DNA of 64,000 nucleotides. It comes from an uncultured SAR86 cluster bacterium (GTDB lineage: Bacteria; Pseudomonadota; Gammaproteobacteria; Magnimaribacterales; AG-339-G14). The stretch covers positions 541,083 to 605,082 of the forward strand of contig CACJUN010000001.1 in the NCBI GenBank assembly GCA_902596665.1. Direction: 5' to 3'. The translations under genes were made by a program, and so were the position numbers. Numbering within the stretch: the first letter of the stretch is position 1; each line of letters starts with the position of its first letter. Positions 1 through 64,000 of this stretch are shown piece after piece. The notes under the pieces are model-generated. The model did not search any database and had not been told where the DNA came from. It worked only from the letters and a program-made list of their open reading frames with translations.

Positions 1-2
1 GA

Positions 3-845
3 TTTTTCTATAAGATCTTTTGAATCAAAATTTCTGAAAAGAATTCTCTCGTTTACTTTATGGAGGTGTTTGAATTTCGTTGAGTCGCTTGGATGTTCCT
101 TTATAACAAAAAATAAATCTTTATCTTCAGTTTTTTTAATCGAATAATCTAACCATTGAAATAATTCATCCATGGAATTTACTCTCGGAGAATTCAGCAA
201 AACTTGACTGTCGTGATTAACTTGAAAAGGAACATAGATGAACTTTTCAGGTAAGTCTTCATAAAGTTCTGGAGATTTACTGTATCTTTTTTTGCTTTTT
301 ATTGATGCCCTTTGTTGGATCTCCAAATTTAAATTTTTTCCGCTTGGAGCATAATTTTCATAAAATTCTTTTTCACGCGGAACGCTGTTTAAATCATTCA
401 CACCGTTAGGATCCACAGTTGTAGAATCAGGAAGCAAACCGTTTTCAAAAAAAGCTAGTCTAATATTATTTTTTTTGGCGATTAGTTTAATTGCATACTC
501 AGGCAACCTGTGTCCATTCCATATGCAAATCAAATCAGGCATCCTTTTTGAAATTACATAAGTAAATCTTCTGTAATAAATAACAAAAAGTATGTGCAGA
601 AAGGCTTCATAGAATGGCCAAAAATACTTTATGTAAAAGTATTTTCTTTTTTTTCTTGCTAACTCAAAACTTATTCCTTTTTGAATTTCAGCTTGGGTTA
701 AATCAGTGCGGCCAATTTTGAAAAAGATAAAAGGAAAAAAACTCATTACGGTGGAGTCAAACATGGTGTTTCTTTTAATATCTTGGAAATATCTATACAT
801 AGACCCTTTATAAGAAATAAAAAGAATTTTTGAAGATTGATTCAT
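3..845 (-). CDS. Capsular polysaccharide biosynthesis/export protein, KpsS/LipB-like (PF05159-type); 3' end runs off the window
   Basis: Not in the ORF track because there is no stop in the window. Manual translation from ATG at 845 is open to the edge: MNQSSKILFISYKGS...ICIWNGHRLPE...LAFFENGLLPDSTTVDPNGVN...FIYVPFQVNHDSQVLLNSP...FVIKEHPSD. The FFENG/DPxGVN, PFQVxxDSQ and KEHP motifs are typical of the KpsS family. Confidence 0.8.
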   Translation of the reverse strand, partial: MNQSSKILFISYKGSMYRYFQDIKRNTMFDSTVMSFFPFIFFKIGRTDLTQAEIQKGISFELARKKRKYFYIKYFWPFYEAFLHILFVIYYRRFTYVISKRMPDLICIWNGHRLPEYAIKLIAKKNNIRLAFFENGLLPDSTTVDPNGVNDLNSVPREKEFYENYAPSGKNLNLEIQQRASIKSKKRYSKSPELYEDLPEKFIYVPFQVNHDSQVLLNSPRVNSMDELFQWLDYSIKKTEDKDLFFVIKEHPSDSTKFKHLHKVNERILFRNFDSKDLIEK

Positions 846-905
846 TATTCGCTAATTGTTATTGAAATATATTATCCTATGCAAAATTTTTTTTAGAGGA
901 TTGTT

Positions 906-1172
906 ATGTTTGAGATTAATCTTTTTAATTCAGCGCAGATATTTGATCAAATTTTTGCCTTTGTTTGTGTTTATTTACTCACAAGTTTAAGCGCAAAGGT
1001 AAGATTCTATGGTTTTGTAGTTGGAACTGTTGGTTTCGTGCCTGGTATTTATTTGCTCATTGAAACTGAGCTTTGGTGGTTGCTTGCAGCAATGCCTCTT
1101 TGGGTTTTTATAAACTACAAAGGGCTAGTAAATAATTGGAGAGAATTTAAAGGGGAAGAAACTACAGCTTAA
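906..1172 (+). CDS. Small membrane protein (88 aa, about 3 hydrophobic helices) resembling half of a PnuC-type transporter
   Basis: SD-like AGAGGA at 895-900, then ATG. Hydrophobic pattern FVCVYLLT..FYGFVVG..GIYLL..LWW..LW..YKG..NW resembles the PnuC three-helix repeat (recalled). Confidence 0.6.
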   Translation: MFEINLFNSAQIFDQIFAFVCVYLLTSLSAKVRFYGFVVGTVGFVPGIYLLIETELWWLLAAMPLWVFINYKGLVNNWREFKGEETTA

Positions 1173-2400
1173 CAACTTCAAAAGCTGCCCTAGCAATATC
1201 CTCAACTTTTTTCAGATGCTCATCTTCGTGAGCCACTGAAATAAAATGATTGTGATAATCAGTGAGATAAAGACCTTTGCTCAAGCAAGCATCAACCCAT
1301 CTTGAATGGAGTGTTTTGTCTTCATCCTCAATTCGAAAGTAAGGCATAGCTGGGACTCCGGAAACAATCATCTTGACATCAAAATCTTCCGCAATCTTGA
1401 CTAGACTTTCTTTTAACAAGTTACCAAAATTATTCATCTTCGTAACCGCATCCTGCTTAACTAATTCATCGATTGTTGCTTTTGCAGCAGCCATTGGGGC
1501 TGAGTTTAAAAATTGAGTCCCAGTAAAATAAACATTCTCAGCTGATTCTTTTAACGAGTCCTTTCCTACCAAGGCAGATATTGGATATCCATTCGCTATG
1601 GCTTTCCCTAAACAAATTAAATCTGGAGAAAAACCAAAAAAATTATTTGATCCTTTTAGATCAATTCTAAAGCCAGTCCTGACGTCATCGACGATTAAAA
1701 TAATGTTATTTTTACGACAAACCTTCTCGATGTGTTTCCAGTATCCTTCATTCGGATAAACATTATTTTTAAAAGTTGGATGATGATAAGGGCTTGAGAT
1801 AAAACATGCTATGTCATCTCCATGATCTGAGATTGCTTGATTAAATCCATCTAAGTCGTTCCAATCGATGGAGATAACTTCTGCGGAATCTGAATTAATG
1901 ATGCCAGGACTGTTGCGTCTTTGCATCCAGCTATTTGAGCCATGATATCCATCGTTTATTTTTAATATTTTTTGCTTGCCGGTTTCTTGTCTGGATACCA
2001 TCACCGCAAGAGAAGTACTATCAGCCCCATTTTTACCAAACAAACTCCAATCGGCAATTGATACTAAATCAACTAAGGTTTCAGCTAATTCAATCATCAC
2101 AGGAGAGGCGATACTGACAGTATTACCAAGATTTAATTGTTTTCTAGCTGCTTCATCTACTACGGGATTGTTATAGCCGAGAATCATAGGGCCCCATGCA
2201 CAAACCAAATCTACGTACTCATTTCCATCAACATCCCAAAAATAAGCTCCGTCTGCTTGAGAGAAAAATTTGGGCCCGTCTTTCCTGACAGCATATTTAT
2301 AATGCCCGAATATTCCTCCAGGAATTACTTCTTTTGCCCTATTAAGGAGTAGATCTGACTCAGATTGAATTAAAAAATCTTTATCCTTTGGATTATGCAT
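1162..2400 (-). CDS. Class III PLP aminotransferase, glutamate-1-semialdehyde aminomutase-like
   Basis: DVDGNEYVDLVCAWGPMILGY; IVDDVRTGFR; LICLGKAIANGYPISA with the PLP lysine. HemL-like fold, but the true substrate is uncertain. Confidence 0.8.
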   Translation of the reverse strand: MHNPKDKDFLIQSESDLLLNRAKEVIPGGIFGHYKYAVRKDGPKFFSQADGAYFWDVDGNEYVDLVCAWGPMILGYNNPVVDEAARKQLNLGNTVSIASPVMIELAETLVDLVSIADWSLFGKNGADSTSLAVMVSRQETGKQKILKINDGYHGSNSWMQRRNSPGIINSDSAEVISIDWNDLDGFNQAISDHGDDIACFISSPYHHPTFKNNVYPNEGYWKHIEKVCRKNNIILIVDDVRTGFRIDLKGSNNFFGFSPDLICLGKAIANGYPISALVGKDSLKESAENVYFTGTQFLNSAPMAAAKATIDELVKQDAVTKMNNFGNLLKESLVKIAEDFDVKMIVSGVPAMPYFRIEDEDKTLHSRWVDACLSKGLYLTDYHNHFISVAHEDEHLKKVEDIARAAFEVVKL

Positions 2401-2447
2401 AAATTTATTGTAAATGATTTTTGTTTAGTAGGTAATTTTCTAATCTG

Positions 2448-2538
2448 TGGCGGAGAGGGAGGGATTCGAACCCTCGATGCGGGATTACCACATACTCCCT
2501 TAGCAGGGGAGCGCTTTCAACCACTCAGCCACCTCTCC
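2448..2538 (-). tRNA. tRNA-Ser(GCT)
   Basis: Reverse complement GGAGAGGTGGCTGAGTGGTTGAAAGCGCTCCCCTGCTAAGGGAGTATGTGGTAATCCCGCATCGAGGGTTCGAATCCCTCCCTCTCCGCCA. Cloverleaf with long variable arm, anticodon GCT at 2502-2504, GGTTCGAATCC T-loop and encoded CCA. Confidence 0.97.
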
Positions 2539-2545
2539 AGGATTT

Positions 2546-4174
2546 TTAAGATGCTTGTCTTATTAAGTCAGCAGCTTTTTCAGCGATCATAATTGCCGGA
2601 GCATTAGTATTTCCAGCTATGAGCGTAGGCATTATAGATGCATCTACCACTCTCAATCCATCAATACCATGAACTTTAAGATCATCATCGACAACGCTCA
2701 TTTCATCATTACCCATCTTGCACGTACTCACTGGATGATAAAGTGTTTCTCCGTTTTCTCTTATCCAGTTATCTAATTCTTCATCATCATCAATATTGAT
2801 TTCTGGTCCTGGTTTCACAGGATCTCCTCTGAATTCATCAAATGCTGGTTGCATCAATATCCTTCTTGTTTCTCTTAGAGCATTTCTAAGATCAATTACG
2901 TCCTCCTCTTCAGAAAGGTAATTTGGATACAAAAGAGGTTCATCTTCAGGATCAGCACTTTTCAGAGTCAAATAACCTCTGCTTTGCGGCCTACAAATAT
3001 AAGCGATGCATGAAAAACCATGCTCTTTAGTCACCCCGGTTCTAAAATGCTGATCTTCACCTTGAATAGAAACATAATGAAGCTGAGTATCTGGCAAATC
3101 TTTTTCTGGACTAGATTTTATAAAGCCTCCTCCGCTACAAGGTGGGTAAGCAGCATCACCTGTACCAAACAATAAGTATTTAATTCCTGCTATTTGAGTT
3201 TTAATCCATGATGCCGATCTATGAAGGGTAACCGGTTTAGTTGCATAAAATGAGCTCGTCACACCGTAGTGGTCTTGCATATTTTTTCCAACCCCTTTTA
3301 ACTCGTGCACTAAGTCTATGCCATGTTTTGTTATATCGTTTGGATCTCCAATTCCGCTCCTCATTAAAATTAGAGGGGAACCAAGAGCACCTGCAGATAA
3401 AATAACCTCTTTGTTGGCAAAACATGATTTTCTTTCACCTTTCTCATTTATGTACTCAATGCCTGTTACTTTTTTTCCATCCATTATCAACTTATCAACT
3501 GTTACATTGATTTCGTTACTTAAATTCTCTCTTTCTAATGCAGGATGCAGGTAAGCTTGAGCTGAGCTCCATCTCCTTGGCCCTCTAGAAGTATCATTGA
3601 TGGTATGTTCGTATCTTGAAACACCTTCTTGTTCCTTACCATTAAAGTCTCTTGTGTAGGGAAACCCAGCTTGTTGACCAGCCTCTATGAATTTTTCTAG
3701 CAATAAATCGTCTTCTCTATCAGATTTTTTGACATGAAGAGGTCCTTCGTATCCATGAAACTCTTCATCACCATCACCATGAAAATTTTCTGCCTTTTTG
3801 AAATAAGGAAGCACATCATCGTAAGACCACCCTTCATTTCCTTGTTGTCGCCACAAGTCATAATCATAAGAATGGCCTCGGATATAGATCATTGCATTTA
3901 TAGAAGATGAGCCGCCCCAACCTTTACCTCTTGGCCAGTATAAAGGCCTGTTGTTAGTTGTACTTTCTGGCTCAGTTTCAAAACCGTAGTTATTATCATT
4001 CTTGTTAGGAACAAGTTGCGAATATCCAGAAGGCATATGAATGAACATATTTGTATCCTTGCCTCCTGCCTCAAGAATAAGAACGGTATCTGTGCCGTCT
4101 TCACTTAATCTGTTTGCCATTACACAGCCGGAGCTTCCAGCTCCTACAACAACATAGTCAAAAGTATTTTCCAT
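2546..4174 (-). CDS. GMC family FAD oxidoreductase (choline dehydrogenase-like)
   Basis: VVVGAGSSG FAD motif; YWPRGKGWGGSSSINAMIYIRG; LYHPVSTCKMG; LRVVDASIMP; GNTNAPAIMIAEKAAD. Confidence 0.9.
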   Translation of the reverse strand: MENTFDYVVVGAGSSGCVMANRLSEDGTDTVLILEAGGKDTNMFIHMPSGYSQLVPNKNDNNYGFETEPESTTNNRPLYWPRGKGWGGSSSINAMIYIRGHSYDYDLWRQQGNEGWSYDDVLPYFKKAENFHGDGDEEFHGYEGPLHVKKSDREDDLLLEKFIEAGQQAGFPYTRDFNGKEQEGVSRYEHTINDTSRGPRRWSSAQAYLHPALERENLSNEINVTVDKLIMDGKKVTGIEYINEKGERKSCFANKEVILSAGALGSPLILMRSGIGDPNDITKHGIDLVHELKGVGKNMQDHYGVTSSFYATKPVTLHRSASWIKTQIAGIKYLLFGTGDAAYPPCSGGGFIKSSPEKDLPDTQLHYVSIQGEDQHFRTGVTKEHGFSCIAYICRPQSRGYLTLKSADPEDEPLLYPNYLSEEEDVIDLRNALRETRRILMQPAFDEFRGDPVKPGPEINIDDDEELDNWIRENGETLYHPVSTCKMGNDEMSVVDDDLKVHGIDGLRVVDASIMPTLIAGNTNAPAIMIAEKAADLIRQAS

Positions 4175-4194
4175 AGTAAATCTCCTCTAAAGTG

Positions 4195-4223
4195 AGATTA
4201 TCAATATGATATCTATTGTGCAA
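4195..4223 (-). promoter_or_regulatory. Putative sigma70 promoter for the GMC oxidoreductase and tRNA-Ser
   Basis: Minus strand: TTGCAC (4223-4218), 17-nt spacer ending in TGn, TAATCT (4200-4195), then SD AGAGGAG before the ATG. Confidence 0.5.
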
Positions 4224-4227
4224 TAAA

Positions 4228-5445
4228 TTAATTCTGATCTAACTCAAATGCATCGTGAAGGGTTCTTACAGCAAGTTCCTTATACTTTTCTTCAAGAACA
4301 ACTGAGATTTTAATCTCTGAAGTTGAAATCATTTCAATGTTTATTGCCTCATCTGCCAAGGCACCAAACATTTTACTTGCTACACCTGCGTGAGACTTCA
4401 TTCCGTTTCCAACAACAGATACTTTGCAAATATCTAGATCCACTTCGATTTCACCGCTACCTAACTCTTTACGTAACCTTTTTAAAATTTTTGAGGTTTC
4501 ATCCGCAAAATCTTTATGCACTGTGAAAGTAAAGTCGGTTGTATTATCAGATGCCACGTTTTGGACAATTACATCTACCTCAATTCCAGCATCGCTTATG
4601 GGAGAAAGTATTTTTGCAGCAACTCCCGGAATATCAGGAACTTTTCTGATGGTTATTTTTGCTTCATTTGAAGTAAACGCAATTCCTGATACTACAGCCT
4701 CTTCTAGATTATCGTTACTATTTATCAAAGTTCCTCCGTTTGACCCAAAACTTGATAAGACTCTCAAAGGTAATTTGTATTTACTTGCAAATTCCACAGA
4801 TCTTATTTGTAGAACTTTAGCTCCTAAAGAAGAAAGTTCCAACATTTCTTCGTATGTTAAATGATCAAGTTTCCTGGCTTTATCGTAAATATTTGGATCG
4901 GTTGTAAATACCCCATCCACATCAGTATAAATCTGACACTCTTTAGCATTCAAAGAGACTGCAATTGCTACTGCGGAGGTATCCGAACCGCCCCTTCCTA
5001 AGGTAGTAATATTATTTTCATCATCAAATCCTTGAAATCCAGTGATTACAGGAACAATATTTTTTTCTAATGCATCTTGAAGAATTTCCTCTGAGACTTT
5101 TCTAATTCTTGCCCTTCCAAAGGAGGAATCCGTTTTAAACCCCATCTGAAAAGCATTGTAAGATCTTGAGTTATAACCTTTCTTTTTAAGGGACATAGCA
5201 AGCAACGCTGCAGAAACTTGCTCTCCAGAAGAAACAACTGCATCAAATTCTCGAGGATCAGGTTTCTTTTGAATTTTCTTAGCCAGATCAATCAGTCTAT
5301 TTGTTTCGCCTGCCATGGCTGAAACAACAACAGCGACATGATTACCTGAGTCAATTTCCTGACCAACTATCTTGGCAACTGCTTCAATTCTTTTAGGGCT
5401 AGCAACAGATGTCCCTCCAAATTTTTGGACAATAATGTTACTCAT
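4228..5445 (-). CDS. lysC: Aspartate kinase
   Basis: IVQKFGGTSV; VVVSAMAGETNRL; TTLGRGGSDTSAVA; IYTDVDGVFTTDP; C-terminal ACT domains; lies downstream of alaS. Confidence 0.96.
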   Translation of the reverse strand: MSNIIVQKFGGTSVASPKRIEAVAKIVGQEIDSGNHVAVVVSAMAGETNRLIDLAKKIQKKPDPREFDAVVSSGEQVSAALLAMSLKKKGYNSRSYNAFQMGFKTDSSFGRARIRKVSEEILQDALEKNIVPVITGFQGFDDENNITTLGRGGSDTSAVAIAVSLNAKECQIYTDVDGVFTTDPNIYDKARKLDHLTYEEMLELSSLGAKVLQIRSVEFASKYKLPLRVLSSFGSNGGTLINSNDNLEEAVVSGIAFTSNEAKITIRKVPDIPGVAAKILSPISDAGIEVDVIVQNVASDNTTDFTFTVHKDFADETSKILKRLRKELGSGEIEVDLDICKVSVVGNGMKSHAGVASKMFGALADEAINIEMISTSEIKISVVLEEKYKELAVRTLHDAFELDQN

Positions 5446-5450
5446 GCCTT

Positions 5451-8045
5451 TTAAAGATTTTGAATATATTTTGTAGCTTCAGAAAAAACTTTTTCAAAGT
5501 TTTTAACTTGACTACCGCCTGCTTGTGCATGATCTGGTTTACCTCCGCCTTTACCGCCTATCAATGAAGCGAGGGATTGTAACAAATCATTTGAACTGAA
5601 AACATCTTTTGGAATTGATTTTGAAGATGAAACCAATAAGCTTGATTTATCTCCATCTTTCGAAGCAAGAACACAAATTAAGTTTTCATTTTTATTTTTT
5701 AGTTCATCTATGAAAGATCTTGCTGAACCTAAGTTAATTCCTTCAAATTCCTTTAAGATAACTTTATAAGAATTAATTTGAATAATATCCTGTTCAAGGC
5801 TCTTTATTACTTCGCCTAATTCTTTTTGTTGTGATGATTTAATCAATTTTTCTAACTCACTGTTCTTTTCCATCAACTCTTTAATTTTTGAAATAAGACC
5901 CTCTTCATTCACGTTCAAAAGCCTCATTGCTTCTTGCCCAGAATTTTGAAATTTATTTGAGAAATCTTCCGCATCTTTTCCACTGCAAGCTTCAATTCTT
6001 CTGACGCCTGATGAAATACTTGATTCACTAGTTACTTTTACAAAACCAATATCCCCTGCTGAATCAACATGAGTTCCACCGCATAGTTCAACAGAAAAGT
6101 TTCCGCCAATCGAAAGTACGCGCACTTGATCTCCATATTTGTCTCCAAAAAAAGCCAGCGCTCCTTTGTCTTGAGCCTTCTTAAAGCTCATAGTTTCTAT
6201 TTTAGTAGAGATATTTTTTCTAATTGTTTCATTAACTAAATTTTCAATTTGTTGTACTTCTTCAATTTTTAAAGCAGCATCGTGAGTAAAATCAAATCTA
6301 AAATATTTATCGGAAACTAAGGAGCCTTTTTGCTCGACATGTTCTCCCAATACATTTCTGAGTGCAGAATGAAGCAGATGAGTAGCTGAATGATTTCTAA
6401 TAATTTTATTCCTTCTATCTAGGTTAATAGAACTCTCGCATTGACTTCCAACTTTAAGAATTCCTTTTTGCAAATTACCAATGTGAATAAATTGATCTCC
6501 TACCTTTTGAGTATCTTTTACTTCAAAAATGAAGTCTTCACCTGAAATAGAACCCTGATCGCCAACTTGACCTCCTGACTCAGCATAAAAAGGTGTTTTA
6601 TTTAAAATTAATATTGCATCTGAATCGCCCTCTAATGTTTCTTGCTCTTTTTGATTTACAAAAATCTTTAGCACTTTAGATTTACATTTGCTTTTGTCAT
6701 ATCCGATGAAATTAGTTGGCTTATCTAAGGAAATTGATGATGGCATCAGAGAATCAAAATTAGATGAAGCTTTCGCAAGATCTCTCTGTTGTTCCATTAG
6801 TTCCTCATACTCCTTTATGTTTACTGAAATATTTTTTTCCCTTGCAAGATCTATGGTCATGTCTAGGGGAAATCCAAAAGTATCATAAAGTTTGAAAGCG
6901 AGTTCACCAGATACTTCATTTACATCCTTCGGTGTCTCATCCTCAAAAATGCGCATACCATTTCTTAGAGTTAGGGAGAACTGTTGTTCTTCTTTTTCTA
7001 TGGTTTTTTCTATGATTTTTTTATTTTTACTTAAAAGAGCGTGCTCTTTTCCCATTTGGGATACTAACTCCTTCACAAGACCTGAAAGAGGTTTTTCATA
7101 ATCAGGATTCAACTTATATGCGTGCCTCAAAGCTCTTCTTATGATTCTTCTAAGGACGTAACCCCTGCCTTCATTAGAAATGGAAAGGCCATCAGCTATC
7201 AAATAAGAACTAGATCTTAAATGATCTGCGATAACCCTAAGAGATGGATTTTCAAGATTTTGTGCACCCAAGTTCGATGCTATTTTTTTTATTAAATCTT
7301 TGAACAGATCAGTTTCATAGTTGTCGTTAATGCCTTGCAACACCGCCGTGATTCTTTCAAGGCCCATGCCAGTGTCAACGGATGGTTTGGGCAAGGGAGA
7401 AAGTTCCCCATCAGGGCTCCTATTGAACTGCATGAAGACCAGATTGTATATTTCAACAAATCTATCTCCAGTATCAACACCTTCTGCCGGTGACTCTCCT
7501 GAAAATGCCTCTCCATGATCATAAAATATTTCACTGCAAGGCCCACAGGGTCCTGTGTCCCCCATTGACCAGAAATTATCGTCATCTAGCTTTGAAATTC
7601 GATCTGGTTGGATTCCGATTTCATTTAACCAAATCTTTTCTGATTCTTGGTCTTCTATATGAACAGTTATCCATAGTTTTTCAGGAGAAATTTTGTAAAT
7701 TTCAGTTAACAGTTCCCAGGCATATTTGATCGCTTCTTTTTTGAAATAGTCTCCAAAACTAAAGTTTCCTAACATTTCAAAAAAAGTATGGTGTCTTAAG
7801 GTATACCCAACGTTTTCTAGGTCGTTATGTTTACCACCAGCCCTAATGCATCTTTGGGCCGAAGTTGCAGTTAAGTAGTCTCTTTTTTCTGCACCTAGAA
7901 AGACATCTTTAAACTGGTTCATGCCAGAATTAGTGAATAAAAGGGTTTGATCATCTAACGGTAAAACGCTAGAACTTTCGACTATTTGGTGTCCTTTAGA
8001 AGAAAAAAAATCAATAAATTTTTTTCTAACTTCTGAAGAATGCAT
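5451..8045 (-). CDS. alaS: Alanine--tRNA ligase
   Basis: LLFTNSGMNQFK; HHTFFEMLGNFSFGDYFK; DTGMGLER; HSATHLLHSALR; ELCGGTHV; GKGGGKPDHAQAGG. Confidence 0.98.
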   Translation of the reverse strand: MHSSEVRKKFIDFFSSKGHQIVESSSVLPLDDQTLLFTNSGMNQFKDVFLGAEKRDYLTATSAQRCIRAGGKHNDLENVGYTLRHHTFFEMLGNFSFGDYFKKEAIKYAWELLTEIYKISPEKLWITVHIEDQESEKIWLNEIGIQPDRISKLDDDNFWSMGDTGPCGPCSEIFYDHGEAFSGESPAEGVDTGDRFVEIYNLVFMQFNRSPDGELSPLPKPSVDTGMGLERITAVLQGINDNYETDLFKDLIKKIASNLGAQNLENPSLRVIADHLRSSSYLIADGLSISNEGRGYVLRRIIRRALRHAYKLNPDYEKPLSGLVKELVSQMGKEHALLSKNKKIIEKTIEKEEQQFSLTLRNGMRIFEDETPKDVNEVSGELAFKLYDTFGFPLDMTIDLAREKNISVNIKEYEELMEQQRDLAKASSNFDSLMPSSISLDKPTNFIGYDKSKCKSKVLKIFVNQKEQETLEGDSDAILILNKTPFYAESGGQVGDQGSISGEDFIFEVKDTQKVGDQFIHIGNLQKGILKVGSQCESSINLDRRNKIIRNHSATHLLHSALRNVLGEHVEQKGSLVSDKYFRFDFTHDAALKIEEVQQIENLVNETIRKNISTKIETMSFKKAQDKGALAFFGDKYGDQVRVLSIGGNFSVELCGGTHVDSAGDIGFVKVTSESSISSGVRRIEACSGKDAEDFSNKFQNSGQEAMRLLNVNEEGLISKIKELMEKNSELEKLIKSSQQKELGEVIKSLEQDIIQINSYKVILKEFEGINLGSARSFIDELKNKNENLICVLASKDGDKSSLLVSSSKSIPKDVFSSNDLLQSLASLIGGKGGGKPDHAQAGGSQVKNFEKVFSEATKYIQNL

Positions 8046-8753
8046 TTATGAGAAGACCTCTTCAAGAAAATCCATCAGCAACATCCAAGACCTTCTATCA
8101 GCCTCTTTTGAATAAACTGTCCCAAAGTCTGGATTATTTGCTTCTGGATTTGTAAAAGAATGCATAGAGTCGCCATATATATGCAACTGCCAGTCAACAT
8201 CTTTTTCACTCATCTCTTTATAAAAAGATTGCATTTGATCTTCTCCAACCATTGGATCCTTCATGCCGTGCATAGCTAAAATTTTAGCTTTTATTTGTTC
8301 ATTGATCGGTTCTTCAGGTCCAGCTAAGAATCCATGAAAACTTGCACTTCCTCTCAAATCAACACCAGTTCTGGCTAAATCTAGGGAAACTAACCCACCA
8401 AAACAATACCCAAAAACTGCAATCTTTGACTTGTCTACACCTGGCAAGGAAGAAACTTTATCGTAGGCTGCCTTAACTCTTTTTGAAAGTTCTTTTCTGT
8501 CATCCAAAAGTGGCTGCATGCGAGCAGCATTTTCTTCATTAGTTTCTCCAACAATACCATCACCGTACATATCTAGTGCAAATCCAAGGTAGCCATTCTC
8601 TGCAAGTTTTTCTGCCTTTTCATCCACAAATTGATCTCTTCCAGACCAAGTATGAGCAATGATTACTGCTGGAAAATTATCTCCATCAGGGAAAGCTGCA
8701 TATCCCAGAAAATCTTTTCCATCTATATCGTAATTAATAATTTCAGTTTTCAT
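8046..8753 (-). CDS. Dienelactone hydrolase family protein
   Basis: GYCFGG nucleophile motif; SFHG; HGMKDP; HSFTNP. Start moved to MKTEII (8753), which overlaps the upstream gene end by 11 nt. Confidence 0.88.
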   Translation of the reverse strand: MKTEIINYDIDGKDFLGYAAFPDGDNFPAVIIAHTWSGRDQFVDEKAEKLAENGYLGFALDMYGDGIVGETNEENAARMQPLLDDRKELSKRVKAAYDKVSSLPGVDKSKIAVFGYCFGGLVSLDLARTGVDLRGSASFHGFLAGPEEPINEQIKAKILAMHGMKDPMVGEDQMQSFYKEMSEKDVDWQLHIYGDSMHSFTNPEANNPDFGTVYSKEADRRSWMLLMDFLEEVFS

Positions 8754-9270
8754 CTTTCGACATCCCTTTTTTAAATTTTTTGTAATTTTCGACGTAGTGA
8801 ACAGCTGAAGCAAGTAAAAAATCTTTCATTTCAGGGCCTAAAGTTTTTACAACCTTTCCAGGAGAACCTAAGAACATAGAATTATCTGGAATCACAGTAT
8901 TTTCGGTCACTAACGAGTTAGCTCCAATTAAGCAATTTTCTCCAATCTTTGCACCGTTTAAGACCACTGCATTTATGCCTATCAGTGAATTGTTTCCAAT
9001 TTGGCAACCATGCAACATGACTTTATGTCCTACAGTAACATTATCACCAATAATAGTTGGGCTGCCCGGATCTGCGTGTATTACGGATAGATCTTGAACG
9101 TTTGAGCCCTGACCTATGACTATGTCTTCAACATCACCCCTGACAACTGCGCCAAACCAAACCGATGCATCTTTTTTTAAGGTTACTCTTCCAACTACTG
9201 TTGCAGTCTCTGCAACATAAAAATCGTCGCCATCTGTAGTGACTTTATGATCATCTAATTTATAAATCAT
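8743..9270 (-). CDS. Gamma carbonic anhydrase family protein (YrdA/PaaY-like)
   Basis: Hexapeptide repeats; VWFGAVVRGD; NVQDLSVIH; VGHKVMLHGC; GSPGKVVK. Confidence 0.92.
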   Translation of the reverse strand: MIYKLDDHKVTTDGDDFYVAETATVVGRVTLKKDASVWFGAVVRGDVEDIVIGQGSNVQDLSVIHADPGSPTIIGDNVTVGHKVMLHGCQIGNNSLIGINAVVLNGAKIGENCLIGANSLVTENTVIPDNSMFLGSPGKVVKTLGPEMKDFLLASAVHYVENYKKFKKGMSKDEN

Positions 9271-9839
9271 TATTTCCTTGTTAAATCTATTTCAATATCA
9301 AGAAGCTTTAAAAACTCAACAGTCATATAAGCAGTGAGTCCCCATACCATTTTATTTTCAAATTCAAAAAAAGGAAAAAAAACTTTTTTATTATCCCAGT
9401 TTTCAGATTTTTGTTCTTTCTGCATATTATTTCTAATAAAATTTAAGGGCACACTGAAAACTTCCGCAATTTCCTTCCCATCAGCTATTAATGTGTTACT
9501 TTTGAGTATCCCAATATAAGGAGTTACGCTTAATCCAAACCTTGATTGCACAGAACTAATTTCTCCTAAAACTTCCACGTCTTTTAATTCTAGATTTACC
9601 TCTTCTTGCGCCTCTCTCAAAGCTGTTTCTCTCAACGTTTCATCTTTTTCTTCTCTTTTCCCTCCGGGAAAAGCAACCTCACCAGCATGAGTAGGAAGAT
9701 TATTAGATCTCAAACAGTAAATTACATTAAGATCTTCGCTTGTCTCATGAAGGAGAATTAATACTGCTGCTTGTGGTAATCCTGCTATGGGGCCTGAGGG
9801 CTTATATGAGCTTAAGTTTTCCTTAATTTTAGGTATCAT
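9270..9839 (-). CDS. Nudix CoA pyrophosphatase (NudL-like)
   Basis: LRSNNLPTHAGEVAFPGGK; ETALREAQEEVNL; VWGLTA. Start placed at MIPK (9839); the track gives 9872. Confidence 0.88.
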   Translation of the reverse strand: MIPKIKENLSSYKPSGPIAGLPQAAVLILLHETSEDLNVIYCLRSNNLPTHAGEVAFPGGKREEKDETLRETALREAQEEVNLELKDVEVLGEISSVQSRFGLSVTPYIGILKSNTLIADGKEIAEVFSVPLNFIRNNMQKEQKSENWDNKKVFFPFFEFENKMVWGLTAYMTVEFLKLLDIEIDLTRK

Positions 9840-9889
9840 ACATATTGAGTATCTCATAAAAAATACCTTCAAAACTAAATAAACTTAAA

Positions 9890-10423
9890 TTGAAATATTG
9901 TAGTGTCTGCGGTGGAACCGTCGTTTTAAAAATCCCAGAAGATGATAACAGGGAGAGATTTTGTTGCGATTCCTGTGGAGCTATCCATTATGAAAATCCA
10001 AAAGTGGTTGTTGGCACTCTTCCTTTTTTCGAAAATAAAGTACTCTTATGCAAAAGAGCAATTCAACCCAGATTGGGCCTGTGGACTCTACCAGCAGGTT
10101 TTTACGAAAATGGGGAAACTCTAATTCAGGGTGCTTTAAGAGAGACAAAGGAAGAAACTAATGCTGACGTTGAAGCTGGAGAACTGTATGGTATTTTTAA
10201 TATTCCTCAGATCAATCAAGTTTATATGATATACCTCGCTAAGGTAGGTCCTAATGATTTCAGTGTAACGTCAGAAAGCTCTGAGATTGGATTATTTGAT
10301 GAACAAGAAATTCCATGGGACATTCTTGCATTTCCTTGGGTAAATTCATCTTTAAAAAATTTTTTTGCTGACCTAAAGAGCGGTAATTTTATCTTGAGAA
10401 CAGAAGATATTATTAGACGTTAA
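9890..10423 (+). CDS. Nudix hydrolase with N-terminal zinc ribbon
   Basis: CSVCG...CDSCG zinc ribbon; YENPKVVVG; WTLPAGFYENGET..GALRETKEE Nudix box. Confidence 0.9.
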   Translation: MKYCSVCGGTVVLKIPEDDNRERFCCDSCGAIHYENPKVVVGTLPFFENKVLLCKRAIQPRLGLWTLPAGFYENGETLIQGALRETKEETNADVEAGELYGIFNIPQINQVYMIYLAKVGPNDFSVTSESSEIGLFDEQEIPWDILAFPWVNSSLKNFFADLKSGNFILRTEDIIRR

Positions 10424-13400
10424 TTAATAACCTTTCTAGCATTTAAAAAAATCATTTTCCAAGGACTGAATTCATCTTCAACATCTGTCCAAGAGATCTG
10501 TCTATTTAGAAATGCTCTTTCAGGATGAGGCATCATTGCAGTGATCCTTCCATCTTTTGAAGTACAGCCAGCTATTGCATCCTTTGAACCATTTGGATTT
10601 AGCGGATAATTTTGAGTAGGACTACTTTCATCATCGCAATATTTTATAACTGCAAGTTTCTCTTCAGAAAATTTATCGAATGATTTATTGGATTCAAACT
10701 GTGCTCTCCCCTCTCCATGAGCAACGGGGACAATCAGTCTTGAGCCAGCCATACCATCAAAAAAAACAGATGATGATTTTTGAACATTTACTTGAGTTAA
10801 TCTTGCTTCAAATTGATCAGAAAAATTTCTTATAAAATTTGGCCAGTTTTCAGCTCCAGGAATTATTTTTTTTAAACTTGATAGTATTTGGCATCCATTA
10901 CAGACTCCCAAAACTATCTTATTTTTATCAGAAAAGAATTCAGAAAATTCATCGTATAAAAAAGAATTAAATAGAATTGAGTTAGCCCAACCCTTTCCTG
11001 CTCCGAGGACATCTCCGTAGGAAAATCCTCCTGGAAAAACTATCCCTGAAAAATCTTTCAAGGTTTTTTCTTTCGTTGTTAAATCTGACATATGAACGTC
11101 GTAGGGATCAAAATAAGCTTGATGAAATGCTGCAGCCATCTCAGTTTGCCCATTTATTCCTTGCTCTCTTAAAATTGCAATTTTCGGTCTTGATGAATAT
11201 GAATCTGAGGATTGTCGAAATTTAATATCTTGACTTAGTTTCCTCTTTCTTGGGTTTAGAACTGATCGAAGCTCTTCTTCCGCAACTTTAGGATTATCTC
11301 TTTCTTTTTGTATTTTGTGAGATACCTTCCACCAATTTTTCATCATCTCTTTATAAGAGAATTTTATTTTCTCCTTTTTAGTTGAAATGATTAATTGATT
11401 TTCCTTAGTAGGATTTCCTAATTCAATAACATTTGCACCATAAGAGGAATCCTTCAGAGTTTGTTTTATTTCTTTAGCAGTATTTTTTTCAACTTGTATT
11501 ACAAGGCCTAGTTCTTCATTAAATAAAAAACTAGCTACCTTCTTTTCATCCAAGAATCCAATATCTATTGCTGCTCCCATTTCGCTACACAAAACCATTT
11601 CTGAAAGACAGGCTGCTAAACCGCCATCGGATCTGTCGTGTAAGGCTAAAATTTGATCTTTCTGAACTAGAGAAGTTATGTAATTGAAAAATAGAGGTAA
11701 AGTTGTAATCTGCTCAACATCTGGAGTTCTTCCTAGATCCTTTTGCAATACTTCTTCAAGAATTGATCCTCCTAATCGAGACTTCTTATTACTTAAATCC
11801 AAAAGAAGTAACTCAGTATCATTTATATTTTTAATTTCAGGAGTAATAGCTTTTGTAACATCTTTTATTTTGCAGAAGGAAGAAGCTACTAAGCTAAGGG
11901 GCGATTCCACGATATCTTTTTCATTATTCCATCTTGTCTCCATAGACATTGAATCCTTTCCCACAGGAACTGTGATTTTCCAAATTTGGCAAATATCCTC
12001 AGATAAAGATTTAACTGAATAAAATAAATCACTATTAGATTCATTTTTGTTTGGGTTAGCCATCCAGTTTGCTGAGATTTTCACATCAGATAATTTGTTA
12101 ACTCCGCTTGATAAGATATTTAAAATTGATTCTGATAAAGCCATTCTTACTGAAGCTTCTGCATTTTTTACAGCGATTGGAGATTTCTCTCCCATTGCCA
12201 TAGCCTCTCCGCCCAAGCCTTCAAAAGAAGAGAGTGTTACAGCGTTATCTGCGACTGGCATTTGATATTTTCCAACAAATTGATCTCTGTAAGTAAGTCC
12301 ACCTACGTTCCTGTCAGCAATGGAAATTAAAAAATTTTTAGAACCTACTGTTGGATGACTCAGAATACTTAACCACGTTTTTTTGATATGAATGTCTGGG
12401 AGATTATCTTGTATCTGATTGCCAGGGACTGTAGAAAATTCCCTTTTTAAATTTTCATTTGCTCCAAATAAGAGTTTCATCGGCAAATCAATTGGTTGAA
12501 TATCTTCATCAGGTGAGTTAAGAGTTAATTTTTTTTCCTCAGTCAGTTCACCAACTACTGCAAAAGGACATTTTTCTCTGAAACATATATCTTTAAAGGC
12601 ATGAAGGTCACTTTCCTCAATGAGAATTACATATCTTTCTTGCGATTCATTACACCAAATCTCTAATGGAGATAGAGATTTATCAGCTACTGGAATCTGA
12701 GATAAGTCAATTTTCGCTCCATAACCGGCATCGTTTGCAATTTCTGGTATTGCATTTGATAGACCACCTGCTCCAACATCGTGAATGAAAGATATAGGAT
12801 TTTTCTCAGCCATTGCCCAGCAGGTGTCGATAACTTCTTGGCATCGTCTTTGTATTTCAGGATTGCCTCTCTGTACAGATGCAAAATCAAGCTCATCATC
12901 AGATTGTCCAGATGCAAGAGAAGATGCGGACCCACCTCCTAAGCCAATTAAATAACTTGGGCCTCCAAGGACGATAACTTTTGAGTTAACCGAAACATTC
13001 TTTTTAAATGAATGCATAGGCCTTATGTTGCCTAGACCGCCAGCAATCATAATAGGCTTATGAAATCCATAGTGAGTATTCTTAGTTTTTCTTTCGAATG
13101 ACCTAAAGTATCCAACAATATTGGGTCTTCCAAACTCATTGTTATAAGAAGCAGCACCAATTGGGGCTTCTATCATTATCTGTTTTGGAGAAGCGATCCT
13201 TTTTGGAGACTTGCCTTCAAATTCCCAAGGCTCAACTTCATCAAGCCTGAGGTAAGAGACAGAATACCCAGTTAAACCCGCCTTAGGTTTAGCACCTCTG
13301 CCTGTTGCCCCTTCATCTCTAATTTCTCCACCTGATCCAGTTGCTGCACCTGGAAAAGGAGATATTCCTGTAGGATGATTATGTGTTTCTACTTTTATGC

Positions 13401-14247
13401 AAAAATTTACTTGCTCATCAATAAATGAGTATTTTTTAGATTTCTGGTCTGCAAAAAACCTTTTTTTACCTATTCCCTCTATAACTGCAGCATTATCTTT
13501 ATATGCAGAAATTACTCCATCTGAATAATTAGTAAAAGTATCCTTAATAAAGCTAAACAAGGAAGCATATTCAGATTCACCATCAATTGCCCACTTTGAA
13601 TTAAAAATTTTATGTCTGCAGTGTTCCGAGTTAATTTGCGAAAACATCATTAACTCACAATCAGTTGGTCTTCTTCCAAGATCCTCATAGTTTTGTTTTA
13701 AATATTCAATCTCAAAATCGTTTAGTGCTAGACCAAGTTTGGCGTTAATTTCATTTATGTTTTGATTGAGATCTATTTCTTTAAGAAGCTTTTTTTTATT
13801 TTTATAAAATAAATTATTTAAATTTTCTTTATTGATTTGTTCTTCTGTTAATGGGTCAAATAGTTCTGAATCATTAAGTTCGTTAACGCCTTCAGTTTTA
13901 TAAAGTCTTAATTTTTCAATATTGAATAAATCTTCAACTCCGCAACTAATAAAAATATCTTTTGATTTGGATGCCCATGGAGATTCTGTACCTCTTCTAG
14001 GGCATATAATTATTGAATTCTGATCGATGTCCTTAACTTCCCTTGCATCCAATAATTTTAAAATTTTTGTCTTGTTGGATTGATAGGATTTTTGTGTGAT
14101 TTCTAGGACAAAAAGATCAGTAATAGATTTTATCTTGAGAGAATGATTAGTTTTCTGAAACTTTATTATTTTCTTTGTTTTAAAAGAAGAAAAAGTGCTT
14201 TTTCCTAATAATAATACTTGATGCTTAGAATTTTCTTTTGAAGGCAT
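10420..14247 (-). CDS. purL: Phosphoribosylformylglycinamidine synthase (large PurL)
   Basis: NSEHCRHKIFN; KVETHNHPT; GSGGEIRDEG; IHDVGAGGLSNA; WCNESQERY; GVCNGCQ glutaminase; MPHPER. Start is either ATG 14247 or TTG 14259. Confidence 0.97.
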   Translation of the reverse strand: MPSKENSKHQVLLLGKSTFSSFKTKKIIKFQKTNHSLKIKSITDLFVLEITQKSYQSNKTKILKLLDAREVKDIDQNSIIICPRRGTESPWASKSKDIFISCGVEDLFNIEKLRLYKTEGVNELNDSELFDPLTEEQINKENLNNLFYKNKKKLLKEIDLNQNINEINAKLGLALNDFEIEYLKQNYEDLGRRPTDCELMMFSQINSEHCRHKIFNSKWAIDGESEYASLFSFIKDTFTNYSDGVISAYKDNAAVIEGIGKKRFFADQKSKKYSFIDEQVNFCIKVETHNHPTGISPFPGAATGSGGEIRDEGATGRGAKPKAGLTGYSVSYLRLDEVEPWEFEGKSPKRIASPKQIMIEAPIGAASYNNEFGRPNIVGYFRSFERKTKNTHYGFHKPIMIAGGLGNIRPMHSFKKNVSVNSKVIVLGGPSYLIGLGGGSASSLASGQSDDELDFASVQRGNPEIQRRCQEVIDTCWAMAEKNPISFIHDVGAGGLSNAIPEIANDAGYGAKIDLSQIPVADKSLSPLEIWCNESQERYVILIEESDLHAFKDICFREKCPFAVVGELTEEKKLTLNSPDEDIQPIDLPMKLLFGANENLKREFSTVPGNQIQDNLPDIHIKKTWLSILSHPTVGSKNFLISIADRNVGGLTYRDQFVGKYQMPVADNAVTLSSFEGLGGEAMAMGEKSPIAVKNAEASVRMALSESILNILSSGVNKLSDVKISANWMANPNKNESNSDLFYSVKSLSEDICQIWKITVPVGKDSMSMETRWNNEKDIVESPLSLVASSFCKIKDVTKAITPEIKNINDTELLLLDLSNKKSRLGGSILEEVLQKDLGRTPDVEQITTLPLFFNYITSLVQKDQILALHDRSDGGLAACLSEMVLCSEMGAAIDIGFLDEKKVASFLFNEELGLVIQVEKNTAKEIKQTLKDSSYGANVIELGNPTKENQLIISTKKEKIKFSYKEMMKNWWKVSHKIQKERDNPKVAEEELRSVLNPRKRKLSQDIKFRQSSDSYSSRPKIAILREQGINGQTEMAAAFHQAYFDPYDVHMSDLTTKEKTLKDFSGIVFPGGFSYGDVLGAGKGWANSILFNSFLYDEFSEFFSDKNKIVLGVCNGCQILSSLKKIIPGAENWPNFIRNFSDQFEARLTQVNVQKSSSVFFDGMAGSRLIVPVAHGEGRAQFESNKSFDKFSEEKLAVIKYCDDESSPTQNYPLNPNGSKDAIAGCTSKDGRITAMMPHPERAFLNRQISWTDVEDEFSPWKMIFLNARKVIN

Positions 14248-14290
14248 TAAAGTTTGCAAAGCTCATTATAACTTTTTTTAAAAGCAATAA

Positions 14291-16288
14291 TTAAGCGGCA
14301 ATTAATTTTTCTTTCAATACGGATATCTGGTCTCTAATATTTGCAGCTTCTTCAAACTCCAGCTTGTTTGCGTGTTCTAACATTAAAGATTCTAGTTCAT
14401 CAATTCTTCTAGCCAGCTCCTTGGGAGAGGAATAGTCTTCCTCAATTAATTCTTGCGCTTCTTCAATAAATTTTTTACCCGGAATATTTCTTGCTCCCTC
14501 CATAATATCACTGACACTTTTAAGGATACTTTCCGGCTTGATATTATTTTCTTTATTATATTTTTCTTGGAGGTTTCGTCTGTGTTCTGTTTCTTTTATT
14601 GTTCTCTCTATTGAGCCGGTCATTTGATCTGCATATAAAATTGCATGCCCACTTTTATGTCTAGCTGCTCTTCCTATAGTCTGAATTAACGAAGTTTCAG
14701 ATCTTAAAAAGCCTTCTTTATCAGCATCCAAAACAGCTACTAAAGATACCTCTGGAAGATCAAGACCCTCTCTCAACAAATTTATACCAACCAGAACATC
14801 AAACTTTCCAAGTCTGAGATCTCGCAATATCTCAACCCTTTCGACGGTATCAATATCAGAATGCAAATATCGAACATCTATGTCTTGTTCATACAAGTAA
14901 CTGCTTAAATCCTCTGCCATTCTCTTAGTTAAAACAGTCACTAAAACTCTTTCCTTCTTCTTAATTCTCTGATGAATTTGGTCAAGAAGATCATCTACTT
15001 GATTTTCCGCAGGTTTGATTTCTATCGTAGGATCAAGTAATCCTGTTGGCCTTACAATCAGATCAACTGTTTGTCCTGAATTATCATTTTCATAATTTCC
15101 AGGAGTAGCTGAAACAAATATTCTTTGACCGGATAAACTCTCCCACTCATCGAATCTTAACGGACGGTTATCTAAAGCACTTGGAAGTCTGAAACCATAC
15201 TCAACTAATGTTTCTTTTCTTGATCTATCTCCTCTATACATTCCGGTTAGTTGAGGCAAAGTAACGTGAGATTCATCAATAAATACTAGCGCATCCTCTG
15301 GCAAATATTCGTAAAGCGTAGGAGGAGCCTCACCTTCCTCTCTTCCAGAAAGGTATCTGGAGTAATTTTCAATTCCGCTGCAAAAACCTAATTCCCTCAT
15401 CATCTCCAAGTCATATTTTGTTCTTTGCTCAATTCTTTGGGCTTCTACAAGTTTATTATTAGCTTCAAGATAGCTGACCCTTTCTTTCATTTCACTTTTT
15501 ATCTTATTAATAGCATTCGCAATAACTTCTTTTGATGTTACGTAATGAGTCTTTGGGAAAATTGTTACTCTAGGCACTTCCCTAAAGATTTCTCCCGTAA
15601 GAGGATCAAAAAACTTTATGGCTTCGATTTCACTATCAAAAAGTTCAATTCTCACGGCTTCCTTATCTGAGTCTGCTGGAAAAATATCAATCACGTCGCC
15701 TCTGACTCTAAAAGTAGCTCTTTTGAAATCTACTTCATTTCTGGAATATTGAAGCTCAGCAAGTCTTCTAAGAATAATTCTTTGGTCTATTTCGTCCCCT
15801 ACATCTAAATGAAGGACCATTTGCAAATATGATTTTGGGTCACCCAATCCATAGATAGCTGAGACTGTGGCGACAATTACAACATCCCGTCTCTCCATAA
15901 CAGCTTTTGTTGCTGAAAGTCGCATTTGTTCAATGTGTTCATTTATAGAAGCATCTTTTTCTATAAAGGTGTCTGACACTGGGACGTAAGCTTCAGGCTG
16001 ATAATAATCGTAGTAAGAGACAAAATATTCAACTGCATTGTTTGGAAAAAATTCTTTAAACTCGCCATAAAGCTGTGCAGCTAAAGTTTTATTATGAGCC
16101 ATGACGATGGCGGGTCTTTGAAGATTTTGAATAACGTTCGCCATAGCGAATGTTTTTCCTGAGCCAGTTACTCCCTTTAGTGTTTGATTTAATAGACCCG
16201 AATTAATTCCTTCAACCACTTTTTGAATAGCAACTGGTTGATCTCCAGAAGGCTTAAATGCTGAAACTATTTCAAATGGTTTACTCAT
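14291..16288 (-). CDS. uvrB: Excinuclease ABC subunit B
   Basis: GVTGSGKT; [10 protein letters not shown]; [10 protein letters not shown]; DESH; [10 protein letters not shown]; C-terminal FEEAA UVR domain. Confidence 0.98.
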
Positions 16289-16304
16289 ATTAGATGTTTT
16301 TGCT

Positions 16305-16310
16305 TATAAT
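16305..16310 (+). promoter_or_regulatory. Putative -10 box for tRNA-Asn
   Basis: Perfect TATAAT ending 10 nt upstream of the mature tRNA 5' end; no convincing -35. Confidence 0.45.
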
Positions 16311-16319
16311 ACCCTCTTT

Positions 16320-16395
<76 letters not shown>

Positions 16396-16402
16396 GAATT
16401 TT

Positions 16403-17125
16403 ATGCCATTATACGATCCCAGATCTGACAAACCTTATAAATTAAGTCGTAGCAGAATTGAGAATTTTTCAAAGTGTAAAAGATGTTTTTACTTAGAAGA
16501 AAAATTAGGAGTAAAAAAGCCAGATTCTTTTCCATTCAATTTAAATAATGCAGTTGATCAACTCTTGAAAGATGAATTTGATTCTTACCGAGGTACAGAA
16601 AACAATCATCCATATCTCATTGAATCTTCTATAGATGCTAAACCTTACGATCATCCTGATATTGAAATTTGGAGAACAAGAAATCAAGGGATTGGCATCG
16701 AATTAAAAGAGCTGAATCTATATATTTATGGGCTCGTTGATGACGTTTGGATTAATACTAAAAATGATAAATTGATAATTGCTGACTATAAAGCAACTTC
16801 AAAAAAAGGGGATGTAACTATAGATGCTCCCTGGCAAATTTCATATAAAAGACAAATTGAAATTTATCAGTGGCTATTCAGGCAAAATGGCTTCGATGTA
16901 GACGATATGTCTTATTTTGTTTACTGCAATGGTATAAAAGATTCAAAGGTTTTTGATAATTGCTTAAATTTTGAAGTTAAAATTTTGCCATACAAAGCTA
17001 ATGATTCATGGGTAACTCCTGCTTTGAAGGAAATAAAAAATTGTTTGAATAGCGACGAACTTCCAGAAGAGTCAGATAGATGTGACTATTGCGCTTATAA
17101 CAGAAAAATTAAATTATTTGGTTAA
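16403..17125 (+). CDS. PD-(D/E)XK nuclease family protein, Cas4/RecB-like
   Basis: LSRSRIENFSKCKRC at the N-terminus; GLVDDVW..IADYK catalytic motif; QIEIY; C-terminal CDYC (probable Fe-S Cys ligands). Confidence 0.82.
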   Translation: MPLYDPRSDKPYKLSRSRIENFSKCKRCFYLEEKLGVKKPDSFPFNLNNAVDQLLKDEFDSYRGTENNHPYLIESSIDAKPYDHPDIEIWRTRNQGIGIELKELNLYIYGLVDDVWINTKNDKLIIADYKATSKKGDVTIDAPWQISYKRQIEIYQWLFRQNGFDVDDMSYFVYCNGIKDSKVFDNCLNFEVKILPYKANDSWVTPALKEIKNCLNSDELPEESDRCDYCAYNRKIKLFG

Positions 17126-18066
17126 TGTCAATATTAATATCATTTATCTTTCTTTCTATTGGACTAGTAGGTCTCATTTGGGGTGCTGACAAATTCATAT
17201 CAAATTCTTCGATATTGGCCAGAAAAATTGGCATTAGTGATTTAATTATTGGTTTAACTTTAATTGCTCTTGGAACGTCAGCACCCGAAATATTTGTAAG
17301 CATTTCATCTGTGCTTAACGATACTCCTGAGATTGCATTAGGAAATTCAATTGGATCAAATATCAGCAATATAGGTCTTATATTTGGATTGAGTTGTTTT
17401 GCTTTAGCCTCCAAAGCTATACCTCTTGATTTAAGAAATATTTTTCTATTCATTTTATGCACCCTCATTGCAGGTTATTGTCTTTTCGACTTAAGGCTGA
17501 GCATAGGGGATGGAATTTTATGTATTTGTCTAATAATTTTATTTGTATTGAATTTATTAAGATCTGAAGAGGCTGATATTGAGGTCAGTAATCAAGATTC
17601 AGGGTTAATGAAAGTAATTTTCTTTACCCTTTTGAGCCTTTTGGTACTAATAATTGGTTCGGAACTCACTGTGACTGGAGCTGAATCGATAGCAATTTAT
17701 TTTGGATTATCTGAGGTAATCATTGGACTAAGCATCATAGCTGTGGGCACAAGTCTCCCCGAACTTGCGGCAACCGTTGCCGCAATAAGACAAGATAAAT
17801 CTTTGATAGTCATAGGAAATGTTCTTGGATCTAATTTTTTAAATATTGTGGTGGTGTTTCCAATCATTGCATTTGGCAGCAATGAAGTATTTGATGGTGT
17901 AATTTTCACAAGGGATTTCTTGATTATGAGCGTTTTCAGCGCGTTGTTTATTCTTGCTCTTGTGGTTGGTAGACAAAAAGATGGTCTTTCCAGAATTCTT
18001 TTTTACGGCTTTGGATTAATTTTTATTTTAGGGTATTTAATCTATTTGCTTAATTTATTCATCTAA
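17125..18066 (+). CDS. Calcium/sodium antiporter (CaCA, YrbG-like)
   Basis: Two alpha repeats, ALGTSAPE..GNSIGSNISN and AVGTSLPE..GNVLGSNFLN; about 10 TM helices. Confidence 0.93.
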   Translation: MSILISFIFLSIGLVGLIWGADKFISNSSILARKIGISDLIIGLTLIALGTSAPEIFVSISSVLNDTPEIALGNSIGSNISNIGLIFGLSCFALASKAIPLDLRNIFLFILCTLIAGYCLFDLRLSIGDGILCICLIILFVLNLLRSEEADIEVSNQDSGLMKVIFFTLLSLLVLIIGSELTVTGAESIAIYFGLSEVIIGLSIIAVGTSLPELAATVAAIRQDKSLIVIGNVLGSNFLNIVVVFPIIAFGSNEVFDGVIFTRDFLIMSVFSALFILALVVGRQKDGLSRILFYGFGLIFILGYLIYLLNLFI

Positions 18067-19440
18067 AGTCACCCTTTTCCAGATAGTTTTTTCTCCAATA
18101 TCTTCAAGATTAATTCCCTTAGCTTTTAAATCATCTCTAATCTTGTCTGACTTAATAAAGTCTTTTTGATTTCTTGCAAGATTTCTTTCAGTTATTAAAT
18201 CTTCTATTTCTTCCTCCGTTATAAGTACTTCAGATGAAATAAATTTAAAATACTCGTCTGGCTTTGATTGAAATAATCCCATTACACTCCCCGATGAAAT
18301 AAGAAGATCAGCTATAGATTTAGATTCATTTTTATTATTAAGAAATGACTTATTTAATTTATCTAATATCTTATGCAGAAAAGAGATCAATTTAGGAGAG
18401 TTGAAATCATCTTTCAAACTTTCAATGACTCCCTCATCGAGAGGAATATTTTTATTATCAGATAAATCTACTTTTCTTAAAGCATCATAAAATTTATCGA
18501 GTGTTTTTTTACTTTCATCAAGTCCATGAAAAGAAAAATTCAAAGGATTCCTATAGTGAGTAGAAAAAAGAAAAAATCTAATCACCTCCGGGTGATATTT
18601 TTTCAAGATGTCTTTGATTGTAACGAAATTTCCTAGAGACTTTGACATCTTCTCTTCCTCTATAGTTAAAGGTCCAGTGTGCAACCAAAAGTTAGCAAAC
18701 AATCCATCATGGTTGCATTTAGATTGAGCATTTTCGTTTTCATGATGAGGAAATTTAAGGTCTAAACCTCCTCCATGAATATCAAAATTTTTTCCCAAAT
18801 AATCTCTACTCATAGCCGAACACTCAATATGCCAGCCAGGTCTTCCTTTCCCCCAAGGTGAGTTCCAAGAAGCTTCATCAGAGGAGATTTTCCAAAGCGC
18901 AAAGTCAGCTGGATTTTTTTTAGTATCATCTATATCAATTCTTGATCCAGAAACCATATCTTCAAGATTTCTATTCGATAACTCTCCATAATTTTCAAAA
19001 GACTCTACGTCAAAAAAAACATCTCCGTGTTTGGTTGTATAAGCAAAATTCTTAGAGATTAAATCATCTATGAAGGAAATTATGGAATCCATGTGTTCAG
19101 TAACTTTTGGCTCAACGTCTGGTGACAGCATAGACATAGAGGAAAAATCATCATGCATTTCCTGAATATACTTTTCTGAAATAGCAGAAGGAGAGGTATT
19201 TTCAGATTTTGCTTTAGCAATTATTTTGTCATCTACATCAGTAATATTTCTTACATAATGGACATCATAGTTAAGAGCCCTAAAGGACTTAACTATAAAA
19301 TCAAAGGATAAAAAAGTTCTAAGATGTCCAATGTGGCAAGAGTCATAAACTGTCATTCCACAAACGTAAAGTGATACTTTTCCTTCTTTTAATGGATTAA
19401 AACTTATCTTTTTAGAACTTTTTGAATCAAATATCTTCAT
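18055..19440 (-). CDS. cysS: Cysteine--tRNA ligase
   Basis: YVCGMTVYDSCHIGH; RNITDVDDKI; GRPGWHIECSAM; FPHHENE; KMSKS. Start placed at MKIFDS (19440). Confidence 0.98.
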   Translation of the reverse strand: MKIFDSKSSKKISFNPLKEGKVSLYVCGMTVYDSCHIGHLRTFLSFDFIVKSFRALNYDVHYVRNITDVDDKIIAKAKSENTSPSAISEKYIQEMHDDFSSMSMLSPDVEPKVTEHMDSIISFIDDLISKNFAYTTKHGDVFFDVESFENYGELSNRNLEDMVSGSRIDIDDTKKNPADFALWKISSDEASWNSPWGKGRPGWHIECSAMSRDYLGKNFDIHGGGLDLKFPHHENENAQSKCNHDGLFANFWLHTGPLTIEEEKMSKSLGNFVTIKDILKKYHPEVIRFFLFSTHYRNPLNFSFHGLDESKKTLDKFYDALRKVDLSDNKNIPLDEGVIESLKDDFNSPKLISFLHKILDKLNKSFLNNKNESKSIADLLISSGSVMGLFQSKPDEYFKFISSEVLITEEEIEDLITERNLARNQKDFIKSDKIRDDLKAKGINLEDIGEKTIWKRVTLDE

Positions 19441-19488
19441 TTCAGAGAAGATCAATTATAGATTAGAATGATATCTAAAGAGGAAATT

Positions 19489-19995
19489 ATGAATAATATT
19501 ATTGTAGTTCTAGTCACGACAATGGGCACTTTGGAAATTGAACTTTACGAAGATGATGCGCCGATAACAGTTAAAAACTTTGTGTCTTACGTTGAAAGCG
19601 GTTTTTTTGAGGAAACAATCTTTCATAGAATAATTCCAGGTTTTGTTGTCCAAGGAGGCGGTCATATTTCTGGAATGGAACAAAAAGAAACTCAGGAACC
19701 AATACAAAATGAAGCCAATAATGGTTTAAAAAATGATAGGTATACATTATCAATGGCCCGAACCAATGATCCTCACTCAGCAACTTCACAGTTTTTCATT
19801 AATCTTCAAGATAATATTAGTCTAGATTTTTCCTCTGAAACTCCAATGGGATGGGGATACGCTGTCTTTGGAAAAGTCGTAAAGGGTCAAGAAGTTGTCG
19901 ATGAAATGGCAAAAGTGCAAACAGGAAGCTTTGGACCCTATCAGGACGTACCAAGAGAAGATATAAAAATTCTGAGTGCATCTCTAAAACAATAA
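19489..19995 (+). CDS. ppiB: Peptidyl-prolyl cis-trans isomerase (cyclophilin)
   Basis: FHRIIPGFVVQGGG; LSMART; SATSQFFIN; GYAVFGKV. SD AGAGGA precedes ATG 19489; conserved cysS/ppiB-lpxH order. Confidence 0.93.
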   Translation: MNNIIVVLVTTMGTLEIELYEDDAPITVKNFVSYVESGFFEETIFHRIIPGFVVQGGGHISGMEQKETQEPIQNEANNGLKNDRYTLSMARTNDPHSATSQFFINLQDNISLDFSSETPMGWGYAVFGKVVKGQEVVDEMAKVQTGSFGPYQDVPREDIKILSASLKQ

Positions 19996-20002
19996 CTCAT
20001 TC

Positions 20003-20707
20003 ATGAGTGCGGTTCTAATATCTGATTTACATTTACATGAATCGGACCTTGCTTTGTATGACAAATTTGAGAGGTTTTTATCCTCAAAAGTTAGTGGATT
20101 TGATAATTTATTTATCTTGGGTGATTTGTTCGAAACTTGGATTGGTGATGATAATGAATCCGAGTTTAATAAAAATGTCATTGAAATTTTAAAAAAAGTA
20201 TCGTCTGATGGAATAAAAGTTTTTCTAATGCACGGTAATAGAGACTTTTTAATTGGAGAAAATTTTTGCTCATCTATAAAAGCGAAACTTCTTTCTGATT
20301 ATCATATTTATGAAGATGGAGCTTCTAAGATACTCCTTCTTCATGGAGATACCCTTTGCACTGATGACGTTAGATATCAGGAATTTAGAAAACTTGTTAG
20401 GGATAAGAGTTGGCGAGATGACTTTTTATCTAAATCTTTACAAGAAAGATTTGATATTGCATCTGGTTTAAGAGAAATGAGCAACGAAGAAACTGGTAAT
20501 AAAAAAAATGAAATTATGGATGTTAATCGTGAATCTGTCTTAAAAATTAGTAGTGAATTTAGCATAAACAAAATGATTCATGGACATACTCATAGACCCT
20601 TCATTCATAAAGATGAAAACCTTGTAAGAGTGGTCTTAAGTGATTGGGAAAATGAGGTTAACTATGCAACGGTAATTGATGGAGAGATTTCTTTAGAAAC
20701 TTTTTAA
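20003..20707 (+). CDS. lpxH: UDP-2,3-diacylglucosamine diphosphatase
   Basis: ISDLHL; LGDLFETWIGDD; MHGNRDFL; HGDTLCTDD; IHGHTHRP. Confidence 0.95.
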   Translation: MSAVLISDLHLHESDLALYDKFERFLSSKVSGFDNLFILGDLFETWIGDDNESEFNKNVIEILKKVSSDGIKVFLMHGNRDFLIGENFCSSIKAKLLSDYHIYEDGASKILLLHGDTLCTDDVRYQEFRKLVRDKSWRDDFLSKSLQERFDIASGLREMSNEETGNKKNEIMDVNRESVLKISSEFSINKMIHGHTHRPFIHKDENLVRVVLSDWENEVNYATVIDGEISLETF

Positions 20708-21159
20708 GCTTTTTTCTGCTCGAGAGGATCTTTAAAGTACTTTGAATAATGAGCATCAGATAAAGCTAAAAGTTCTTCTTCTAAATCTCTCTTGAGTATT
20801 TCTAGGTTCATGCTTTCATCATGAAAAGTTATTCCAAAATCACTCAGATCTTCAAAACTTTCACTTACAAGTTTAATTAAATCGAAAATTTGGCAGTACT
20901 CATTAAGATCTGTTTTTATTTTTAAATCTAATTCGGCGATTTTTGTAGATAGTTTTTTTGAGTTTATTTTTTTTATTTTTGAATAAATAATTTGAGTTTT
21001 TAAAGATTCCAATCTCTTCCAAATTGCATCTTTTTCATCTTCGTCGTATTTATTCCAGTTGATTACCTCGAAGTAAAACCTTTTGCACCCCCTACAAACT
21101 TCGTCTCCATATGTCGTAGAACATATTCCAACGCATGGGGTTCTAGTCTTCTTCTGCAT
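20704..21159 (-). CDS. DUF1289 family protein
   Basis: TPCVGICSTTYGDEVCRGCKR..EVINWN Cys-rich motif. Confidence 0.85.
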   Translation of the reverse strand: MQKKTRTPCVGICSTTYGDEVCRGCKRFYFEVINWNKYDEDEKDAIWKRLESLKTQIIYSKIKKINSKKLSTKIAELDLKIKTDLNEYCQIFDLIKLVSESFEDLSDFGITFHDESMNLEILKRDLEEELLALSDAHYSKYFKDPLEQKKA

Positions 21160-21191
21160 AAAGGGTATACTAGCAACTTTTTTAGGGGTTT

Positions 21192-23771
21192 ATGTTAGAA
21201 GCATATAAAAAAATTGAAAAAGAAAGAGCCGAACTTGGCATTCCGCCAGAACCACTCGATGCTGAACAAACTGCTGATCTTGTTGAGCTAATCAAAGAGA
21301 ACTCTGATGACGGAGAATTTTTACTAGATCTATTAATCAATAGAGTTCCTGCTGGAGTAGACGATGCTGCCTATGTAAAAGCAGCATTTCTTAATGATAT
21401 CGCTACAAAAAAGATCACATGTGATTTGATTGATCCCACAAAAGCTACTTTTTACCTAGGAACTATGCTCGGTGGTTACAATGTTGAACCTCTTATTAAT
21501 CTTCTCGATGATGACGAATGTGGAAATGAGGCTGTTAAAGCACTTTCACAGACTTTATTGGTTTTCGATGCATTCAATGACGTAGCAGAAAAATCAAAAG
21601 ATTCTTCGAATGCAGCAAAAGTTTTAAAATCTTGGGCAGAAGCAGAATGGTTTACATCCAAACCCGAAGTTCCCCAATCAATAACTACGACTGTTTTTAA
21701 AGTTCCTGGCGAAACAAACACTGACGATCTTTCTCCTGCACCGGATGCTTGGTCAAGACCAGATATTCCATTGCATGCTTTGGCTATGTACAAAATGCCA
21801 AGACAAGGTTTGTCTAATGATCCTCTTGGAGAAATAAAAAAATTAAAAGAAAAAGGTCATCCTGTATGTCTGGTAGGTGATGTCGTTGGTACTGGATCTT
21901 CTAGAAAATCGGCTACAAATTCAGTCTTATGGCATATGGGAGATGATATTCCTTTCATCCCAAATAAAAGAACAGGAGGCATATGCATAGGAACTAAAAT
22001 AGCTCCTATTTTCTTTAATACAATGGAAGATGCCGGCACTCTTGTTTTCGAAGCAGATGTTGAAAAAATGGAATCTGGTGATGTGATAACAATATTTCCT
22101 CACGAAGGAAAAATTGAAAATGAGAGCTCTGAAAACATATCGTCTTTTGAACTTAAGTCAGAAACTTTTCTAGATGAAGTAAGAGCAGGCGGAAGAATAC
22201 CGCTGATAATTGGTAGAAGCTTGACTGATAAAGCCAGGGACTTTTTGAACTTGCCAGCAACAGATGTATTTGTGAGACCGGGGAAAGCAGATGAATCAAA
22301 CGATGGCTATACTCTTGCTCAAAAAATTGTTGGTAAAGCTTGTGGTGTTGAAGGCATCAGACCTGGCACCTATTGTGAACCAATTATGACTACAGTTGGT
22401 TCTCAAGATACCACTGGACCAATGACTAGAGATGAACTTAAGGAACTAGCTTGTTTGGGTTTCACATCTGATTTAGTTATGCAGTCTTTTTGTCATACCG
22501 CTGCATATCCTAAGCCTGTTGATATAGAAACACAGCACACTTTGCCAGAATTTATCAAAACGCGTGGTGGAGTTGCTTTGCAACCCGGAGACGGGATCAT
22601 TCATTCTTGGTTAAATAGAATGTTACTTCCAGATACTGTTGGAACTGGGGGAGATTCCCATACTAGATTCCCAATAGGAATTAGTTTTCCAGCTGGATCT
22701 GGACTTGTAGCATTTGGAGCAGCTTTAGGCGTGATTCCTTTAGATATGCCTGAATCTGTCTTGGTAAGGTTTTCTGGAGAAATGCAACCTGGAATAACTC
22801 TTAGAGACCTTGTAAACGCTATTCCTTATGCAGCTATTCAAAAAGGTCTTCTCACTGTTGAGAAAGAAGGAAAGAAAAATATTTTCTCTGGTAGATGTCT
22901 TGAAATTGAAGGATTACCAAATTTAAAAATTGAACAAGCTTTTGAGTTGTCCGATGCTTCTGCAGAAAGATCTGCATCTGGATGTACTGTTCTTTTAGAT
23001 GAAGAACCAATTTTAGAATATCTAAAATCTAATATAGTTCTTTTGAGGTGGCTGATCTCTGAGGGATATGGAGATGCAAGGACCTTGGAAAGAAGAGCTC
23101 AAAAAATGGAACAATGGATTCAAAATCCTGTCTTACTTAAACCGGATAATAATGCCAAGTATGCAGCCACAATTGAAATTGATCTAAATGAAATAAAAGA
23201 ACCTCTTTTAGCTTGTCCAAATGATCCAGACGATATAAAAACACTTTCTGAAATTGGAGAAGATAAAATTGATGAGGTATTCATCGGTTCTTGTATGACA
23301 AATATTGGCCATTTCAGAGCTGCTGGAAAACTTTTAAAGGATACCTCTTCGCTTCCAACAAGATTATGGATTTCTCCTCCCACCAGAATGGATAAGTTTC
23401 AACTTGAACAGGAAGGCTTCTATGATATTTTCAAAAAAGCTGGGGTAAGAACTGAAGTTCCTGGATGTTCTTTATGTATGGGTAATCAAGCAAGAGTTGA
23501 ACCTAATGCAACCGTTGTATCAACCTCAACAAGGAACTTTCCAAACAGACTGGGTGATGGCGCTGATGTATATCTCGCTTCGGCGGAACTTGCAGCGATT
23601 TCATCTATTCTTGGAAAACTTCCCACCAATGATGAATATCAGAGTTTTATGTCTGAAATAAATACTATGTCAGCTGACATTTTTCGATACATGAACTTTA
23701 ACGAAATCAAGAGCTATAAAGATGCAGCTGATAATGCAAAACTTCCAGCTGTGACTATTGAATCTAATTAG
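21192..23771 (+). CDS. acnB: Aconitate hydratase B (also 2-methylisocitrate dehydratase)
   Basis: [14 protein letters not shown]; [12 protein letters not shown]; [12 protein letters not shown]; [12 protein letters not shown]; [12 protein letters not shown]; [12 protein letters not shown]. Confidence 0.98.
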
Positions 23772-25234
23772 ATTTTATTTAAATCAGATCTCAAGACCTC
23801 AAGATTTTTTAAGTAATCAGAAGAAACTTGATCATCTAAATATTCACCATCAAAGATAGAGGTTTCAAAATTTTCTATCTCTTTATTTCCTTCTTTAGCG
23901 CTTCTAATAAGATCTTCTAAATTTTGATAAACCAGCCAATCGGCTCCTATATATTCTGCAATTTGATCTTCATCTTTTTGATGAGCAATCAACTCGGTAG
24001 TTGCAGCCATATCAATTCCATAAACATTTTGAAATCTAATTGGAGGTGCTGCGGATGCAAAAAAAACTTTTTTTGCTCCAGCTTCTCTAGCCATTTCTAC
24101 TATTTGCTTACTTGTAGTTCCTCTAACAATTGAATCGTCTACAAGAAGAACATTTTTGCCTTCAAATTCCATGGTAATTGGATTAAGTTTTCTCTTAACA
24201 GATTTTCTTCGCATCTCTTGTTTGGGCATGATAAACGTCCTTCCGATATATCTATTCTTCACAAAACCCTCTCTGTAAGGTAAACCCAGTTTCTTTGCTA
24301 CTTCGTTTGCTGATGTTGTGCTGCTTTCAGGGATGGGTATAACTACATCTATTTCGTGGTCAGGATACAGACCAAGTATTTTTTCGCCAAGGTAAGTGCC
24401 CATTCTTTGTCTAGCTTTATGAACAGATACTTTATCAATAACTGAATCAGGTCTAGCTAAATAAACGTATTCAAAAATACACGGGCTATGCTTTGCTGCC
24501 TTTTGACTTTTGGATCTGCTCATTTTTCCTTCTTTTGAAATAAAAATTGTTTCACCAGCCGCAATGTCATCAATGATTTTAAAATCAAGTGCGTCAATTG
24601 CTGCGCTTTCGGAGGCAATCATATATTCTGCCCCCATAAGATCCTCATCCCTCTTACCTATGATTAGAGGTCTTATTCCGTGGGGGTCTCTAACTGCTAC
24701 TAATCCCACATTGTTGATCATAATTATTATTGAGTATGCTCCAGATAATCTTGATTGCATCCTTGTAACAGCCTCGAAAATTTCTTCTTTAGAAGGTTGA
24801 ACACCTCCAATCTGTTGCAGCTCATGAGCAAAAATATTAAGGATTACTTCTGAATCTGAATTTGTATTTAAGTGCCTTCTATCTGTCTCAGCAAGTTCTT
24901 CGCATAGAGAATCTGTATTCACTAAATTGCCATTGTGAACAATACTTATACCGTATGGTGAATTTACATACATAGGTTGAGCTAACTCCCTTGAAGCCCC
25001 GCCGGCAGTGGGGTATCTAACATGTGCAATACCAATTTTCCCAGTGAGTGACTGAATATGATGCTCTCTAAAAACCTCTCTAACTAGGCCAAGTTGTTTT
25101 CTTGAATTTAATCTTTTTTCCTCTGAAGTAGCTATACCAGCTGCATCTTGCCCTCGATGCTGAATTACTGTGAGAGCCTCATAAAGATCTGAAGCAACCT
25201 CATTTTTTGAGACAATCCCTACTACACCGCACAT
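23768..25234 (-). CDS. purF: Amidophosphoribosyltransferase
   Basis: N-terminal MCG; [10 protein letters not shown]; HVRYPTAG; [12 protein letters not shown]. Confidence 0.98.
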
Positions 25235-25236
25235 TT

Positions 25237-25791
25237 TTATTGAATCTTTTTGTTTATAGAATCTAGATTTTCTTGAAGTGGAAATTTTACCCCTTTAATT
25301 TTTTCAGGAACATCATATTCTTCAATTAATTTTGAAATTTCGATGATATGGTAAGAAAAATAACTTTCCTCCCACCATTCTTTATTTGCTAACTCTTCCT
25401 TTGAAATCAAAAAAATAAATACTAAAACAACTAAGGCTCTCAATGCTCCGAAAGCTGATCCTAAAAACCTATCAAAAAATGAAAGACCGATAAGCTTCAT
25501 TCCTTTTGAAATAATATTTCCAATAAGTCTGAATATAATAAAAGCACAAATAAAAATAATGATTGAACTTAAAATTTCTTTAGTGAATTCATTAAGGTTA
25601 TTTAAAGGCAATACCGAAGATAAATTTAGTCTAAAGAAATATGCAAGAAAAATTGAACCTACCCACTCAACTACAGAAAATATTTCTTTTATTAAACCTT
25701 TAAAAGTTCCTACAACAAGAGAAAAAATAAATATTCCTGCTAATAAGAAATCAATCCAATTTAAAGAAATATTTCCTTCAAGAATATCCAT
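25237..25791 (-). CDS. cvpA: CvpA family (colicin V production) membrane protein
   Basis: NWIDF..GLIKEIFS; DRFLGSAFGALR; directly upstream of purF. Confidence 0.9.
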   Translation of the reverse strand: MDILEGNISLNWIDFLLAGIFIFSLVVGTFKGLIKEIFSVVEWVGSIFLAYFFRLNLSSVLPLNNLNEFTKEILSSIIIFICAFIIFRLIGNIISKGMKLIGLSFFDRFLGSAFGALRALVVLVFIFLISKEELANKEWWEESYFSYHIIEISKLIEEYDVPEKIKGVKFPLQENLDSINKKIQ

Positions 25792-25804
25792 GATTGATTC
25801 TACA

Positions 25805-27022
25805 TCATACTAAGTTTGATTCTAAAAACTCTCCGACTAAATAGAATGATCCATAAATAATTATCGCATCGAATTCATTTTTATTTTTTATTTTCTTATA
25901 AGTAACTTCTAAACTTTCACCGTGAGAACCGATACTTTCATTATTTACTGAAGCTAAGAATTGCTCTGGATTCATTAATCTTCTTTCTTTACATCTTGGA
26001 AAATGCCAACAGTCAATTATTTCTTTAAGAGGAGAAATAAGATCATAACTATTCTTTGAAGATGCGAAAATTGCAGCAGTTTTTTTACCTTCAATTTTTT
26101 TTAGGAGTTCTTTTTTTAATTTCTCTAATGCAGACAAGTTGTGGCAAACATCTAGCAAGATATAAGGATCTTCTGAGATAACTTCACATCTTCCTTTAAT
26201 AGAAAAAGAATCCAGAGCTTTTTGAATTTGGTTTTCTGAAATCTTGAATCCTAAACTTAAGAATGATCTTATAGCGATCGCTATAGATGATGAATCTATA
26301 TTTTGTTTATCTTTAAATTTGAATTGATTCTTCTTATCAAGATATAAAATGCTTTCTTTGTTTATCTTTACTTCGAAATCTTTTTTTAAAAAAGATGAGT
26401 TAGCATTTTTAATTTTGATTTCTTTTTTTAAAGAATTCGGTACATGGGAATTGCCAAAAATAAATTTTTTATTTTCTTTTATGATCCCAGCTTTTTCTTT
26501 TGCAATATTTTCTATTCCTTTCCCTAAAATTTCTTCATGATCAAGTTGAACGTTTGTAATGATAGATAGATCTGCATTTAAAATATTTGTGGGATCTAAC
26601 CTTCCTCCCATGCCAATTTCTACAATCCAGAGATCAATATTCTCATCATTAAAAATTTTCATCATAGCTAAAGCTAGGTACTGGAAAAAATTAAGGGGGA
26701 TATCTCCTTTGGCTGCTTTTACCCTTTCCAAGGATTTCAAAAATAAGTTGTCCGATATTGGCTCACCATTTATTTTTATTCTTTCGTTAATTCTAATTAA
26801 ATGAGGCGAGGAAAAAGTTCCGACTTTAAAACCTTTCTGTAAACCAAATTGAGTTAATATTTCACCTGTGGTTCCTTTTCCATTGGTGCCAGATATAAGA
26901 ATAATCTTTCCTCTGGGTTGAATGTTGAGAAGATCATAAACCTTCTGAGGATTTCTAAGGCCCTTTTCAGAGTCATCTTCAGAAAAAAGGAATTTGCTTA
27001 TCCAAGCTTCAAGCTTCGTCAA
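25805..27022 (-). CDS. folC: Bifunctional folylpolyglutamate/dihydrofolate synthase
   Basis: ISGTNGKGTT; FSSPHL..NERI; EIGMGGRLDPTN; EKAGI; DVCHN; YGSFYLVG. Confidence 0.93.
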   Translation of the reverse strand: MTKLEAWISKFLFSEDDSEKGLRNPQKVYDLLNIQPRGKIILISGTNGKGTTGEILTQFGLQKGFKVGTFSSPHLIRINERIKINGEPISDNLFLKSLERVKAAKGDIPLNFFQYLALAMMKIFNDENIDLWIVEIGMGGRLDPTNILNADLSIITNVQLDHEEILGKGIENIAKEKAGIIKENKKFIFGNSHVPNSLKKEIKIKNANSSFLKKDFEVKINKESILYLDKKNQFKFKDKQNIDSSSIAIAIRSFLSLGFKISENQIQKALDSFSIKGRCEVISEDPYILLDVCHNLSALEKLKKELLKKIEGKKTAAIFASSKNSYDLISPLKEIIDCWHFPRCKERRLMNPEQFLASVNNESIGSHGESLEVTYKKIKNKNEFDAIIIYGSFYLVGEFLESNLV

Positions 27023-27878
27023 TCTTTGGAGATAATTTTGATACTAAATTAAATATTTTTTCTTTTAATTCGGTCCTAGGTACTATCATATCGATCATTC
27101 CATGCTTTAAAAGAAATTCACTTTTTTGAAAACCATCAGGCAGTTTAACTCTTACAGTTTGCTCAATGACTCTAGGTCCAGTGAACCCGACCTGAGCTTT
27201 CGGTTCCGCTATATTTACATCTCCCAACATGGCGAGACTCGCGGCAACGCCTCCATAAATTGGATCGGTTAGTACTGATATGAAAGGCAGCTTAGCTTGC
27301 TTGAGATCATTGAGAGCTGCTGCTGTTTTTGCCATTTGAAAGAGAGAAACTAATGATTCTTGCATTCTTGCTCCTCCGCTAGTGGAAAAACAAACAAAAG
27401 GCAGTTTCTTATCAACAGCATAATATACTGCATCAGTAAATTTTTGACCTACCACTGAACCCATCGATCCGCCCATGAATCTGAATTCGAATGCTGCGGC
27501 GACCATTTCTCTATCTTTGACTTTACCGTAAGCGGAAATGATGGCTTCTTTCTCATTTATTTTATTAATAGATTCTGAGATTCGATCTTTGTACTTTTTA
27601 GTATCTTTGAAATCTAGCCAATCCTTGGTTTCTATGTCTTCTGAAATTTCTTGATACTCATTATTATCAAAGAAATAGCTCATTCTATGTCTTGCGCCTA
27701 TTCTTATGTGATGCCCACAGTTAGTGCAAACATAATGATTTTCCTCTAGGTCTGGTCCATAGATTATTTCATTGCAGTTTGGGCAACTCTGCCAGAGCCC
27801 TTGAGGGATTGGACTAGGTCTCTCTTCAGGATTTTGTCTGATAAAAGAAGGAAGAATTTTATCAAACCATTTTTTCAT
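27009..27878 (-). CDS. accD: Acetyl-CoA carboxylase carboxyltransferase beta subunit
   Basis: LWQSCPNC..CTNC zinc finger; FMGGSMGSVVG; SGGARMQE; GFTGPRVIEQT. Confidence 0.97.
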   Translation of the reverse strand: MKKWFDKILPSFIRQNPEERPSPIPQGLWQSCPNCNEIIYGPDLEENHYVCTNCGHHIRIGARHRMSYFFDNNEYQEISEDIETKDWLDFKDTKKYKDRISESINKINEKEAIISAYGKVKDREMVAAAFEFRFMGGSMGSVVGQKFTDAVYYAVDKKLPFVCFSTSGGARMQESLVSLFQMAKTAAALNDLKQAKLPFISVLTDPIYGGVAASLAMLGDVNIAEPKAQVGFTGPRVIEQTVRVKLPDGFQKSEFLLKHGMIDMIVPRTELKEKIFNLVSKLSPKIDEA

Positions 27879-28675
27879 TTTTTTCTAACGTCCCTTCTAA
27901 ATTTTTTTAGAGACTTTTCTAAAAACTTCATTGAGTCACTCAATCTAAAATTATTTTGTTGAATAATATCAATTAATCTACTTCCAACAACTACGCCATC
28001 AGATATTTTTGACATTTTTTGAGCGATCTCCCCTTCCTTTATTCCGAATCCTACCACAACCGGAATTTTTGTTTTTGATTTGATGTATTTAACTTTATCT
28101 TGCACTTCTTTAAAATTTGAAAGTTTAGCGCCTGTTACTCCTCTAAAGGAAACATAATAGAGAAAGCCACTAGAAAATTTAACTATTTTTTCGATTGTTT
28201 TTTTTGGAGTTGTGGGAGAAATTAGCCTGATTAAATCCAAATCAATGTCTTTAAGTTTATTATAAAAAAATTCACTTTCTTCGTAGGGTAGATCCACAAT
28301 TATCAATCCATCAACTCCTGCCTTTTTTATTTTTTTGAACAGGTTCTCTCCTTGCGAGAGAAAATTATTCATATAGCCCATGAGCACAATGGGCTTATCT
28401 TGATTATGGATTCTCAACTCCTTAACTAAAGATAATATTCTGCTGAAGGTAATATAGGAGCTTAATGCTCTCTCGTGAGAGCGCTGAATAATAGATCCTT
28501 CAGCCATAGGATCCGAAAAAGGAACTCCTATTTCGATAATATCTGCATAAGATAATAGTTTGAGAAAAACTTTTTTTGAGAAATTTAAATTATTATCGCC
28601 AGCTACATAGTAGGTTATTAATGTCTTTGACTCTTGATTTTTTGCCCTTTCAAAAGAGTCTTTGATTCTTCCCAT
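27875..28675 (-). CDS. trpA: Tryptophan synthase alpha chain
   Basis: EIGVPFSDPMAEG; VLMGYMN; YVSFRGVTG; VGFGI; DGVVVGS. Confidence 0.96.
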   Translation of the reverse strand: MGRIKDSFERAKNQESKTLITYYVAGDNNLNFSKKVFLKLLSYADIIEIGVPFSDPMAEGSIIQRSHERALSSYITFSRILSLVKELRIHNQDKPIVLMGYMNNFLSQGENLFKKIKKAGVDGLIIVDLPYEESEFFYNKLKDIDLDLIRLISPTTPKKTIEKIVKFSSGFLYYVSFRGVTGAKLSNFKEVQDKVKYIKSKTKIPVVVGFGIKEGEIAQKMSKISDGVVVGSRLIDIIQQNNFRLSDSMKFLEKSLKKFRRDVRKK

Positions 28676-28681
28676 TTTAGA

Positions 28682-29893
28682 TCAGAAATTAATTCCATCA
28701 GCTTTCGCCACTGATTGCATGTCTTTATCTCCTCTACCAGATAAATTGACAACCACAACGTCTGATTTTTTTAATTTTTTAGCATTCTTGGATACCCAGG
28801 CTAAGGCATGTGAAGTCTCTAACGCAGGCATTATTCCTTCAATTCGACTTAAATCGTGGAAAGCTTTAAGGGCCTCTTTATCTGTAGCTGCTTCATAATG
28901 CACTCTGCCCATATCTTTTAAGAAAGAATGTTCAGGACCCACACCAGGGTAATCTAGCCCAGCTGAAACTGAATGAGTTCCCAAAATTTGACCATCTGAG
29001 TTTTGCATTAAATAAGTTTTCATTCCATGCAGCACTCCAGGAGATCCATCGCTTAAAGGTGCGGCATGCTTACCTGAACTTAACCCAGATCCTGCGGCCT
29101 CGACTCCAATTAAATCTACTTCTTTGTCCTTAATAAAAGGGTAAAAAATTCCCATGGCATTAGAACCCCCTCCAACGCAAGCGACAATTTTATCTGGATA
29201 CTTTCCAAAAAGGATTTTTGATTGTTTTTTTAGTTCTGTTCCAACGATCGAATTGAAATCCCTAACAATCATAGGATATGGGTGGGGGCCGGCTACACTT
29301 CCAATTATGTAATGAGTATCGTCTATGTAAGAAACCCAATCTCTCATGGCTTCATTCATGGCATCTTTTAATGTCGATGTCCCTGAAGAAACCGGACATA
29401 CTTCAGCTCCCATTAATTTCATTCTATAGACGTTCTGGGCTTGTCTTTCGATATCTTCAGATCCCATAAAAATTATGCATTCTATTCCATGACGCGCGCA
29501 CACAGCTGCAGTTGCAACGCCATGTTGCCCTGCTCCAGTCTCTGCAATAATCCTTTTCTTGCCCATTTTCTTTGCTAAAAGAACTTGGCCAACAGTATTA
29601 TTAATTTTGTGAGCCCCGGTATGATTTAAATCTTCCCTCTTAAGGAAGACTTTGGCTCCATTAAGTTTATCGGTCCATCTCTTTGCAAAATATAAAGGCG
29701 AAGGCCTTCCTACAAAGGTTTGTAGGTCATTAGTTAGCTCTTCCTGAAATTTTTTATCGTTTTTAATCTTTTTATATAAAGATTCTAGTTCTTCTAATGC
29801 AGAAATTAAGGTTTCAGAAACGTACCTACCTCCAAATGATCCAAAGCGTCCGTTTTTGTCAGGATAATTATAATTATTATTTTTATTAGCCAT
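28682..29893 (-). CDS. trpB: Tryptophan synthase beta chain
   Basis: [15 protein letters not shown]; [11 protein letters not shown]; [10 protein letters not shown]; [13 protein letters not shown]; NLSGRGDKD. Confidence 0.98.
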
Positions 29894-30509
29894 TTTTTTT
29901 CAAAACTTTAAAAAAAGTCTCAATTTTTTCTATATCTTTTATTGCTTCCTTGGACTCTAGTCCAGAATTTACATCAATTCCAAAAATATTATGCTTTTTG
30001 CTTAACAAATCAGAAACGTTACTAGAATTAATGCCTCCTGCAACGATTATTTTTTCTTTTTCTGTTTTTGGAATAAGCTTCCAATCAAAAGCAATCCCTG
30101 TTCCACCCTTTTTAACTGAATTACCCGAATCAATTAAAAAAGCATGAGCGTTAGAGTACAGATCCATATAGTTTTTCCAATACCTTAAGTTATGAGCATG
30201 AAATGCTTTAATGTATTTTCTATCAAATGACTCACAAAACCCAGCCGGCTCCTCTCCATGAAATTGAATTATTGAATTAGGAAATTTTTCAATAACTGTT
30301 TTAACTTCTTTCTCGCTAGGATTAACAAATACAAAAACTATATCTAGTTCCTTATCTAATCTTTCCTGAATTTTAAGAGGCACATCCAATTCAACAAACC
30401 TGGGTGACTTTTCATATCTAATAAACCCTAGTGCATCGGCTCCCAAATTTGAACAAAGTAACCCGGATTCTGTGTCATTTATTCCGCAAATTTTTGTATA
30501 GATGCTCAT
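29886..30509 (-). CDS. trpF: Phosphoribosylanthranilate isomerase
   Basis: TKICGI; KSPRFV; QFHGEE; [13 protein letters not shown]; [13 protein letters not shown]. Start placed at MSIYTK (30509). Confidence 0.94.
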
Positions 30510-30513
30510 GTTT

Positions 30514-31317
30514 TCAAAATATAAATGAACTATGTTCAAAATTGATACAGGGTATTTTCATTTCTTTAGGATATTCGGGTCCAAAATAAAATAATCCTTT
30601 AGACGTAATTGTTTTACCTGCTAAGTTTCTGTCTTTAGCAGCCAGGATTTTTTTCATAATATCTGGATTTAAATTATCATCGGAAATCATAACAAGGGTG
30701 CCCATAATAATTCTTATCATATTATGTAAAAATGCATTCCCAGTAATATCAAAAAAAATAAATTCTCCCTTCCTTGAAATTTTAATTGATTCAATATTTC
30801 TAAAAGGACTGTGAGATTGACATGAAGATGAACGAAAAGAACTAAAATTATTTTCTCCAATTAAAAATTTAGAAGCTTTTTTTAACTTACTAACATTAAT
30901 TCTCTTTTGAACAGATAGAGAATAATTACTCGAAAAAACGGAACCAGTTGATCTTTCTTCAATGACGTACCTATATCTTCTTTTAATAGCTGAAAATCTT
31001 GCACTAAAATCTTTATCAACTTTTTTTATCCAAATTGCTTTTACTTGAGTCCCCATTAAGGAATTAAGCCCCTTGAGGAAAGATTCATTAGTTCTACTTT
31101 TACTTGTCTCGAAATGTACAGTTTGATTCAGTGCATGGACGCCGGAATCAGTTCTCCCTGAGCAAATTGTTGATATTTTCTGATCAAGAAATTTTGATAG
31201 TGATTTTTCAACGATATCTTGTACGGTTGTTTGACCCTTTTTTTGTCTTTGCCAGCCTTTTAAATTTGTACCTATGTACTCTAACCCAAGCGCGTACTTC
31301 TTAACTTCCTTGATCAT
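30514..31317 (-). CDS. truA: tRNA pseudouridine(38-40) synthase
   Basis: YALGLEYIG..GWQRQ; SGRTDSGVHA; FSARFSA; NAFLHNMIRIIMG. Confidence 0.96.
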   Translation of the reverse strand: MIKEVKKYALGLEYIGTNLKGWQRQKKGQTTVQDIVEKSLSKFLDQKISTICSGRTDSGVHALNQTVHFETSKSRTNESFLKGLNSLMGTQVKAIWIKKVDKDFSARFSAIKRRYRYVIEERSTGSVFSSNYSLSVQKRINVSKLKKASKFLIGENNFSSFRSSSCQSHSPFRNIESIKISRKGEFIFFDITGNAFLHNMIRIIMGTLVMISDDNLNPDIMKKILAAKDRNLAGKTITSKGLFYFGPEYPKEMKIPCINFEHSSFIF

Positions 31318-32512
31318 TTATCTTTTGAAGAAGAGTGTCGGCTTTATTTTTTTGTTCAAAATTAGGACTTAAATCAAAAACCTCATAAATGATAGCTTTT
31401 GCATCGTATGCTTTTCCCATTTCGATATAACTAACAGCTAAATTTAATCTTGCATCAATAGGATCACCAACTTCTGCATACTCATCATTGAGCAATTCAT
31501 GCGACTTATTTTTAATGAGTGAAGAAAGAATTTGGTAACTATTCCAAGCTGCTCCTTTTCTTAAATTATCAGAGACAATCCAAAAATTAGCTCTATTATC
31601 TTTCCATAAATCCTTTCTTAATCTACCTATAAAAACTTCATTAGATTTTTCAGCATGAGTAACTGGAGTTGGGAAAAAATCTTCATCAGAATCACACAGT
31701 ATGAGTCCATTTTGATTATTAATTGAATCTTTAACTTCTTCTAAATTAATTTCTTTTTCTGTTTCCAAGTGTATGACCTCTCCATGACCTCTTTGAACTG
31801 GAACTCTAACGCATGTTGCTGATACCTCAATGTCATCGGAAAATATCTTCTTTGTCTCAGTCGTAAGTTTCATTTCTTCTTCTGAATAATTATTTTCTAA
31901 GATATCGCCAGCAAGAGGTAATGCATTGAAAGCTATTTGCACTGGGTAAACATTATTAGAATGTTCTTCACCATCGAGAATTTTTCGAGTTTGTTCTTTA
32001 AGTTCTTCAGAGGCTGATTGTCCCGTTCCTGATACTGATTGATAAGTAGCAACGTCTACTCTTTTTATCTTAAATAGATCGTGAAAAGGCTTAAGAGCAA
32101 CCACCATTTGGGCAGTGGAACAATTTGGATTAGCAATTATTGCAGGCAAATTAAGATCCTCTAATCTAGATCCATTTACTTCAGGAACAATAAGTTCAAG
32201 ATCGTCTCTGTTTCTAAAAAAAGATGAATTATCTATGACAGTGCAACCTTTCTCGATAGCTTGGGATGCGTGAGATTCAGCAACTGATGATCCAGCTGAA
32301 AAAAATGCAACGCTGGCTTTACTAAAATCGAAAAGTTGAAGATCTTCAATTTCTATAATTTTTTCAAAATATTTAATTGCCTTACCTGCAGATTTAGATG
32401 AAGCGACCAAAAAAAGATTCTCAGCGGGAAACTGCTGTTCTGCAAGAATTCTCAAAAATTCTCTTCCAACCGCACCTGTGGCGCCTACTATTGCTAACTT
32501 AATATTAGACAT
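31301..32512 (-). CDS. asd: Aspartate-semialdehyde dehydrogenase fused to a C-terminal FimV-like TPR domain
   Basis: VGATGAVG; IANPNCST; TYQSVSGTG; ATCVRVPV..GHGE; WIVSDNLRKGAAWN. An extra tail of about 67 aa follows in frame and contains ARLNLAVSYIEMGKAYDAKAIIYEV. Confidence 0.93.
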   Translation of the reverse strand: MSNIKLAIVGATGAVGREFLRILAEQQFPAENLFLVASSKSAGKAIKYFEKIIEIEDLQLFDFSKASVAFFSAGSSVAESHASQAIEKGCTVIDNSSFFRNRDDLELIVPEVNGSRLEDLNLPAIIANPNCSTAQMVVALKPFHDLFKIKRVDVATYQSVSGTGQSASEELKEQTRKILDGEEHSNNVYPVQIAFNALPLAGDILENNYSEEEMKLTTETKKIFSDDIEVSATCVRVPVQRGHGEVIHLETEKEINLEEVKDSINNQNGLILCDSDEDFFPTPVTHAEKSNEVFIGRLRKDLWKDNRANFWIVSDNLRKGAAWNSYQILSSLIKNKSHELLNDEYAEVGDPIDARLNLAVSYIEMGKAYDAKAIIYEVFDLSPNFEQKNKADTLLQKINDQGS

Positions 32513-33566
32513 GATCGATAATTATTTTTGTTAATTCTTTAGTTGAACAAATTTTACTATTCTTATCAGCAATATCTTTAGTAGCGTATCCATCATTTAG
32601 AGTATTTGAGACTGCGCTTTTAATCTTTTCGGATATCTCTAATTCATTAAGTGAATACCTAAACATCATCCCAACCGAAAGAATCATCGCAATCGGGTTT
32701 ACTGTTCCTTGTCCTGCAATATCAGGAGCACTGCCATGAACTGGTTCATACAACCCTTTATTTCTATTATCCAAAGAAGCAGAAGGAAGCATCCCAATAG
32801 ATCCAGTAAGCATTGCAGAAATATCAGAGAGGATATCTCCAAATAAGTTGCTTGAAAGAATGACATCAAATTGTTTAGGATTTTTCACAAGCTGCATAGC
32901 AGCGTTGTCGACAAGCATATGACTTAATTCTATATCTGGATAATCTTTTGATACATCTATTACGACTTCTCTCCAAAATTCTGACACTTCAAGGACGTTT
33001 GATTTATCAACTGAACAAACTTTTTTGTTTCTTAAGGATGCAGAATCAAAAGCAACTCTGGCGATTCTTTCAACTTCATGCCTTTCATAAATCATTGTAT
33101 TAAAAGCAGAAGATGATTTTTTTTCTCTAGGCTCACCAAAATATATACCGCCAGTGAGCTCTCTTACGATAAGCATATCAAGATCTTTTATGATATCGGG
33201 CTTTAAGGATGATGCTTCCAAGGAACTATCAAATAAAATTGCAGGCCTTAGATTTGCAAACAGGCCTAATGAAGATCTTAGTTCTAACAACCCTTTTTCA
33301 GGTTTTTCATTAGGAGGAAGTGAATCCCATTTAGGGCCTCCCACTGCGCCAAATAAGATTGAGTCTGCTTGAGAAGCTTGATACAAAGTTTCATCTGATA
33401 CCGGGAGTCCATGAGCATCAATTGAAGCTCCACCGATAAGACATTCGATCAAATTGAAGTTTATCTTGAAACTTGATTGGATTTTTTCAAGCAAAGAAAT
33501 CGCACTTTCCATAATTTCTGGACCCACGCCATCTCCGCTTAAAAGAAGTAAATCAATGTCTTTCAT
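32505..33566 (-). CDS. leuB: 3-isopropylmalate dehydrogenase
   Basis: GDGVGPEI; LFANLRP; IVRELTGGIYFG; NLFGDILSD; YEPVHGSAPDIAG. Confidence 0.97.
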   Translation of the reverse strand: MKDIDLLLLSGDGVGPEIMESAISLLEKIQSSFKINFNLIECLIGGASIDAHGLPVSDETLYQASQADSILFGAVGGPKWDSLPPNEKPEKGLLELRSSLGLFANLRPAILFDSSLEASSLKPDIIKDLDMLIVRELTGGIYFGEPREKKSSSAFNTMIYERHEVERIARVAFDSASLRNKKVCSVDKSNVLEVSEFWREVVIDVSKDYPDIELSHMLVDNAAMQLVKNPKQFDVILSSNLFGDILSDISAMLTGSIGMLPSASLDNRNKGLYEPVHGSAPDIAGQGTVNPIAMILSVGMMFRYSLNELEISEKIKSAVSNTLNDGYATKDIADKNSKICSTKELTKIIIDHV

Positions 33567-34204
33567 TTAAACAACCAAGGTACAGTTTTTTTATAATTTT
33601 TCTCAAAATCCTCTATTTTATTCTGATGTTGGAGTGTAAAACCTACTTCATCAATTCCATCTAAAAGAAACTTTTTCTTAAAATCATCCAGTTCAAACGG
33701 GATTTGCTTTTCCTCTAGATAAATAAATTGATTATGAACATCTACTTCAATGTTAATTATTTTTTTCTCAGTTATTTGCGTAAATATTTCATCAATTTTT
33801 TCTTTATCTACTTCAATTAGTAAGAGACCATTTTTATAGGAATTATTTTTGAAAATATCAGCAAAAGATGGAGCGATGATAGTTGTAAAACCGTAATCAG
33901 TTAAAGCCCAAACAGCATGTTCCCGACTTGATCCGCAACCAAAATTTTCTCTGGTTATCAAAATATTGCAAGATTTGTAAAGATCATGATTAAGAATGAA
34001 ATCAGGATTTAATTTTCTTTTTGAGTTATCTGAATTTAAATCACCTTTATCAAGATATCTCCACGCATCGAATAAATTTGGACCAAAGCCAGTTCGCTTT
34101 ATAGATTTTAAAAATTGCTTAGGGATTATTTGATCTGTATCCACATTAGCTTTGTCCAAGAACACTGCCTCTCCAGAAAAAATATTTGAAATAGATTTAT
34201 TCAT
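33563..34204 (-). CDS. leuD: 3-isopropylmalate dehydratase small subunit
   Basis: [13 protein letters not shown]; [15 protein letters not shown]; SFADIF. Confidence 0.97.
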
Positions 34205-35619
34205 GACGAGATATCAATAAAATTTCCAGCTAAAGCTGCAGCTGCTGCCATAGCTGGGCTTACAAGATGAGTTCTACCTAAGTGACCCTGTCTGCCCTCA
34301 AAATTTCTATTAGAAGTAGAAGCGCATCTTTCTTTTTCTCCTAATTGATCTGGATTCATTCCTAAACACATAGAACATCCAGGCTCCCTCCACTCAAATC
34401 CACTAGAGATAAAAGTTTCATGCAGACCTTCTTCTTCGGCCTGTTTTTTAACTAATCCTGAGCCTGGAACAATCATAGCTCTTTTTATCTTCTTAGAAAT
34501 CACATTGCCATCTAAAATTTCTGCTGCTTTCCTTAAATCCTCAATTCTTGAATTAGTACATGAGCCTATGAAAATTTGATCGAGAGAGTAATTCTCTAGA
34601 GAGTCTCCAGCATTTAAGCCCATGTAGTCTAAAGCTGCCTCAAAGTTATTTCTTTCAGTTTGTGAGGTGTAATCCTCCTTAGATGGTATTCGATCTTTTA
34701 CTCCTATCACCATTTCAGGTGAAGTTCCCCAAGTAATTTGCGGTTCAATTTCTTCAGCAAAAAAGTTATGAACAGTATCAAAATTGGAGTTTTCATCAGA
34801 ATGAAATGTTTTCCAGTATTTTAGAGCCGCTTCATATTCATTGCCTTTCGGGGAATGAGGCTTACTTTTGAGATAATCAAATGTTTTTTGATCTGGAGCG
34901 ATCATCCCTGCTCTTGCACCTGCTTCTATAGCCATATTACAAACAGTCATACGTCCTTCCATAGAGAGACTCTCAATTGTAGATCCATCATATTCAATAA
35001 CGTGACCTGTACCTCCTGCTGTACCAATCTTTCCAATTAAAAACATTGTTAAATCTTTAGCAAAAACATTTTTTTTCAAAGGCCCATTGATAGAAATTCT
35101 CATGTTTTTTTGTTTGTTCATGACTAAGCATTGTGTTGCAAGAACATGCTCAACTTCGCTTGTTCCGATTCCCATTGCAAGACATCCAAATGCACCATGA
35201 GTTGAAGTATGTGAATCACCACAAACTATTGTCATGCCTGGTTGCGTAAAACCTTGCTCTGGGCCGACAACATGAACAATTCCTTGGTTCAAATCATTTA
35301 GGTCGATTAAATCTATACCAAAATCATGACAATTGATCTGCAGTGCCTGAATTTGATCCCTACTAATGCTATCTTTTATTCCTCTTAATCCTTTAGATCT
35401 GTCTGTTGTGGGTACATTATGATCAACTGTCGCAACAATAGAATCTACTCTTCTTGGAAAAATACCTTTGATCTTCAACCCTTCAAACGCTTGCGGCGAA
35501 GTAACTTCATGAACCATGTGAAGATCGATGTAGAGTAAATCACCGTTATCAGATCTACTGCCAACAAAATGAGTATCCCATAACTTATCGTATAGGGTTT
35601 TAGGATTAGGGTTATTCAC
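34201..35619 (-). CDS. leuC: 3-isopropylmalate dehydratase large subunit
   Basis: HEVTSPQAF; [13 protein letters not shown]; [14 protein letters not shown]; [11 protein letters not shown]; [12 protein letters not shown]. Confidence 0.98.
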
Positions 35620-36709
35620 TTGTAGGAATTGTATAAGATGAGTTTTCTACGTCATTATTTTGAGCACGATTTCTCAGATAATGATCCAATAAAATTATTG
35701 CAACCATGGACTCAGCTATTGGGACAGCTCTCAGGCCAACACATGGATCGTGGCGACCAATTGATTGAACAGTTGTTTCTTTTCCAGATTTATCGACAGT
35801 TTTACCTGCGGTGCTGATACTCGATGTAGGTTTTAAAGCAATTGCAATATCTATTGGCTGGCCTGAAGAAATACCGCCCAAAATTCCGCCTGCGTTGTTA
35901 GAAGCAAATCCATCTCGATCTATCTCATCTCTATGTTCGCTTCCTTTTTTTGAAACGACATCAAATCCTAGCCCTAATTCAACTCCTTTAACTGCATTAA
36001 TACTCATTAAACCGTGAGCCAAATCAGCATCCAACTTATCAAATACTGGTTCTCCCAAACCTGCTGGAACGTTATTCACATTAATTTTTATTTTTGCACC
36101 GACAGAATCTCCTACTTCTCTCAAAGAGGCAATAAGATCTTCTAAAGATTTCAATTTTGTTTTGTCAGGAAAAAAGAAAGCATTATTATTGATCTCTTTA
36201 AGATCAATTTGATCTGCAATTATTTCTCCTACTTGTTCAACATAACCAGTTATTTCAACTGCAAGATGATCTTTCAAATATTTTTTTGCAATGGCTCCAG
36301 CAGCAACTCTCATCACTGTTTCTCTTGCAGAAGCTCTACCGCTGCCTCGGTGATCTCTCAATCCATATTTTTTTAAATAAGTGTAGTCAGCATGAGATGG
36401 ACGAAAAACATCTTTCAAATTATCGTAGTCTTCACTTTTTTGATCCTCATTGAAAATAATCATTCCAATCGGGGTACCTGTAGTTTTCCCTTCAAAAATA
36501 CCTGAGAGTATTTGAACCTTATCTTTTTCACTTCTTTGAGTTGTAAATGCATTCGAGCCTGGCCTTCTTTTATCTAGTTCAACTTGAATATCTTGTTCAG
36601 AAATAGTAATCCCTGGAGGGCATCCATCTATGATACACCCCAGTGCTTTTCCATGACTTTCACCAAAAGTAGTTACGGTGAAAGATTTACCTATACTATT
36701 TCCACTCAT
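35612..36709 (-). CDS. aroC: Chorismate synthase
   Basis: TTFGESHG; RPSHADYTY; GRASARET; GGILGGIS; GRHDPCV. Confidence 0.97.
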
Positions 36710-36759
36710 TGCTTAAAATAAACTGCACGATTATACGCTTATACCCTTTAAAAACTGAA

Positions 36760-37419
36760 ATGATAGACAAAAAATTTAAGGCTGTATTTTGGGATTTTGG
36801 TGGAGTAATAACTTCAAGTCCTTTCCAAGCTTTTTCTAGCTTTGAGAAAGAAAATAATTTGCCAAAAGATTTTATCAGGAGAGTTAATTCAACAAATCCT
36901 TACGAAAATGCATGGGCAAAACTAGAGTCCTCAAAAATATCTTTGGAAGAATTTGATAAATTATTCGCCTTAGAAAGTGAGAATCTAGGCTTTAAAATTG
37001 AGGGATCTAAAATTCTTGAGCTGTTGCAAGGTAGTGTTGTTCCTGAAATGGTAAAGATGCTTGAAGTACTTAAGGAAGAGTCGTTTTTGTTGGCTTGTTT
37101 GACAAATAATTTTAATGCAAACGAAGATAAGTCAGCCCTAGATAACAACAATCAAGAGAGACAAAGAATCCTTGGACTATTTGACTTCATTATTGAATCA
37201 AGAGAAGTTGGAGTCAGAAAACCAGAGGATAAATTTTACGAAATCGCTCTTACGACAACAGGATGTGACCCTGCTGAGGTAATTTTTCTTGACGATCTGG
37301 GAATTAATCTTAAACCAGCAAAAGCATTAGGGATGACCACCATAAAGGTTGTTGATCATAATGAATCGATTAAAGAACTTTGCGAATATTTAGAGATTGA
37401 TAGCGAGAGAATTATTTAA
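36760..37419 (+). CDS. HAD-like phosphatase (ACAD10/epoxide hydrolase N-terminal type)
   Basis: AVFWDFGGVI motif I; LTNNF; ESREVGVRKPE; FLDDLGINLKPAKALGMTTIKV. Start placed at ATG 36760. Confidence 0.9.
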   Translation: MIDKKFKAVFWDFGGVITSSPFQAFSSFEKENNLPKDFIRRVNSTNPYENAWAKLESSKISLEEFDKLFALESENLGFKIEGSKILELLQGSVVPEMVKMLEVLKEESFLLACLTNNFNANEDKSALDNNNQERQRILGLFDFIIESREVGVRKPEDKFYEIALTTTGCDPAEVIFLDDLGINLKPAKALGMTTIKVVDHNESIKELCEYLEIDSERII

Positions 37420-38857
37420 CCAACATCTTCATGAATTCATCTACAGGAGTATCCAGAAGCTTGTCTTTATCCTGACATAACTCAAATATCTGGTTTGATT
37501 TTTCTTCATCAAACTGAGTTAGTAGATTTCTTTTGAATTTTTCTAAGAGAATTGGAATGCCCTCTTCTCGCCTGAATTTATGACCAATTGGATATTCAAC
37601 CTCAATCTTATCTGTTGAACTTCCATCTTTGAAAATGATTTGCAGTGCATTAGAAATAGATCTTTTATCGGGTTCATGATATTCAGCTGAGTATCTTTCA
37701 TCCTCTTCAATCAGCATTTTCTGTCTCAGCTCATCAATTCTAGGATTGCTGGCAACATCATCTTCATAATCCTCAGCAACTAGATCTCCCTTCAATAATC
37801 CAATAGCAGTCATATATTGGAGACAATGATCTCTATCAGCTGGATTATTCAATTCACCTTCTTTACTGATAATTCGAATTGCTGACTCATGAGTCGTGAT
37901 TTTGATTTGTTCAATTTCATCCAATTTATCTACGATTACTGGATGAAGTTTTACGGCTGCTTCTACTGCAGTCTGAGCATGAAATTCAGCTGGAAATGAA
38001 ATTTTAAATAAAACGTTTTCCATTACGTAAGAATTAAAGTCTTGTTCAACAATCAAATCTTTACCTTCAAATAAGACATCTTGGAAACCCCATGTCTTTG
38101 CGGTTATAGCACTTGGATACCCTATTTGACCTCTCATTGTAAATAAAACTAATTGCATTGCTCTGCTAGTAGCATCTCCCGCTGCCCAAGATTTCCTTGG
38201 ACCAGCGTTAGGTGCGTGACGGTAAGTTCTTAAACTTTGACCATCAACAAAAACTTGTGAAATTGCATCTAAAGATTGTTCTTTAGTGAGTCCAAATAAT
38301 TTTGCTATCACAGATGTGGAGGCTAGTTTGACCAGAAGAACGTGGTCAAGACCCACTCGATTAAAGCTATTTTTTATTGCTAAAACTCCTTGAATTTCAT
38401 GCGCTTTAATCATGCTTTCTAAAACGGCCTTCATCTTAAGAGGTTCTTTATTTTTTTCTCTATTTTGCTGAGAGATATAGTCAGCTGCAGCCAAAATTCC
38501 ACCTAAATTATCTGATGGATGGCCCCATTCAGCAGCTAGCCATGTATCGTTGAAATCTAACCACCTTATAATCGCCCCGATATCCCAAGCACCTTTAACG
38601 GGATCAAGAATAAAACTAGTTCCAGGAACTCTCACACCATTTTTAACTTTTACATCATCTGCAAAAGGACCAAGCATTTTTTTACAATCATCAAAAGTAA
38701 GCGCAAGAAGACCGCAACCCAATGTATCCATCAAGCAATGTCTTGCTGTTTCCATGGCAAGATCATTAAATTCAATATCGCATTGTGAGTAGTCAGATAT
38801 CTTTTGAATTAATTCATCAAAATCTGGACGTACATTTTGATCTACGTTTGAAGACAT
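37412..38857 (-). CDS. prpD: 2-methylcitrate dehydratase
   Basis: RWLDFNDTWLAAEWGHPSDNLG; RHAPNAGPRKSWAAGDA; FKISFPAEFHAQTA; YPIGHKFRREEG. Confidence 0.97.
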   Translation of the reverse strand: MSSNVDQNVRPDFDELIQKISDYSQCDIEFNDLAMETARHCLMDTLGCGLLALTFDDCKKMLGPFADDVKVKNGVRVPGTSFILDPVKGAWDIGAIIRWLDFNDTWLAAEWGHPSDNLGGILAAADYISQQNREKNKEPLKMKAVLESMIKAHEIQGVLAIKNSFNRVGLDHVLLVKLASTSVIAKLFGLTKEQSLDAISQVFVDGQSLRTYRHAPNAGPRKSWAAGDATSRAMQLVLFTMRGQIGYPSAITAKTWGFQDVLFEGKDLIVEQDFNSYVMENVLFKISFPAEFHAQTAVEAAVKLHPVIVDKLDEIEQIKITTHESAIRIISKEGELNNPADRDHCLQYMTAIGLLKGDLVAEDYEDDVASNPRIDELRQKMLIEEDERYSAEYHEPDKRSISNALQIIFKDGSSTDKIEVEYPIGHKFRREEGIPILLEKFKRNLLTQFDEEKSNQIFELCQDKDKLLDTPVDEFMKMLVK

Positions 38858-38864
38858 AAGAAGT

Positions 38865-39989
38865 TTATCTATTTTCTATATCGACCCAATCTGATTTTTC
38901 AGGGCCAATGTATTCTTCGCTAGGTCGGATAATTCTATTATCAGCTCTTTGCTCTATGACGTTTGCAGACCAACCAGAGGTTCTTCCTATGACAAACAAG
39001 GGAGTAAAAATTTTTGTCGGAATGCCCAAATACGAGTAAGCAGAAGCCATATAAAAATCAGTATTTGGAAAAAGATTTTTTTCCTCATCCATGACCTTAT
39101 CAATCTCTTCAGAAACTTGATAAAGAGTATCATCGCCATTCTGTTCGCTTAATTTTTTTGCCCATGACTTAATAATATCGCTTCTAGGATCTTCTGTTGA
39201 ATAAACCGCGTGACCGAATCCCATTATTTTCTCTTTGGCCTCTAACATCTTTTTTACGCCAGCATTAGCCTCTTCTCTGGAAGAAAATTTCTCAATCATT
39301 TCCATTGCAGCTTCATTAGCTCCTCCATGCAAAGGTCCTCTGAGAGTGCCAATAGCTCCAGTAATACATGAGTGAAGATCAGATAAAGTTGAGGCACAAG
39401 TTCTTGCAGTAAAGGTCGAAGCATTGAAACCGTGTTCAGCGTAGAGAATTAAAGAAACATCCAAGCATCTTGCGTCATCTTGACTTGGCTCTTTTCCCGT
39501 AAGCATTGAAAGAAAATGGCCTCCTATAGAGTCGTGATCTGTAGCGGTTTCTATTGATACTCCATCGTGCGAATACCGATACCAATAACACACAACTGAT
39601 GGAAATATAGATATTAATCTATCAGCAATATCGGTTTGATTATTGAAATCTCCTTCTGGTTCTATGTTTCCTAAAAAAGAACAGCCTGTTCTAAGGACAT
39701 CCATCGGATGAGCTGAGGCAGGAATCAGTTCAAGTACCTTTTTTAATTCTGACGGAAGCTCTCTGTATTTTTTTAATTTTTTCTTATATTCATTCAGCTC
39801 AGATTGGTTAGGTAAATTCCCATACAAAAGCATATAGGCAACCTCTTCAAATGAAGCTTTTTCAGAAAGTTCCTCAATTGCGTACCCTCTATAAGTGAGT
39901 CCTTTTCCTTCTTTTCCTACAGTTGAGAGAGCTGTTTGTCCAGCTACCTGTCCGCGAAGACCAGCACCCTCTAGTTTCTTTTCAGCCAT
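38865..39989 (-). CDS. prpC: 2-methylcitrate synthase
   Basis: GAGLRGQVAG; LYAEHGFNASTF; GPLHGGANEA; MGFGHAVY; FPNTDFY; lies between prpB and prpD. Confidence 0.95.
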   Translation of the reverse strand: MAEKKLEGAGLRGQVAGQTALSTVGKEGKGLTYRGYAIEELSEKASFEEVAYMLLYGNLPNQSELNEYKKKLKKYRELPSELKKVLELIPASAHPMDVLRTGCSFLGNIEPEGDFNNQTDIADRLISIFPSVVCYWYRYSHDGVSIETATDHDSIGGHFLSMLTGKEPSQDDARCLDVSLILYAEHGFNASTFTARTCASTLSDLHSCITGAIGTLRGPLHGGANEAAMEMIEKFSSREEANAGVKKMLEAKEKIMGFGHAVYSTEDPRSDIIKSWAKKLSEQNGDDTLYQVSEEIDKVMDEEKNLFPNTDFYMASAYSYLGIPTKIFTPLFVIGRTSGWSANVIEQRADNRIIRPSEEYIGPEKSDWVDIENR

Positions 39990-39995
39990 TATTAA

Positions 39996-40853
39996 TTAGT
40001 TTTTATCGAAAAGTTTATCAATTTTCTCTTCGTACATATGATAGTCCAGGACATCATACAATTCATCTCTTGTTTGCATTTTTTCTAGCAAACCTTCGTG
40101 GTCCCCTCCAGAAGCTAGAGTAGCATATACTTTTTCTGCAGCTTTGGACATAGCTCTGAAAGCAGATAAAGGATGCAGAACAATCTTTACGCCTGCCTCA
40201 GCAAGTTCGTTGTGTGAAAAAAGAGGAGTCATACCAAACTCAGTAATATTAGCCAGTATGGGCTTGGATACATTTTTTGATATTTCTTCATAATCTTTTA
40301 AAGTTGAAATTGCCTCTGGAAATATAGCTCCTGCTCCTGCCTCTATAAAAGCATTTGATCTATCAATAACTTCCTGTAGTCCGCCTTTTGCGAATGCATC
40401 TGTTCTTGCCATGAGCAGAAAATTATCATCAGTCTGAGCATCTTTAGCTGCTTTGATTCTATCAACCATTTCTTCACAACTGACTATTTCTTTGTTAGGT
40501 CTATGACCGCACCTTTTTTCACTTACTTGATCTTCAATGTGAACACCCGATGCACCCGCAGATATCATTTCTTTTATAGATCTTGAAATGGCAAGTGCCG
40601 ACCCCCAACCGGTATCAATATCTACCAATAAGGGAAGTTCTGAGGCTGACCTTATTCTCCTTACATCCTCTAAAACATCTTCTCTAGAAGTCATGGCTAA
40701 GTCAGGAAGTCCATAGCTGGCATTGGCTACTCCACCTCCAGAAAGATAAATAGCTTTAATGCCTGCCCTTTCAGCTAAAAGAGCAGAATAAGCATTTATT
40801 GTGCCTGTTATGACAAGAGGTTTATTCTCTTTTATTAATTTTTCCCAGCTCAT
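39996..40853 (-). CDS. prpB: Methylisocitrate lyase
   Basis: YLSGGGVA; LLVDIDTGWG; IEDQVSEKRCGHRP; PILANITEFG. Confidence 0.96.
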   Translation of the reverse strand: MSWEKLIKENKPLVITGTINAYSALLAERAGIKAIYLSGGGVANASYGLPDLAMTSREDVLEDVRRIRSASELPLLVDIDTGWGSALAISRSIKEMISAGASGVHIEDQVSEKRCGHRPNKEIVSCEEMVDRIKAAKDAQTDDNFLLMARTDAFAKGGLQEVIDRSNAFIEAGAGAIFPEAISTLKDYEEISKNVSKPILANITEFGMTPLFSHNELAEAGVKIVLHPLSAFRAMSKAAEKVYATLASGGDHEGLLEKMQTRDELYDVLDYHMYEEKIDKLFDKN

Positions 40854-41449
40854 AAGTAATTCTCTAACTTACGTTTAAGTTCATTATGATCTTTGATAGT
40901 TTCTAAATGTGGATATTTTTCTTTAATATGGGAAGGAGCTTGAAAAAAGAAACCTTGATCAGCAGTATTCAACATGTTGATGTCGTTATAAGAATCTCCA
41001 GCAGCAAAAACTTTAAATTTCATAGTTTCCTTAATGGCCTCAATTACTTTTTGTTTATTGTTTTCTTGCTTCAGTTTATAACCGGTAATTTCAGATCCAT
41101 TCAGCTCTAAATGATGACAAATCAAGTGCGGATAATTTAATTTTCTAACCAAGGGCCAACATAACTCATAAAAAGTATCTGAAACAATGGAAACCTGAAA
41201 ATTATCTCTTGCCCAAGATAAAAAATCAGCAGCGCCATCCATGGGTTCAATCTTTTCTACAATCTCCATGATGTCATGAATTGAAATGTTATTATCGGAA
41301 ACTAATTTAAGACGAATATCCATTAGTTCTTTATAGCTTTCAAGATCTTGTGTTGTTAGCATCAGATCTTCAATCCCAGTTGCCTTAGATACTTCTTGCC
41401 ATATTTCTGGTATTAAAACTCCTTCAAAATCTAGGCATAAATAATCCAA
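40850..41449 (-). CDS. thrH: Phosphoserine phosphatase / homoserine phosphotransferase
   Basis: CLDFEGVLIPEIW; IVSDTFY; AAGDSYND. TTG start preceded by SD AAGGAG within the cysB 3' end. Confidence 0.9.
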   Translation of the reverse strand: MDYLCLDFEGVLIPEIWQEVSKATGIEDLMLTTQDLESYKELMDIRLKLVSDNNISIHDIMEIVEKIEPMDGAADFLSWARDNFQVSIVSDTFYELCWPLVRKLNYPHLICHHLELNGSEITGYKLKQENNKQKVIEAIKETMKFKVFAAGDSYNDINMLNTADQGFFFQAPSHIKEKYPHLETIKDHNELKRKLENYL

Positions 41450-41450
41450 A

Positions 41451-42425
41451 CTATCTCCTTATGAGTTTGATGGATTCGAATATTTTATCTAATTCTTTCT
41501 TTGATTTGGTTGCGCAAGCCTTTGCAATTAATTCTGTTTTTAAATGTGGAGCAAACATCTGAATAAACTCATATAAATGACTTCTCAGATACGTCCCTCT
41601 TCTGAAACCAATATATGTGGTCCCTGAATCAAAAAGGTGATTAGCGTTAATAGCCACTAGGTCTTTGTCTTCCTGCTCATTAAAAGCCATTGAAGCAATG
41701 ATTCCAACTCCAATTCCTTGTTTGACATATGTCTTAATTACATCTGCATCGGTTGCTGTAAAAACTACATTTGCTTTCAAGCCTCTCTCAAAGAAAGCCC
41801 TATCTAGGTCATTACTACCAGTAAATCCGAAAACATATGTAACTATAGGAAATTCAGCTAGATGTTTAAGTTTTGGTTTGGCTACATCAGCAAGAGGGTG
41901 ACCTTTAGGGACTATTAGACTTCGTGACCATTTGTATGCAGGAAGTTTAATCAATGTTTCACCTTTTTCAGATGTTTCTGTCCAAATCGCTAAATCTACT
42001 TCGCCTTTGGCTGCCATCTCCACAGATTCATCTGGGGTGCATTGGTTCATTTGAAATGAGACGTTAGGATATTTTTTAACAAATTTATCCACCACAGGTG
42101 GCAGGGTAAATTTTGCTTGAGTATGCGTTGTTGCAATAGCTAATGAACCGTAATCCTCATTAGAAAACTCTGTGGCAGCATGTTTTATGCCATCAACAAG
42201 AGCAAGGATTTCTTCAATCTGTTCCAGTATTCTTTTGCCAATAGGAGTTATGGCAACAAGATGCTTTCCAGATCTTTCAAAAAGCTCAATCCCTAATTCT
42301 TCCTCAAGCAGTTTAATTTGCTTGCTTATTCCAGGTTGCGAGGTGTAAAGATTTTTTGAAGCCTGAGAAACATTTAAATTACTTCTAGCTACCTCACGCA
42401 CATATAGTAATTGTTGAAATTTCAT
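41451..42425 (-). CDS. cysB: LysR-type transcriptional regulator CysB
   Basis: LNVSQASKNLYTSQPGISKQIKLLEEELG; IATTHTQA; ADVIKTYV..GIGVGIIA; FIQMFAPHL. Start placed at MKFQQ (42425). Confidence 0.93.
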   Translation of the reverse strand: MKFQQLLYVREVARSNLNVSQASKNLYTSQPGISKQIKLLEEELGIELFERSGKHLVAITPIGKRILEQIEEILALVDGIKHAATEFSNEDYGSLAIATTHTQAKFTLPPVVDKFVKKYPNVSFQMNQCTPDESVEMAAKGEVDLAIWTETSEKGETLIKLPAYKWSRSLIVPKGHPLADVAKPKLKHLAEFPIVTYVFGFTGSNDLDRAFFERGLKANVVFTATDADVIKTYVKQGIGVGIIASMAFNEQEDKDLVAINANHLFDSGTTYIGFRRGTYLRSHLYEFIQMFAPHLKTELIAKACATKSKKELDKIFESIKLIRR

Positions 42426-42508
42426 GGATTTATTATATAACCTAAAATTATAAAAAAAAGTATATTTTGATAAAAAATTATATATAGTTTTTTGATTTTT
42501 CCAATTAA

Positions 42509-42528
42509 TACTGTATAAATACACAGTA
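42509..42528. promoter_or_regulatory. LexA-binding SOS box (gammaproteobacterial CTG-N10-CAG)
   Basis: TACTGTATAAATACACAGTA, a near-palindrome with core CTGTATAAATACACAG at 42511-42526, immediately before the lexA ATG. Confidence 0.9.
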
Positions 42529-43130
42529 TGAAAAACCTAACAACGAGACAATCTGAAATTTTGACCTTTATTTCAGATGTAATTTCAAATGAAGGCATGC
42601 CTCCTACAAGAAAGGAAATAGCTTTAAAATTTGGCTTCAAATCAGCCAATTCTGCGGAAGAGCATCTGAAAGCTCTTGATAAAAAGGGATATATAGACCT
42701 TCATGGTGGCACTTCCCGTGGGATATCCATTAATAAATCTTTCATAGGAATTCCTATAGTTGGATCTGTTGCAGCAGGTTCTCCTTTGTTAGCAGTTGAA
42801 AACGTTGAAGAAAGAATTGAATTTAACGGTAATATCTTTTCTGATTCTGTTGACTATTTTTTGAGAGTCAAGGGCGATAGCATGAATGAAGTAGGTATTG
42901 TTGAAGGCGATCTTATTGCAATAAATAAAAGAAAAGACGTAAAACCTGGCGATATTGTTGTTGCTAGAATAAATGATGATGTAACAGTTAAAACTCTCTT
43001 TCACTTTGATAAAAGAAAAGTTATTTTGAGACCTGAAAATAAAAACTATAAAGATATTGAAATTAATCCTTCAATTGAAAACTTTGACATTGAAGGAAAA
43101 TGTCTTGGGGTTCTAAGAAATTATAATTAG
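42528..43130 (+). CDS. lexA: SOS repressor LexA
   Basis: LTTRQSEIL..MPPTRKEIA..FKSANSAEEHLKAL HTH; VAAG cleavage site; LRVKGDSM (Ser); VTVK (Lys). Confidence 0.97.
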   Translation: MKNLTTRQSEILTFISDVISNEGMPPTRKEIALKFGFKSANSAEEHLKALDKKGYIDLHGGTSRGISINKSFIGIPIVGSVAAGSPLLAVENVEERIEFNGNIFSDSVDYFLRVKGDSMNEVGIVEGDLIAINKRKDVKPGDIVVARINDDVTVKTLFHFDKRKVILRPENKNYKDIEINPSIENFDIEGKCLGVLRNYN

Positions 43131-43132
43131 TT

Positions 43133-45619
43133 TTATTCTAGAAAAAATATTTTGTTTGGCTTAATAGCTGCCATTACCAACTCTCTTTGCTCATCTTCAT
43201 CAAGCTTATAAAAATTATCTGGACATTCAAATTCATCTTCTCCAAGTTTAATTACTTTTTTAAATTTAAATGCTTTTCCCAATTTTTTTATCTTTATTCC
43301 TATAGGGATCTTTGATTCCTCTTCGAAACCTAGAATCCTTAGGGCTTTCAGAACCTTGATTTGATCTCCTTCATCCTGATAATTAAAAGTATCAGGGTCG
43401 TAAGTGACTCTTCCCTTAAGTTTTGTAGCCTTATTAAATCCATTGAATTCAGTGTATTCTCCAAATCTTCCATTTTTTAAAGTCACAGCAATACCACTGT
43501 TTGGTTCTATAAACAAAATGTTCTCTTTGTTAGATCTATCAATTAGTTCAAGCGCTCTATTGAGTCCGATTTCGAGAATATCCTCATCCTCATCTGGTGT
43601 TCCAAATATCTTTTTTTCCTCATTCAACGTCCATATGCAAGGACCATTTATGCTTATATCAGCAAAAACAGGCTGACCTGTATCAGGATGAACGCCGAGA
43701 TCTTTTGGTAGTTGAGCATATGTTTCAAATTTTATTGCTTTCTCAAACACTGGCTTCGTCCATTGACATTCTCCACATCCAACAAAAAAACCCCACCTAC
43801 CGTGTTTTATACTAATCTCGCTAGAACATTTTGGACAACTAGTAACAACAACATCCTTATTATTTTTTGGAAAAGCTCTATGTCCGATTTGTTCATTAAG
43901 CATATCTAAAACTTCTCTAGTCCTGAATTCTTCTATTTTTGAAATATGCTCCAGTAGTTTGGCAAAAAAATCATCTAAGACATCTGTCCAAAGGATTGAG
44001 CCTGAGGATACCTGATCTAAGCTTTTCTCTAACTCCGCAGTAAAATCTATTTCGATAAAGAAAGATTCATATGCTTTTGATAAATATGAAACCAAAATCC
44101 TTCCTAAATCAGACGGATTAATGCTTTTTGCACCAAAAGTATATTTCCTATCTCTAAGATTTTTTACTGTATTTGCATAAGTTGAAGGTCTCCCAATTCC
44201 TTCATCTTCCATATTCTTTATAAGTGATGCTTCCGAAAATCTTCTTGGAGGAGAAGTAAATTTTTGTTCAGTGACCACTTCATTAATTTCAAGGGATGAG
44301 TCTTGATAAATTCTTGGTAATTTTTGAGATTCTTCAGAGCCCTCATCATCATTTAATACTTTCTCAAAACCATCAAATATTATTTCTCTTCCGCTTGTTC
44401 TGAACTGAAACTTTTTATCTTGATCTTCAATCAAGATTGTTTTTCTAAGATATCTTGAGTTTTGTAATTGGCTGGCAACTGTTCTTTGCCAAATAAGATT
44501 ATATAGATTCTGCTGATCTTGATTTAATCCATTAGTATTTTCTGGTTTATTACTGATGTCTGTTGGTCTTATTGGTTCGTGAGCTTCTTGAGCATTAGCT
44601 GCTTTTGATTTATATATTTTGGGGCTTTCGGGAAGATAATCTTTTCCAAATTCTGATGAAATCAAATTCCTTATTTCATTTACAATCTCTGTGCTTATTC
44701 CTATTCCATCGGTTCTCATATAGGTAATCAAACCAGCCTCATATAAAGATTGGGCTACTTGCATTGTTCTCTCTGGATTAAAGAATAATTTACTTGATGC
44801 AGTTTGTTGAAGAGTAGATGTTCTGAAAGGAGCTTTTGGAGAATATGAGACTTCCTTTTCTTGAATCTCAGAAACGGAGAATTTTGTATTCTCTATTTCA
44901 TGTCTAAAGTTATGAGCTTCTTCCTCAGCTTTAATTGGTATCTTTTTTAAGTCATCCCCATTACATCTCACCAAGTCTGAGCTAAAAATATGATCTTCAG
45001 TTTTAAAATCAACTTTTATAGGCCAAAACTCTTCTGGGCAAAAAGCATCAATTTCATCTTCTCTTTCACAAATTATCCTCAAGGTTGGAGATTGAACTCT
45101 ACCCGCTGATTTTGCTCTAGGAACGTGCCTCCACAAAAGTGGACTGACTTTGAAACCAATCAAGTGATCTAAAACTCTTCTTGCTAGATAAGCGTCAACA
45201 AGAAATTGATCGATTTCTCTTGGGTTATCTACTGCCTGTTTTATTGCGGATTGAGTTATCTCATTAAAGGATATTCTATAAATTTCTTTGCCATCTGAGA
45301 GTTTTTTGCTGCTTAGGTGATCTAAGATATGCCAGGCGATAGCCTCGCCTTCCCTATCTGGATCAGATGCTAAATATATCCCCGTGGAGTCTTTAGCAAA
45401 TTCTCTAATCTCCTTGAGAGTCTTTTTTCCTTTTGATGTTGATTCCCATTTAAGATTTGACCAGTCTTTAGGATCCACTGCGGATTCATCATCTTTTAAG
45501 TCTCTCACGTGACCCAAGCATGCATGAACATTCCACTTATCGTTAGGAAAGCTCTTTTCTAAGAATCCTTGAATTTTTTTTGCTTTGGCCTGAGACTCTA
45601 CTATTACCAAGTTATTCAT
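43133..45619 (-). CDS. topA: DNA topoisomerase I
   Basis: LVIVES; GHVRDL; LASDPDREGEAIAWH; SAGRVQS; LITYMRTD (catalytic Tyr); GIGRPSTY; one C-terminal zinc ribbon plus HPDTG/GRFG repeats. Confidence 0.96.
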   Translation of the reverse strand: MNNLVIVESQAKAKKIQGFLEKSFPNDKWNVHACLGHVRDLKDDESAVDPKDWSNLKWESTSKGKKTLKEIREFAKDSTGIYLASDPDREGEAIAWHILDHLSSKKLSDGKEIYRISFNEITQSAIKQAVDNPREIDQFLVDAYLARRVLDHLIGFKVSPLLWRHVPRAKSAGRVQSPTLRIICEREDEIDAFCPEEFWPIKVDFKTEDHIFSSDLVRCNGDDLKKIPIKAEEEAHNFRHEIENTKFSVSEIQEKEVSYSPKAPFRTSTLQQTASSKLFFNPERTMQVAQSLYEAGLITYMRTDGIGISTEIVNEIRNLISSEFGKDYLPESPKIYKSKAANAQEAHEPIRPTDISNKPENTNGLNQDQQNLYNLIWQRTVASQLQNSRYLRKTILIEDQDKKFQFRTSGREIIFDGFEKVLNDDEGSEESQKLPRIYQDSSLEINEVVTEQKFTSPPRRFSEASLIKNMEDEGIGRPSTYANTVKNLRDRKYTFGAKSINPSDLGRILVSYLSKAYESFFIEIDFTAELEKSLDQVSSGSILWTDVLDDFFAKLLEHISKIEEFRTREVLDMLNEQIGHRAFPKNNKDVVVTSCPKCSSEISIKHGRWGFFVGCGECQWTKPVFEKAIKFETYAQLPKDLGVHPDTGQPVFADISINGPCIWTLNEEKKIFGTPDEDEDILEIGLNRALELIDRSNKENILFIEPNSGIAVTLKNGRFGEYTEFNGFNKATKLKGRVTYDPDTFNYQDEGDQIKVLKALRILGFEEESKIPIGIKIKKLGKAFKFKKVIKLGEDEFECPDNFYKLDEDEQRELVMAAIKPNKIFFLE

Positions 45620-45652
45620 CTTTTTTAGTTTTGTCTTAATTTATTTTTTTTG

Positions 45653-46663
45653 TCAAGACCAAGGCAATAGATCATCTATAACTTGGGGGCCTTCGTAAAT
45701 AAAGCTTGTGTAAATCTGAAAAAGATCTGCACCATGTTTTCGTCTTTGTTGAAGGTCTTCTTTTGTTGAAATGCCCCCAGAAGATATAACCAATCCTCTT
45801 TTAGCATTAATTTTGTTGACAATTTGAAGCATTTTTACTGATTTATTTTTAAGTAAACCTCCACTAATACCGCCAGCAATATTTTTAAATTCACCTAAGG
45901 AAGTATTTGAAACAATAAATCCAGATATATTATTCTTCAACGAGCACTCTATGATTTGTTCTATTCTTTCTTCGTTTTCGTCTGGAGAAATTTTTAGAAA
46001 TATTGGGGTAATTTTATTTAGATCTTCATGGAGTTTGGTAACCTCTGAACTTATCTCAAAAATTAGTCTATTAAAATAATCTTCTCTTGATAGTTTTCTA
46101 AGTCCCTCAGTGTTGGGGGAAGAAATATTTAAAGCAATATAATCTGCAATAGGATAAGCCTTTTGAAGACAATAAATATAATCTAAATGAGCAGATTCAA
46201 GAGAAGTTTTTCTATTTTTTCCAATGCTTACACCGACAACCCCATTAAAATTACTCCTATTTCTTCTTAAATTTTCTAATCCGATGTCGATTCCTGGATT
46301 ATTGAACCCCAATCTGTTAATCAAAGAATTCTTGGATTTTAGTCTTTTAACTCTTGGATATTCATTTCCCTTTTGTGGAAGGGGTGTAAAAGTCCCGACT
46401 TCAATGAAGCCAAATCCTAAATTTCCTAAAGACTCAACATATTTTCCCTCTTTATCTAGTCCAGCTCCTAAGCCGATCCTGTTTGGAAAATTTAGATCGA
46501 AAAAACTAATGTTTTTATTTTTAGTCTTTTCCTGATAACTCTTCACAATATAAGATCTGAAAATCAAAAAAAATAGTTTATTGATTTTTAAAGATAAATT
46601 ACTAGAGACTTCAGGGGGTAGAAGTCTTAAAACTTTCAAGCTTAAATTTATAATTACATTCAT
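45653..46663 (-). CDS. pyrD: Dihydroorotate dehydrogenase (quinone), class 2
   Basis: FPNRIGLGAGLDK; GTFTPLPQKGN; LINRLGFNNPG; NISSPNT; FLKISPD; GGISG. Confidence 0.95.
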   Translation of the reverse strand: MNVIINLSLKVLRLLPPEVSSNLSLKINKLFFLIFRSYIVKSYQEKTKNKNISFFDLNFPNRIGLGAGLDKEGKYVESLGNLGFGFIEVGTFTPLPQKGNEYPRVKRLKSKNSLINRLGFNNPGIDIGLENLRRNRSNFNGVVGVSIGKNRKTSLESAHLDYIYCLQKAYPIADYIALNISSPNTEGLRKLSREDYFNRLIFEISSEVTKLHEDLNKITPIFLKISPDENEERIEQIIECSLKNNISGFIVSNTSLGEFKNIAGGISGGLLKNKSVKMLQIVNKINAKRGLVISSGGISTKEDLQQRRKHGADLFQIYTSFIYEGPQVIDDLLPWS

Positions 46664-46749
46664 ATGAATTAAGAAAAAATTATAATACTAACTAAGTTCT
46701 TATGAAATTTCGGTAAAAATTAAGTCTGGTCAAAAAAGTAAAAAATATA

Positions 46750-46778
46750 TTCACAAATGCTTAAAATATATATATTAT
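46750..46778 (+). promoter_or_regulatory. Near-consensus sigma70 promoter for the YjbE-like gene
   Basis: TTCACA (46750-46755), 17-nt spacer, TATTAT (46773-46778); SD GAGGT at 46810-46814. Confidence 0.65.
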
Positions 46779-46819
46779 GGCAACATCTCTGGGACGAGAA
46801 ATTTTAATTGAGGTAAATT

Positions 46820-47191
46820 ATGAAATTACTAAAAGTACTCACAATAGCTTTCTGCATGATTTTTGCTCCTTTATCTTTCACCCAATCTGGTGGAGCTGGA
46901 GGTTCAAGTGCATCTGGAGCTGCTGGTTCTTTATCCAGTGGTGTAATAGCTGCGATAGCTGCAGCTGTTCTAGCAGTCGCTGCAATTGTTGATGCTCAAG
47001 ATGGGGATAAAGTAGCTAAGCCAGAACCCATTCCTGCTATAGAAGAAGAGGAAGAAGTCGAAGAAGAAGAGGAAGTTGAAGAAGAGGAAGAAGCTGAAGT
47101 CGAAACTGAAACAGCAACTACAACTGTTACGGCAACCGCTCCTGCTACTTCTACTACAACTTCAACAGCAACAGCTACATCTACAAACTAA
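46820..47191 (+). CDS. Secreted low-complexity protein (Gly/Ala-, Glu- and Thr-rich), YjbE/GfcA-like
   Basis: Signal-peptide-like N-terminus, Gly/Ser/Ala segment, hydrophobic VIAAIAAAVLAVAAIV, Glu-rich block and Thr-rich tail. Has its own promoter, SD and terminator, and lies beside yjbF/yjbH-like genes. Confidence 0.75.
   Translation: MKLLKVLTIAFCMIFAPLSFTQSGGAGGSSASGAAGSLSSGVIAAIAAAVLAVAAIVDAQDGDKVAKPEPIPAIEEEEEVEEEEEVEEEEEAEVETETATTTVTATAPATSTTTSTATATSTN
47042..47095 (+). repeat. Three imperfect 18-bp tandem repeats encoding EEEEEV-EEEEEV-EEEEEA
   Basis: GAAGAAGAGGAAGAAGTC / GAAGAAGAAGAGGAAGTT / GAAGAAGAGGAAGAAGCT. Confidence 0.85.
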
Positions 47192-47208
47192 GCAATCTCA
47201 ATTTTTAC

Positions 47209-47234
47209 AAAAAGCCTGTTTATTCAGGCTTTTT
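47209..47234. terminator. Bidirectional intrinsic terminator
   Basis: AAAAAGCCTG-TTTATT-CAGGCTTTTT: perfect inverted repeat with T tracts on both strands, between convergent genes. Confidence 0.8.
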
Positions 47235-47900
47235 GTACTTTCGAGTAATAGTAAAAAATAACTTAGGATTTTTAGGGGTAAAACTTTGAATAGATTTCAG
47301 TACTGATTTATCTTTTTTATCAATCCAATATAAATTAGTAAATTCCCAGAAAATATCATTTTTTCTAGAAGTCTCCTCAAATAATAAAGTTTCAACCTCT
47401 TGACCCATTATCAATAATTCTTCTTCTCCTAAATACTTGAATTCAATTTTTACTGGAAGATTGTAGAGATTTGGATTTCTAAAATTATAAAAAGTTGTTA
47501 GAGACATATCCAAGTCTGAATCAAGTAGATCAGGATTTAGTAGAGGATGATTTGAGCCTATATCAAGTAAATCTAACTCATTTTCTGTGCCAGTTAGTCT
47601 GATTATCTTGCCATTTTTGGTATAAATTTTTATTTGATTTGACGAAGTCCATTTAAGCAGTCCTTGCCTATCTTCCTCTAATACCACCAAAACATTTGGA
47701 GCCCTGCCTAGCCTAACCTGCATAGATGCATAAGGAACCTTATTAATTTGTTCTATACTCAAATCCTGAGGAGCGGAAAAAATATCTTTTACTGCAAGTG
47801 CCAATTCCTCGTATATTCCTGTGTGACCTCCACAGGAGAATAAAAAAATACTTAAAATTCCAGTAAAAAAAATTTTCAAATTATTCGGCCTCAAACCCAT
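47220..47900 (-). CDS. YjbF/GfcB family lipoprotein (group 4 capsule)
   Basis: Lipobox LFSC; VPYASMQVRLG; LKWTSS..IYTKNGKIIRLTG; FTNLYWID...SIQ; adjacent to a YjbH-like gene. Confidence 0.82.
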   Translation of the reverse strand: MGLRPNNLKIFFTGILSIFLFSCGGHTGIYEELALAVKDIFSAPQDLSIEQINKVPYASMQVRLGRAPNVLVVLEEDRQGLLKWTSSNQIKIYTKNGKIIRLTGTENELDLLDIGSNHPLLNPDLLDSDLDMSLTTFYNFRNPNLYNLPVKIEFKYLGEEELLIMGQEVETLLFEETSRKNDIFWEFTNLYWIDKKDKSVLKSIQSFTPKNPKLFFTITRKYKKPE

Positions 47901-50034
47901 AAGTATCTTTGATTAAATTATGATAGTTAGCTGATTCTACAATTCCATCGAGTTGCAAACCTCCTCCTAACATTTGTCCTCCATCCCTTGTTAAATTTCT
48001 CCATAGAAATCTTCCATAGCCTTCCCTATACTGTTTGGAAACAATATCAAGCGGTATAGAAAAAAATATTCCTTTATCAAAACTTCCTTCACCAAATTCC
48101 TCTGCTGAAATATCTGTTTTAGTTGCAAACGCTCCTACTACAAAGCCCGATTTAAAAGTTTTAGATAATTTCAAAGTAATGCCAGAATCCTTTGCAAGAT
48201 ATCTTCCTGCTGAAAGTCCTACTTTGAATCCTTCTAATGGAGTTTCCCATGTAAAGTTCAGATGACCTGTAAAGGTCTCATAGTCTCTGAGAGCAAATTT
48301 TTGTCTGAACTCTCTTTGTTTTACCCAATAAGCATTTGCGCTTATGTACCAAGGTTTTCCCATATCTCTATATAGTATTTCACTTCCAATTCCGGAGTAC
48401 ATTGTTTCAAAGATTCCAAATTTAAGCCCGTAAACAAACAAACCATTTTTTTTATATACAGGATCAAAAATATGAGTAAGTGTTAAACGCGAAATGCCTC
48501 TTTTTCCTTCTTTCAAATACTCTCGAATGTCGGATCGAACTTTAGGAAGATACTTGGAGTAAGTACGAAACTTGAAATCATCAAAATTATCATAAAAATT
48601 AAAAGATAAACTTCCATCAAGAAAGGTCTGTTTTGAAAATAAAACACCGCCATGTAAAAGCAATCCAAGGGAACCTAAATAAAAAGCCTCTGGGCCTCCA
48701 ATATGATTTTGTAAATTTGGACTTATCCCCCAGTTAAAGGATGGAAAGATGATTTTGCCTTTAAATATTTGATTATCTGCCAAATTAGATGAAAAATTTT
48801 CATAATTTAGAGATCTTTTTAAAGATTTATAGGAAGTGGCATTATCGAGATAGGCTAAGAAATCATTTAGTCTAAAATTTTTAGTATATTTATTGATTCC
48901 AGCTACTTCATAGGTCAAAGATACTTTCTCTATATTTCGAGCCTTAAGTATATTTCTGATGACCTGTATTGTTCTTTTAGTAGCTAAATTTTCATTTCTA
49001 TACTTCGTTTGACTTAAAATTAAGTGAATAGAGTTATCTTTGTAATTAATTTGTTGTAGAAAAATTTCATATTTTTGAAGATAGAAGTTTATTGTTCCTC
49101 CGAATACTTGATCATCAGTAGCCAGAAGCTCTAAATCGCTCTCATTGAAAACTAAATCAACCGCTTTTTCTTCTTTTTTTACAATATTCCTTGAGTAATT
49201 TGCTTTATAAGAAAAAGATAAACCAATATCTTGGCCTCTTATTCTAAATAAATTAATGTCTACAAGATCACCAATAGGAATAGCTAAGCCATAATTAAAA
49301 AAACTTTTTTTCCTCATCCTTACGTAAGAATTGAATAATTCTGACTCATCGTAATCTAACTTAAATCTAATACCTGATCTTTTATTCAAATACTCAAATC
49401 CATAGAAAGATGAAGCTTTTTTTCCTCTAAACCAATTCCCTAAACCAAAATTTCCACCAATTCTATCTATGTAACCTCTTCTAGAAAATGAATCATCTAG
49501 ATCAATGAATGGATTTTCAATTCCATCAAGAGATGACATTGCTCCAAAACCTAAACCGACAGAAAAATCAAAATCACCTATTTTTTTTGATGCAACAATA
49601 TATTCGCTTGAAAATCTTCCGGTTCCTACAAAGTCTCTAAACCCAATGCTTAATTCAGGAAATCTTTCTGTTTCTTGAATTAATCTCAGTTTCATATTGA
49701 AGCTTTTATCCTTGTAACTTTGATTGCCAGAGAAGGAAAAATACCTACTGTATTTATAAAGGTTTACATCTGCGTATCTCAATGAAACCTCCATCCAGTT
49801 AAAAGGAGTTGCAGTCATGAAAAGTGAATTTATAGGATCTGAATTAACAAGATGTAATTTTAAATTTCCTTCCTCTAGAATCCTTGATGAGGGTATTTCT
49901 ATTATTCCAAGTTCACCATGGATATTTGAGGTAAAACCTATGTCAGAAAATATATAGTCCTCAATGGAAGAGAAACTGAATGAAGAAACCAGAAACAGTA
50001 AAAGTGAAAGTTTTAGTTTAATTGTTGTTACCAA
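47881..50034 (-). CDS. YjbH/GfcD family outer-membrane beta-barrel protein
   Basis: GIIEIPSSR; TPFNWMEVSLRY; YKDKSFNMKLRL; DFVGTGRFSSEYIVASK; GRYLAKDSGIT; FGEGSFDKGIFFSIPLD. Confidence 0.9.
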   Translation of the reverse strand: MVTTIKLKLSLLLFLVSSFSFSSIEDYIFSDIGFTSNIHGELGIIEIPSSRILEEGNLKLHLVNSDPINSLFMTATPFNWMEVSLRYADVNLYKYSRYFSFSGNQSYKDKSFNMKLRLIQETERFPELSIGFRDFVGTGRFSSEYIVASKKIGDFDFSVGLGFGAMSSLDGIENPFIDLDDSFSRRGYIDRIGGNFGLGNWFRGKKASSFYGFEYLNKRSGIRFKLDYDESELFNSYVRMRKKSFFNYGLAIPIGDLVDINLFRIRGQDIGLSFSYKANYSRNIVKKEEKAVDLVFNESDLELLATDDQVFGGTINFYLQKYEIFLQQINYKDNSIHLILSQTKYRNENLATKRTIQVIRNILKARNIEKVSLTYEVAGINKYTKNFRLNDFLAYLDNATSYKSLKRSLNYENFSSNLADNQIFKGKIIFPSFNWGISPNLQNHIGGPEAFYLGSLGLLLHGGVLFSKQTFLDGSLSFNFYDNFDDFKFRTYSKYLPKVRSDIREYLKEGKRGISRLTLTHIFDPVYKKNGLFVYGLKFGIFETMYSGIGSEILYRDMGKPWYISANAYWVKQREFRQKFALRDYETFTGHLNFTWETPLEGFKVGLSAGRYLAKDSGITLKLSKTFKSGFVVGAFATKTDISAEEFGEGSFDKGIFFSIPLDIVSKQYREGYGRFLWRNLTRDGGQMLGGGLQLDGIVESANYHNLIKDTYGFEAE

Positions 50035-52657
50035 GAGCTGCTATAGCTGCTGCGCTTGTAGCAAAATTTGAAATAATTGGAAAAAGAATATTTGTAAAGA
50101 CAAGCCAGTCAAAAGGATTTGGATCTCTTGGAATAATTAGTGAAGTACCTGGTGATATATCCGGTTGATTAGGCCATGCTCTAACTCTTGTTGCCATTCC
50201 ATTAGGATAAATAACCAAAATTCTATTTCTATCTGCGCCCTCCTGATACCCGCCAGCTAGCTGAATATAATCATTTACTTTAAACTTAGGGTTGAAGTTA
50301 AAGCTTGTCGGCGAAAGAACTTGGCCTGAAACAGTTACCGTGGATGATCTTTCAGGTACAAAAATTCTGTCTCCTGACTCCAAGAGAATATCTCTTTCTG
50401 GATATTTCTCTAAATTATCTATATCAAATTCCGAAACGACTCTTCCAATAGGATTAATCTTTTCTAAATCACCTATTAGACTGGAAATTGAAGAAAGTAC
50501 CAAAGCAGGATTTCCTCCAGAAGATGAAATTCTTCCGCTTGATATAGCAGATGCCACAGACTCTTTTAGTTGATCTGCTGATTTCATAAATCCTATTTTT
50601 TCCTTCTCTGCTACTGATTTTCTAGCCAATATGCCTCCATAAGGAAATGCATTTTCCTTATAGCCTCCTGCTCTTTTAATTACACTTGAAAGCCTTTCTC
50701 CTTGCCTAACCCCATAGACACCAGGACTTACAAAGGATCCTTGCAGACTAACAGAAAAGACTTCCTCTCTAATCTTTGAGGATATATTTGCGTAAAAACC
50801 ACTTTCGATACCCAATTCTCTGAAGTTTTGCATTTTTTTGAGATCTAAATTAAAAGATTTTCCATCATGTGTGAAAATATCCATCATGCCAGAAGAACTA
50901 TCAGTCTGACCTCCAGCATATGAAAGGAGATCTAACGGAGATGAAACCATGTATGAAGGAAAAATACCTGGATTTCTTACTTCGCCTGAAATAATAGAAG
51001 AATTTTCGAGTGAGAAAACTAGCAAATTAGGATTTGCTTCAAAAATTTCTGGACATTTATCTATGAATTTTAATTCATCAATTGGACTAAAGTTTGATTT
51101 AGGAAACTGCTTTGATTTGACAAATTTTATTGTTGACGAATCAGACTGTTTTGATAAAAGTTGTAGAGATTTACATTTATATTTTTCCAGATCTTCATTC
51201 TCGGATTTATTACTTCTCGCTGGAATGAAATTATTAGCATCTAATTCTGAACCATTCATCCGAGAGTTGTTATTAGCATTGTCAACGGATATTTTTAACT
51301 CAGGATTCAAATAATCATTAAGCTTTTCAGAGTCTTCGGCATCTAGAACGCCAAGGGCATTTGCTACCAATATAGAGTTGATAAATTCTATGTCAGATCT
51401 AGAAAAAATATAGATTATGTCATTAGCTTGAAGAAAAGTTTTATTTTCTTTAGAAAGAAGATTCGATTTAAGCAATTTTTTTGATCCATATATATTTTCT
51501 CTTTCAATCGCTACAAATGGAGTATAAGTTGTTTCGAGAATAAAACTCGGGTTAATAATATCTTCCAAGGTCAGTCCATCTTCAAATGCAATAGATCCAT
51601 TGATAGAAGTACTTCCTTTGACAAGAATTTTATTTCTTGGAGTATTAGAAAGTGAATGGATCCTTATTTCATCTCCATCGGTGAATTTTATTTTTTCTGC
51701 TTCTTCATATGAAAAGTTATCAAAAATTCTTTCACCATTTTCAGCAATTCTGCTTAAAGTTATTTTGGATTTATCTGCATTTTGGGTAAAGCCTGAAGAA
51801 AATTCTAAGAGATCTGAAAAGGTTTCTGATTCTAATAACTCGAATTTAGCTTGTTTCTTAACCTCTCCAACTATAGAGACAGTAATTCCGGTGGGTTTAA
51901 TTAATACTGCATCATTTGATTGAAGTCTGATGTCACTTTTTGTATTCCCATTTATCAATAAATCATAAAAATCAAATAAGCCTATAGAGTCTCCATTTCT
52001 TTTGACTTCTATATTCCGCAAAGATCCATAATCTGAAGGACCTCCAGCAAAAAATAAAACATTCGATATATTTGAAAGTGAACTTACGGTATATGCTCCT
52101 GGATTTAAAGCATTCCCAAGAACAAATACTTGAATCGATCTAATTTTTGACAAAGATATCTCAACCTCTACACCGATAAGAGAGGCTTCAACACTTGATC
52201 TTATTCTTTCCTGAGCCTCATTGAATGTTAAGCCTGAAATTTGCCTAGAACCTATCTCTGGAAGAAGAATGTTACCTTCTCTAGTTACTCTAATTAATCC
52301 TTGAAAATTAATATTGCCAAAATATTTCAATAATAGCTCATCGCCAGGGCCTAAAACATAATCTAAAGGGGCAGGAGAAAAATCAAGTGGCGCAAAAGTT
52401 GTTGGAGAAGTTGAAAAAAGATCTAATCCAAAAATTTCTATTTCATCAGATTCACGCATCTCTTTCTTGATAGAACTTTCAAAGACTGGTTCATCTTCGC
52501 TTATAAAATTATTCGAAGGAATCCTTGATGCAATATCATTTGATTGATTTTCAGGAAACAATTCTAAATATTCTAAATCGGAATTAGTTTGAGAGTTAAC
52601 TAAAGGGTTTAAAACTAAAAGAATTAGCAACCAATTAAATTTTAAAATTGTTCTCAC
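50018..52657 (-). CDS. Large polysaccharide export protein with multiple SLBB domains (OtnA/WbfF/Wza-like)
   Basis: IFGLDLF; DYVLGPGDEL; IQVFVLG...PGAYTVSSLS..LFFAGG; repeated SLBB units (GEVRNPG, GSFVSPGVY, GQVLSP). GTG start. Confidence 0.88.
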   Translation of the reverse strand: MRTILKFNWLLILLVLNPLVNSQTNSDLEYLELFPENQSNDIASRIPSNNFISEDEPVFESSIKKEMRESDEIEIFGLDLFSTSPTTFAPLDFSPAPLDYVLGPGDELLLKYFGNINFQGLIRVTREGNILLPEIGSRQISGLTFNEAQERIRSSVEASLIGVEVEISLSKIRSIQVFVLGNALNPGAYTVSSLSNISNVLFFAGGPSDYGSLRNIEVKRNGDSIGLFDFYDLLINGNTKSDIRLQSNDAVLIKPTGITVSIVGEVKKQAKFELLESETFSDLLEFSSGFTQNADKSKITLSRIAENGERIFDNFSYEEAEKIKFTDGDEIRIHSLSNTPRNKILVKGSTSINGSIAFEDGLTLEDIINPSFILETTYTPFVAIERENIYGSKKLLKSNLLSKENKTFLQANDIIYIFSRSDIEFINSILVANALGVLDAEDSEKLNDYLNPELKISVDNANNNSRMNGSELDANNFIPARSNKSENEDLEKYKCKSLQLLSKQSDSSTIKFVKSKQFPKSNFSPIDELKFIDKCPEIFEANPNLLVFSLENSSIISGEVRNPGIFPSYMVSSPLDLLSYAGGQTDSSSGMMDIFTHDGKSFNLDLKKMQNFRELGIESGFYANISSKIREEVFSVSLQGSFVSPGVYGVRQGERLSSVIKRAGGYKENAFPYGGILARKSVAEKEKIGFMKSADQLKESVASAISSGRISSSGGNPALVLSSISSLIGDLEKINPIGRVVSEFDIDNLEKYPERDILLESGDRIFVPERSSTVTVSGQVLSPTSFNFNPKFKVNDYIQLAGGYQEGADRNRILVIYPNGMATRVRAWPNQPDISPGTSLIIPRDPNPFDWLVFTNILFPIISNFATSAAAIAALGNNN

Positions 52658-52658
52658 C

Positions 52659-53510
52659 TTAGTCCTTCTTTAGATTTTCAATAGATACAGCCCAGCCAAG
52701 CTTGGTTCTACATGCTTCAAAGTAATTATAATCTTTTGGATGATAAAGTTTAAAAGTTTTTTTTGTATTAGATACCTTTAATCCATCTTTTTTATATTTT
52801 ATATTTTTCTTTCCGTCTACAAACAATTGAATGCTTGATAAGTTTTTACTTAATATTTTAACTTGTATCTCTTCTTTGCTAGATAAAAGTAAGCTATGTG
52901 AAGAAGAGCTGTGAGAGAACATAGGTAGTAAAGAAAGAGCGTCTAGTTTAGGGGATACTATAGGTCCTCCCCCAGAATAAGAGTAAGCAGTGGAGCCTGT
53001 GCTAGTTGAAATTATTAGACCATCTGCCCTTATGTTATAAATTACTTGATCTTGAATGCTTAATTCAAGTTCCAACATTTTAGTGACTGATCCCGAATGA
53101 ATTACAACTTCGTTCAAAAAAATATCTTTTTTTGAATTGTCTGAAAAAGTCTCGAATACAGGACGATCCTCTTTTATATATTTGCCATTTAAAATTTCTT
53201 TTAGTCTTTCAATTTTGTTTATTGATAAATCTGTTAAAAATCCAACAGTTCCAAGATTAATTCCTAAAAAAGGGATCTTTAAATCATAAAGACTTCTAAT
53301 AGAACCTATCATTGTTCCATCGCCACCAAGGACCAAGATTAAATCTGAAGTAGATACTTTATTTTTAAAAACTTTATTTAGCTTTTTTATATTTTCTGAA
53401 GCAACTAACTCAGAGCCTGAGTCTTTAATTATTTTTTTTACGACACTCAACATCTTATCGGTGCTTCTGGTGCCAGAAAAAACTATAGAAATTTTATTAA
53501 TTTTTTTCAT
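52659..53510 (-). CDS. nadK: NAD(+) kinase
   Basis: VLGGDGTM; GINLGTVGFLTD; FLNEVVI; ADGLIISTSTGSTAYSYSGGGP. Confidence 0.95.
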   Translation of the reverse strand: MKKINKISIVFSGTRSTDKMLSVVKKIIKDSGSELVASENIKKLNKVFKNKVSTSDLILVLGGDGTMIGSIRSLYDLKIPFLGINLGTVGFLTDLSINKIERLKEILNGKYIKEDRPVFETFSDNSKKDIFLNEVVIHSGSVTKMLELELSIQDQVIYNIRADGLIISTSTGSTAYSYSGGGPIVSPKLDALSLLPMFSHSSSSHSLLLSSKEEIQVKILSKNLSSIQLFVDGKKNIKYKKDGLKVSNTKKTFKLYHPKDYNYFEACRTKLGWAVSIENLKKD

Positions 53511-54231
53511 AAGTTGGCGTCCAATTTCTTACAAAATATATGAATAATGTATCTATTATCGCAATAATTACCTTAAAAATGTACTTGGTTAAAGCTATTG
53601 ATAAAGCAACGAAGAAGCTTAATTCACCAGCTAAAACCCATACAAAGGTATAAATAAAAGTATCCAGGGCTTGAGAAGAAATTGTTGATAAATTATTTCT
53701 CAGCCATAAGTACCTCCCATTTGTTATCTGTTTTAATTTGTTAAATAACCAGACATCAAAAGTTTGACTTATAAGGTAAGCAGTAATTGATCCAATTACA
53801 AAAATTGGAGAGTAAAAAGCTAAGGTTTCTATTGCCTCATGAACTGATTGCGAAGATGTTGCTATGCTTGAAGGAAGATAATAAGTACTTAGAACTAAAG
53901 TAAACATTATTACAATATTTGAGACAGCCCCAAGTATAACTGCAGTATTTGCCTCAGTTCTTCCATATTTTTCACTTATTAAATCAGTAGCAAAATATAT
54001 GCCTGAATACATAATAGCTCCCATGCTTACTGTAAAAGTTTGGCCAAAAAGTGATAAATCGCTTACTTTACCTCCCTGCAAGTTTGCAAGCATAATTCCT
54101 AAAGTAACAGCAATATAAAGTCCTCTTAAGCCAAATAATTTAAATAAAATAACAGTTATTGTGAGGTCATAAAAAACTGTGAAAATCCATAAAAATTCTG
54201 GATTTTGTCCTAGAAATGAAAAAAAATTCAT
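53497..54231 (-). CDS. Queuosine precursor transporter (YhhQ/VUT family)
   Basis: YFATDLISEKYG; GSITAYLISQTFDVWLF; LWLRNNLSTISSQALDTFIY. Confidence 0.88.
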   Translation of the reverse strand: MNFFSFLGQNPEFLWIFTVFYDLTITVILFKLFGLRGLYIAVTLGIMLANLQGGKVSDLSLFGQTFTVSMGAIMYSGIYFATDLISEKYGRTEANTAVILGAVSNIVIMFTLVLSTYYLPSSIATSSQSVHEAIETLAFYSPIFVIGSITAYLISQTFDVWLFNKLKQITNGRYLWLRNNLSTISSQALDTFIYTFVWVLAGELSFFVALSIALTKYIFKVIIAIIDTLFIYFVRNWTPTYEKN

Positions 54232-54300
54232 AAACTTATTATTGTTAGCTTGCGTAGCATAGATTATTCTAAGTGTTTGTACATATAAAAAGAGGTACTT

Positions 54301-55522
54301 ATGTCAGATTTAAATGCTTTTAGAGATGAAACAAGGGATTGGTTAGAAGCAAACTGTCCAGAATCCATGAGAACTCCAATGTCTCAAGGCGATGTTGTTT
54401 GGGGGGGGGCGAAAAGTTGAATTTAAAGATCCAGATCAAAAGTTATGGATGGATAGAATGGGTGAAAAAGGTTGGACTTGTCCTACCTGGCCTAAGGAGT
54501 ACGGTGGTGGCGGACTAAATTTTGAAGAAAATAAAGTTCTTCAAGAAGAGTTGATGAGAATCAAAGCAAGGCCTGCATTAAATAGTTTTGGTATTTGGAT
54601 GTTAGGTCCTGCTCTTCTTGAATACGGTACCGAAGAACAAAAAATGGAACATATTCCAAAAATAGTCAAAGGTGAAATAAGATGGTGCCAAGGTTACAGC
54701 GAACCAGGTAGTGGATCTGATTTGGCTAGTCTTAAAACAAAAGCTGAAGATCAGGGTGAAGAATACTTGATAAACGGTCAAAAAGTTTGGACTTCATACG
54801 CTGATGAATGCGATATGATTTTTACCCTTGTAAGAACAGGTCCATTGGAGCCTAAACATGAAGGAATAAGTTTTCTCCTTATAGATATGGATCAGGAAGG
54901 TGTAACCACTAAACCAATCAAGTTGATATCTGGCAAATCACCTTTTTGTGAAACTTTTTTTGATAATGCTACAGCCCCTAAAGAAAATCTTGTTGGAGGT
55001 TTAAACAAAGGATGGTCTGTAGCTAAAAGATTGCTTCAATTTGAAAGAAATATGATTGCTGGCATGGGTTTTGGTTCAGCAGCATCCGGATCTTCTAAGA
55101 AAACAGATGCAAAACCAACTTCCGGCTTGGCAACAATGGCTAAGAGATATGTTGGTGAAAAGGAAGATAAACTCAATGATTCTGGCTTGAGAAATAAAAT
55201 CATTGATCACGATATGAACTCTCAAGCATTTGCACTTACTTTGAGAAGAGCTGCCGAAGAATCAAAAAAATCTAATCAAGGTCCGAGTGCTGCTTCATCT
55301 ATCTTTAAATATTATGGGACAGAGCATAATAAACTTAGATATGAAATTATGCTTGAAGCTATGGGAACTAAGGCTTTAGGTTGGGATGGTGCTGAATTTG
55401 GTCCTGAAGAGCTTGCAATCACAAGAGAATGGCTAAGAACTAAGGCTAACTCTATAGAAGGTGGAACCTCAGAAGTACAATTAAATGTTATTTCTAAGAG
55501 AGTTCTAGAACTTCCGCAATAA
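54301..55522 (+). pseudogene. Acyl-CoA dehydrogenase (PimD/ChsE-type subunit), frameshifted at a G9 tract as given
   Basis: ATG 54301 with SD AGAGGT reads MSDLNAFRDETRDWLEANCPESMR..DVVW. The G9 run (54401-54409) then leads to TGA at 54418. Removing one G joins the downstream frame (WGGRKVEF..WCQGYSEPGSGSDLASL..INGQKVWTS..FER..GGTSEVQ), about 406 aa. Confidence 0.85.
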
Positions 55523-55542
55523 GACACTGTTAAGGGGGAAAA

Positions 55543-56664
55543 ATGTCACTTGTATTAAATGAGGAACAATCTTATTTGAAGGATACTGCAAGAGATTTTG
55601 CAAAAAACAAAACTCCGGTCAGTCACTTCAGAGGTGTTAGAGACTCAGAAAATCCTGAGTGCTTTGATCGTGAAATTTGGAAGGAAATGGCCAACCTGGG
55701 TTGGTCGGGAATCTTAATTCCAGAAGAATATGGCGGTTCAGATTTTGGAGTTGCTGGAATAGGTGTTATTTTTGAAGAGCTCGGTAGAACTCTAACTCCC
55801 TCTCCAATGTTTTCTACTGCTGTTGTTTGTGCAAGCTTGATCAAAGAGGCTGGCAATGAAGATCAAAAAAAAGATTATCTAACTAAAATAGCATCTGGAG
55901 ATATAACGCTTTCTTTTGCCTTAGAAGAGTCAAGTAGACACTCTCCCACTAATCTTGAAACAACAGCAAAAAAGGATGGAGATTCATACATTATAAATGG
56001 ACAAAAGACATTTGTTCTTGATGGCGGTTTTGCTGACTTTTTAATAATTGCTGCTGATACTGGCAAAGGTACCTCTCTTTTTATTACCAATAAAGATGCT
56101 AAGGGAATTGATATTAAAGTAACGCCCATGGTGGACTCAAGAAATGCTGCCAATATCACCTTCAAAGATTTAAAGCTCTCTTCATCTGATCTGATTGGCG
56201 AAGAAAGTGGCTCAGATCAAATTATCGAAGAAGTATTAGATATCTCAAGATCGGTGATTTCTGCTGAGATGTTTGGAGGAATCCAAGAGGCTTTTGACGT
56301 GACATTGAATTACTTAAAAGAAAGAGATCAATTCGGAGCAAAGATAGGCTCCTTTCAAGCTTTACAGCACAGAGCAGCGATCATGTTCAGTGAAATTGAG
56401 CTATGTAAATCATGCGTATTGGAATCCTTAACGTCATTTGATGAAGGTTCAAACGATATACCTAGATTAGCTAGTTTAGCTAAGGCAAAAATAGGTGAAG
56501 TATTTCATTTAGTATCTAATGAAGCAGTTCAAATGCATGGTGGTATAGGTGTTACGGATGAATACGATATCGGTTTTTATCTCAAAAGAGCTAGAGTGGC
56601 TGAGCAGATATTTGGTAACGTTCAATTTCATAAAGATAGATACGCTGAATTGACAGGTTATTGA
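55543..56664 (+). CDS. Acyl-CoA dehydrogenase family protein (partner subunit, PimC/ChsE-type)
   Basis: LGWSGILIPEEYGG; FALEE; INGQKTFV; RDQFGAKIGSFQALQHR; AVQMHGGIGVTDEYD. Confidence 0.92.
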   Translation: MSLVLNEEQSYLKDTARDFAKNKTPVSHFRGVRDSENPECFDREIWKEMANLGWSGILIPEEYGGSDFGVAGIGVIFEELGRTLTPSPMFSTAVVCASLIKEAGNEDQKKDYLTKIASGDITLSFALEESSRHSPTNLETTAKKDGDSYIINGQKTFVLDGGFADFLIIAADTGKGTSLFITNKDAKGIDIKVTPMVDSRNAANITFKDLKLSSSDLIGEESGSDQIIEEVLDISRSVISAEMFGGIQEAFDVTLNYLKERDQFGAKIGSFQALQHRAAIMFSEIELCKSCVLESLTSFDEGSNDIPRLASLAKAKIGEVFHLVSNEAVQMHGGIGVTDEYDIGFYLKRARVAEQIFGNVQFHKDRYAELTGY

Positions 56665-57050
56665 TGGCAAACATTGAAGATGTAAGTCATCTCTTGAAAG
56701 TCATGAAACAACTTAGAGATCCTGTTAAGGGATGCGCTTGGGATCTTGAACAAGATCATTCATCTCTTATTCCATACCTTGAAGAAGAATCACAGGAATT
56801 AATAAAAGCTATTGAGTCTAATGATTCAGATAATATTAAGGAAGAACTTGGGGATGTCCTTCTTCAAGTAATTTTTCACTCTCAAATAGCAAATGAGAAT
56901 AAGGAATTTGACTTCTTTGATGTGGTTGAGGGTCTTAAACAAAAGTTAATCAGGAGGCATCCTTTCGTTTTTGATAAAAGTAAGAAACATACCAAAGAGG
57001 AACAGACGGCTATGTGGAAAAAAATTAAGAGGGCAGAAAAAGGAGGATAA
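56664..57050 (+). CDS. mazG: Single-domain MazG nucleoside triphosphate pyrophosphohydrolase
   Basis: LRDPVKGCAWDLEQ; EESQE; KEELGDVLLQVIFHS; KLIRRHP. ATG overlaps the upstream TGA. Confidence 0.88.
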   Translation: MANIEDVSHLLKVMKQLRDPVKGCAWDLEQDHSSLIPYLEEESQELIKAIESNDSDNIKEELGDVLLQVIFHSQIANENKEFDFFDVVEGLKQKLIRRHPFVFDKSKKHTKEEQTAMWKKIKRAEKGG

Positions 57051-57051
57051 G

Positions 57052-57924
57052 ATTTCACATATTAAAGCCGTATTTTGTTTTCTTCTTTTATGCATCAACA
57101 CAGCTACTCTCTCGATTTTCTTAATCTTTGCTGGCATCATTAAAATTGTTCTCCCAATTCAGTCTTTAAAACTTCTTCTGACACGCTTCATAATCAAAGT
57201 TGGTGAATTATGGATTGACATAAATAACCTTTGGATTCAATTTATTTTAAAACCTAGATGGAACGTTGAAGGCTTTGAGGAAATGGATAAAAGATCCTGG
57301 TATCTATCGTTATCTAATCATCAATCTTGGGCTGATATATTTATTGTCCAAATGATTACAAATAGAAAAGTTCCTATGCTTAAATTTTTTATGAAATTTG
57401 TCCTTATTTACGTTCCTGTTATCGGAATATGTTGGTGGGCATTGGATATGCCATTTCTTAAAAGATATACAAAAGATCAGCTAGAAAGAAATCCTTCTCT
57501 TAGAGGCAAAGACTTTGCATCCATGAAGAGATCTTTTAAAAAGTATAGTCTTTATCCGATCTCTGTTTTTAGTTTTACCGAAGGTACAAGATTCACAGAA
57601 CAAAAGCATAAAGATCAGAATAGTCCCTTCAATAATCTACTTAAACCCAAAGAAGGAGGATTGGCTGCTGCAATATCAACAATGCCAAGACTCGATAAGA
57701 TTATTGACTTCACAATTATTTACGAATCAAAAAAAAGGAGCTTCTGGGATTTCTTGAGGGGAAATATGAACAATGCACGAATATTTGTGCAGTCATTGGA
57801 TATTCCTGATAAATTCAAAAGTGATCAACTTCATGAAAATGATGGACTAAGAAAAGAATTTAAAGATTGGCTCAATGAAATATGGCACAAAAAAGATAAA
57901 CTAATAAATGAAAATAAATTTTAA
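57052..57924 (+). CDS. Acyltransferase (YihG/PlsC-like); start codon uncertain
   Basis: LSNHQSWADI; PMLKFFMK; WWALDMPFLKRY; FTEGTRFT; LLKPKEGG. No in-frame ATG/GTG/TTG lies between the TTG at 56971 and an internal ATG near 57283. Confidence 0.85.
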   Translation: MSHIKAVFCFLLLCINTATLSIFLIFAGIIKIVLPIQSLKLLLTRFIIKVGELWIDINNLWIQFILKPRWNVEGFEEMDKRSWYLSLSNHQSWADIFIVQMITNRKVPMLKFFMKFVLIYVPVIGICWWALDMPFLKRYTKDQLERNPSLRGKDFASMKRSFKKYSLYPISVFSFTEGTRFTEQKHKDQNSPFNNLLKPKEGGLAAAISTMPRLDKIIDFTIIYESKKRSFWDFLRGNMNNARIFVQSLDIPDKFKSDQLHENDGLRKEFKDWLNEIWHKKDKLINENKF

Positions 57925-57926
57925 AT

Positions 57927-59975
57927 ATGGTTCTTGAGCGATTATTAGTTTTTACTGCTTTTTTTCTTACTGCAATACTACCAGCATCTGCGCAGGAAAA
58001 ATCTTCTCTATACATTGATACTTTGAATGAAGTTGACAAGATCCTTGGCGAACATCACTTTTTTAAAAATACCACTTTTGAAAACTCTGACGTCATAGAG
58101 GAATTAATTTCAAATATAGATCAACAAAATTTGATTTTTACCAATGAGGAGGTTGATAACTTCATTTCCTTATCTAAAACCAATTTTGATCTCGGTGATG
58201 AAGAATTATTAGAGATTGGTTTTGATATTCTTAATGATTACAAAATACGCTACAGAGCTCTTCTATCCCATCAAAGTCAATATATAAAAGAGCTTAATGA
58301 GATTGATTTATTTAGCTCGGAAAGAATTCACAGAAATAGAAAGGATCAAGAAAGATTTAATGCTCTTTCGATGATAAAAAATTATTATGAATCTTTGGCT
58401 AAGAGTGAATTAATTTCAATAATGATTAAGGAAGAAGAATTTAAAAAATCAGTCAATAAACTTCAGAAAAGATTAAATAGAAGATTAAAAAATCTAGAGC
58501 AGCTGACTGAAGATGATTTATTTTCTTGGATAATGAATTCAAAAACTTCCTTATATGATCCGCATTCAAATTATATGTCTCCAAGGGTGACAGAAGATTT
58601 TGAGATCAACATGAGTTTATCTCTAGAGGGCATTGGTGCGATGCTTACCTCAGATGATGGAATTACCAAAATCACAAAACTTATAAAAGGAGGTCCTGCA
58701 ATCAAGTCAGGATTAATAAAGAATAATGATCAAATTGTGGGAGTTGGCACAAGAGAAGACAGTCAAATAGTTGATGTAAGAGATTGGAGAGTAGATGAAG
58801 TAGTAAAACTTATAAGAGGGCCTAAAGGAACAATAGTAAAATTAGAAATTCTTCCATCTTCTTCTCCTGCTGAAGCGGATGGGAAAGTTATTGAAATCAG
58901 AAGAGATCTTGTGAAATTAGAAGATCAAGCTGCTAAAAAACAAATTATTGAGGTCAATGATATTGAAAAATCTTATAAGTTTGGAGTTATCGACTTGCCT
59001 GCTTTCTATATGGACTTTGAGGGATATCAGAAAAATAGGTTTAATTATCGTAGCGCAACAAGAGATGTTAAAAAACTTATTAAGGAAATTGATAATGAAA
59101 ATTCTGATGGTGTGATTCTAGACCTAAGAGGTAATGGAGGAGGATCTTTATATGAGGCCTACAGCCTTGCAAAAATTTTTCTAGGAAGAGGCAATGTACT
59201 TCAGGTGATGACTTCAAATGGCTCCATATACCCTCTAGGTCACTCTATTGGTATCCAAAACTACTCAGGGCCGGTGTTAATATTAGTTGATAAAATGTCT
59301 GCTTCAGCATCAGAGATATTAGCAGGCGCAATTCAAGATTACGGAAGAGGTTTGGTTGTTGGAAGTCAGACATTTGGCAAAGGTACTGTGCAAAGATTGA
59401 GAGAACTGCCTTATGGACAACTTAAGTATACTGAGCAAAAATTCTATCGAGTTACTGGGGAAAGTACTCAAAATAAAGGCGTCACTCCTGATATTGAATT
59501 GCCTTTTGTTTTTAATAGCCAAGAAGTTGGGGAAAGTTCTTATGATAATTCTCTTGAAGAAGATTTCATAAAACCTCTTAGGGTGACAGACTTCAGGCAA
59601 GTTAAAAACATTAAAAGAACAGATACAAACTCAAAAAATAGGAATAACGCTAATTTTTTGACTTCTTACATTGGTAAGAAAAACAGTCTTTCTGAGGATA
59701 GAGATTCAAGAGAATTTATTGATCTTGATCTGGCTAAGAGAATTGATGAGCAAAATGAATACGAAAGTAATCTATTATCTCTAGAAAATGAGTTAAGAAG
59801 AAACTTGGACTTACAGCCATTTAAAAATTTTGATGAATATTTGGATGCAGATGATGAAGAGAGAAATAAGAAATTTAATGATCTAGTTCTCAAGGAAGCA
59901 GCTAAGATTTTAATAGACCAAATAGAGTTTAATGCTGATCAAAGCACTAACTTATTAACAGTAAATTCTAACTAA
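57927..59975 (+). CDS. prc: Tail-specific (carboxy-terminal processing) protease, S41
   Basis: YDPHSNY; LEGIGAML; PDZ domain; ILDLRGNGGGSL; SASASEILAGAIQDYGRG; TFGKGTVQ. Confidence 0.93.
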   Translation: MVLERLLVFTAFFLTAILPASAQEKSSLYIDTLNEVDKILGEHHFFKNTTFENSDVIEELISNIDQQNLIFTNEEVDNFISLSKTNFDLGDEELLEIGFDILNDYKIRYRALLSHQSQYIKELNEIDLFSSERIHRNRKDQERFNALSMIKNYYESLAKSELISIMIKEEEFKKSVNKLQKRLNRRLKNLEQLTEDDLFSWIMNSKTSLYDPHSNYMSPRVTEDFEINMSLSLEGIGAMLTSDDGITKITKLIKGGPAIKSGLIKNNDQIVGVGTREDSQIVDVRDWRVDEVVKLIRGPKGTIVKLEILPSSSPAEADGKVIEIRRDLVKLEDQAAKKQIIEVNDIEKSYKFGVIDLPAFYMDFEGYQKNRFNYRSATRDVKKLIKEIDNENSDGVILDLRGNGGGSLYEAYSLAKIFLGRGNVLQVMTSNGSIYPLGHSIGIQNYSGPVLILVDKMSASASEILAGAIQDYGRGLVVGSQTFGKGTVQRLRELPYGQLKYTEQKFYRVTGESTQNKGVTPDIELPFVFNSQEVGESSYDNSLEEDFIKPLRVTDFRQVKNIKRTDTNSKNRNNANFLTSYIGKKNSLSEDRDSREFIDLDLAKRIDEQNEYESNLLSLENELRRNLDLQPFKNFDEYLDADDEERNKKFNDLVLKEAAKILIDQIEFNADQSTNLLTVNSN

Positions 59976-59976
59976 A

Positions 59977-60789
59977 TTGAAAATAGTATCTTTTAACGTC
60001 AATGGAATTAGAGCCAGAATTCATCAACTGGAAAAATTAATAGATAAGCACTCTCCAGATATTATTGGTCTCCAAGAAACCAAAGTTGATAATGAAAATT
60101 TTCCACTAGAGACTATTAAAAATTTTGGCTATGAAGTGATCATTAATGGTCAAAAAGGTCATTACGGAGTTTGCTTGATGTCCAGAAATAAACCTATAAA
60201 TCATGGCATTGGAATGCCAACAGATCCTGAGGATGCTCAATGCAGACTTGTATGGCTAGAATATAAGACAAAAAAAGGTCCCCTGTTTGTATTCAATGGA
60301 TATTTTCCTCAAGGAGAAAGCAGAGATCATCCGATTAAATTCCCCTACAAAGAAAAATTTTATAAAGATCTCATAACTTATCTTAAAAAAGATTTTGATC
60401 CTGAAAGTCATTTAATTGTAATGGGAGATCTTAATATTTCACCTGAAGATATTGATATTGGAATTGGAGAAAATAATAGAAAAAGATGGCTGCAGACTGG
60501 AAAGTGCAGTTTTCTTCCTGAAGAAAGAGAATGGCTAGAAAATTTGAAAGATTTTGGCTTATATGACTCCTACAGATGCCTCTATCCTGAGGAAAACAAC
60601 ACTTTTAGTTGGTTTGATTACAGAAGCAGGGGTTTCGATGACAATCCAAAAAGGGGTCTAAGAATTGATCACTTATGGATTACTAAAAGCTTAAAAGATT
60701 TAATTAGTTCATCTGAAATCGATTATGAAATTAGGGGAATGGAAAAACCTTCTGATCACGCACCAGTTTGGACAAAGTTTAATATTTAG
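59977..60789 (+). CDS. xthA: Exodeoxyribonuclease III
   Basis: SFNVNGIRAR; LQETK; NGYFPQGESRDH; MGDLNI; FSWFDYRS; GLRIDH; SDHAPVW. TTG start. Confidence 0.96.
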   Translation: MKIVSFNVNGIRARIHQLEKLIDKHSPDIIGLQETKVDNENFPLETIKNFGYEVIINGQKGHYGVCLMSRNKPINHGIGMPTDPEDAQCRLVWLEYKTKKGPLFVFNGYFPQGESRDHPIKFPYKEKFYKDLITYLKKDFDPESHLIVMGDLNISPEDIDIGIGENNRKRWLQTGKCSFLPEEREWLENLKDFGLYDSYRCLYPEENNTFSWFDYRSRGFDDNPKRGLRIDHLWITKSLKDLISSSEIDYEIRGMEKPSDHAPVWTKFNI

Positions 60790-61243
60790 ATCTTTTATCT
60801 TTAAAAAAGTTTTTAATTAGCTTTGAGCACTCTCTATCAAGTATCCCGGAACTGATATCTAACTTATGGTTCAACCATCCATTTTCATCTAAATTATTTC
60901 TTGAATTTATGAATCCTGTTTTTTCATCTGAGGTTGCGTACACCAACCTACTAATTCTTGCATGGATAATTGCGCCGGCACACATCATGCAAGGTTCAAG
61001 AGTCACATACAATGTTGTTCCTAAAAGGCGGTAATTATTAAGAACCTTTCCTGCCTCTTTCAAACATAAAATTTCTGCGTGAGCAGAAGGATCGTTTTTT
61101 GTGATTGATAAATTATGCGCTGCAGATAAAACTTCATTATTTTTAACTAATAAAGCCCCAACTGGCACTTCATCTTTTTCATAAGCTAAATTAGCTTGTT
61201 CAAGGGCTTTTTGCATAAAAAATGCATCCGAAAAACCTGCCAT
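60779..61243 (-). CDS. tadA: tRNA adenosine(34) deaminase
   Basis: FMQKAL..A..EVPVGA; DPSAHAEI; LYVTLEPCMMCAGAIIHARI. Confidence 0.94.
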   Translation of the reverse strand: MAGFSDAFFMQKALEQANLAYEKDEVPVGALLVKNNEVLSAAHNLSITKNDPSAHAEILCLKEAGKVLNNYRLLGTTLYVTLEPCMMCAGAIIHARISRLVYATSDEKTGFINSRNNLDENGWLNHKLDISSGILDRECSKLIKNFFKDKRSKY

Positions 61244-61629
61244 CAAGGAAATATTTTTTTAAGCTCTTTGAGAGAAATAAGCATCCCTTGATGAATTCCT
61301 TCGGCGAAGATCTCAGGTTCAATTTCTGTTGTCCAAGAGAATTCACAATTATCATTATCTAAAGAACTTATCTGTATGGTTGCTAAATGATGCTCGATTG
61401 GAGCAGGAGTTTGAATAGCAGAGTACTGAAAAATTTTATTATCGTGATCAATTTTTAAAATTTTTTCTTTTAGCTGTCCCATGCCCTCCATAGAGAAGGA
61501 TCTGACGTCCCCGTCTAAAGAAATCTCTTCAACGGTAGGCACCCAACTTGAATTTGTTGGATCAGAAATAATATCCCAAATCGCTTGTGCATTGACTGGA
61601 AAAATCTCTTTTTCTTTAATTATTTTCAT
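61243..61629 (-). CDS. SRPBCC (polyketide cyclase/START-like) family protein
   Basis: AQAIWDIISD...WVP; VRSFS..LKEKI..DH..FQYS; ATIQI..EFSWT pattern. Confidence 0.82.
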   Translation of the reverse strand: MKIIKEKEIFPVNAQAIWDIISDPTNSSWVPTVEEISLDGDVRSFSMEGMGQLKEKILKIDHDNKIFQYSAIQTPAPIEHHLATIQISSLDNDNCEFSWTTEIEPEIFAEGIHQGMLISLKELKKIFP

Positions 61630-62668
61630 TTAATTCCTTATCTAAAAAAGCCACTACGTGATTATTTACATGAAAATCAGAATCTAATGGCATTATCTCA
61701 TTAAATATTAGTCGTTTTGCAACTCTTACCATAATTACTGAAAACTTAAATAAAGCTAATATCCGATAGTAAGCAAAAAATTCGGATGATAACCCTGTTT
61801 TATTTTCCCAGATTGTCCTACCCTCTTCTTCATCCATAGTTCCTTCTAATTTTGGAACATTCAACGCCAGACTATTTGCATCATCTATTGCAAATCCCCA
61901 TGCTAAATCCATTAAAGGATCACCAAAATTAGCCATTTCCCAATCAAGTAAGGCTTTTGCTGAAAAATTTTCATAAAGAACATTTCCAGGTCTAGCATCG
62001 CCCCAACACAAAGTTTGTTTTTGAAGAGGCGGTTTATTTTTAACAAGCCAATCTAGAGCATTTGAACAAATTTCATGAGGTTCGCCTTCCATGCCCCAAT
62101 TCAAAAAACTTTGATAATAGTCTAAATGCATTCCCAAAGGATCTTCCTCTATGTTAATTTTGCAATCCCTCAATTCATCACTCGAAAATTCTAAATTATG
62201 GAAATGCGATAAATGATCAAGCCATTCCAACCACACCTTATGTCTTTCGGTTGGAGTAGCCCTTCCCATCATTCCTTCCATATCCATATGATACGGAGGA
62301 TTATCACTAGGAGCAGAGCCATTGATGCTTTTCATAATATAAAAACCAGAACCTAAAATATTATCGTCATAATTTTCATAAATAACTTCAGGGGTGAGCA
62401 TATTCTTTCCTCTCAAAACCTTCATTATTGATGCTTGCATGGGCAAGTCGTAATTTGGAAAAACTTGATATTCCGTTGGTTCGAGTCTTAAAACCAGGGT
62501 CTCCTCTGAATCCTCCTTCTCTAAATCAAAAACAAAAGTTTCATTGGAAAAACCTGAAGCCATCGAGGACTCATGAGGAGTTAATTTGAGGGGGCCTTCT
62601 TTAGAGGCAAGCCAATTTTCGAGTTTTTCAATCTTAGATTGAAAATCCTTCTCAGTTGAGACTGGCAT
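61616..62668 (-). CDS. APH/choline-kinase-like phosphotransferase (Rv3168-like)
   Basis: SGFSNETF; LVLR..P..VFP.YDL; LCWGDARPGNVLY (Brenner-type motif); LLDWEMA..GDPLMDLAW. Confidence 0.88.
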   Translation of the reverse strand: MPVSTEKDFQSKIEKLENWLASKEGPLKLTPHESSMASGFSNETFVFDLEKEDSEETLVLRLEPTEYQVFPNYDLPMQASIMKVLRGKNMLTPEVIYENYDDNILGSGFYIMKSINGSAPSDNPPYHMDMEGMMGRATPTERHKVWLEWLDHLSHFHNLEFSSDELRDCKINIEEDPLGMHLDYYQSFLNWGMEGEPHEICSNALDWLVKNKPPLQKQTLCWGDARPGNVLYENFSAKALLDWEMANFGDPLMDLAWGFAIDDANSLALNVPKLEGTMDEEEGRTIWENKTGLSSEFFAYYRILALFKFSVIMVRVAKRLIFNEIMPLDSDFHVNNHVVAFLDKELNENN

Positions 62669-63765
62669 TAGGGTTTATCAAAGAGATCTATAAAGCCACT
62701 TGGTTCATGGGGACCCAATATGAGTTGCTCTAGAACACCCCGACCTATCTTACTTTTATCTCCTATCTTCATCGTCACATTTGAAACAGATTGCACATGC
62801 AGAAAGGGTGGATCTCCAGGGTCATCATTTAAATCATAATCATCAAAATAAGAGGCTAATTCTCCTTTATCATGTCCGTGACCCCACTCAGGGTGCATAT
62901 AACCTAAGCCACACATAAAAACCTGCATACCACAATCAATTGAAATTGTTATGGGTTTAGCTTGATCATCTGTTCCAGATATGTCCATTTTTTTTACTCT
63001 TCTGGAGCCAGGATGATAAGAAACAGATTTTTTAATGTCTTGAATTATGAATTCATCTTCGTACTCAGGACCTTGTGCAATAGCAATCGTTGAGCTGGCA
63101 TTACCCTTCTCGTCTTCGACAAAATAAATATGTACTGCTGAATCATCAAAGTGAATTGGAGCCCATAACCAATAAAACTGCGGCATTGAAAAAGGAACCA
63201 TTGGTTGACTATCGTAAGCTCCAACGGGCCTAACGCCCCAAGATCTATCCCTTGTTCCTATAAAAGAATCATTATCAAGACTAATCTCATTTTTATTATG
63301 AACAATTTTTCCAGACCATGATCCTTGCTGCGTCATTCTGCATGTATCCATAATCATTCTTGGTCCATTGAAAAGTTGCATTTGGGGTTCTCTCATAGGA
63401 GCAAATCTACTTGTAAATTCTATAGACACGTCTAGGTCGTTTTCTACGTCAGCGAGTGTGACTTTGAGTTTATTAAGTGGTTCTATTACCTCCACGCTTA
63501 AAGGACCTACCTTGGTGTCAAGACGTTCTAAGTTCAGATACCTAGATACTCTTGAATTATATTGTTTACCTTCATATGCAAGAGTAAATGAGCCATCCAT
63601 AATATTAAGATTTGGATATACACACAAAACAGCACCGAAGTAAATGTCCTCATCTTTTGAATATCCATTAAAAAAATATCTATCATAAAAATTTCTTTCG
63701 GTTCCTGTTTCAGCAACTGGTTTTGAAATCTGATGGATTGGAAAATCGTCGGCTTTTGTAATCAT
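62668..63765 (-). CDS. Conserved protein of unknown function (Rv3169-like, possibly tocopherol-cyclase-like beta fold)
   Basis: DDFPIHQ; RNFYDRYFFN; YPNL; EVIEPL; GSWSG; GTRDRSWGVRPVG; FYWLWAP; HPEWGHG; GPHEPSGF. These motifs match the Rv3169 family as recalled. Confidence 0.72.
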   Translation of the reverse strand: MITKADDFPIHQISKPVAETGTERNFYDRYFFNGYSKDEDIYFGAVLCVYPNLNIMDGSFTLAYEGKQYNSRVSRYLNLERLDTKVGPLSVEVIEPLNKLKVTLADVENDLDVSIEFTSRFAPMREPQMQLFNGPRMIMDTCRMTQQGSWSGKIVHNKNEISLDNDSFIGTRDRSWGVRPVGAYDSQPMVPFSMPQFYWLWAPIHFDDSAVHIYFVEDEKGNASSTIAIAQGPEYEDEFIIQDIKKSVSYHPGSRRVKKMDISGTDDQAKPITISIDCGMQVFMCGLGYMHPEWGHGHDKGELASYFDDYDLNDDPGDPPFLHVQSVSNVTMKIGDKSKIGRGVLEQLILGPHEPSGFIDLFDKP

Positions 63766-63767
63766 AA

Positions 63768-63998
63768 TTAGAAAATTTTTATTTTTGCAATATCTAGCTC
63801 TACCTCGTGATCTCTTCCATAAGCTTCAATCCCAAGAAGTTTTATTTTTTTTGGATTTATGGATTTATTGAAAGTCCTACTATTACTGTACCCAACAAAG
63901 TCTTCAATATTTAGAACGTATTCTTTCCAATCTTTTCCAACTTTGAATTCTTTAAGATGTCTGACCCACGGTAAAACTTGCCCCCTCGACTTAATATG
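63768..63998 (-). CDS. CIA30-family (complex I intermediate-associated protein 30-like) protein, C-terminal part; start outside the window
   Basis: Manual translation HIKSRGQVLPWVRHLKEFKVGKDWKEYVLNIEDFVGYSNSRTFNKSINPKKIKLLGIEAYGRDHEVELDIAKIKIF*. The LPW..F...W....DF...I..LGI.A pattern fits this family. Confidence 0.62.
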   Translation of the reverse strand, partial: HIKSRGQVLPWVRHLKEFKVGKDWKEYVLNIEDFVGYSNSRTFNKSINPKKIKLLGIEAYGRDHEVELDIAKIKIF

Positions 63999-64000
63999 AA

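What the first reader, a model, noticed from the sequence alone, without database searches (positions are those of the whole stretch)
31301..32512. Asd fused in frame to the FimV C-terminal TPR domain
Seen: after the normal Asd end (WIVSDNLRKGAAWNSYQIL) the frame continues about 67 aa (31304-31504): SHELLNDEYAEVGDPIDARLNLAVSYIEMGKAYDAKAIIYEVFDLSPNFEQKNKADTLLQKINDQGS. This closely follows the FimV/HubP C-terminal motif as recalled (xxKLDLAxAYIEMGDxxxAxxILxEV, TIGR03504-type), and truA follows directly. Established: Pseudomonas-type order is leuCDB-asd-fimV-truA-trpF-accD, and the FimV cytoplasmic C-terminal TPR region is a conserved protein-interaction module of a polar hub. Inference: a deletion removed the periplasmic LysM, TM and acidic parts of fimV and joined the conserved tail to a cytoplasmic enzyme. 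The tail still looks intact, so it may be under selection, for example to tether Asd (which supplies diaminopimelate/lysine precursors) to a partner, or to keep a FimV interaction after loss of the membrane anchor. I know of no description of this fusion but could not search.
Basis: partly seen in the sequence, partly recalled or inferred. Interest (0 to 1): 0.75.

Follow-up and report, generated by a model that had tools for sequence, protein, structure and literature searches.

The report
Asd enzyme carrying a FimV tail
In one genus of the abundant ocean bacterium SAR86, a deletion removed most of the cell-pole organiser FimV and joined its last small protein-binding module to the essential enzyme Asd; the tail is conserved as strictly as the enzyme, although these cells have no pili or flagella.

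Summary
ORF 31301..32512(-) encodes 403 aa: a complete, sole-copy aspartate-semialdehyde dehydrogenase (res 1-~341), a ~12-aa acidic linker, and a full-length FimV/HubP C-terminal TPR motif (TIGR03504, res 354-398). The modelled tail fold matches P. aeruginosa FimV TPR3 (4MAL/4MBQ, rmsd 1.0 A).

It is not an artefact. The same 403-aa protein occurs in 12 distinct SAR86 genome assemblies (most of them single-cell isolates) and in a 572-member metagenome cluster.

Sister genera keep asd, then a separate small fimV (signal, LysM-like core, TM, FimV_C), then truA. The fusion therefore arose by an in-frame deletion of the periplasmic and membrane parts. No FimV core remains anywhere in the genome.

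The tail is under purifying selection: at least 21 synonymous versus 2 amino-acid changes, omega ~0.02, the same as the Asd body.

Across SAR86, fimV was cut down repeatedly (300-500 aa, 100-150 aa TM+FimV_C forms, this fusion), but FimV_C was kept in every lineage examined. The sampled genomes lack type IV pilus ATPases and flagella, and most of this genus lacks GGDEF proteins.

I found no other Asd-FimV_C fusion among 1.84 billion protein representatives and no paper describing one. The client of the tail is unknown. This is a new domain architecture of moderate interest.

The parts
31301..32512 (-). Whole fused gene asd::fimV_C (403 codons plus stop)
   Evidence: Single open frame. It is the only asd copy in the 1.28-Mb genome.
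31490..32512 (-). Aspartate-semialdehyde dehydrogenase body, res 1-341. It ends in the normal C-terminal helix (res 318-340).
   Evidence: NF011456 407.5 bits, TIGR01296 397.4 bits, PF01118 and PF02774. Residues invariant across homologues are kept, including C131, H243, R100, R236 and Q158. AF2 pLDDT exceeds 90 over most of the body. Homologues end at res ~334-338.
31454..31489 (-). Acidic linker, res 342-353 (SHELLNDEYAEV). It derives from the cytoplasmic juxta-motif segment of FimV.
   Evidence: It aligns with LDEEFGEIGDP and LDEDYEEIGDP of g4 and g2 FimV. pLDDT is below 50 at res 343-348. There are 8 synonymous and 0 amino-acid changes among 12 CDS.
31319..31453 (-). FimV/HubP C-terminal TPR motif ('FimV domain'), res 354-398. 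The three modelled helices span 351-364, 368-381 and 385-400.
   Evidence: TIGR03504 covers 1-44/44 at 33.4 bits. The six-frame hit at C1:572401-572535 equals window 31319-31453. The AF2 core has pLDDT above 90. The six best PDB hits are all FimV TPR3 4MAL/4MBQ: rmsd 1.0-1.2 A in five of the six (5.3 A for 4mal_B), TM-score by target 0.73-0.89.
30514..31317 (-). truA. Its ATG lies 17 nt inside the end of the fused gene.
   Evidence: In relatives, truA likewise abuts or overlaps the end of fimV.
32505..33566 (-). leuB. Its stop overlaps the asd start by 8 nt. It is the upstream member of the conserved aroC-leuCDB-asd block.

Best explanation
SHOWN.
- In the ancestor of one SAR86 genus, an in-frame deletion removed the signal peptide, LysM-like core, acidic periplasmic region and transmembrane helix of a small fimV that lay between asd and truA.
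- The deletion joined the remaining ~62 cytoplasmic residues (an acidic linker plus the FimV/HubP C-terminal TPR motif) to the last helix of Asd.
- The product is the cell's only Asd. It keeps the residues that are invariant across Asd homologues.
- It is predicted to carry a small three-helix FimV domain on a flexible ~10-residue linker.
- The tail evolves under purifying selection as strong as that on the enzyme.

INFERRED.
- The tail is kept because the FimV domain still does its usual job, which is binding a cytoplasmic client protein.
- In SAR86 that job needs neither peptidoglycan anchoring, pili, flagella nor, in this genus, a membrane anchor. Asd then serves mainly as an abundant, stable, dimeric soluble carrier.
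- The client has not been identified.
For: Anatomy. AF2 models show a disordered linker (res 343-348) and three confident helices. The top six PDB matches are all P. aeruginosa FimV TPR3.

Reality of the junction: 12 distinct CDS in SAR86 genome assemblies and a 572-member protein cluster.

Origin by deletion: g2, g4 and f3 relatives have asd, a separate fimV with TIGR03505 and TIGR03504 above cut-off, then truA and trpF. The tail alignment is gap-free over ~65 aa. tblastn of those FimVs against the own genome hits only the tail.

Selection: pairwise dN/dS is 0.025 for the tail and 0.046 for Asd. Counted as minimum changes, the tail has 21 synonymous versus 2 amino-acid changes, with P(neutral)=1.5e-13. 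This does not differ from the Asd body (Fisher P=0.37).

No relaxation on the long g1 stem: tail identity of g1 to g2/g4 is 38-44%, equal to that between g2 and g4 (34-45%). TruA, by contrast, is more diverged for g1 (46-48% versus 58-63%).

Order-wide retention of FimV_C despite repeated loss of the rest: 99-153-aa TM+FimV_C genes occur in g3, f2 and f4.

There is no Met between the junction and the motif, so the tail cannot be translated separately.

Literature: the FimV domain is regarded as the main client-binding interface of HubP/FimV, and PdeB is active only when bound to it (PMC12918733).
Against: No client is identified. The known FimV/HubP-dependent systems are missing.
- Each SAR86 genome has at most one T2SSE ATPase. 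In the window's genome it lies in a gsp type II secretion operon.
- No FlhA is found in 31 genomes.
- No GGDEF protein is found in 15 of 16 genomes of this genus.

The selection evidence comes from a shallow crown group (dS ~0.13-0.18). The time of the fusion on the long stem is unknown.

Whether the tail docks on Asd could not be read, because model coordinates and PAE were not available. Raw reads, transcripts and peptides were not examined.
Confidence: 0.8

Rival explanations
1. Neofunctionalisation of Asd. The FimV domain is kept in order to bring Asd itself to a partner or a cellular site, for example envelope-growth or division sites that consume diaminopimelate. The enzyme would be the cargo rather than the carrier.
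For: Asd supplies the DAP/lysine branch. The tail sits on a flexible linker suited to tethering. The last Asd helix carries genus-specific W323 and Y326, which could reflect co-adaptation.
Against: In every other SAR86 lineage the same motif is kept on a tiny membrane protein with no enzyme attached. Its selected function therefore predates the fusion and does not need Asd. No evidence of any localisation exists.
Confidence: 0.12
2. Intramolecular role. The three-helix tail packs on Asd or bridges Asd dimers, and it is conserved because it now stabilises or regulates the enzyme rather than binding another protein.
For: There are genus-specific substitutions in the C-terminal Asd helix. The tail shows enzyme-like constraint.
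Against: AF2 gives a low-confidence linker (pLDDT below 50 at 343-348), and the same three-helix fold is predicted with or without the Asd body. The conserved FimV_C consensus positions (L, E, M, A) are retained. That is expected for the ancestral binding surface rather than for a new one.
Confidence: 0.06
3. Non-functional remnant. The 3' end of fimV survives only because truA translation or operon expression depends on ribosomes reading up to the overlapping truA start.
For: The truA ATG lies 17 nt inside the fused ORF. In relatives, truA is likewise coupled to the end of fimV.
Against: Coupling would constrain about 20 nt, not the amino-acid sequence of 62 codons. The tail shows 21 synonymous versus 2 amino-acid changes, no stops, and a profile match over 44/44 positions after a long stem branch.
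Confidence: 0.02
4. Assembly or sequencing artefact: a missing stop or a frameshift at the asd end.
For: None found. Raw reads could not be inspected.
Against: The frame is identical in 12 distinct CDS from separate SAR86 genome assemblies (most of them single-cell isolates) and in hundreds of metagenome-derived proteins from four sources. There is no room for a separate fimV start, since no Met or TM lies in the tail.
Confidence: 0.005

Closest known systems
C-terminal TPR3 / 'FimV domain' of Pseudomonas aeruginosa FimV (PDB 4MAL, 4MBQ; NCBIfam TIGR03504 FimV_Cterm), and the same domain in Vibrio and Shewanella HubP
   Same: Full-length profile match. 34-35% identity and 1.0-1.2 A rmsd to five of the six 4MAL/4MBQ chains. 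It is the extreme C-terminus of its protein, lies in the cytoplasm, follows an acidic segment, and is encoded immediately upstream of truA.
   Different: It is attached to a soluble enzyme rather than to a LysM-TM polar landmark protein. The host lacks type IV pilus ATPases, flagella and (in most of this genus) GGDEF proteins, which are the systems through which the domain's known clients act.
Reduced FimV proteins of other SAR86 lineages: 300-500 aa full-architecture forms, and 99-153 aa 'mini-FimV' forms with TM plus FimV_C
   Same: Same genomic slot and same C-terminal motif, and the pre-motif EIGDP in the g2/g4 forms (a variant of it in the mini-forms). They belong to the same trend of losing the periplasmic part while keeping FimV_C.
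   Different: All of them are separate genes with at least one TM helix. Only this genus has no membrane anchor and no gene of its own.
Canonical bacterial Asd (TIGR01296 asd_B, about 331-341 aa)
   Same: Complete NAD-binding and dimerisation domains, the residues that are invariant across homologues, the position after leuB, and sole-copy status.
   Different: It has a 62-aa C-terminal extension. No other Asd in 1.84 billion representative proteins has an extension matching this junction. It also carries genus-specific W323 and Y326 in the last helix.

Membership tests
Aspartate-semialdehyde dehydrogenase (NF011456 / TIGR01296 asd_B) | Whole-protein HMM score above the curated cut-off | tested here: met
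   NF011456 scores 407.5 bits against a cut-off of 223. TIGR01296 scores 397.4 against 324.2.
Aspartate-semialdehyde dehydrogenase (NF011456 / TIGR01296 asd_B) | Active-site Cys in NPNCST, catalytic His, and substrate-binding Arg residues | tested here: met
   C131, H243, R100, R236 and Q158 fall in invariant columns of the 34-sequence alignment A4. Their catalytic roles are taken from established Asd literature and were not assayed here.
Aspartate-semialdehyde dehydrogenase (NF011456 / TIGR01296 asd_B) | Enzymatic activity | not testable with these tools
   Activity is inferred from the gene being the only asd copy in a 94%-complete genome.
FimV/HubP polar landmark proteins | C-terminal FimV domain (TIGR03504) | tested here: met
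   33.4 bits for the tail alone and 31.2 bits in the six-frame scan, against a cut-off of 30.65, covering 44/44 positions. In the whole-protein context the score is 27.9 bits. The fold matches 4MAL/4MBQ.
FimV/HubP polar landmark proteins | Periplasmic LysM-like FimV core (TIGR03505) | tested here: not met
   There is no match in the protein. tblastn with SAR86 FimV cores finds nothing in the genome. Sister genera score 53-59 bits.
FimV/HubP polar landmark proteins | Signal peptide and a single transmembrane helix | tested here: not met
   No hydrophobic segment lies between the Asd end and the motif. Relatives have one, for example FYLLIGFILLLAFLLIL.
FimV/HubP polar landmark proteins | Extended acidic cytoplasmic region between the TM helix and the FimV domain | tested here: inconclusive
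   Only a ~12-aa acidic linker remains, and the tail has pI 4.24. This region is already this short in the separate SAR86 FimVs.
FimV/HubP polar landmark proteins | Genomic position between asd and truA | tested here: met
FimV/HubP polar landmark proteins | Polar localisation and recruitment of clients | not testable with these tools
   SAR86 is uncultured and there are no localisation data.

The most novel reading that the evidence does not exclude
The FimV domain has an ancient core function that is independent of pili, flagella, c-di-GMP enzymes, peptidoglycan anchoring and even membrane attachment. SAR86 has pared FimV down to that core several times. The Asd fusion would then be a natural soluble 'FimV domain only' experiment, and its still unknown client would be the conserved partner that explains why fimV sits in the asd-truA block across proteobacteria.
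Probability: 0.35. Interest if true: 0.7.

Novelty: new variant of a known kind. Interest (0 to 1): 0.55.

Why it matters
FimV/HubP proteins are studied as polar hubs for pili, flagella, chemotaxis and second-messenger enzymes, and their C-terminal 'FimV domain' is considered the main client-docking site. SAR86 is one of the most abundant groups of marine bacteria. The SAR86 genomes sampled here lack the pilus ATPases and flagellar export gene that mark those machines.

Even so, every SAR86 lineage examined keeps the ~45-residue domain under selection. Some keep it on a 100-aa membrane stub, and this genus keeps it on a housekeeping enzyme. This points to an unrecognised function of the domain that does not depend on those machines.

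It also provides minimal natural constructs for finding the client: TM+FimV_C and Asd-FimV_C. Finally, it is a clear example of genome streamlining that salvages one domain of a gene by fusing it to a neighbour.

Tried and rejected
- A word-based search restricted to the tail found only the own cluster, so it was too insensitive to serve as an architecture search. I replaced it with a phmmer search using res 280-403 against 1.84 billion representatives.
- In that search, the two-stretch hits P0137, P0138 and P0141 looked like possible independent fusions. They are internal duplications of the Asd C-terminus, probably assembly artefacts.
- P0135 (257 aa, with the tail) is an ABC-ATPase/Asd chimera on a 933-nt contig.
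- Combined Asd plus FimV-tail alignments for a full-length model (A2, A3) placed the tail fragments on the Asd body. They were discarded. The full-length model therefore used Asd homologues only (A4), and the tail was modelled separately with A1.
- GGDEF proteins were considered as the client, since they bind the FimV domain in Shewanella and Pseudomonas. I rejected this for the present genus because 15 of 16 genomes lack any GGDEF. Family f3, which has a full FimV, lacks them too.
- T4P and flagellar clients were rejected on the basis.
- The g1 genomes without a FimV_C hit (G002, G006, G009) lack asd in their assemblies, and G008 is cut at a contig end. They are not exceptions.
- The TruA+TrpF tree could not resolve whether g1 is sister to g3 or to g2+g4. 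Whether the fusion started from a long or an already shortened fimV is therefore open. The tail's EIGDP pre-motif favours a g2/g4-like parent.

Full report
**Observation.** The minus-strand ORF 31301..32512 is one uninterrupted 403-codon frame.
- Residues 3-336 match aspartate-semialdehyde dehydrogenase: NF011456 407.5 bits, TIGR01296 397.4 bits, PF01118 plus PF02774.
- Residues 354-398 match the FimV/HubP C-terminal model TIGR03504 over all 44 profile positions. The score is 33.4 bits for the tail alone and 31.2 bits in a six-frame scan of the genome, against a cut-off of 30.65. In the whole-protein context it is 27.9 bits.
- Asd homologues end at residues ~334-338 of this numbering.
- The neighbourhood is aroC-leuC-leuD-leuB-[asd::fimV_C]-truA-trpF-trpB-trpA. 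leuB overlaps the asd start by 8 nt, and truA starts 17 nt before the fused stop.

**Not an artefact.**
- The window belongs to a 1.28-Mb, 94%-complete genome of the SAR86 cluster. The fused gene is found at 98-100% protein identity in eleven named SAR86 assemblies, mostly single-cell isolates such as AG-905-N06, AG-896-P11 and AH-287-I17.
- Counting the window's own gene, I recovered 12 distinct coding sequences with the same 403-codon frame.
- The 90% identity protein cluster has 572 members from NCBI, ENA, JGI and Tara. Of the 15 listed, 12 are 403 aa and 3 are fragments.
- Genus members without a FimV_C hit either lack asd in their assembly or have it cut by a contig end.

**Origin.** I scanned 60 relatives of the same order with TIGR03504 and read the loci.
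- Family f3 and genera g2 and g4 of the window's own family have asd (with its own stop), then a separate fimV of 300-502 aa, then truA and trpF.
- Those FimVs have a signal peptide, a LysM-like FimV_core (TIGR03505, 53-59 bits against a cut-off of 43.45), a variable acidic region, one TM helix, a short cytoplasmic acidic segment and FimV_Cterm.
- The tail of the window protein aligns without gaps to their last ~65 residues. The alignment includes the segment before the motif: NDEYAEVGDPIDARLNLAVSYIEM in the window against DEEFGEIGDPIEARINLAITYIEM and DEDYEEIGDPFETRLNLATMYIEM in relatives.
- tblastn with these FimVs against the whole genome hits only the tail (C1:572401-572598). Nothing corresponds to the core or TM parts.
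- The simplest history is an in-frame deletion that removed the 5' four-fifths of fimV together with the asd stop.

**A reductive series in SAR86.** Other lineages shortened fimV in other ways.
- Genus g3 has 99-100-aa genes and family f2 has 111-120-aa genes, each with one N-terminal TM helix plus FimV_C, all between asd and truA.
- Family f4 has 130-172-aa versions between aroC and truA.
- Every lineage I opened keeps the motif. Only this genus lacks a membrane anchor.
- A TruA+TrpF tree recovers the family (97/95 support). It places this genus on a long stem (0.79 substitutions per site) with a shallow crown. Its position relative to g3 and g2+g4 is unresolved.

**Selection.**
- Among nine species-level CDS, dN/dS is 0.046 for Asd and 0.025 for the tail.
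- With 12 distinct CDS, the tail shows at least 21 synonymous but only 2 amino-acid changes (D370E, T393S). P is 1.5e-13 against neutrality, and the pattern does not differ from the Asd body (98 versus 22; Fisher P=0.37).
- The 12-residue linker has 8 synonymous and 0 replacement changes.
- The tail core is 38-44% identical to g2/g4, which equals the identity between g2 and g4 (34-45%). TruA, by contrast, is clearly more diverged in this genus (46-48% versus 58-63%). There is thus no sign of a relaxed period on the stem.
- No Met precedes the motif, so the tail is not made separately.

**Structure.**
- With an alignment of 28 SAR86 tails, AF2 gives three helices (residues 351-364, 368-380 and 385-401 of the protein) with pLDDT above 90, and a disordered segment before them.
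- The full-length model (pLDDT 91) shows a normal Asd ending in helix 318-340, a low-confidence linker (343-348 below 50), and the same three helices.
- Foldseek against the PDB returns the six chains of 'TPR3 of FimV from P. aeruginosa' (4MAL, 4MBQ) as the top six hits. rmsd is 1.0-1.2 A over 46-49 residues in five of the six (5.3 A for 4mal_B), TM-score by target is 0.73-0.89, and identity is 28-35%.
- A sequence-only search finds the same entry weakly, at E=0.12.

**What the tail could bind.** Papers describe the FimV domain as the main client interface of HubP/FimV. For example, Shewanella PdeB is active only when bound to it (PMC12918733). The FlhF contact lies outside it (PMC11236974). 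In SAR86 the usual client systems are absent.
- Each of 61 genomes has at most one T2SSE ATPase. In the window's genome it sits beside the only secretin, in a gspC-N type II secretion operon.
- None of 31 genomes has FlhA.
- A single GGDEF protein exists in several families but in only 1 of 16 genomes of this genus, and in none of the f3 genomes examined.
- A motif scan of the own genome found a single ParA/Soj-like ATPase (C8:5698-6486) and no second deviant Walker-A protein such as MinD.
- The client is therefore unknown. I infer a function independent of those machines that needs only the soluble domain.

**Uniqueness.**
- phmmer with residues 280-403 against 1.84 billion cluster representatives found only the own cluster spanning the junction. 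Other multi-stretch hits are Asd self-duplications.
- No paper mentions SAR86 together with FimV, and none describes an Asd-FimV fusion.
- Two earlier notes of this scan describe the same fusion in another genome and a 111-aa mini-FimV. They agree with what I tested independently here.

**Verdict.**
- The protein is a member of the Asd family that carries one domain of the FimV/HubP family. It is not itself a FimV/HubP landmark protein, because the core and TM features were tested and not met.
- It is a new domain architecture, restricted to one abundant SAR86 genus and functionally constrained. Its partner is unidentified.

Noticed in passing
window 31535-31546 (codons 323 and 326 of the fused gene): The last Asd helix carries genus-specific W323 and Y326. 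Other Asd sequences have L (25 of 28) and V/I/L/M at these positions. This may reflect co-adaptation with the appended tail.
   Followed up: partly
G000:C1:231480-246285 (outside the window): A prepilin peptidase gene followed by a complete gspC-N type II secretion operon. It holds the genome's only secretin and its only T2SSE ATPase, with no PilB/PilT.
   Followed up: partly
SAR86 relatives G014, G016-G018, G037, G039, G040, G042, G043, G045, G048: A single ~480-500-aa GGDEF protein is present in most SAR86 families. It is missing from 15 of 16 genomes of the window's genus and from the f3 genomes examined.
   Followed up: no
L008 (G030:C2), fimV of 440 aa: Within one sister genus, FimV length varies from 309 to 440 aa. 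The variation comes from tandem copies of an acidic ~37-aa periplasmic repeat (SSISDEIDLPDNEESLISFDEPDEIVELDQDLESF).
   Followed up: no
L059, L062, L065 (family f4): Here the mini-fimV (TM plus FimV_C) lies between aroC and truA, followed by accD. asd is not in the block.
   Followed up: no
protein P0135 (ENA contig of 933 nt): A 257-aa product joins an ABC-transporter ATPase N-terminus to the Asd C-terminus plus tail. It is most likely a chimeric metagenome contig.
   Followed up: partly
G000:C8:5698-6486: A motif scan found only one deviant Walker-A (KGGxGK[ST]) ATPase in the genome, and it is ParA/Soj-like. No MinD-type protein was hit.
   Followed up: partly

Follow-up and report, generated by a model that had tools for sequence, protein, structure and literature searches.

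A conserved pair of adjacent genes in a SAR86 bacterium, encoding an APH-fold kinase and a 365-aa protein of the Rv3169 family, probably constitutes a two-enzyme, ATP-dependent dehydration module. This reading rests on homology in sequence and fold to two characterised enzymes, 25-hydroxysteroid kinase (25-HSK) and 25-phosphosteroid lyase (25-PSL), together with the retained catalytic motifs and the strong linkage of the two genes. The host had been taken from sequence alone to be a streamlined marine gammaproteobacterium, and this is borne out by its 94%-complete, 1.28 Mb genome, which belongs to an aerobic member of SAR86.

Gene order at the SAR86 locus

The pair lies in a string of five genes at the end of the window, which is the whole stretch of 64,000 nucleotides that was analysed:

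60779-61243, minus strand: tadA, tRNA adenosine(34) deaminase (NF008113, 3e-57, 193 bits versus a cut-off of 150)
61243-61629, minus strand: SRPBCC (Polyketide_cyc2) small ligand-binding protein, 128 aa (PF10604, 2.3e-11)
61616-62668, minus strand: APH-fold small-molecule kinase of the 25-hydroxysteroid-kinase/Rv3168 subfamily, 350 aa (PF01636, 4e-19)
62668-63765, minus strand: Rv3169-family protein, 25-PSL homologue, 365 aa (NF053593, 8.8e-99)
63768-64000, minus strand: CIA30-domain gene, 3' part only (PF08547, 6e-19 with the full-length gene)

The initial annotation described these as five coupled minus-strand genes, and every junction can be read from the sequence as it proposed. The CIA30-like gene and the gene for the 365-aa protein are separated by a 2-bp gap ('TAA tt ATG'), the latter overlaps the kinase gene by one base (TAATG), the kinase and SRPBCC genes overlap by 14 bp (61616-61629) and the SRPBCC and tadA genes are translationally coupled through TGATG. 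The CIA30-like gene is cut by the end of the window and encodes 174 aa at its full length in the genome (L001:3851-4375); the PF08547 match requires this full-length gene, and the 76-aa fragment within the window gives none. Beyond the window, the CIA30-like gene is preceded at a distance of 20 nt by a gene for a family III CoA-transferase. The same five-gene string is kept in two genera of the window's SAR86 family and occurs in 8 of 80 related loci (L019-L027 and L045), so the arrangement goes beyond chance.

The three remaining genes differ in their likely relation to the pair. The housekeeping gene tadA is most likely a passenger in the operon. The CIA30 protein carries an N-terminal signal peptide (N-terminus MRFILFFLPLISISVYSV) and is therefore assigned to a different compartment from the cytoplasmic enzymes; this exported protein probably does no more than share a transcript in a very compact genome. 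The SRPBCC protein has weak PDB matches to uncharacterised SRPBCC proteins and, among the loci compared, the SAR86 family of the window is the only one in which its gene adjoins the pair. It may hold the hydrophobic substrate or product.

Relationship of the pair to a steroid kinase and lyase

The 365-aa protein matches the NCBIfam model NF053593 ('Rv3169 family') with 330.8 bits against a cut-off of 150, and the alignment of residues 3-349 to model positions 2-350 spans nearly all of the model's 351 positions. A sequence search of the PDB returns 25-PSL (9fzn; 4.8e-44, 36% identity over 309 columns). The AlphaFold model of the protein (pLDDT 82, pTM 0.85) was compared with known structures using Foldseek, in which the 25-PSL entries 9g4c, 9fzn and 9g2i rank first at TM 0.83-0.86 and E about 3e-29. 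The AttH fold named by the initial annotation is also recovered, along with kievitone hydratase, at TM about 0.5 and E about 1e-10, behind 25-PSL. The motifs FPIHQ (at 8), RNFYDRY (at 24) and RDRSWGVRPVG (at 172) are all present. The segment R172-D173-R174-S175-W176-G177 is invariant across nine diverse homologues and 25-PSL, as are many Arg and His residues between the SAR86 protein and 25-PSL. It includes Asp173, whose equivalent is mutated to Asn in 9g4c, a product complex deposited as '25-PSL + phosphate + desmost-1,4-diene-3-one'. From sequence and model, the 365-aa protein is predicted to be a phosphate-eliminating C-O lyase.

For the kinase, the PDB search by sequence returns 25-HSK (9fsg, 4.7e-36, 29% identity) and Rv3168 of Mycobacterium tuberculosis (3ats, 2e-23), and Foldseek gives the same relatives, with TM 0.78 for 9ft5/9fsg ('25-hydroxy steroid kinase') and TM 0.74 for 3ats ('Rv3168'). 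The catalytic loop WGD224ARPGN229 (WGDARPGN at 222) is intact and follows the H/W-G-D-x-x-x-x-N pattern, and the D-x-E metal site is preserved as D242-W-E244 (DWEM at 242). The usual F/Y-x-K lysine is replaced by Arg61, with LVLR61L aligned to VGRL in 9fsg and VARV in 3ats; an arginine in place of this lysine has been reported for Rv3168 (PMC3691515). By sequence and structural comparison, the kinase belongs to the 25-HSK/Rv3168 subfamily of APH-fold kinases.

The APH Pfam domain might instead mark an aminoglycoside or macrolide resistance phosphotransferase with an unrelated neighbour, and Rv3168 itself was at first regarded as a putative enzyme of aminoglycoside resistance (PMC3691515). This is very improbable, as the initial annotation had also judged. 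The kinase falls far short of the resistance equivalog models, with 25.2 bits against a cut-off of 205 for APH(3') and 16.1 against 550 for Mph(C), and the resistance enzymes APH(3'), APH(4) and APH(9) attain just TM 0.4-0.5, well behind 25-HSK and Rv3168. The tie to the lyase gene across genomes, given below, argues against it as well.

The likeness of both proteins to Rv3169 and Rv3168 that was proposed at the outset, together with its quoted motifs, is recovered by the searches. The accompanying description as an 'orphan' pair in an 'undescribed' two-step pathway does not hold, because the homologues are the characterised 25-HSK (PMC8449060) and 25-PSL (9FZN, 9G2I, 9G4C); what stands of the proposal is a two-step module in which a kinase would act with a protein of hydratase/AttH-like fold on a lipid-like substrate.

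Gene linkage and comparison with known systems

The linkage of lyase and kinase genes across genomes is real. Of 15 genomes from the genus of this SAR86 bacterium, 14 carry the lyase gene. Among 80 related loci, an APH-fold kinase gene lies directly downstream of the lyase gene on the same strand in 72 and nearby in two more, and in a phylum-wide sample a kinase gene lies within 1.5 kb of 9 of the 13 lyase matches. The expected retention of the pair across distant lineages is therefore observed, and co-occurrence is far from rare; the pair is kept in SAR86, many aerobic alphaproteobacteria and actinobacteria, among others. The linked kinases fall into three subfamilies, which suggests several substrates across the family. 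Eleven other SAR86 loci and two Halioglobus loci have a P450 gene directly upstream of the pair, and the same type of P450 lies near it in three Parvibaculum loci; in the PDB, the pair-adjacent P450 best matches CYP125MRCA, CYP153 alkane hydroxylases, CYP126 and CYP124, followed by CYP125.

The closest precedent is Sterolibacterium denitrificans, in which a kinase and a C-O lyase dehydrate 25-OH-steroids in an ATP-dependent manner (PMC8449060, PMC7411048). Its characterised kinase (PMC8449060) is SDENChol_21286 (25-HSK; PDB 9FSG/9FT5/9FU5), and 25-PSL is represented by PDB 9FZN/9G2I/9G4C, released January 2026. The kinase loop, the arginine for lysine and the aspartate of the lyase RDRSWG motif are all kept in SAR86, and the predicted net reaction would by analogy be the same, namely dehydration of a tertiary alcohol at the expense of ATP via a phosphoester. 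The systems differ in that the kinase gene of S. denitrificans has no lyase candidate in its vicinity (PMC8449060), whereas the SAR86 genes are adjacent and translationally coupled, with SRPBCC, CIA30 and tadA as operon partners, and in that the SAR86 host is aerobic and streamlined and lacks S25DH and S26DH. In M. tuberculosis, the APH-fold kinase Rv3168 (3ATS, 2e-23, TM 0.74) and Rv3169, a member of the Rv3169 family (NF053593), are likewise encoded side by side, and the kinase has the same arginine in the F/Y-x-K lysine position (PMC3691515). There, however, the kinase gene comes first, the reverse of the SAR86 order (PMC5340868), and the operon is repressed by a dedicated TetR regulator, Rv3167c; none is seen at the SAR86 locus.

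Proteins of the kievitone hydratase/AttH/CrtC-type fold are similar to the predicted lyase in interconverting an isoprenoid C=C bond and a tertiary alcohol; kievitone hydratase, for example, forms such an alcohol by hydrating a prenyl C=C bond. They differ in using neither ATP nor a phosphoester, in working in the hydration direction and in having about 10% identity to the 365-aa protein. In ACAD10/ACAD11, a hydroxyl is phosphorylated and the phosphate is then eliminated to form a double bond in a lipid (4-hydroxyacyl-CoA). Their APH-like kinase domain (PDB 8V3U/8V3V) is detectably related to the SAR86 kinase (7.6e-07), but an ACAD-fold domain takes the place of the AttH-like lyase in the elimination, the hydroxyl acted on is a secondary one carried by an acyl-CoA and both activities reside in one fused polypeptide.

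The diverse carbocation and pericyclic chemistry of the AttH/kievitone-hydratase/Diels-Alderase superfamily, along with the low identities to the characterised enzymes, leaves some room for the same folds to serve a biosynthetic or unrelated reaction. An allylic phosphate might, for instance, ionise and then cyclise or rearrange, or the AttH-like protein might act as a hydratase or cyclase on something other than what the kinase makes. Such a reaction is improbable, since the near-universal adjacency of the kinase argues for a phosphorylated intermediate as the lyase substrate, the motif with the Asp mutated in 9g4c and many Arg and His residues are invariant from SAR86 to 25-PSL, and the genome lacks isoprenoid-derived secondary metabolism.

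Proposed reaction and candidate substrates

In the favoured dehydration module, the same chemistry as in 25-HSK and 25-PSL would operate in the SAR86 pair. The cytoplasmic kinase would first use ATP as gamma-phosphate donor for a hindered hydroxyl, most likely a tertiary one, on a hydrophobic molecule similar to an isoprenoid or sterol side chain. Expulsion of this phosphate by the Rv3169-family lyase would then create a C=C double bond, so that a non-oxidisable alcohol would become an alkene usable by ordinary oxidative or beta-oxidation enzymes. Against this module stand the absence from the genome of the only pathway context in which the pair was characterised, the modest identity to the characterised enzymes (29-36%), the separate location of the two genes in S. 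denitrificans (PMC8449060) and the limited search, given below, that found no KshA-type Rieske oxygenase or steroid-ring catabolic cluster.

The genome contents bear on the substrate. The molybdopterin domain of the DMSO-reductase family (PF00384) is absent from the 94%-complete genome but matched in 11 of 14 control genomes; the anaerobic sterol pathway (S25DH, 25-HSK, 25-PSL, S26DH) is therefore absent. Searches of the genome for hopanoid and carotenoid synthases (squalene/phytoene synthase and squalene-hopene cyclase) found neither, nor any endogenous source of a triterpenoid or carotenoid substrate. Because these synthases and molybdenum hydroxylases are lacking, the pair probably acts on a sterol- or isoprenoid-like alcohol that the cell scavenges. 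At 29% identity for the kinase and 36% for the lyase, substrate specificity is not transferable from the characterised enzymes.

It is possible, though rather doubtful, that the pair corresponds to the Sterolibacterium step by strict orthology, converting C25-hydroxysterols to delta-24 sterols as the entry to side-chain degradation in SAR86, with 25-hydroxycholesterol-type oxysterols or their 3-oxo derivatives as candidate substrates. 25-HSK and 25-PSL are the best solved relatives of both proteins, a P450 resembling CYP125MRCA/CYP153/CYP126/CYP124 stands beside the pair in other lineages, and the one related P450 in this genome adjoins a steroid-5-alpha-reductase-family gene. In addition, Bergstrand et al. 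predicted steroid catabolism for three SAR86 draft genomes (PMC4810484). Strict orthology is opposed by the lack of a molybdenum hydroxylase for making the 25-OH group, the same 29-36% identities and the three kinase subfamilies that partner the lyase. Further, no KshA-type Rieske oxygenase was found, the sole Rieske oxygenase in the genome being GbcA/BenA-like, and no steroid-ring catabolic cluster was recognised in a search that covered the Rieske proteins, the P450 neighbourhood and one ACAD pair; on that limited basis, sterol use by this genome is unsupported.

A broader and more speculative proposal, given a somewhat lower probability still, is that aerobic surface-ocean bacteria may express the pair constitutively to salvage those tertiary alcohols, derived from scavenged isoprenoid lipids, that are otherwise a 'dead end'. 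Such alcohols could include C25-hydroxysterols and the tertiary alcohols that arise from photo-oxidation, autoxidation or off-target P450 hydroxylation. Beta-oxidation, together with a CYP125-like P450, would then break down the resulting alkenes, each of the three kinase subfamilies would confer a different substrate range, and the whole would form an oxygen-tolerant counterpart of the anaerobic sterol cascade. Salvage of this kind would extend to the pair's many alphaproteobacterial and actinobacterial hosts.

To date, removal of a tertiary hydroxyl by a kinase and a lyase has been characterised in a single sterol degrader, a denitrifier. SAR86, which ranks among the most abundant bacterial groups in surface ocean waters, has a well-conserved, tightly linked copy, as do many aerobic alphaproteobacteria, and a CYP125-like P450 is often its neighbour. 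This distribution suggests that the chemistry is a general oxygen-independent means to degrade recalcitrant isoprenoid and sterol alcohols, beyond anaerobes. It also offers a concrete candidate function for the 'Rv3169 family', whose NCBIfam entry (release 20.0, June 2026) still bears just a gene name, and for the kinases encoded beside it, long misannotated as 'aminoglycoside phosphotransferase-like'; the M. tuberculosis pair Rv3168/Rv3169 is among those covered.

Gene string and its surroundings

The window corresponds to C1:541083-605082 of an assembly that comprises 1.28 Mb in 14 contigs with 35% GC. At window positions 60779-64000, the minus strand carries five open reading frames packed almost without spacers. 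The initial annotation had described five coupled genes at this place, and its junctions are borne out by the sequence, which reads TAA-tt-ATG, TAATG, a 14-bp overlap and TGATG. The outermost gene is cut by the window end and was completed from L001, the window's own locus extended into the genome.

Genes of the string and the gene upstream of it (window coordinates)
64313-65539 (window-equivalent, beyond the window; L001:4396-5622), minus strand: family III CoA-transferase, 20 nt upstream of the CIA30-like gene
Cut by the window end, minus strand: CIA30-like gene, 174 aa in full in L001
62668-63765, minus strand: 365-aa protein (the predicted lyase), NCBIfam NF053593
61616-62668, minus strand: kinase, 350 aa, APH family match
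61243-61629, minus strand: SRPBCC protein, 128 aa, Polyketide_cyc2 match
60779-61243, minus strand: tadA, NCBIfam equivalog (3e-57)

The full-length CIA30 protein begins with a distinct signal peptide and, being exported, is unlikely to be a direct partner of the cytoplasmic kinase and lyase. The CoA-transferase gene may open the transcript that continues from CIA30 to tadA, and its product's best PDB match is succinate--hydroxymethylglutarate CoA-transferase (9BR7, 4e-37). 3-Hydroxy-3-methylglutarate is a tertiary alcohol; no evidence was found tying it to the kinase-lyase pair. Farther upstream lie genes for a cupin, a carboxyltransferase, an amidase, an epimerase-like protein of the glyoxalase fold, an enoyl-CoA hydratase and an SDR.

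At the other end of the string, tadA (minus strand) converges with an exodeoxyribonuclease III-like xth gene (59977-60789, plus strand), and their 3' ends overlap by 11 bp (60779-60789), which fits the extreme compaction of this genome. The essential housekeeping gene tadA is translationally coupled to the gene before it, which implies constitutive transcription of the whole string, barring a separate promoter for tadA inside it. A scan of the operon region for consensus promoters and terminators gave counts no higher than those in shuffled sequence (30 versus 25.8 +/- 5.1 and 7 versus 4.5 +/- 2.4) and thus does not inform the transcript boundaries. The GC content of the region equals that of the remaining genome, so recent transfer is not indicated.

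Homology to a steroid kinase and lyase

The initial annotation treated the lyase and kinase as an orphan pair in an undescribed two-step pathway. This description is outdated, since the two proteins are homologous in sequence and fold to 25-phosphosteroid lyase (25-PSL) and 25-hydroxysteroid kinase (25-HSK) of Sterolibacterium denitrificans, whose biochemistry has been published. In that organism, 25-HSK phosphorylates the tertiary 25-hydroxyl group of cholesterol-derived intermediates and a separate C-O lyase removes the phosphate to leave a delta-24 alkene, for a net ATP-dependent dehydration (PMC7411048; PMC8449060; PMC11061730).

The 365-aa protein has zero matches in Pfam. Its resemblance to Mycobacterium tuberculosis Rv3169, proposed in the initial annotation, is confirmed by an end-to-end match to NF053593, ‘Rv3169 family protein’ (330.8 bits; cut-off 150). 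A sequence search of the PDB retrieves the 25-PSL entries 9FZN, 9G2I and 9G4C (4.8e-44; 36% identity over 309 columns), and the AlphaFold model of the lyase (pLDDT 82, pTM 0.85) superimposes on the same entries with TM scores of 0.83-0.86. The next folds lag well behind at TM ~0.5; they are kievitone hydratase, AttH and fungal Diels-Alderases, and represent the AttH/hydratase-type fold suspected at the outset. According to its entry description, 9G4C contains phosphate and desmost-1,4-diene-3-one together with the lyase, and it has Asn where 9FZN has the Asp of the motif G-S-R-D-R-S-W-G. The SAR86 lyase retains this Asp as D173, and the motif that bears it is invariant among nine diverse lyase homologs.

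In one related genome from the window's family (L018, G017:C1:523889-524930), the lyase gene is divided into two open reading frames of 135 aa and 236 aa, either through a frameshift, as a pseudogene or by assembly error. Apparent lyase fusions of 938 aa (L096) and 637 aa (L105) were rejected as open-frame artifacts of high-GC sequence, with true starts at MLTKADDYPIHQ and MALTAGDDYPLHQ.

The kinase matches PDB entries 3ATS/3ATT (2e-23), a structure identified as Rv3168 both in a review and by its title in Foldseek, in agreement with the relationship first suggested. Its closest solved relative is 25-HSK (9FSG/9FT5; 4.7e-36, 29% identity). Fold comparison with Foldseek gives TM scores of 0.78 to 25-HSK, 0.74 to Rv3168 and at most 0.5 to resistance APHs. 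The kinase, 25-HSK and Rv3168 have in common the WGD224ARPGN loop, the D242-W-E244 metal site and Arg61 in place of the usual Lys.

By analogy with 25-HSK/25-PSL, to whose families the respective proteins were assigned in the tests performed, the kinase would phosphorylate a hindered (tertiary) hydroxyl group and the lyase would then expel the phosphate to leave an alkene. The predicted outcome is removal of a hydroxyl group that dehydrogenases cannot oxidize. The early proposal that a kinase and a hydratase-like partner modify a lipid, and that resistance is not their function, was essentially right.

Linkage of the genes and probable exchange of the kinase

The lyase and kinase genes are strongly linked. 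Among 80 loci encoding lyase relatives (41-99% identity, taken from contigs of one genome per species), an APH-fold kinase starts at most 60 bp downstream of the lyase on the same strand in 72, lies slightly farther away in two and is absent from six. In a phylum-wide sample of 400 evenly drawn genomes (212 genera), the lyase family occurs in 13 genomes, corresponding to 12 genera. The available flank of 1.5 kb includes a kinase gene in nine of these 13; two of the nine have it upstream, as in M. tuberculosis, where the TetR regulator Rv3167c represses the Rv3168-Rv3169 operon (PMC5340868). The lyase is present in 14/15 genomes of the window's genus and has a patchy distribution in the rest of the order; among the controls of that search, Caulobacter vibrioides exceeded the family cut-off.

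The partner kinases fall into three types.

Kinase types found beside the lyase
Type A: 25-HSK/Rv3168-like; the window's clade and one OCS116 genome
Type B: plain APH with HGDYRxGN; most alphaproteobacteria and the other SAR86 clade; nearest structures 3DXP, Rv3168 and ACAD11
Type C: EcKL (ecdysteroid-kinase-like) family, PF02958; Halioglobus and sphingomonads

The EcKL partner (PF02958, 9e-17) takes the place of a plain APH in L039, L040, L054, L062, L070, L071, L082, L090 and L091. In the lyase tree (FastTree, read for topology only), lyases with type A and type C partners form nested clades inside a type B background, and the window's clade and the type B SAR86 clade are sister groups. Identity to the window's proteins drops faster for the partner kinases (13-26%) than for the lyases (41-56%). 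Together, the nesting and the identities suggest that the kinase has been swapped during evolution while the lyase was kept.

The gene that follows the pair also varies. An SRPBCC gene adjoins the pair only in the window's SAR86 family, and its product has only weak PDB matches, all to uncharacterized proteins. SRPBCC proteins as a class bind hydrophobic ligands, which makes a role as carrier of the substrate or product plausible. The same slot is filled by a helical protein of ~149 aa directly after the type B kinase in 36/80 lyase loci (e.g. L028:7651-8100, L029-L038 and L041-L044), including those of SAR86, Parvibaculum, Rhizomicrobium, Desulfobacterales and others; this protein matches no Pfam family.

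Substrate direction and physiological setting

The sister SAR86 clade has a string of genes for a peroxiredoxin, a P450, the lyase, the kinase and the 149-aa helical protein, and a P450 also adjoins the pair in Halioglobus and Parvibaculum. The best PDB relatives of the pair-adjacent P450 are an ancestral reconstructed CYP125, CYP153 alkane hydroxylases, CYP126, CYP124 (methyl-branched lipid omega-hydroxylase) and CYP125 (steroid C26-monooxygenase). The window's genome encodes a sole P450 of 458 aa, located beyond the window ~134 kb upstream. It is 41% identical to the pair-adjacent P450 and shares its top PDB match, CYP125MRCA (1e-81). The next genes on that strand encode a DUF1295 protein (1e-43) and a member of the 3-oxo-5-alpha-steroid 4-dehydrogenase family (3e-50); the three genes (C1:404059-407057) may form a set that tailors sterols or polyprenols. 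About 8 kb away lies a gene for an AMACR-like family III CoA-transferase.

Searches of the window's genome revealed no molybdopterin enzyme, so the Mo-dependent C25/C26 hydroxylases that flank the kinase-lyase step in the anaerobic sterol pathway are absent and the SAR86 system does not belong to that pathway as a whole. Neither squalene-hopene cyclase nor squalene/phytoene synthase was found in the genome, so the cell is unlikely to make a hopanoid, sterol or carotenoid that could serve as the substrate. Steroid catabolism has been predicted in other SAR86 genomes (PMC4810484). For ring catabolism, no KshA-type oxygenase was found in the window's genome, its single Rieske oxygenase (C6:9552-10742) being GbcA/BenA-like. 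An ACAD pair (C1:335649-338036) examined alongside it is PimC/PimD-like and scores under the cut-offs. Combined, the P450, Mo-enzyme, cyclase/synthase and KshA results point to a scavenged hydrophobic alcohol akin to an isoprenoid or sterol side chain as the probable kind of substrate. The kinase-lyase type of system is known, whereas its physiological setting in an aerobic, streamlined ocean heterotroph is new.
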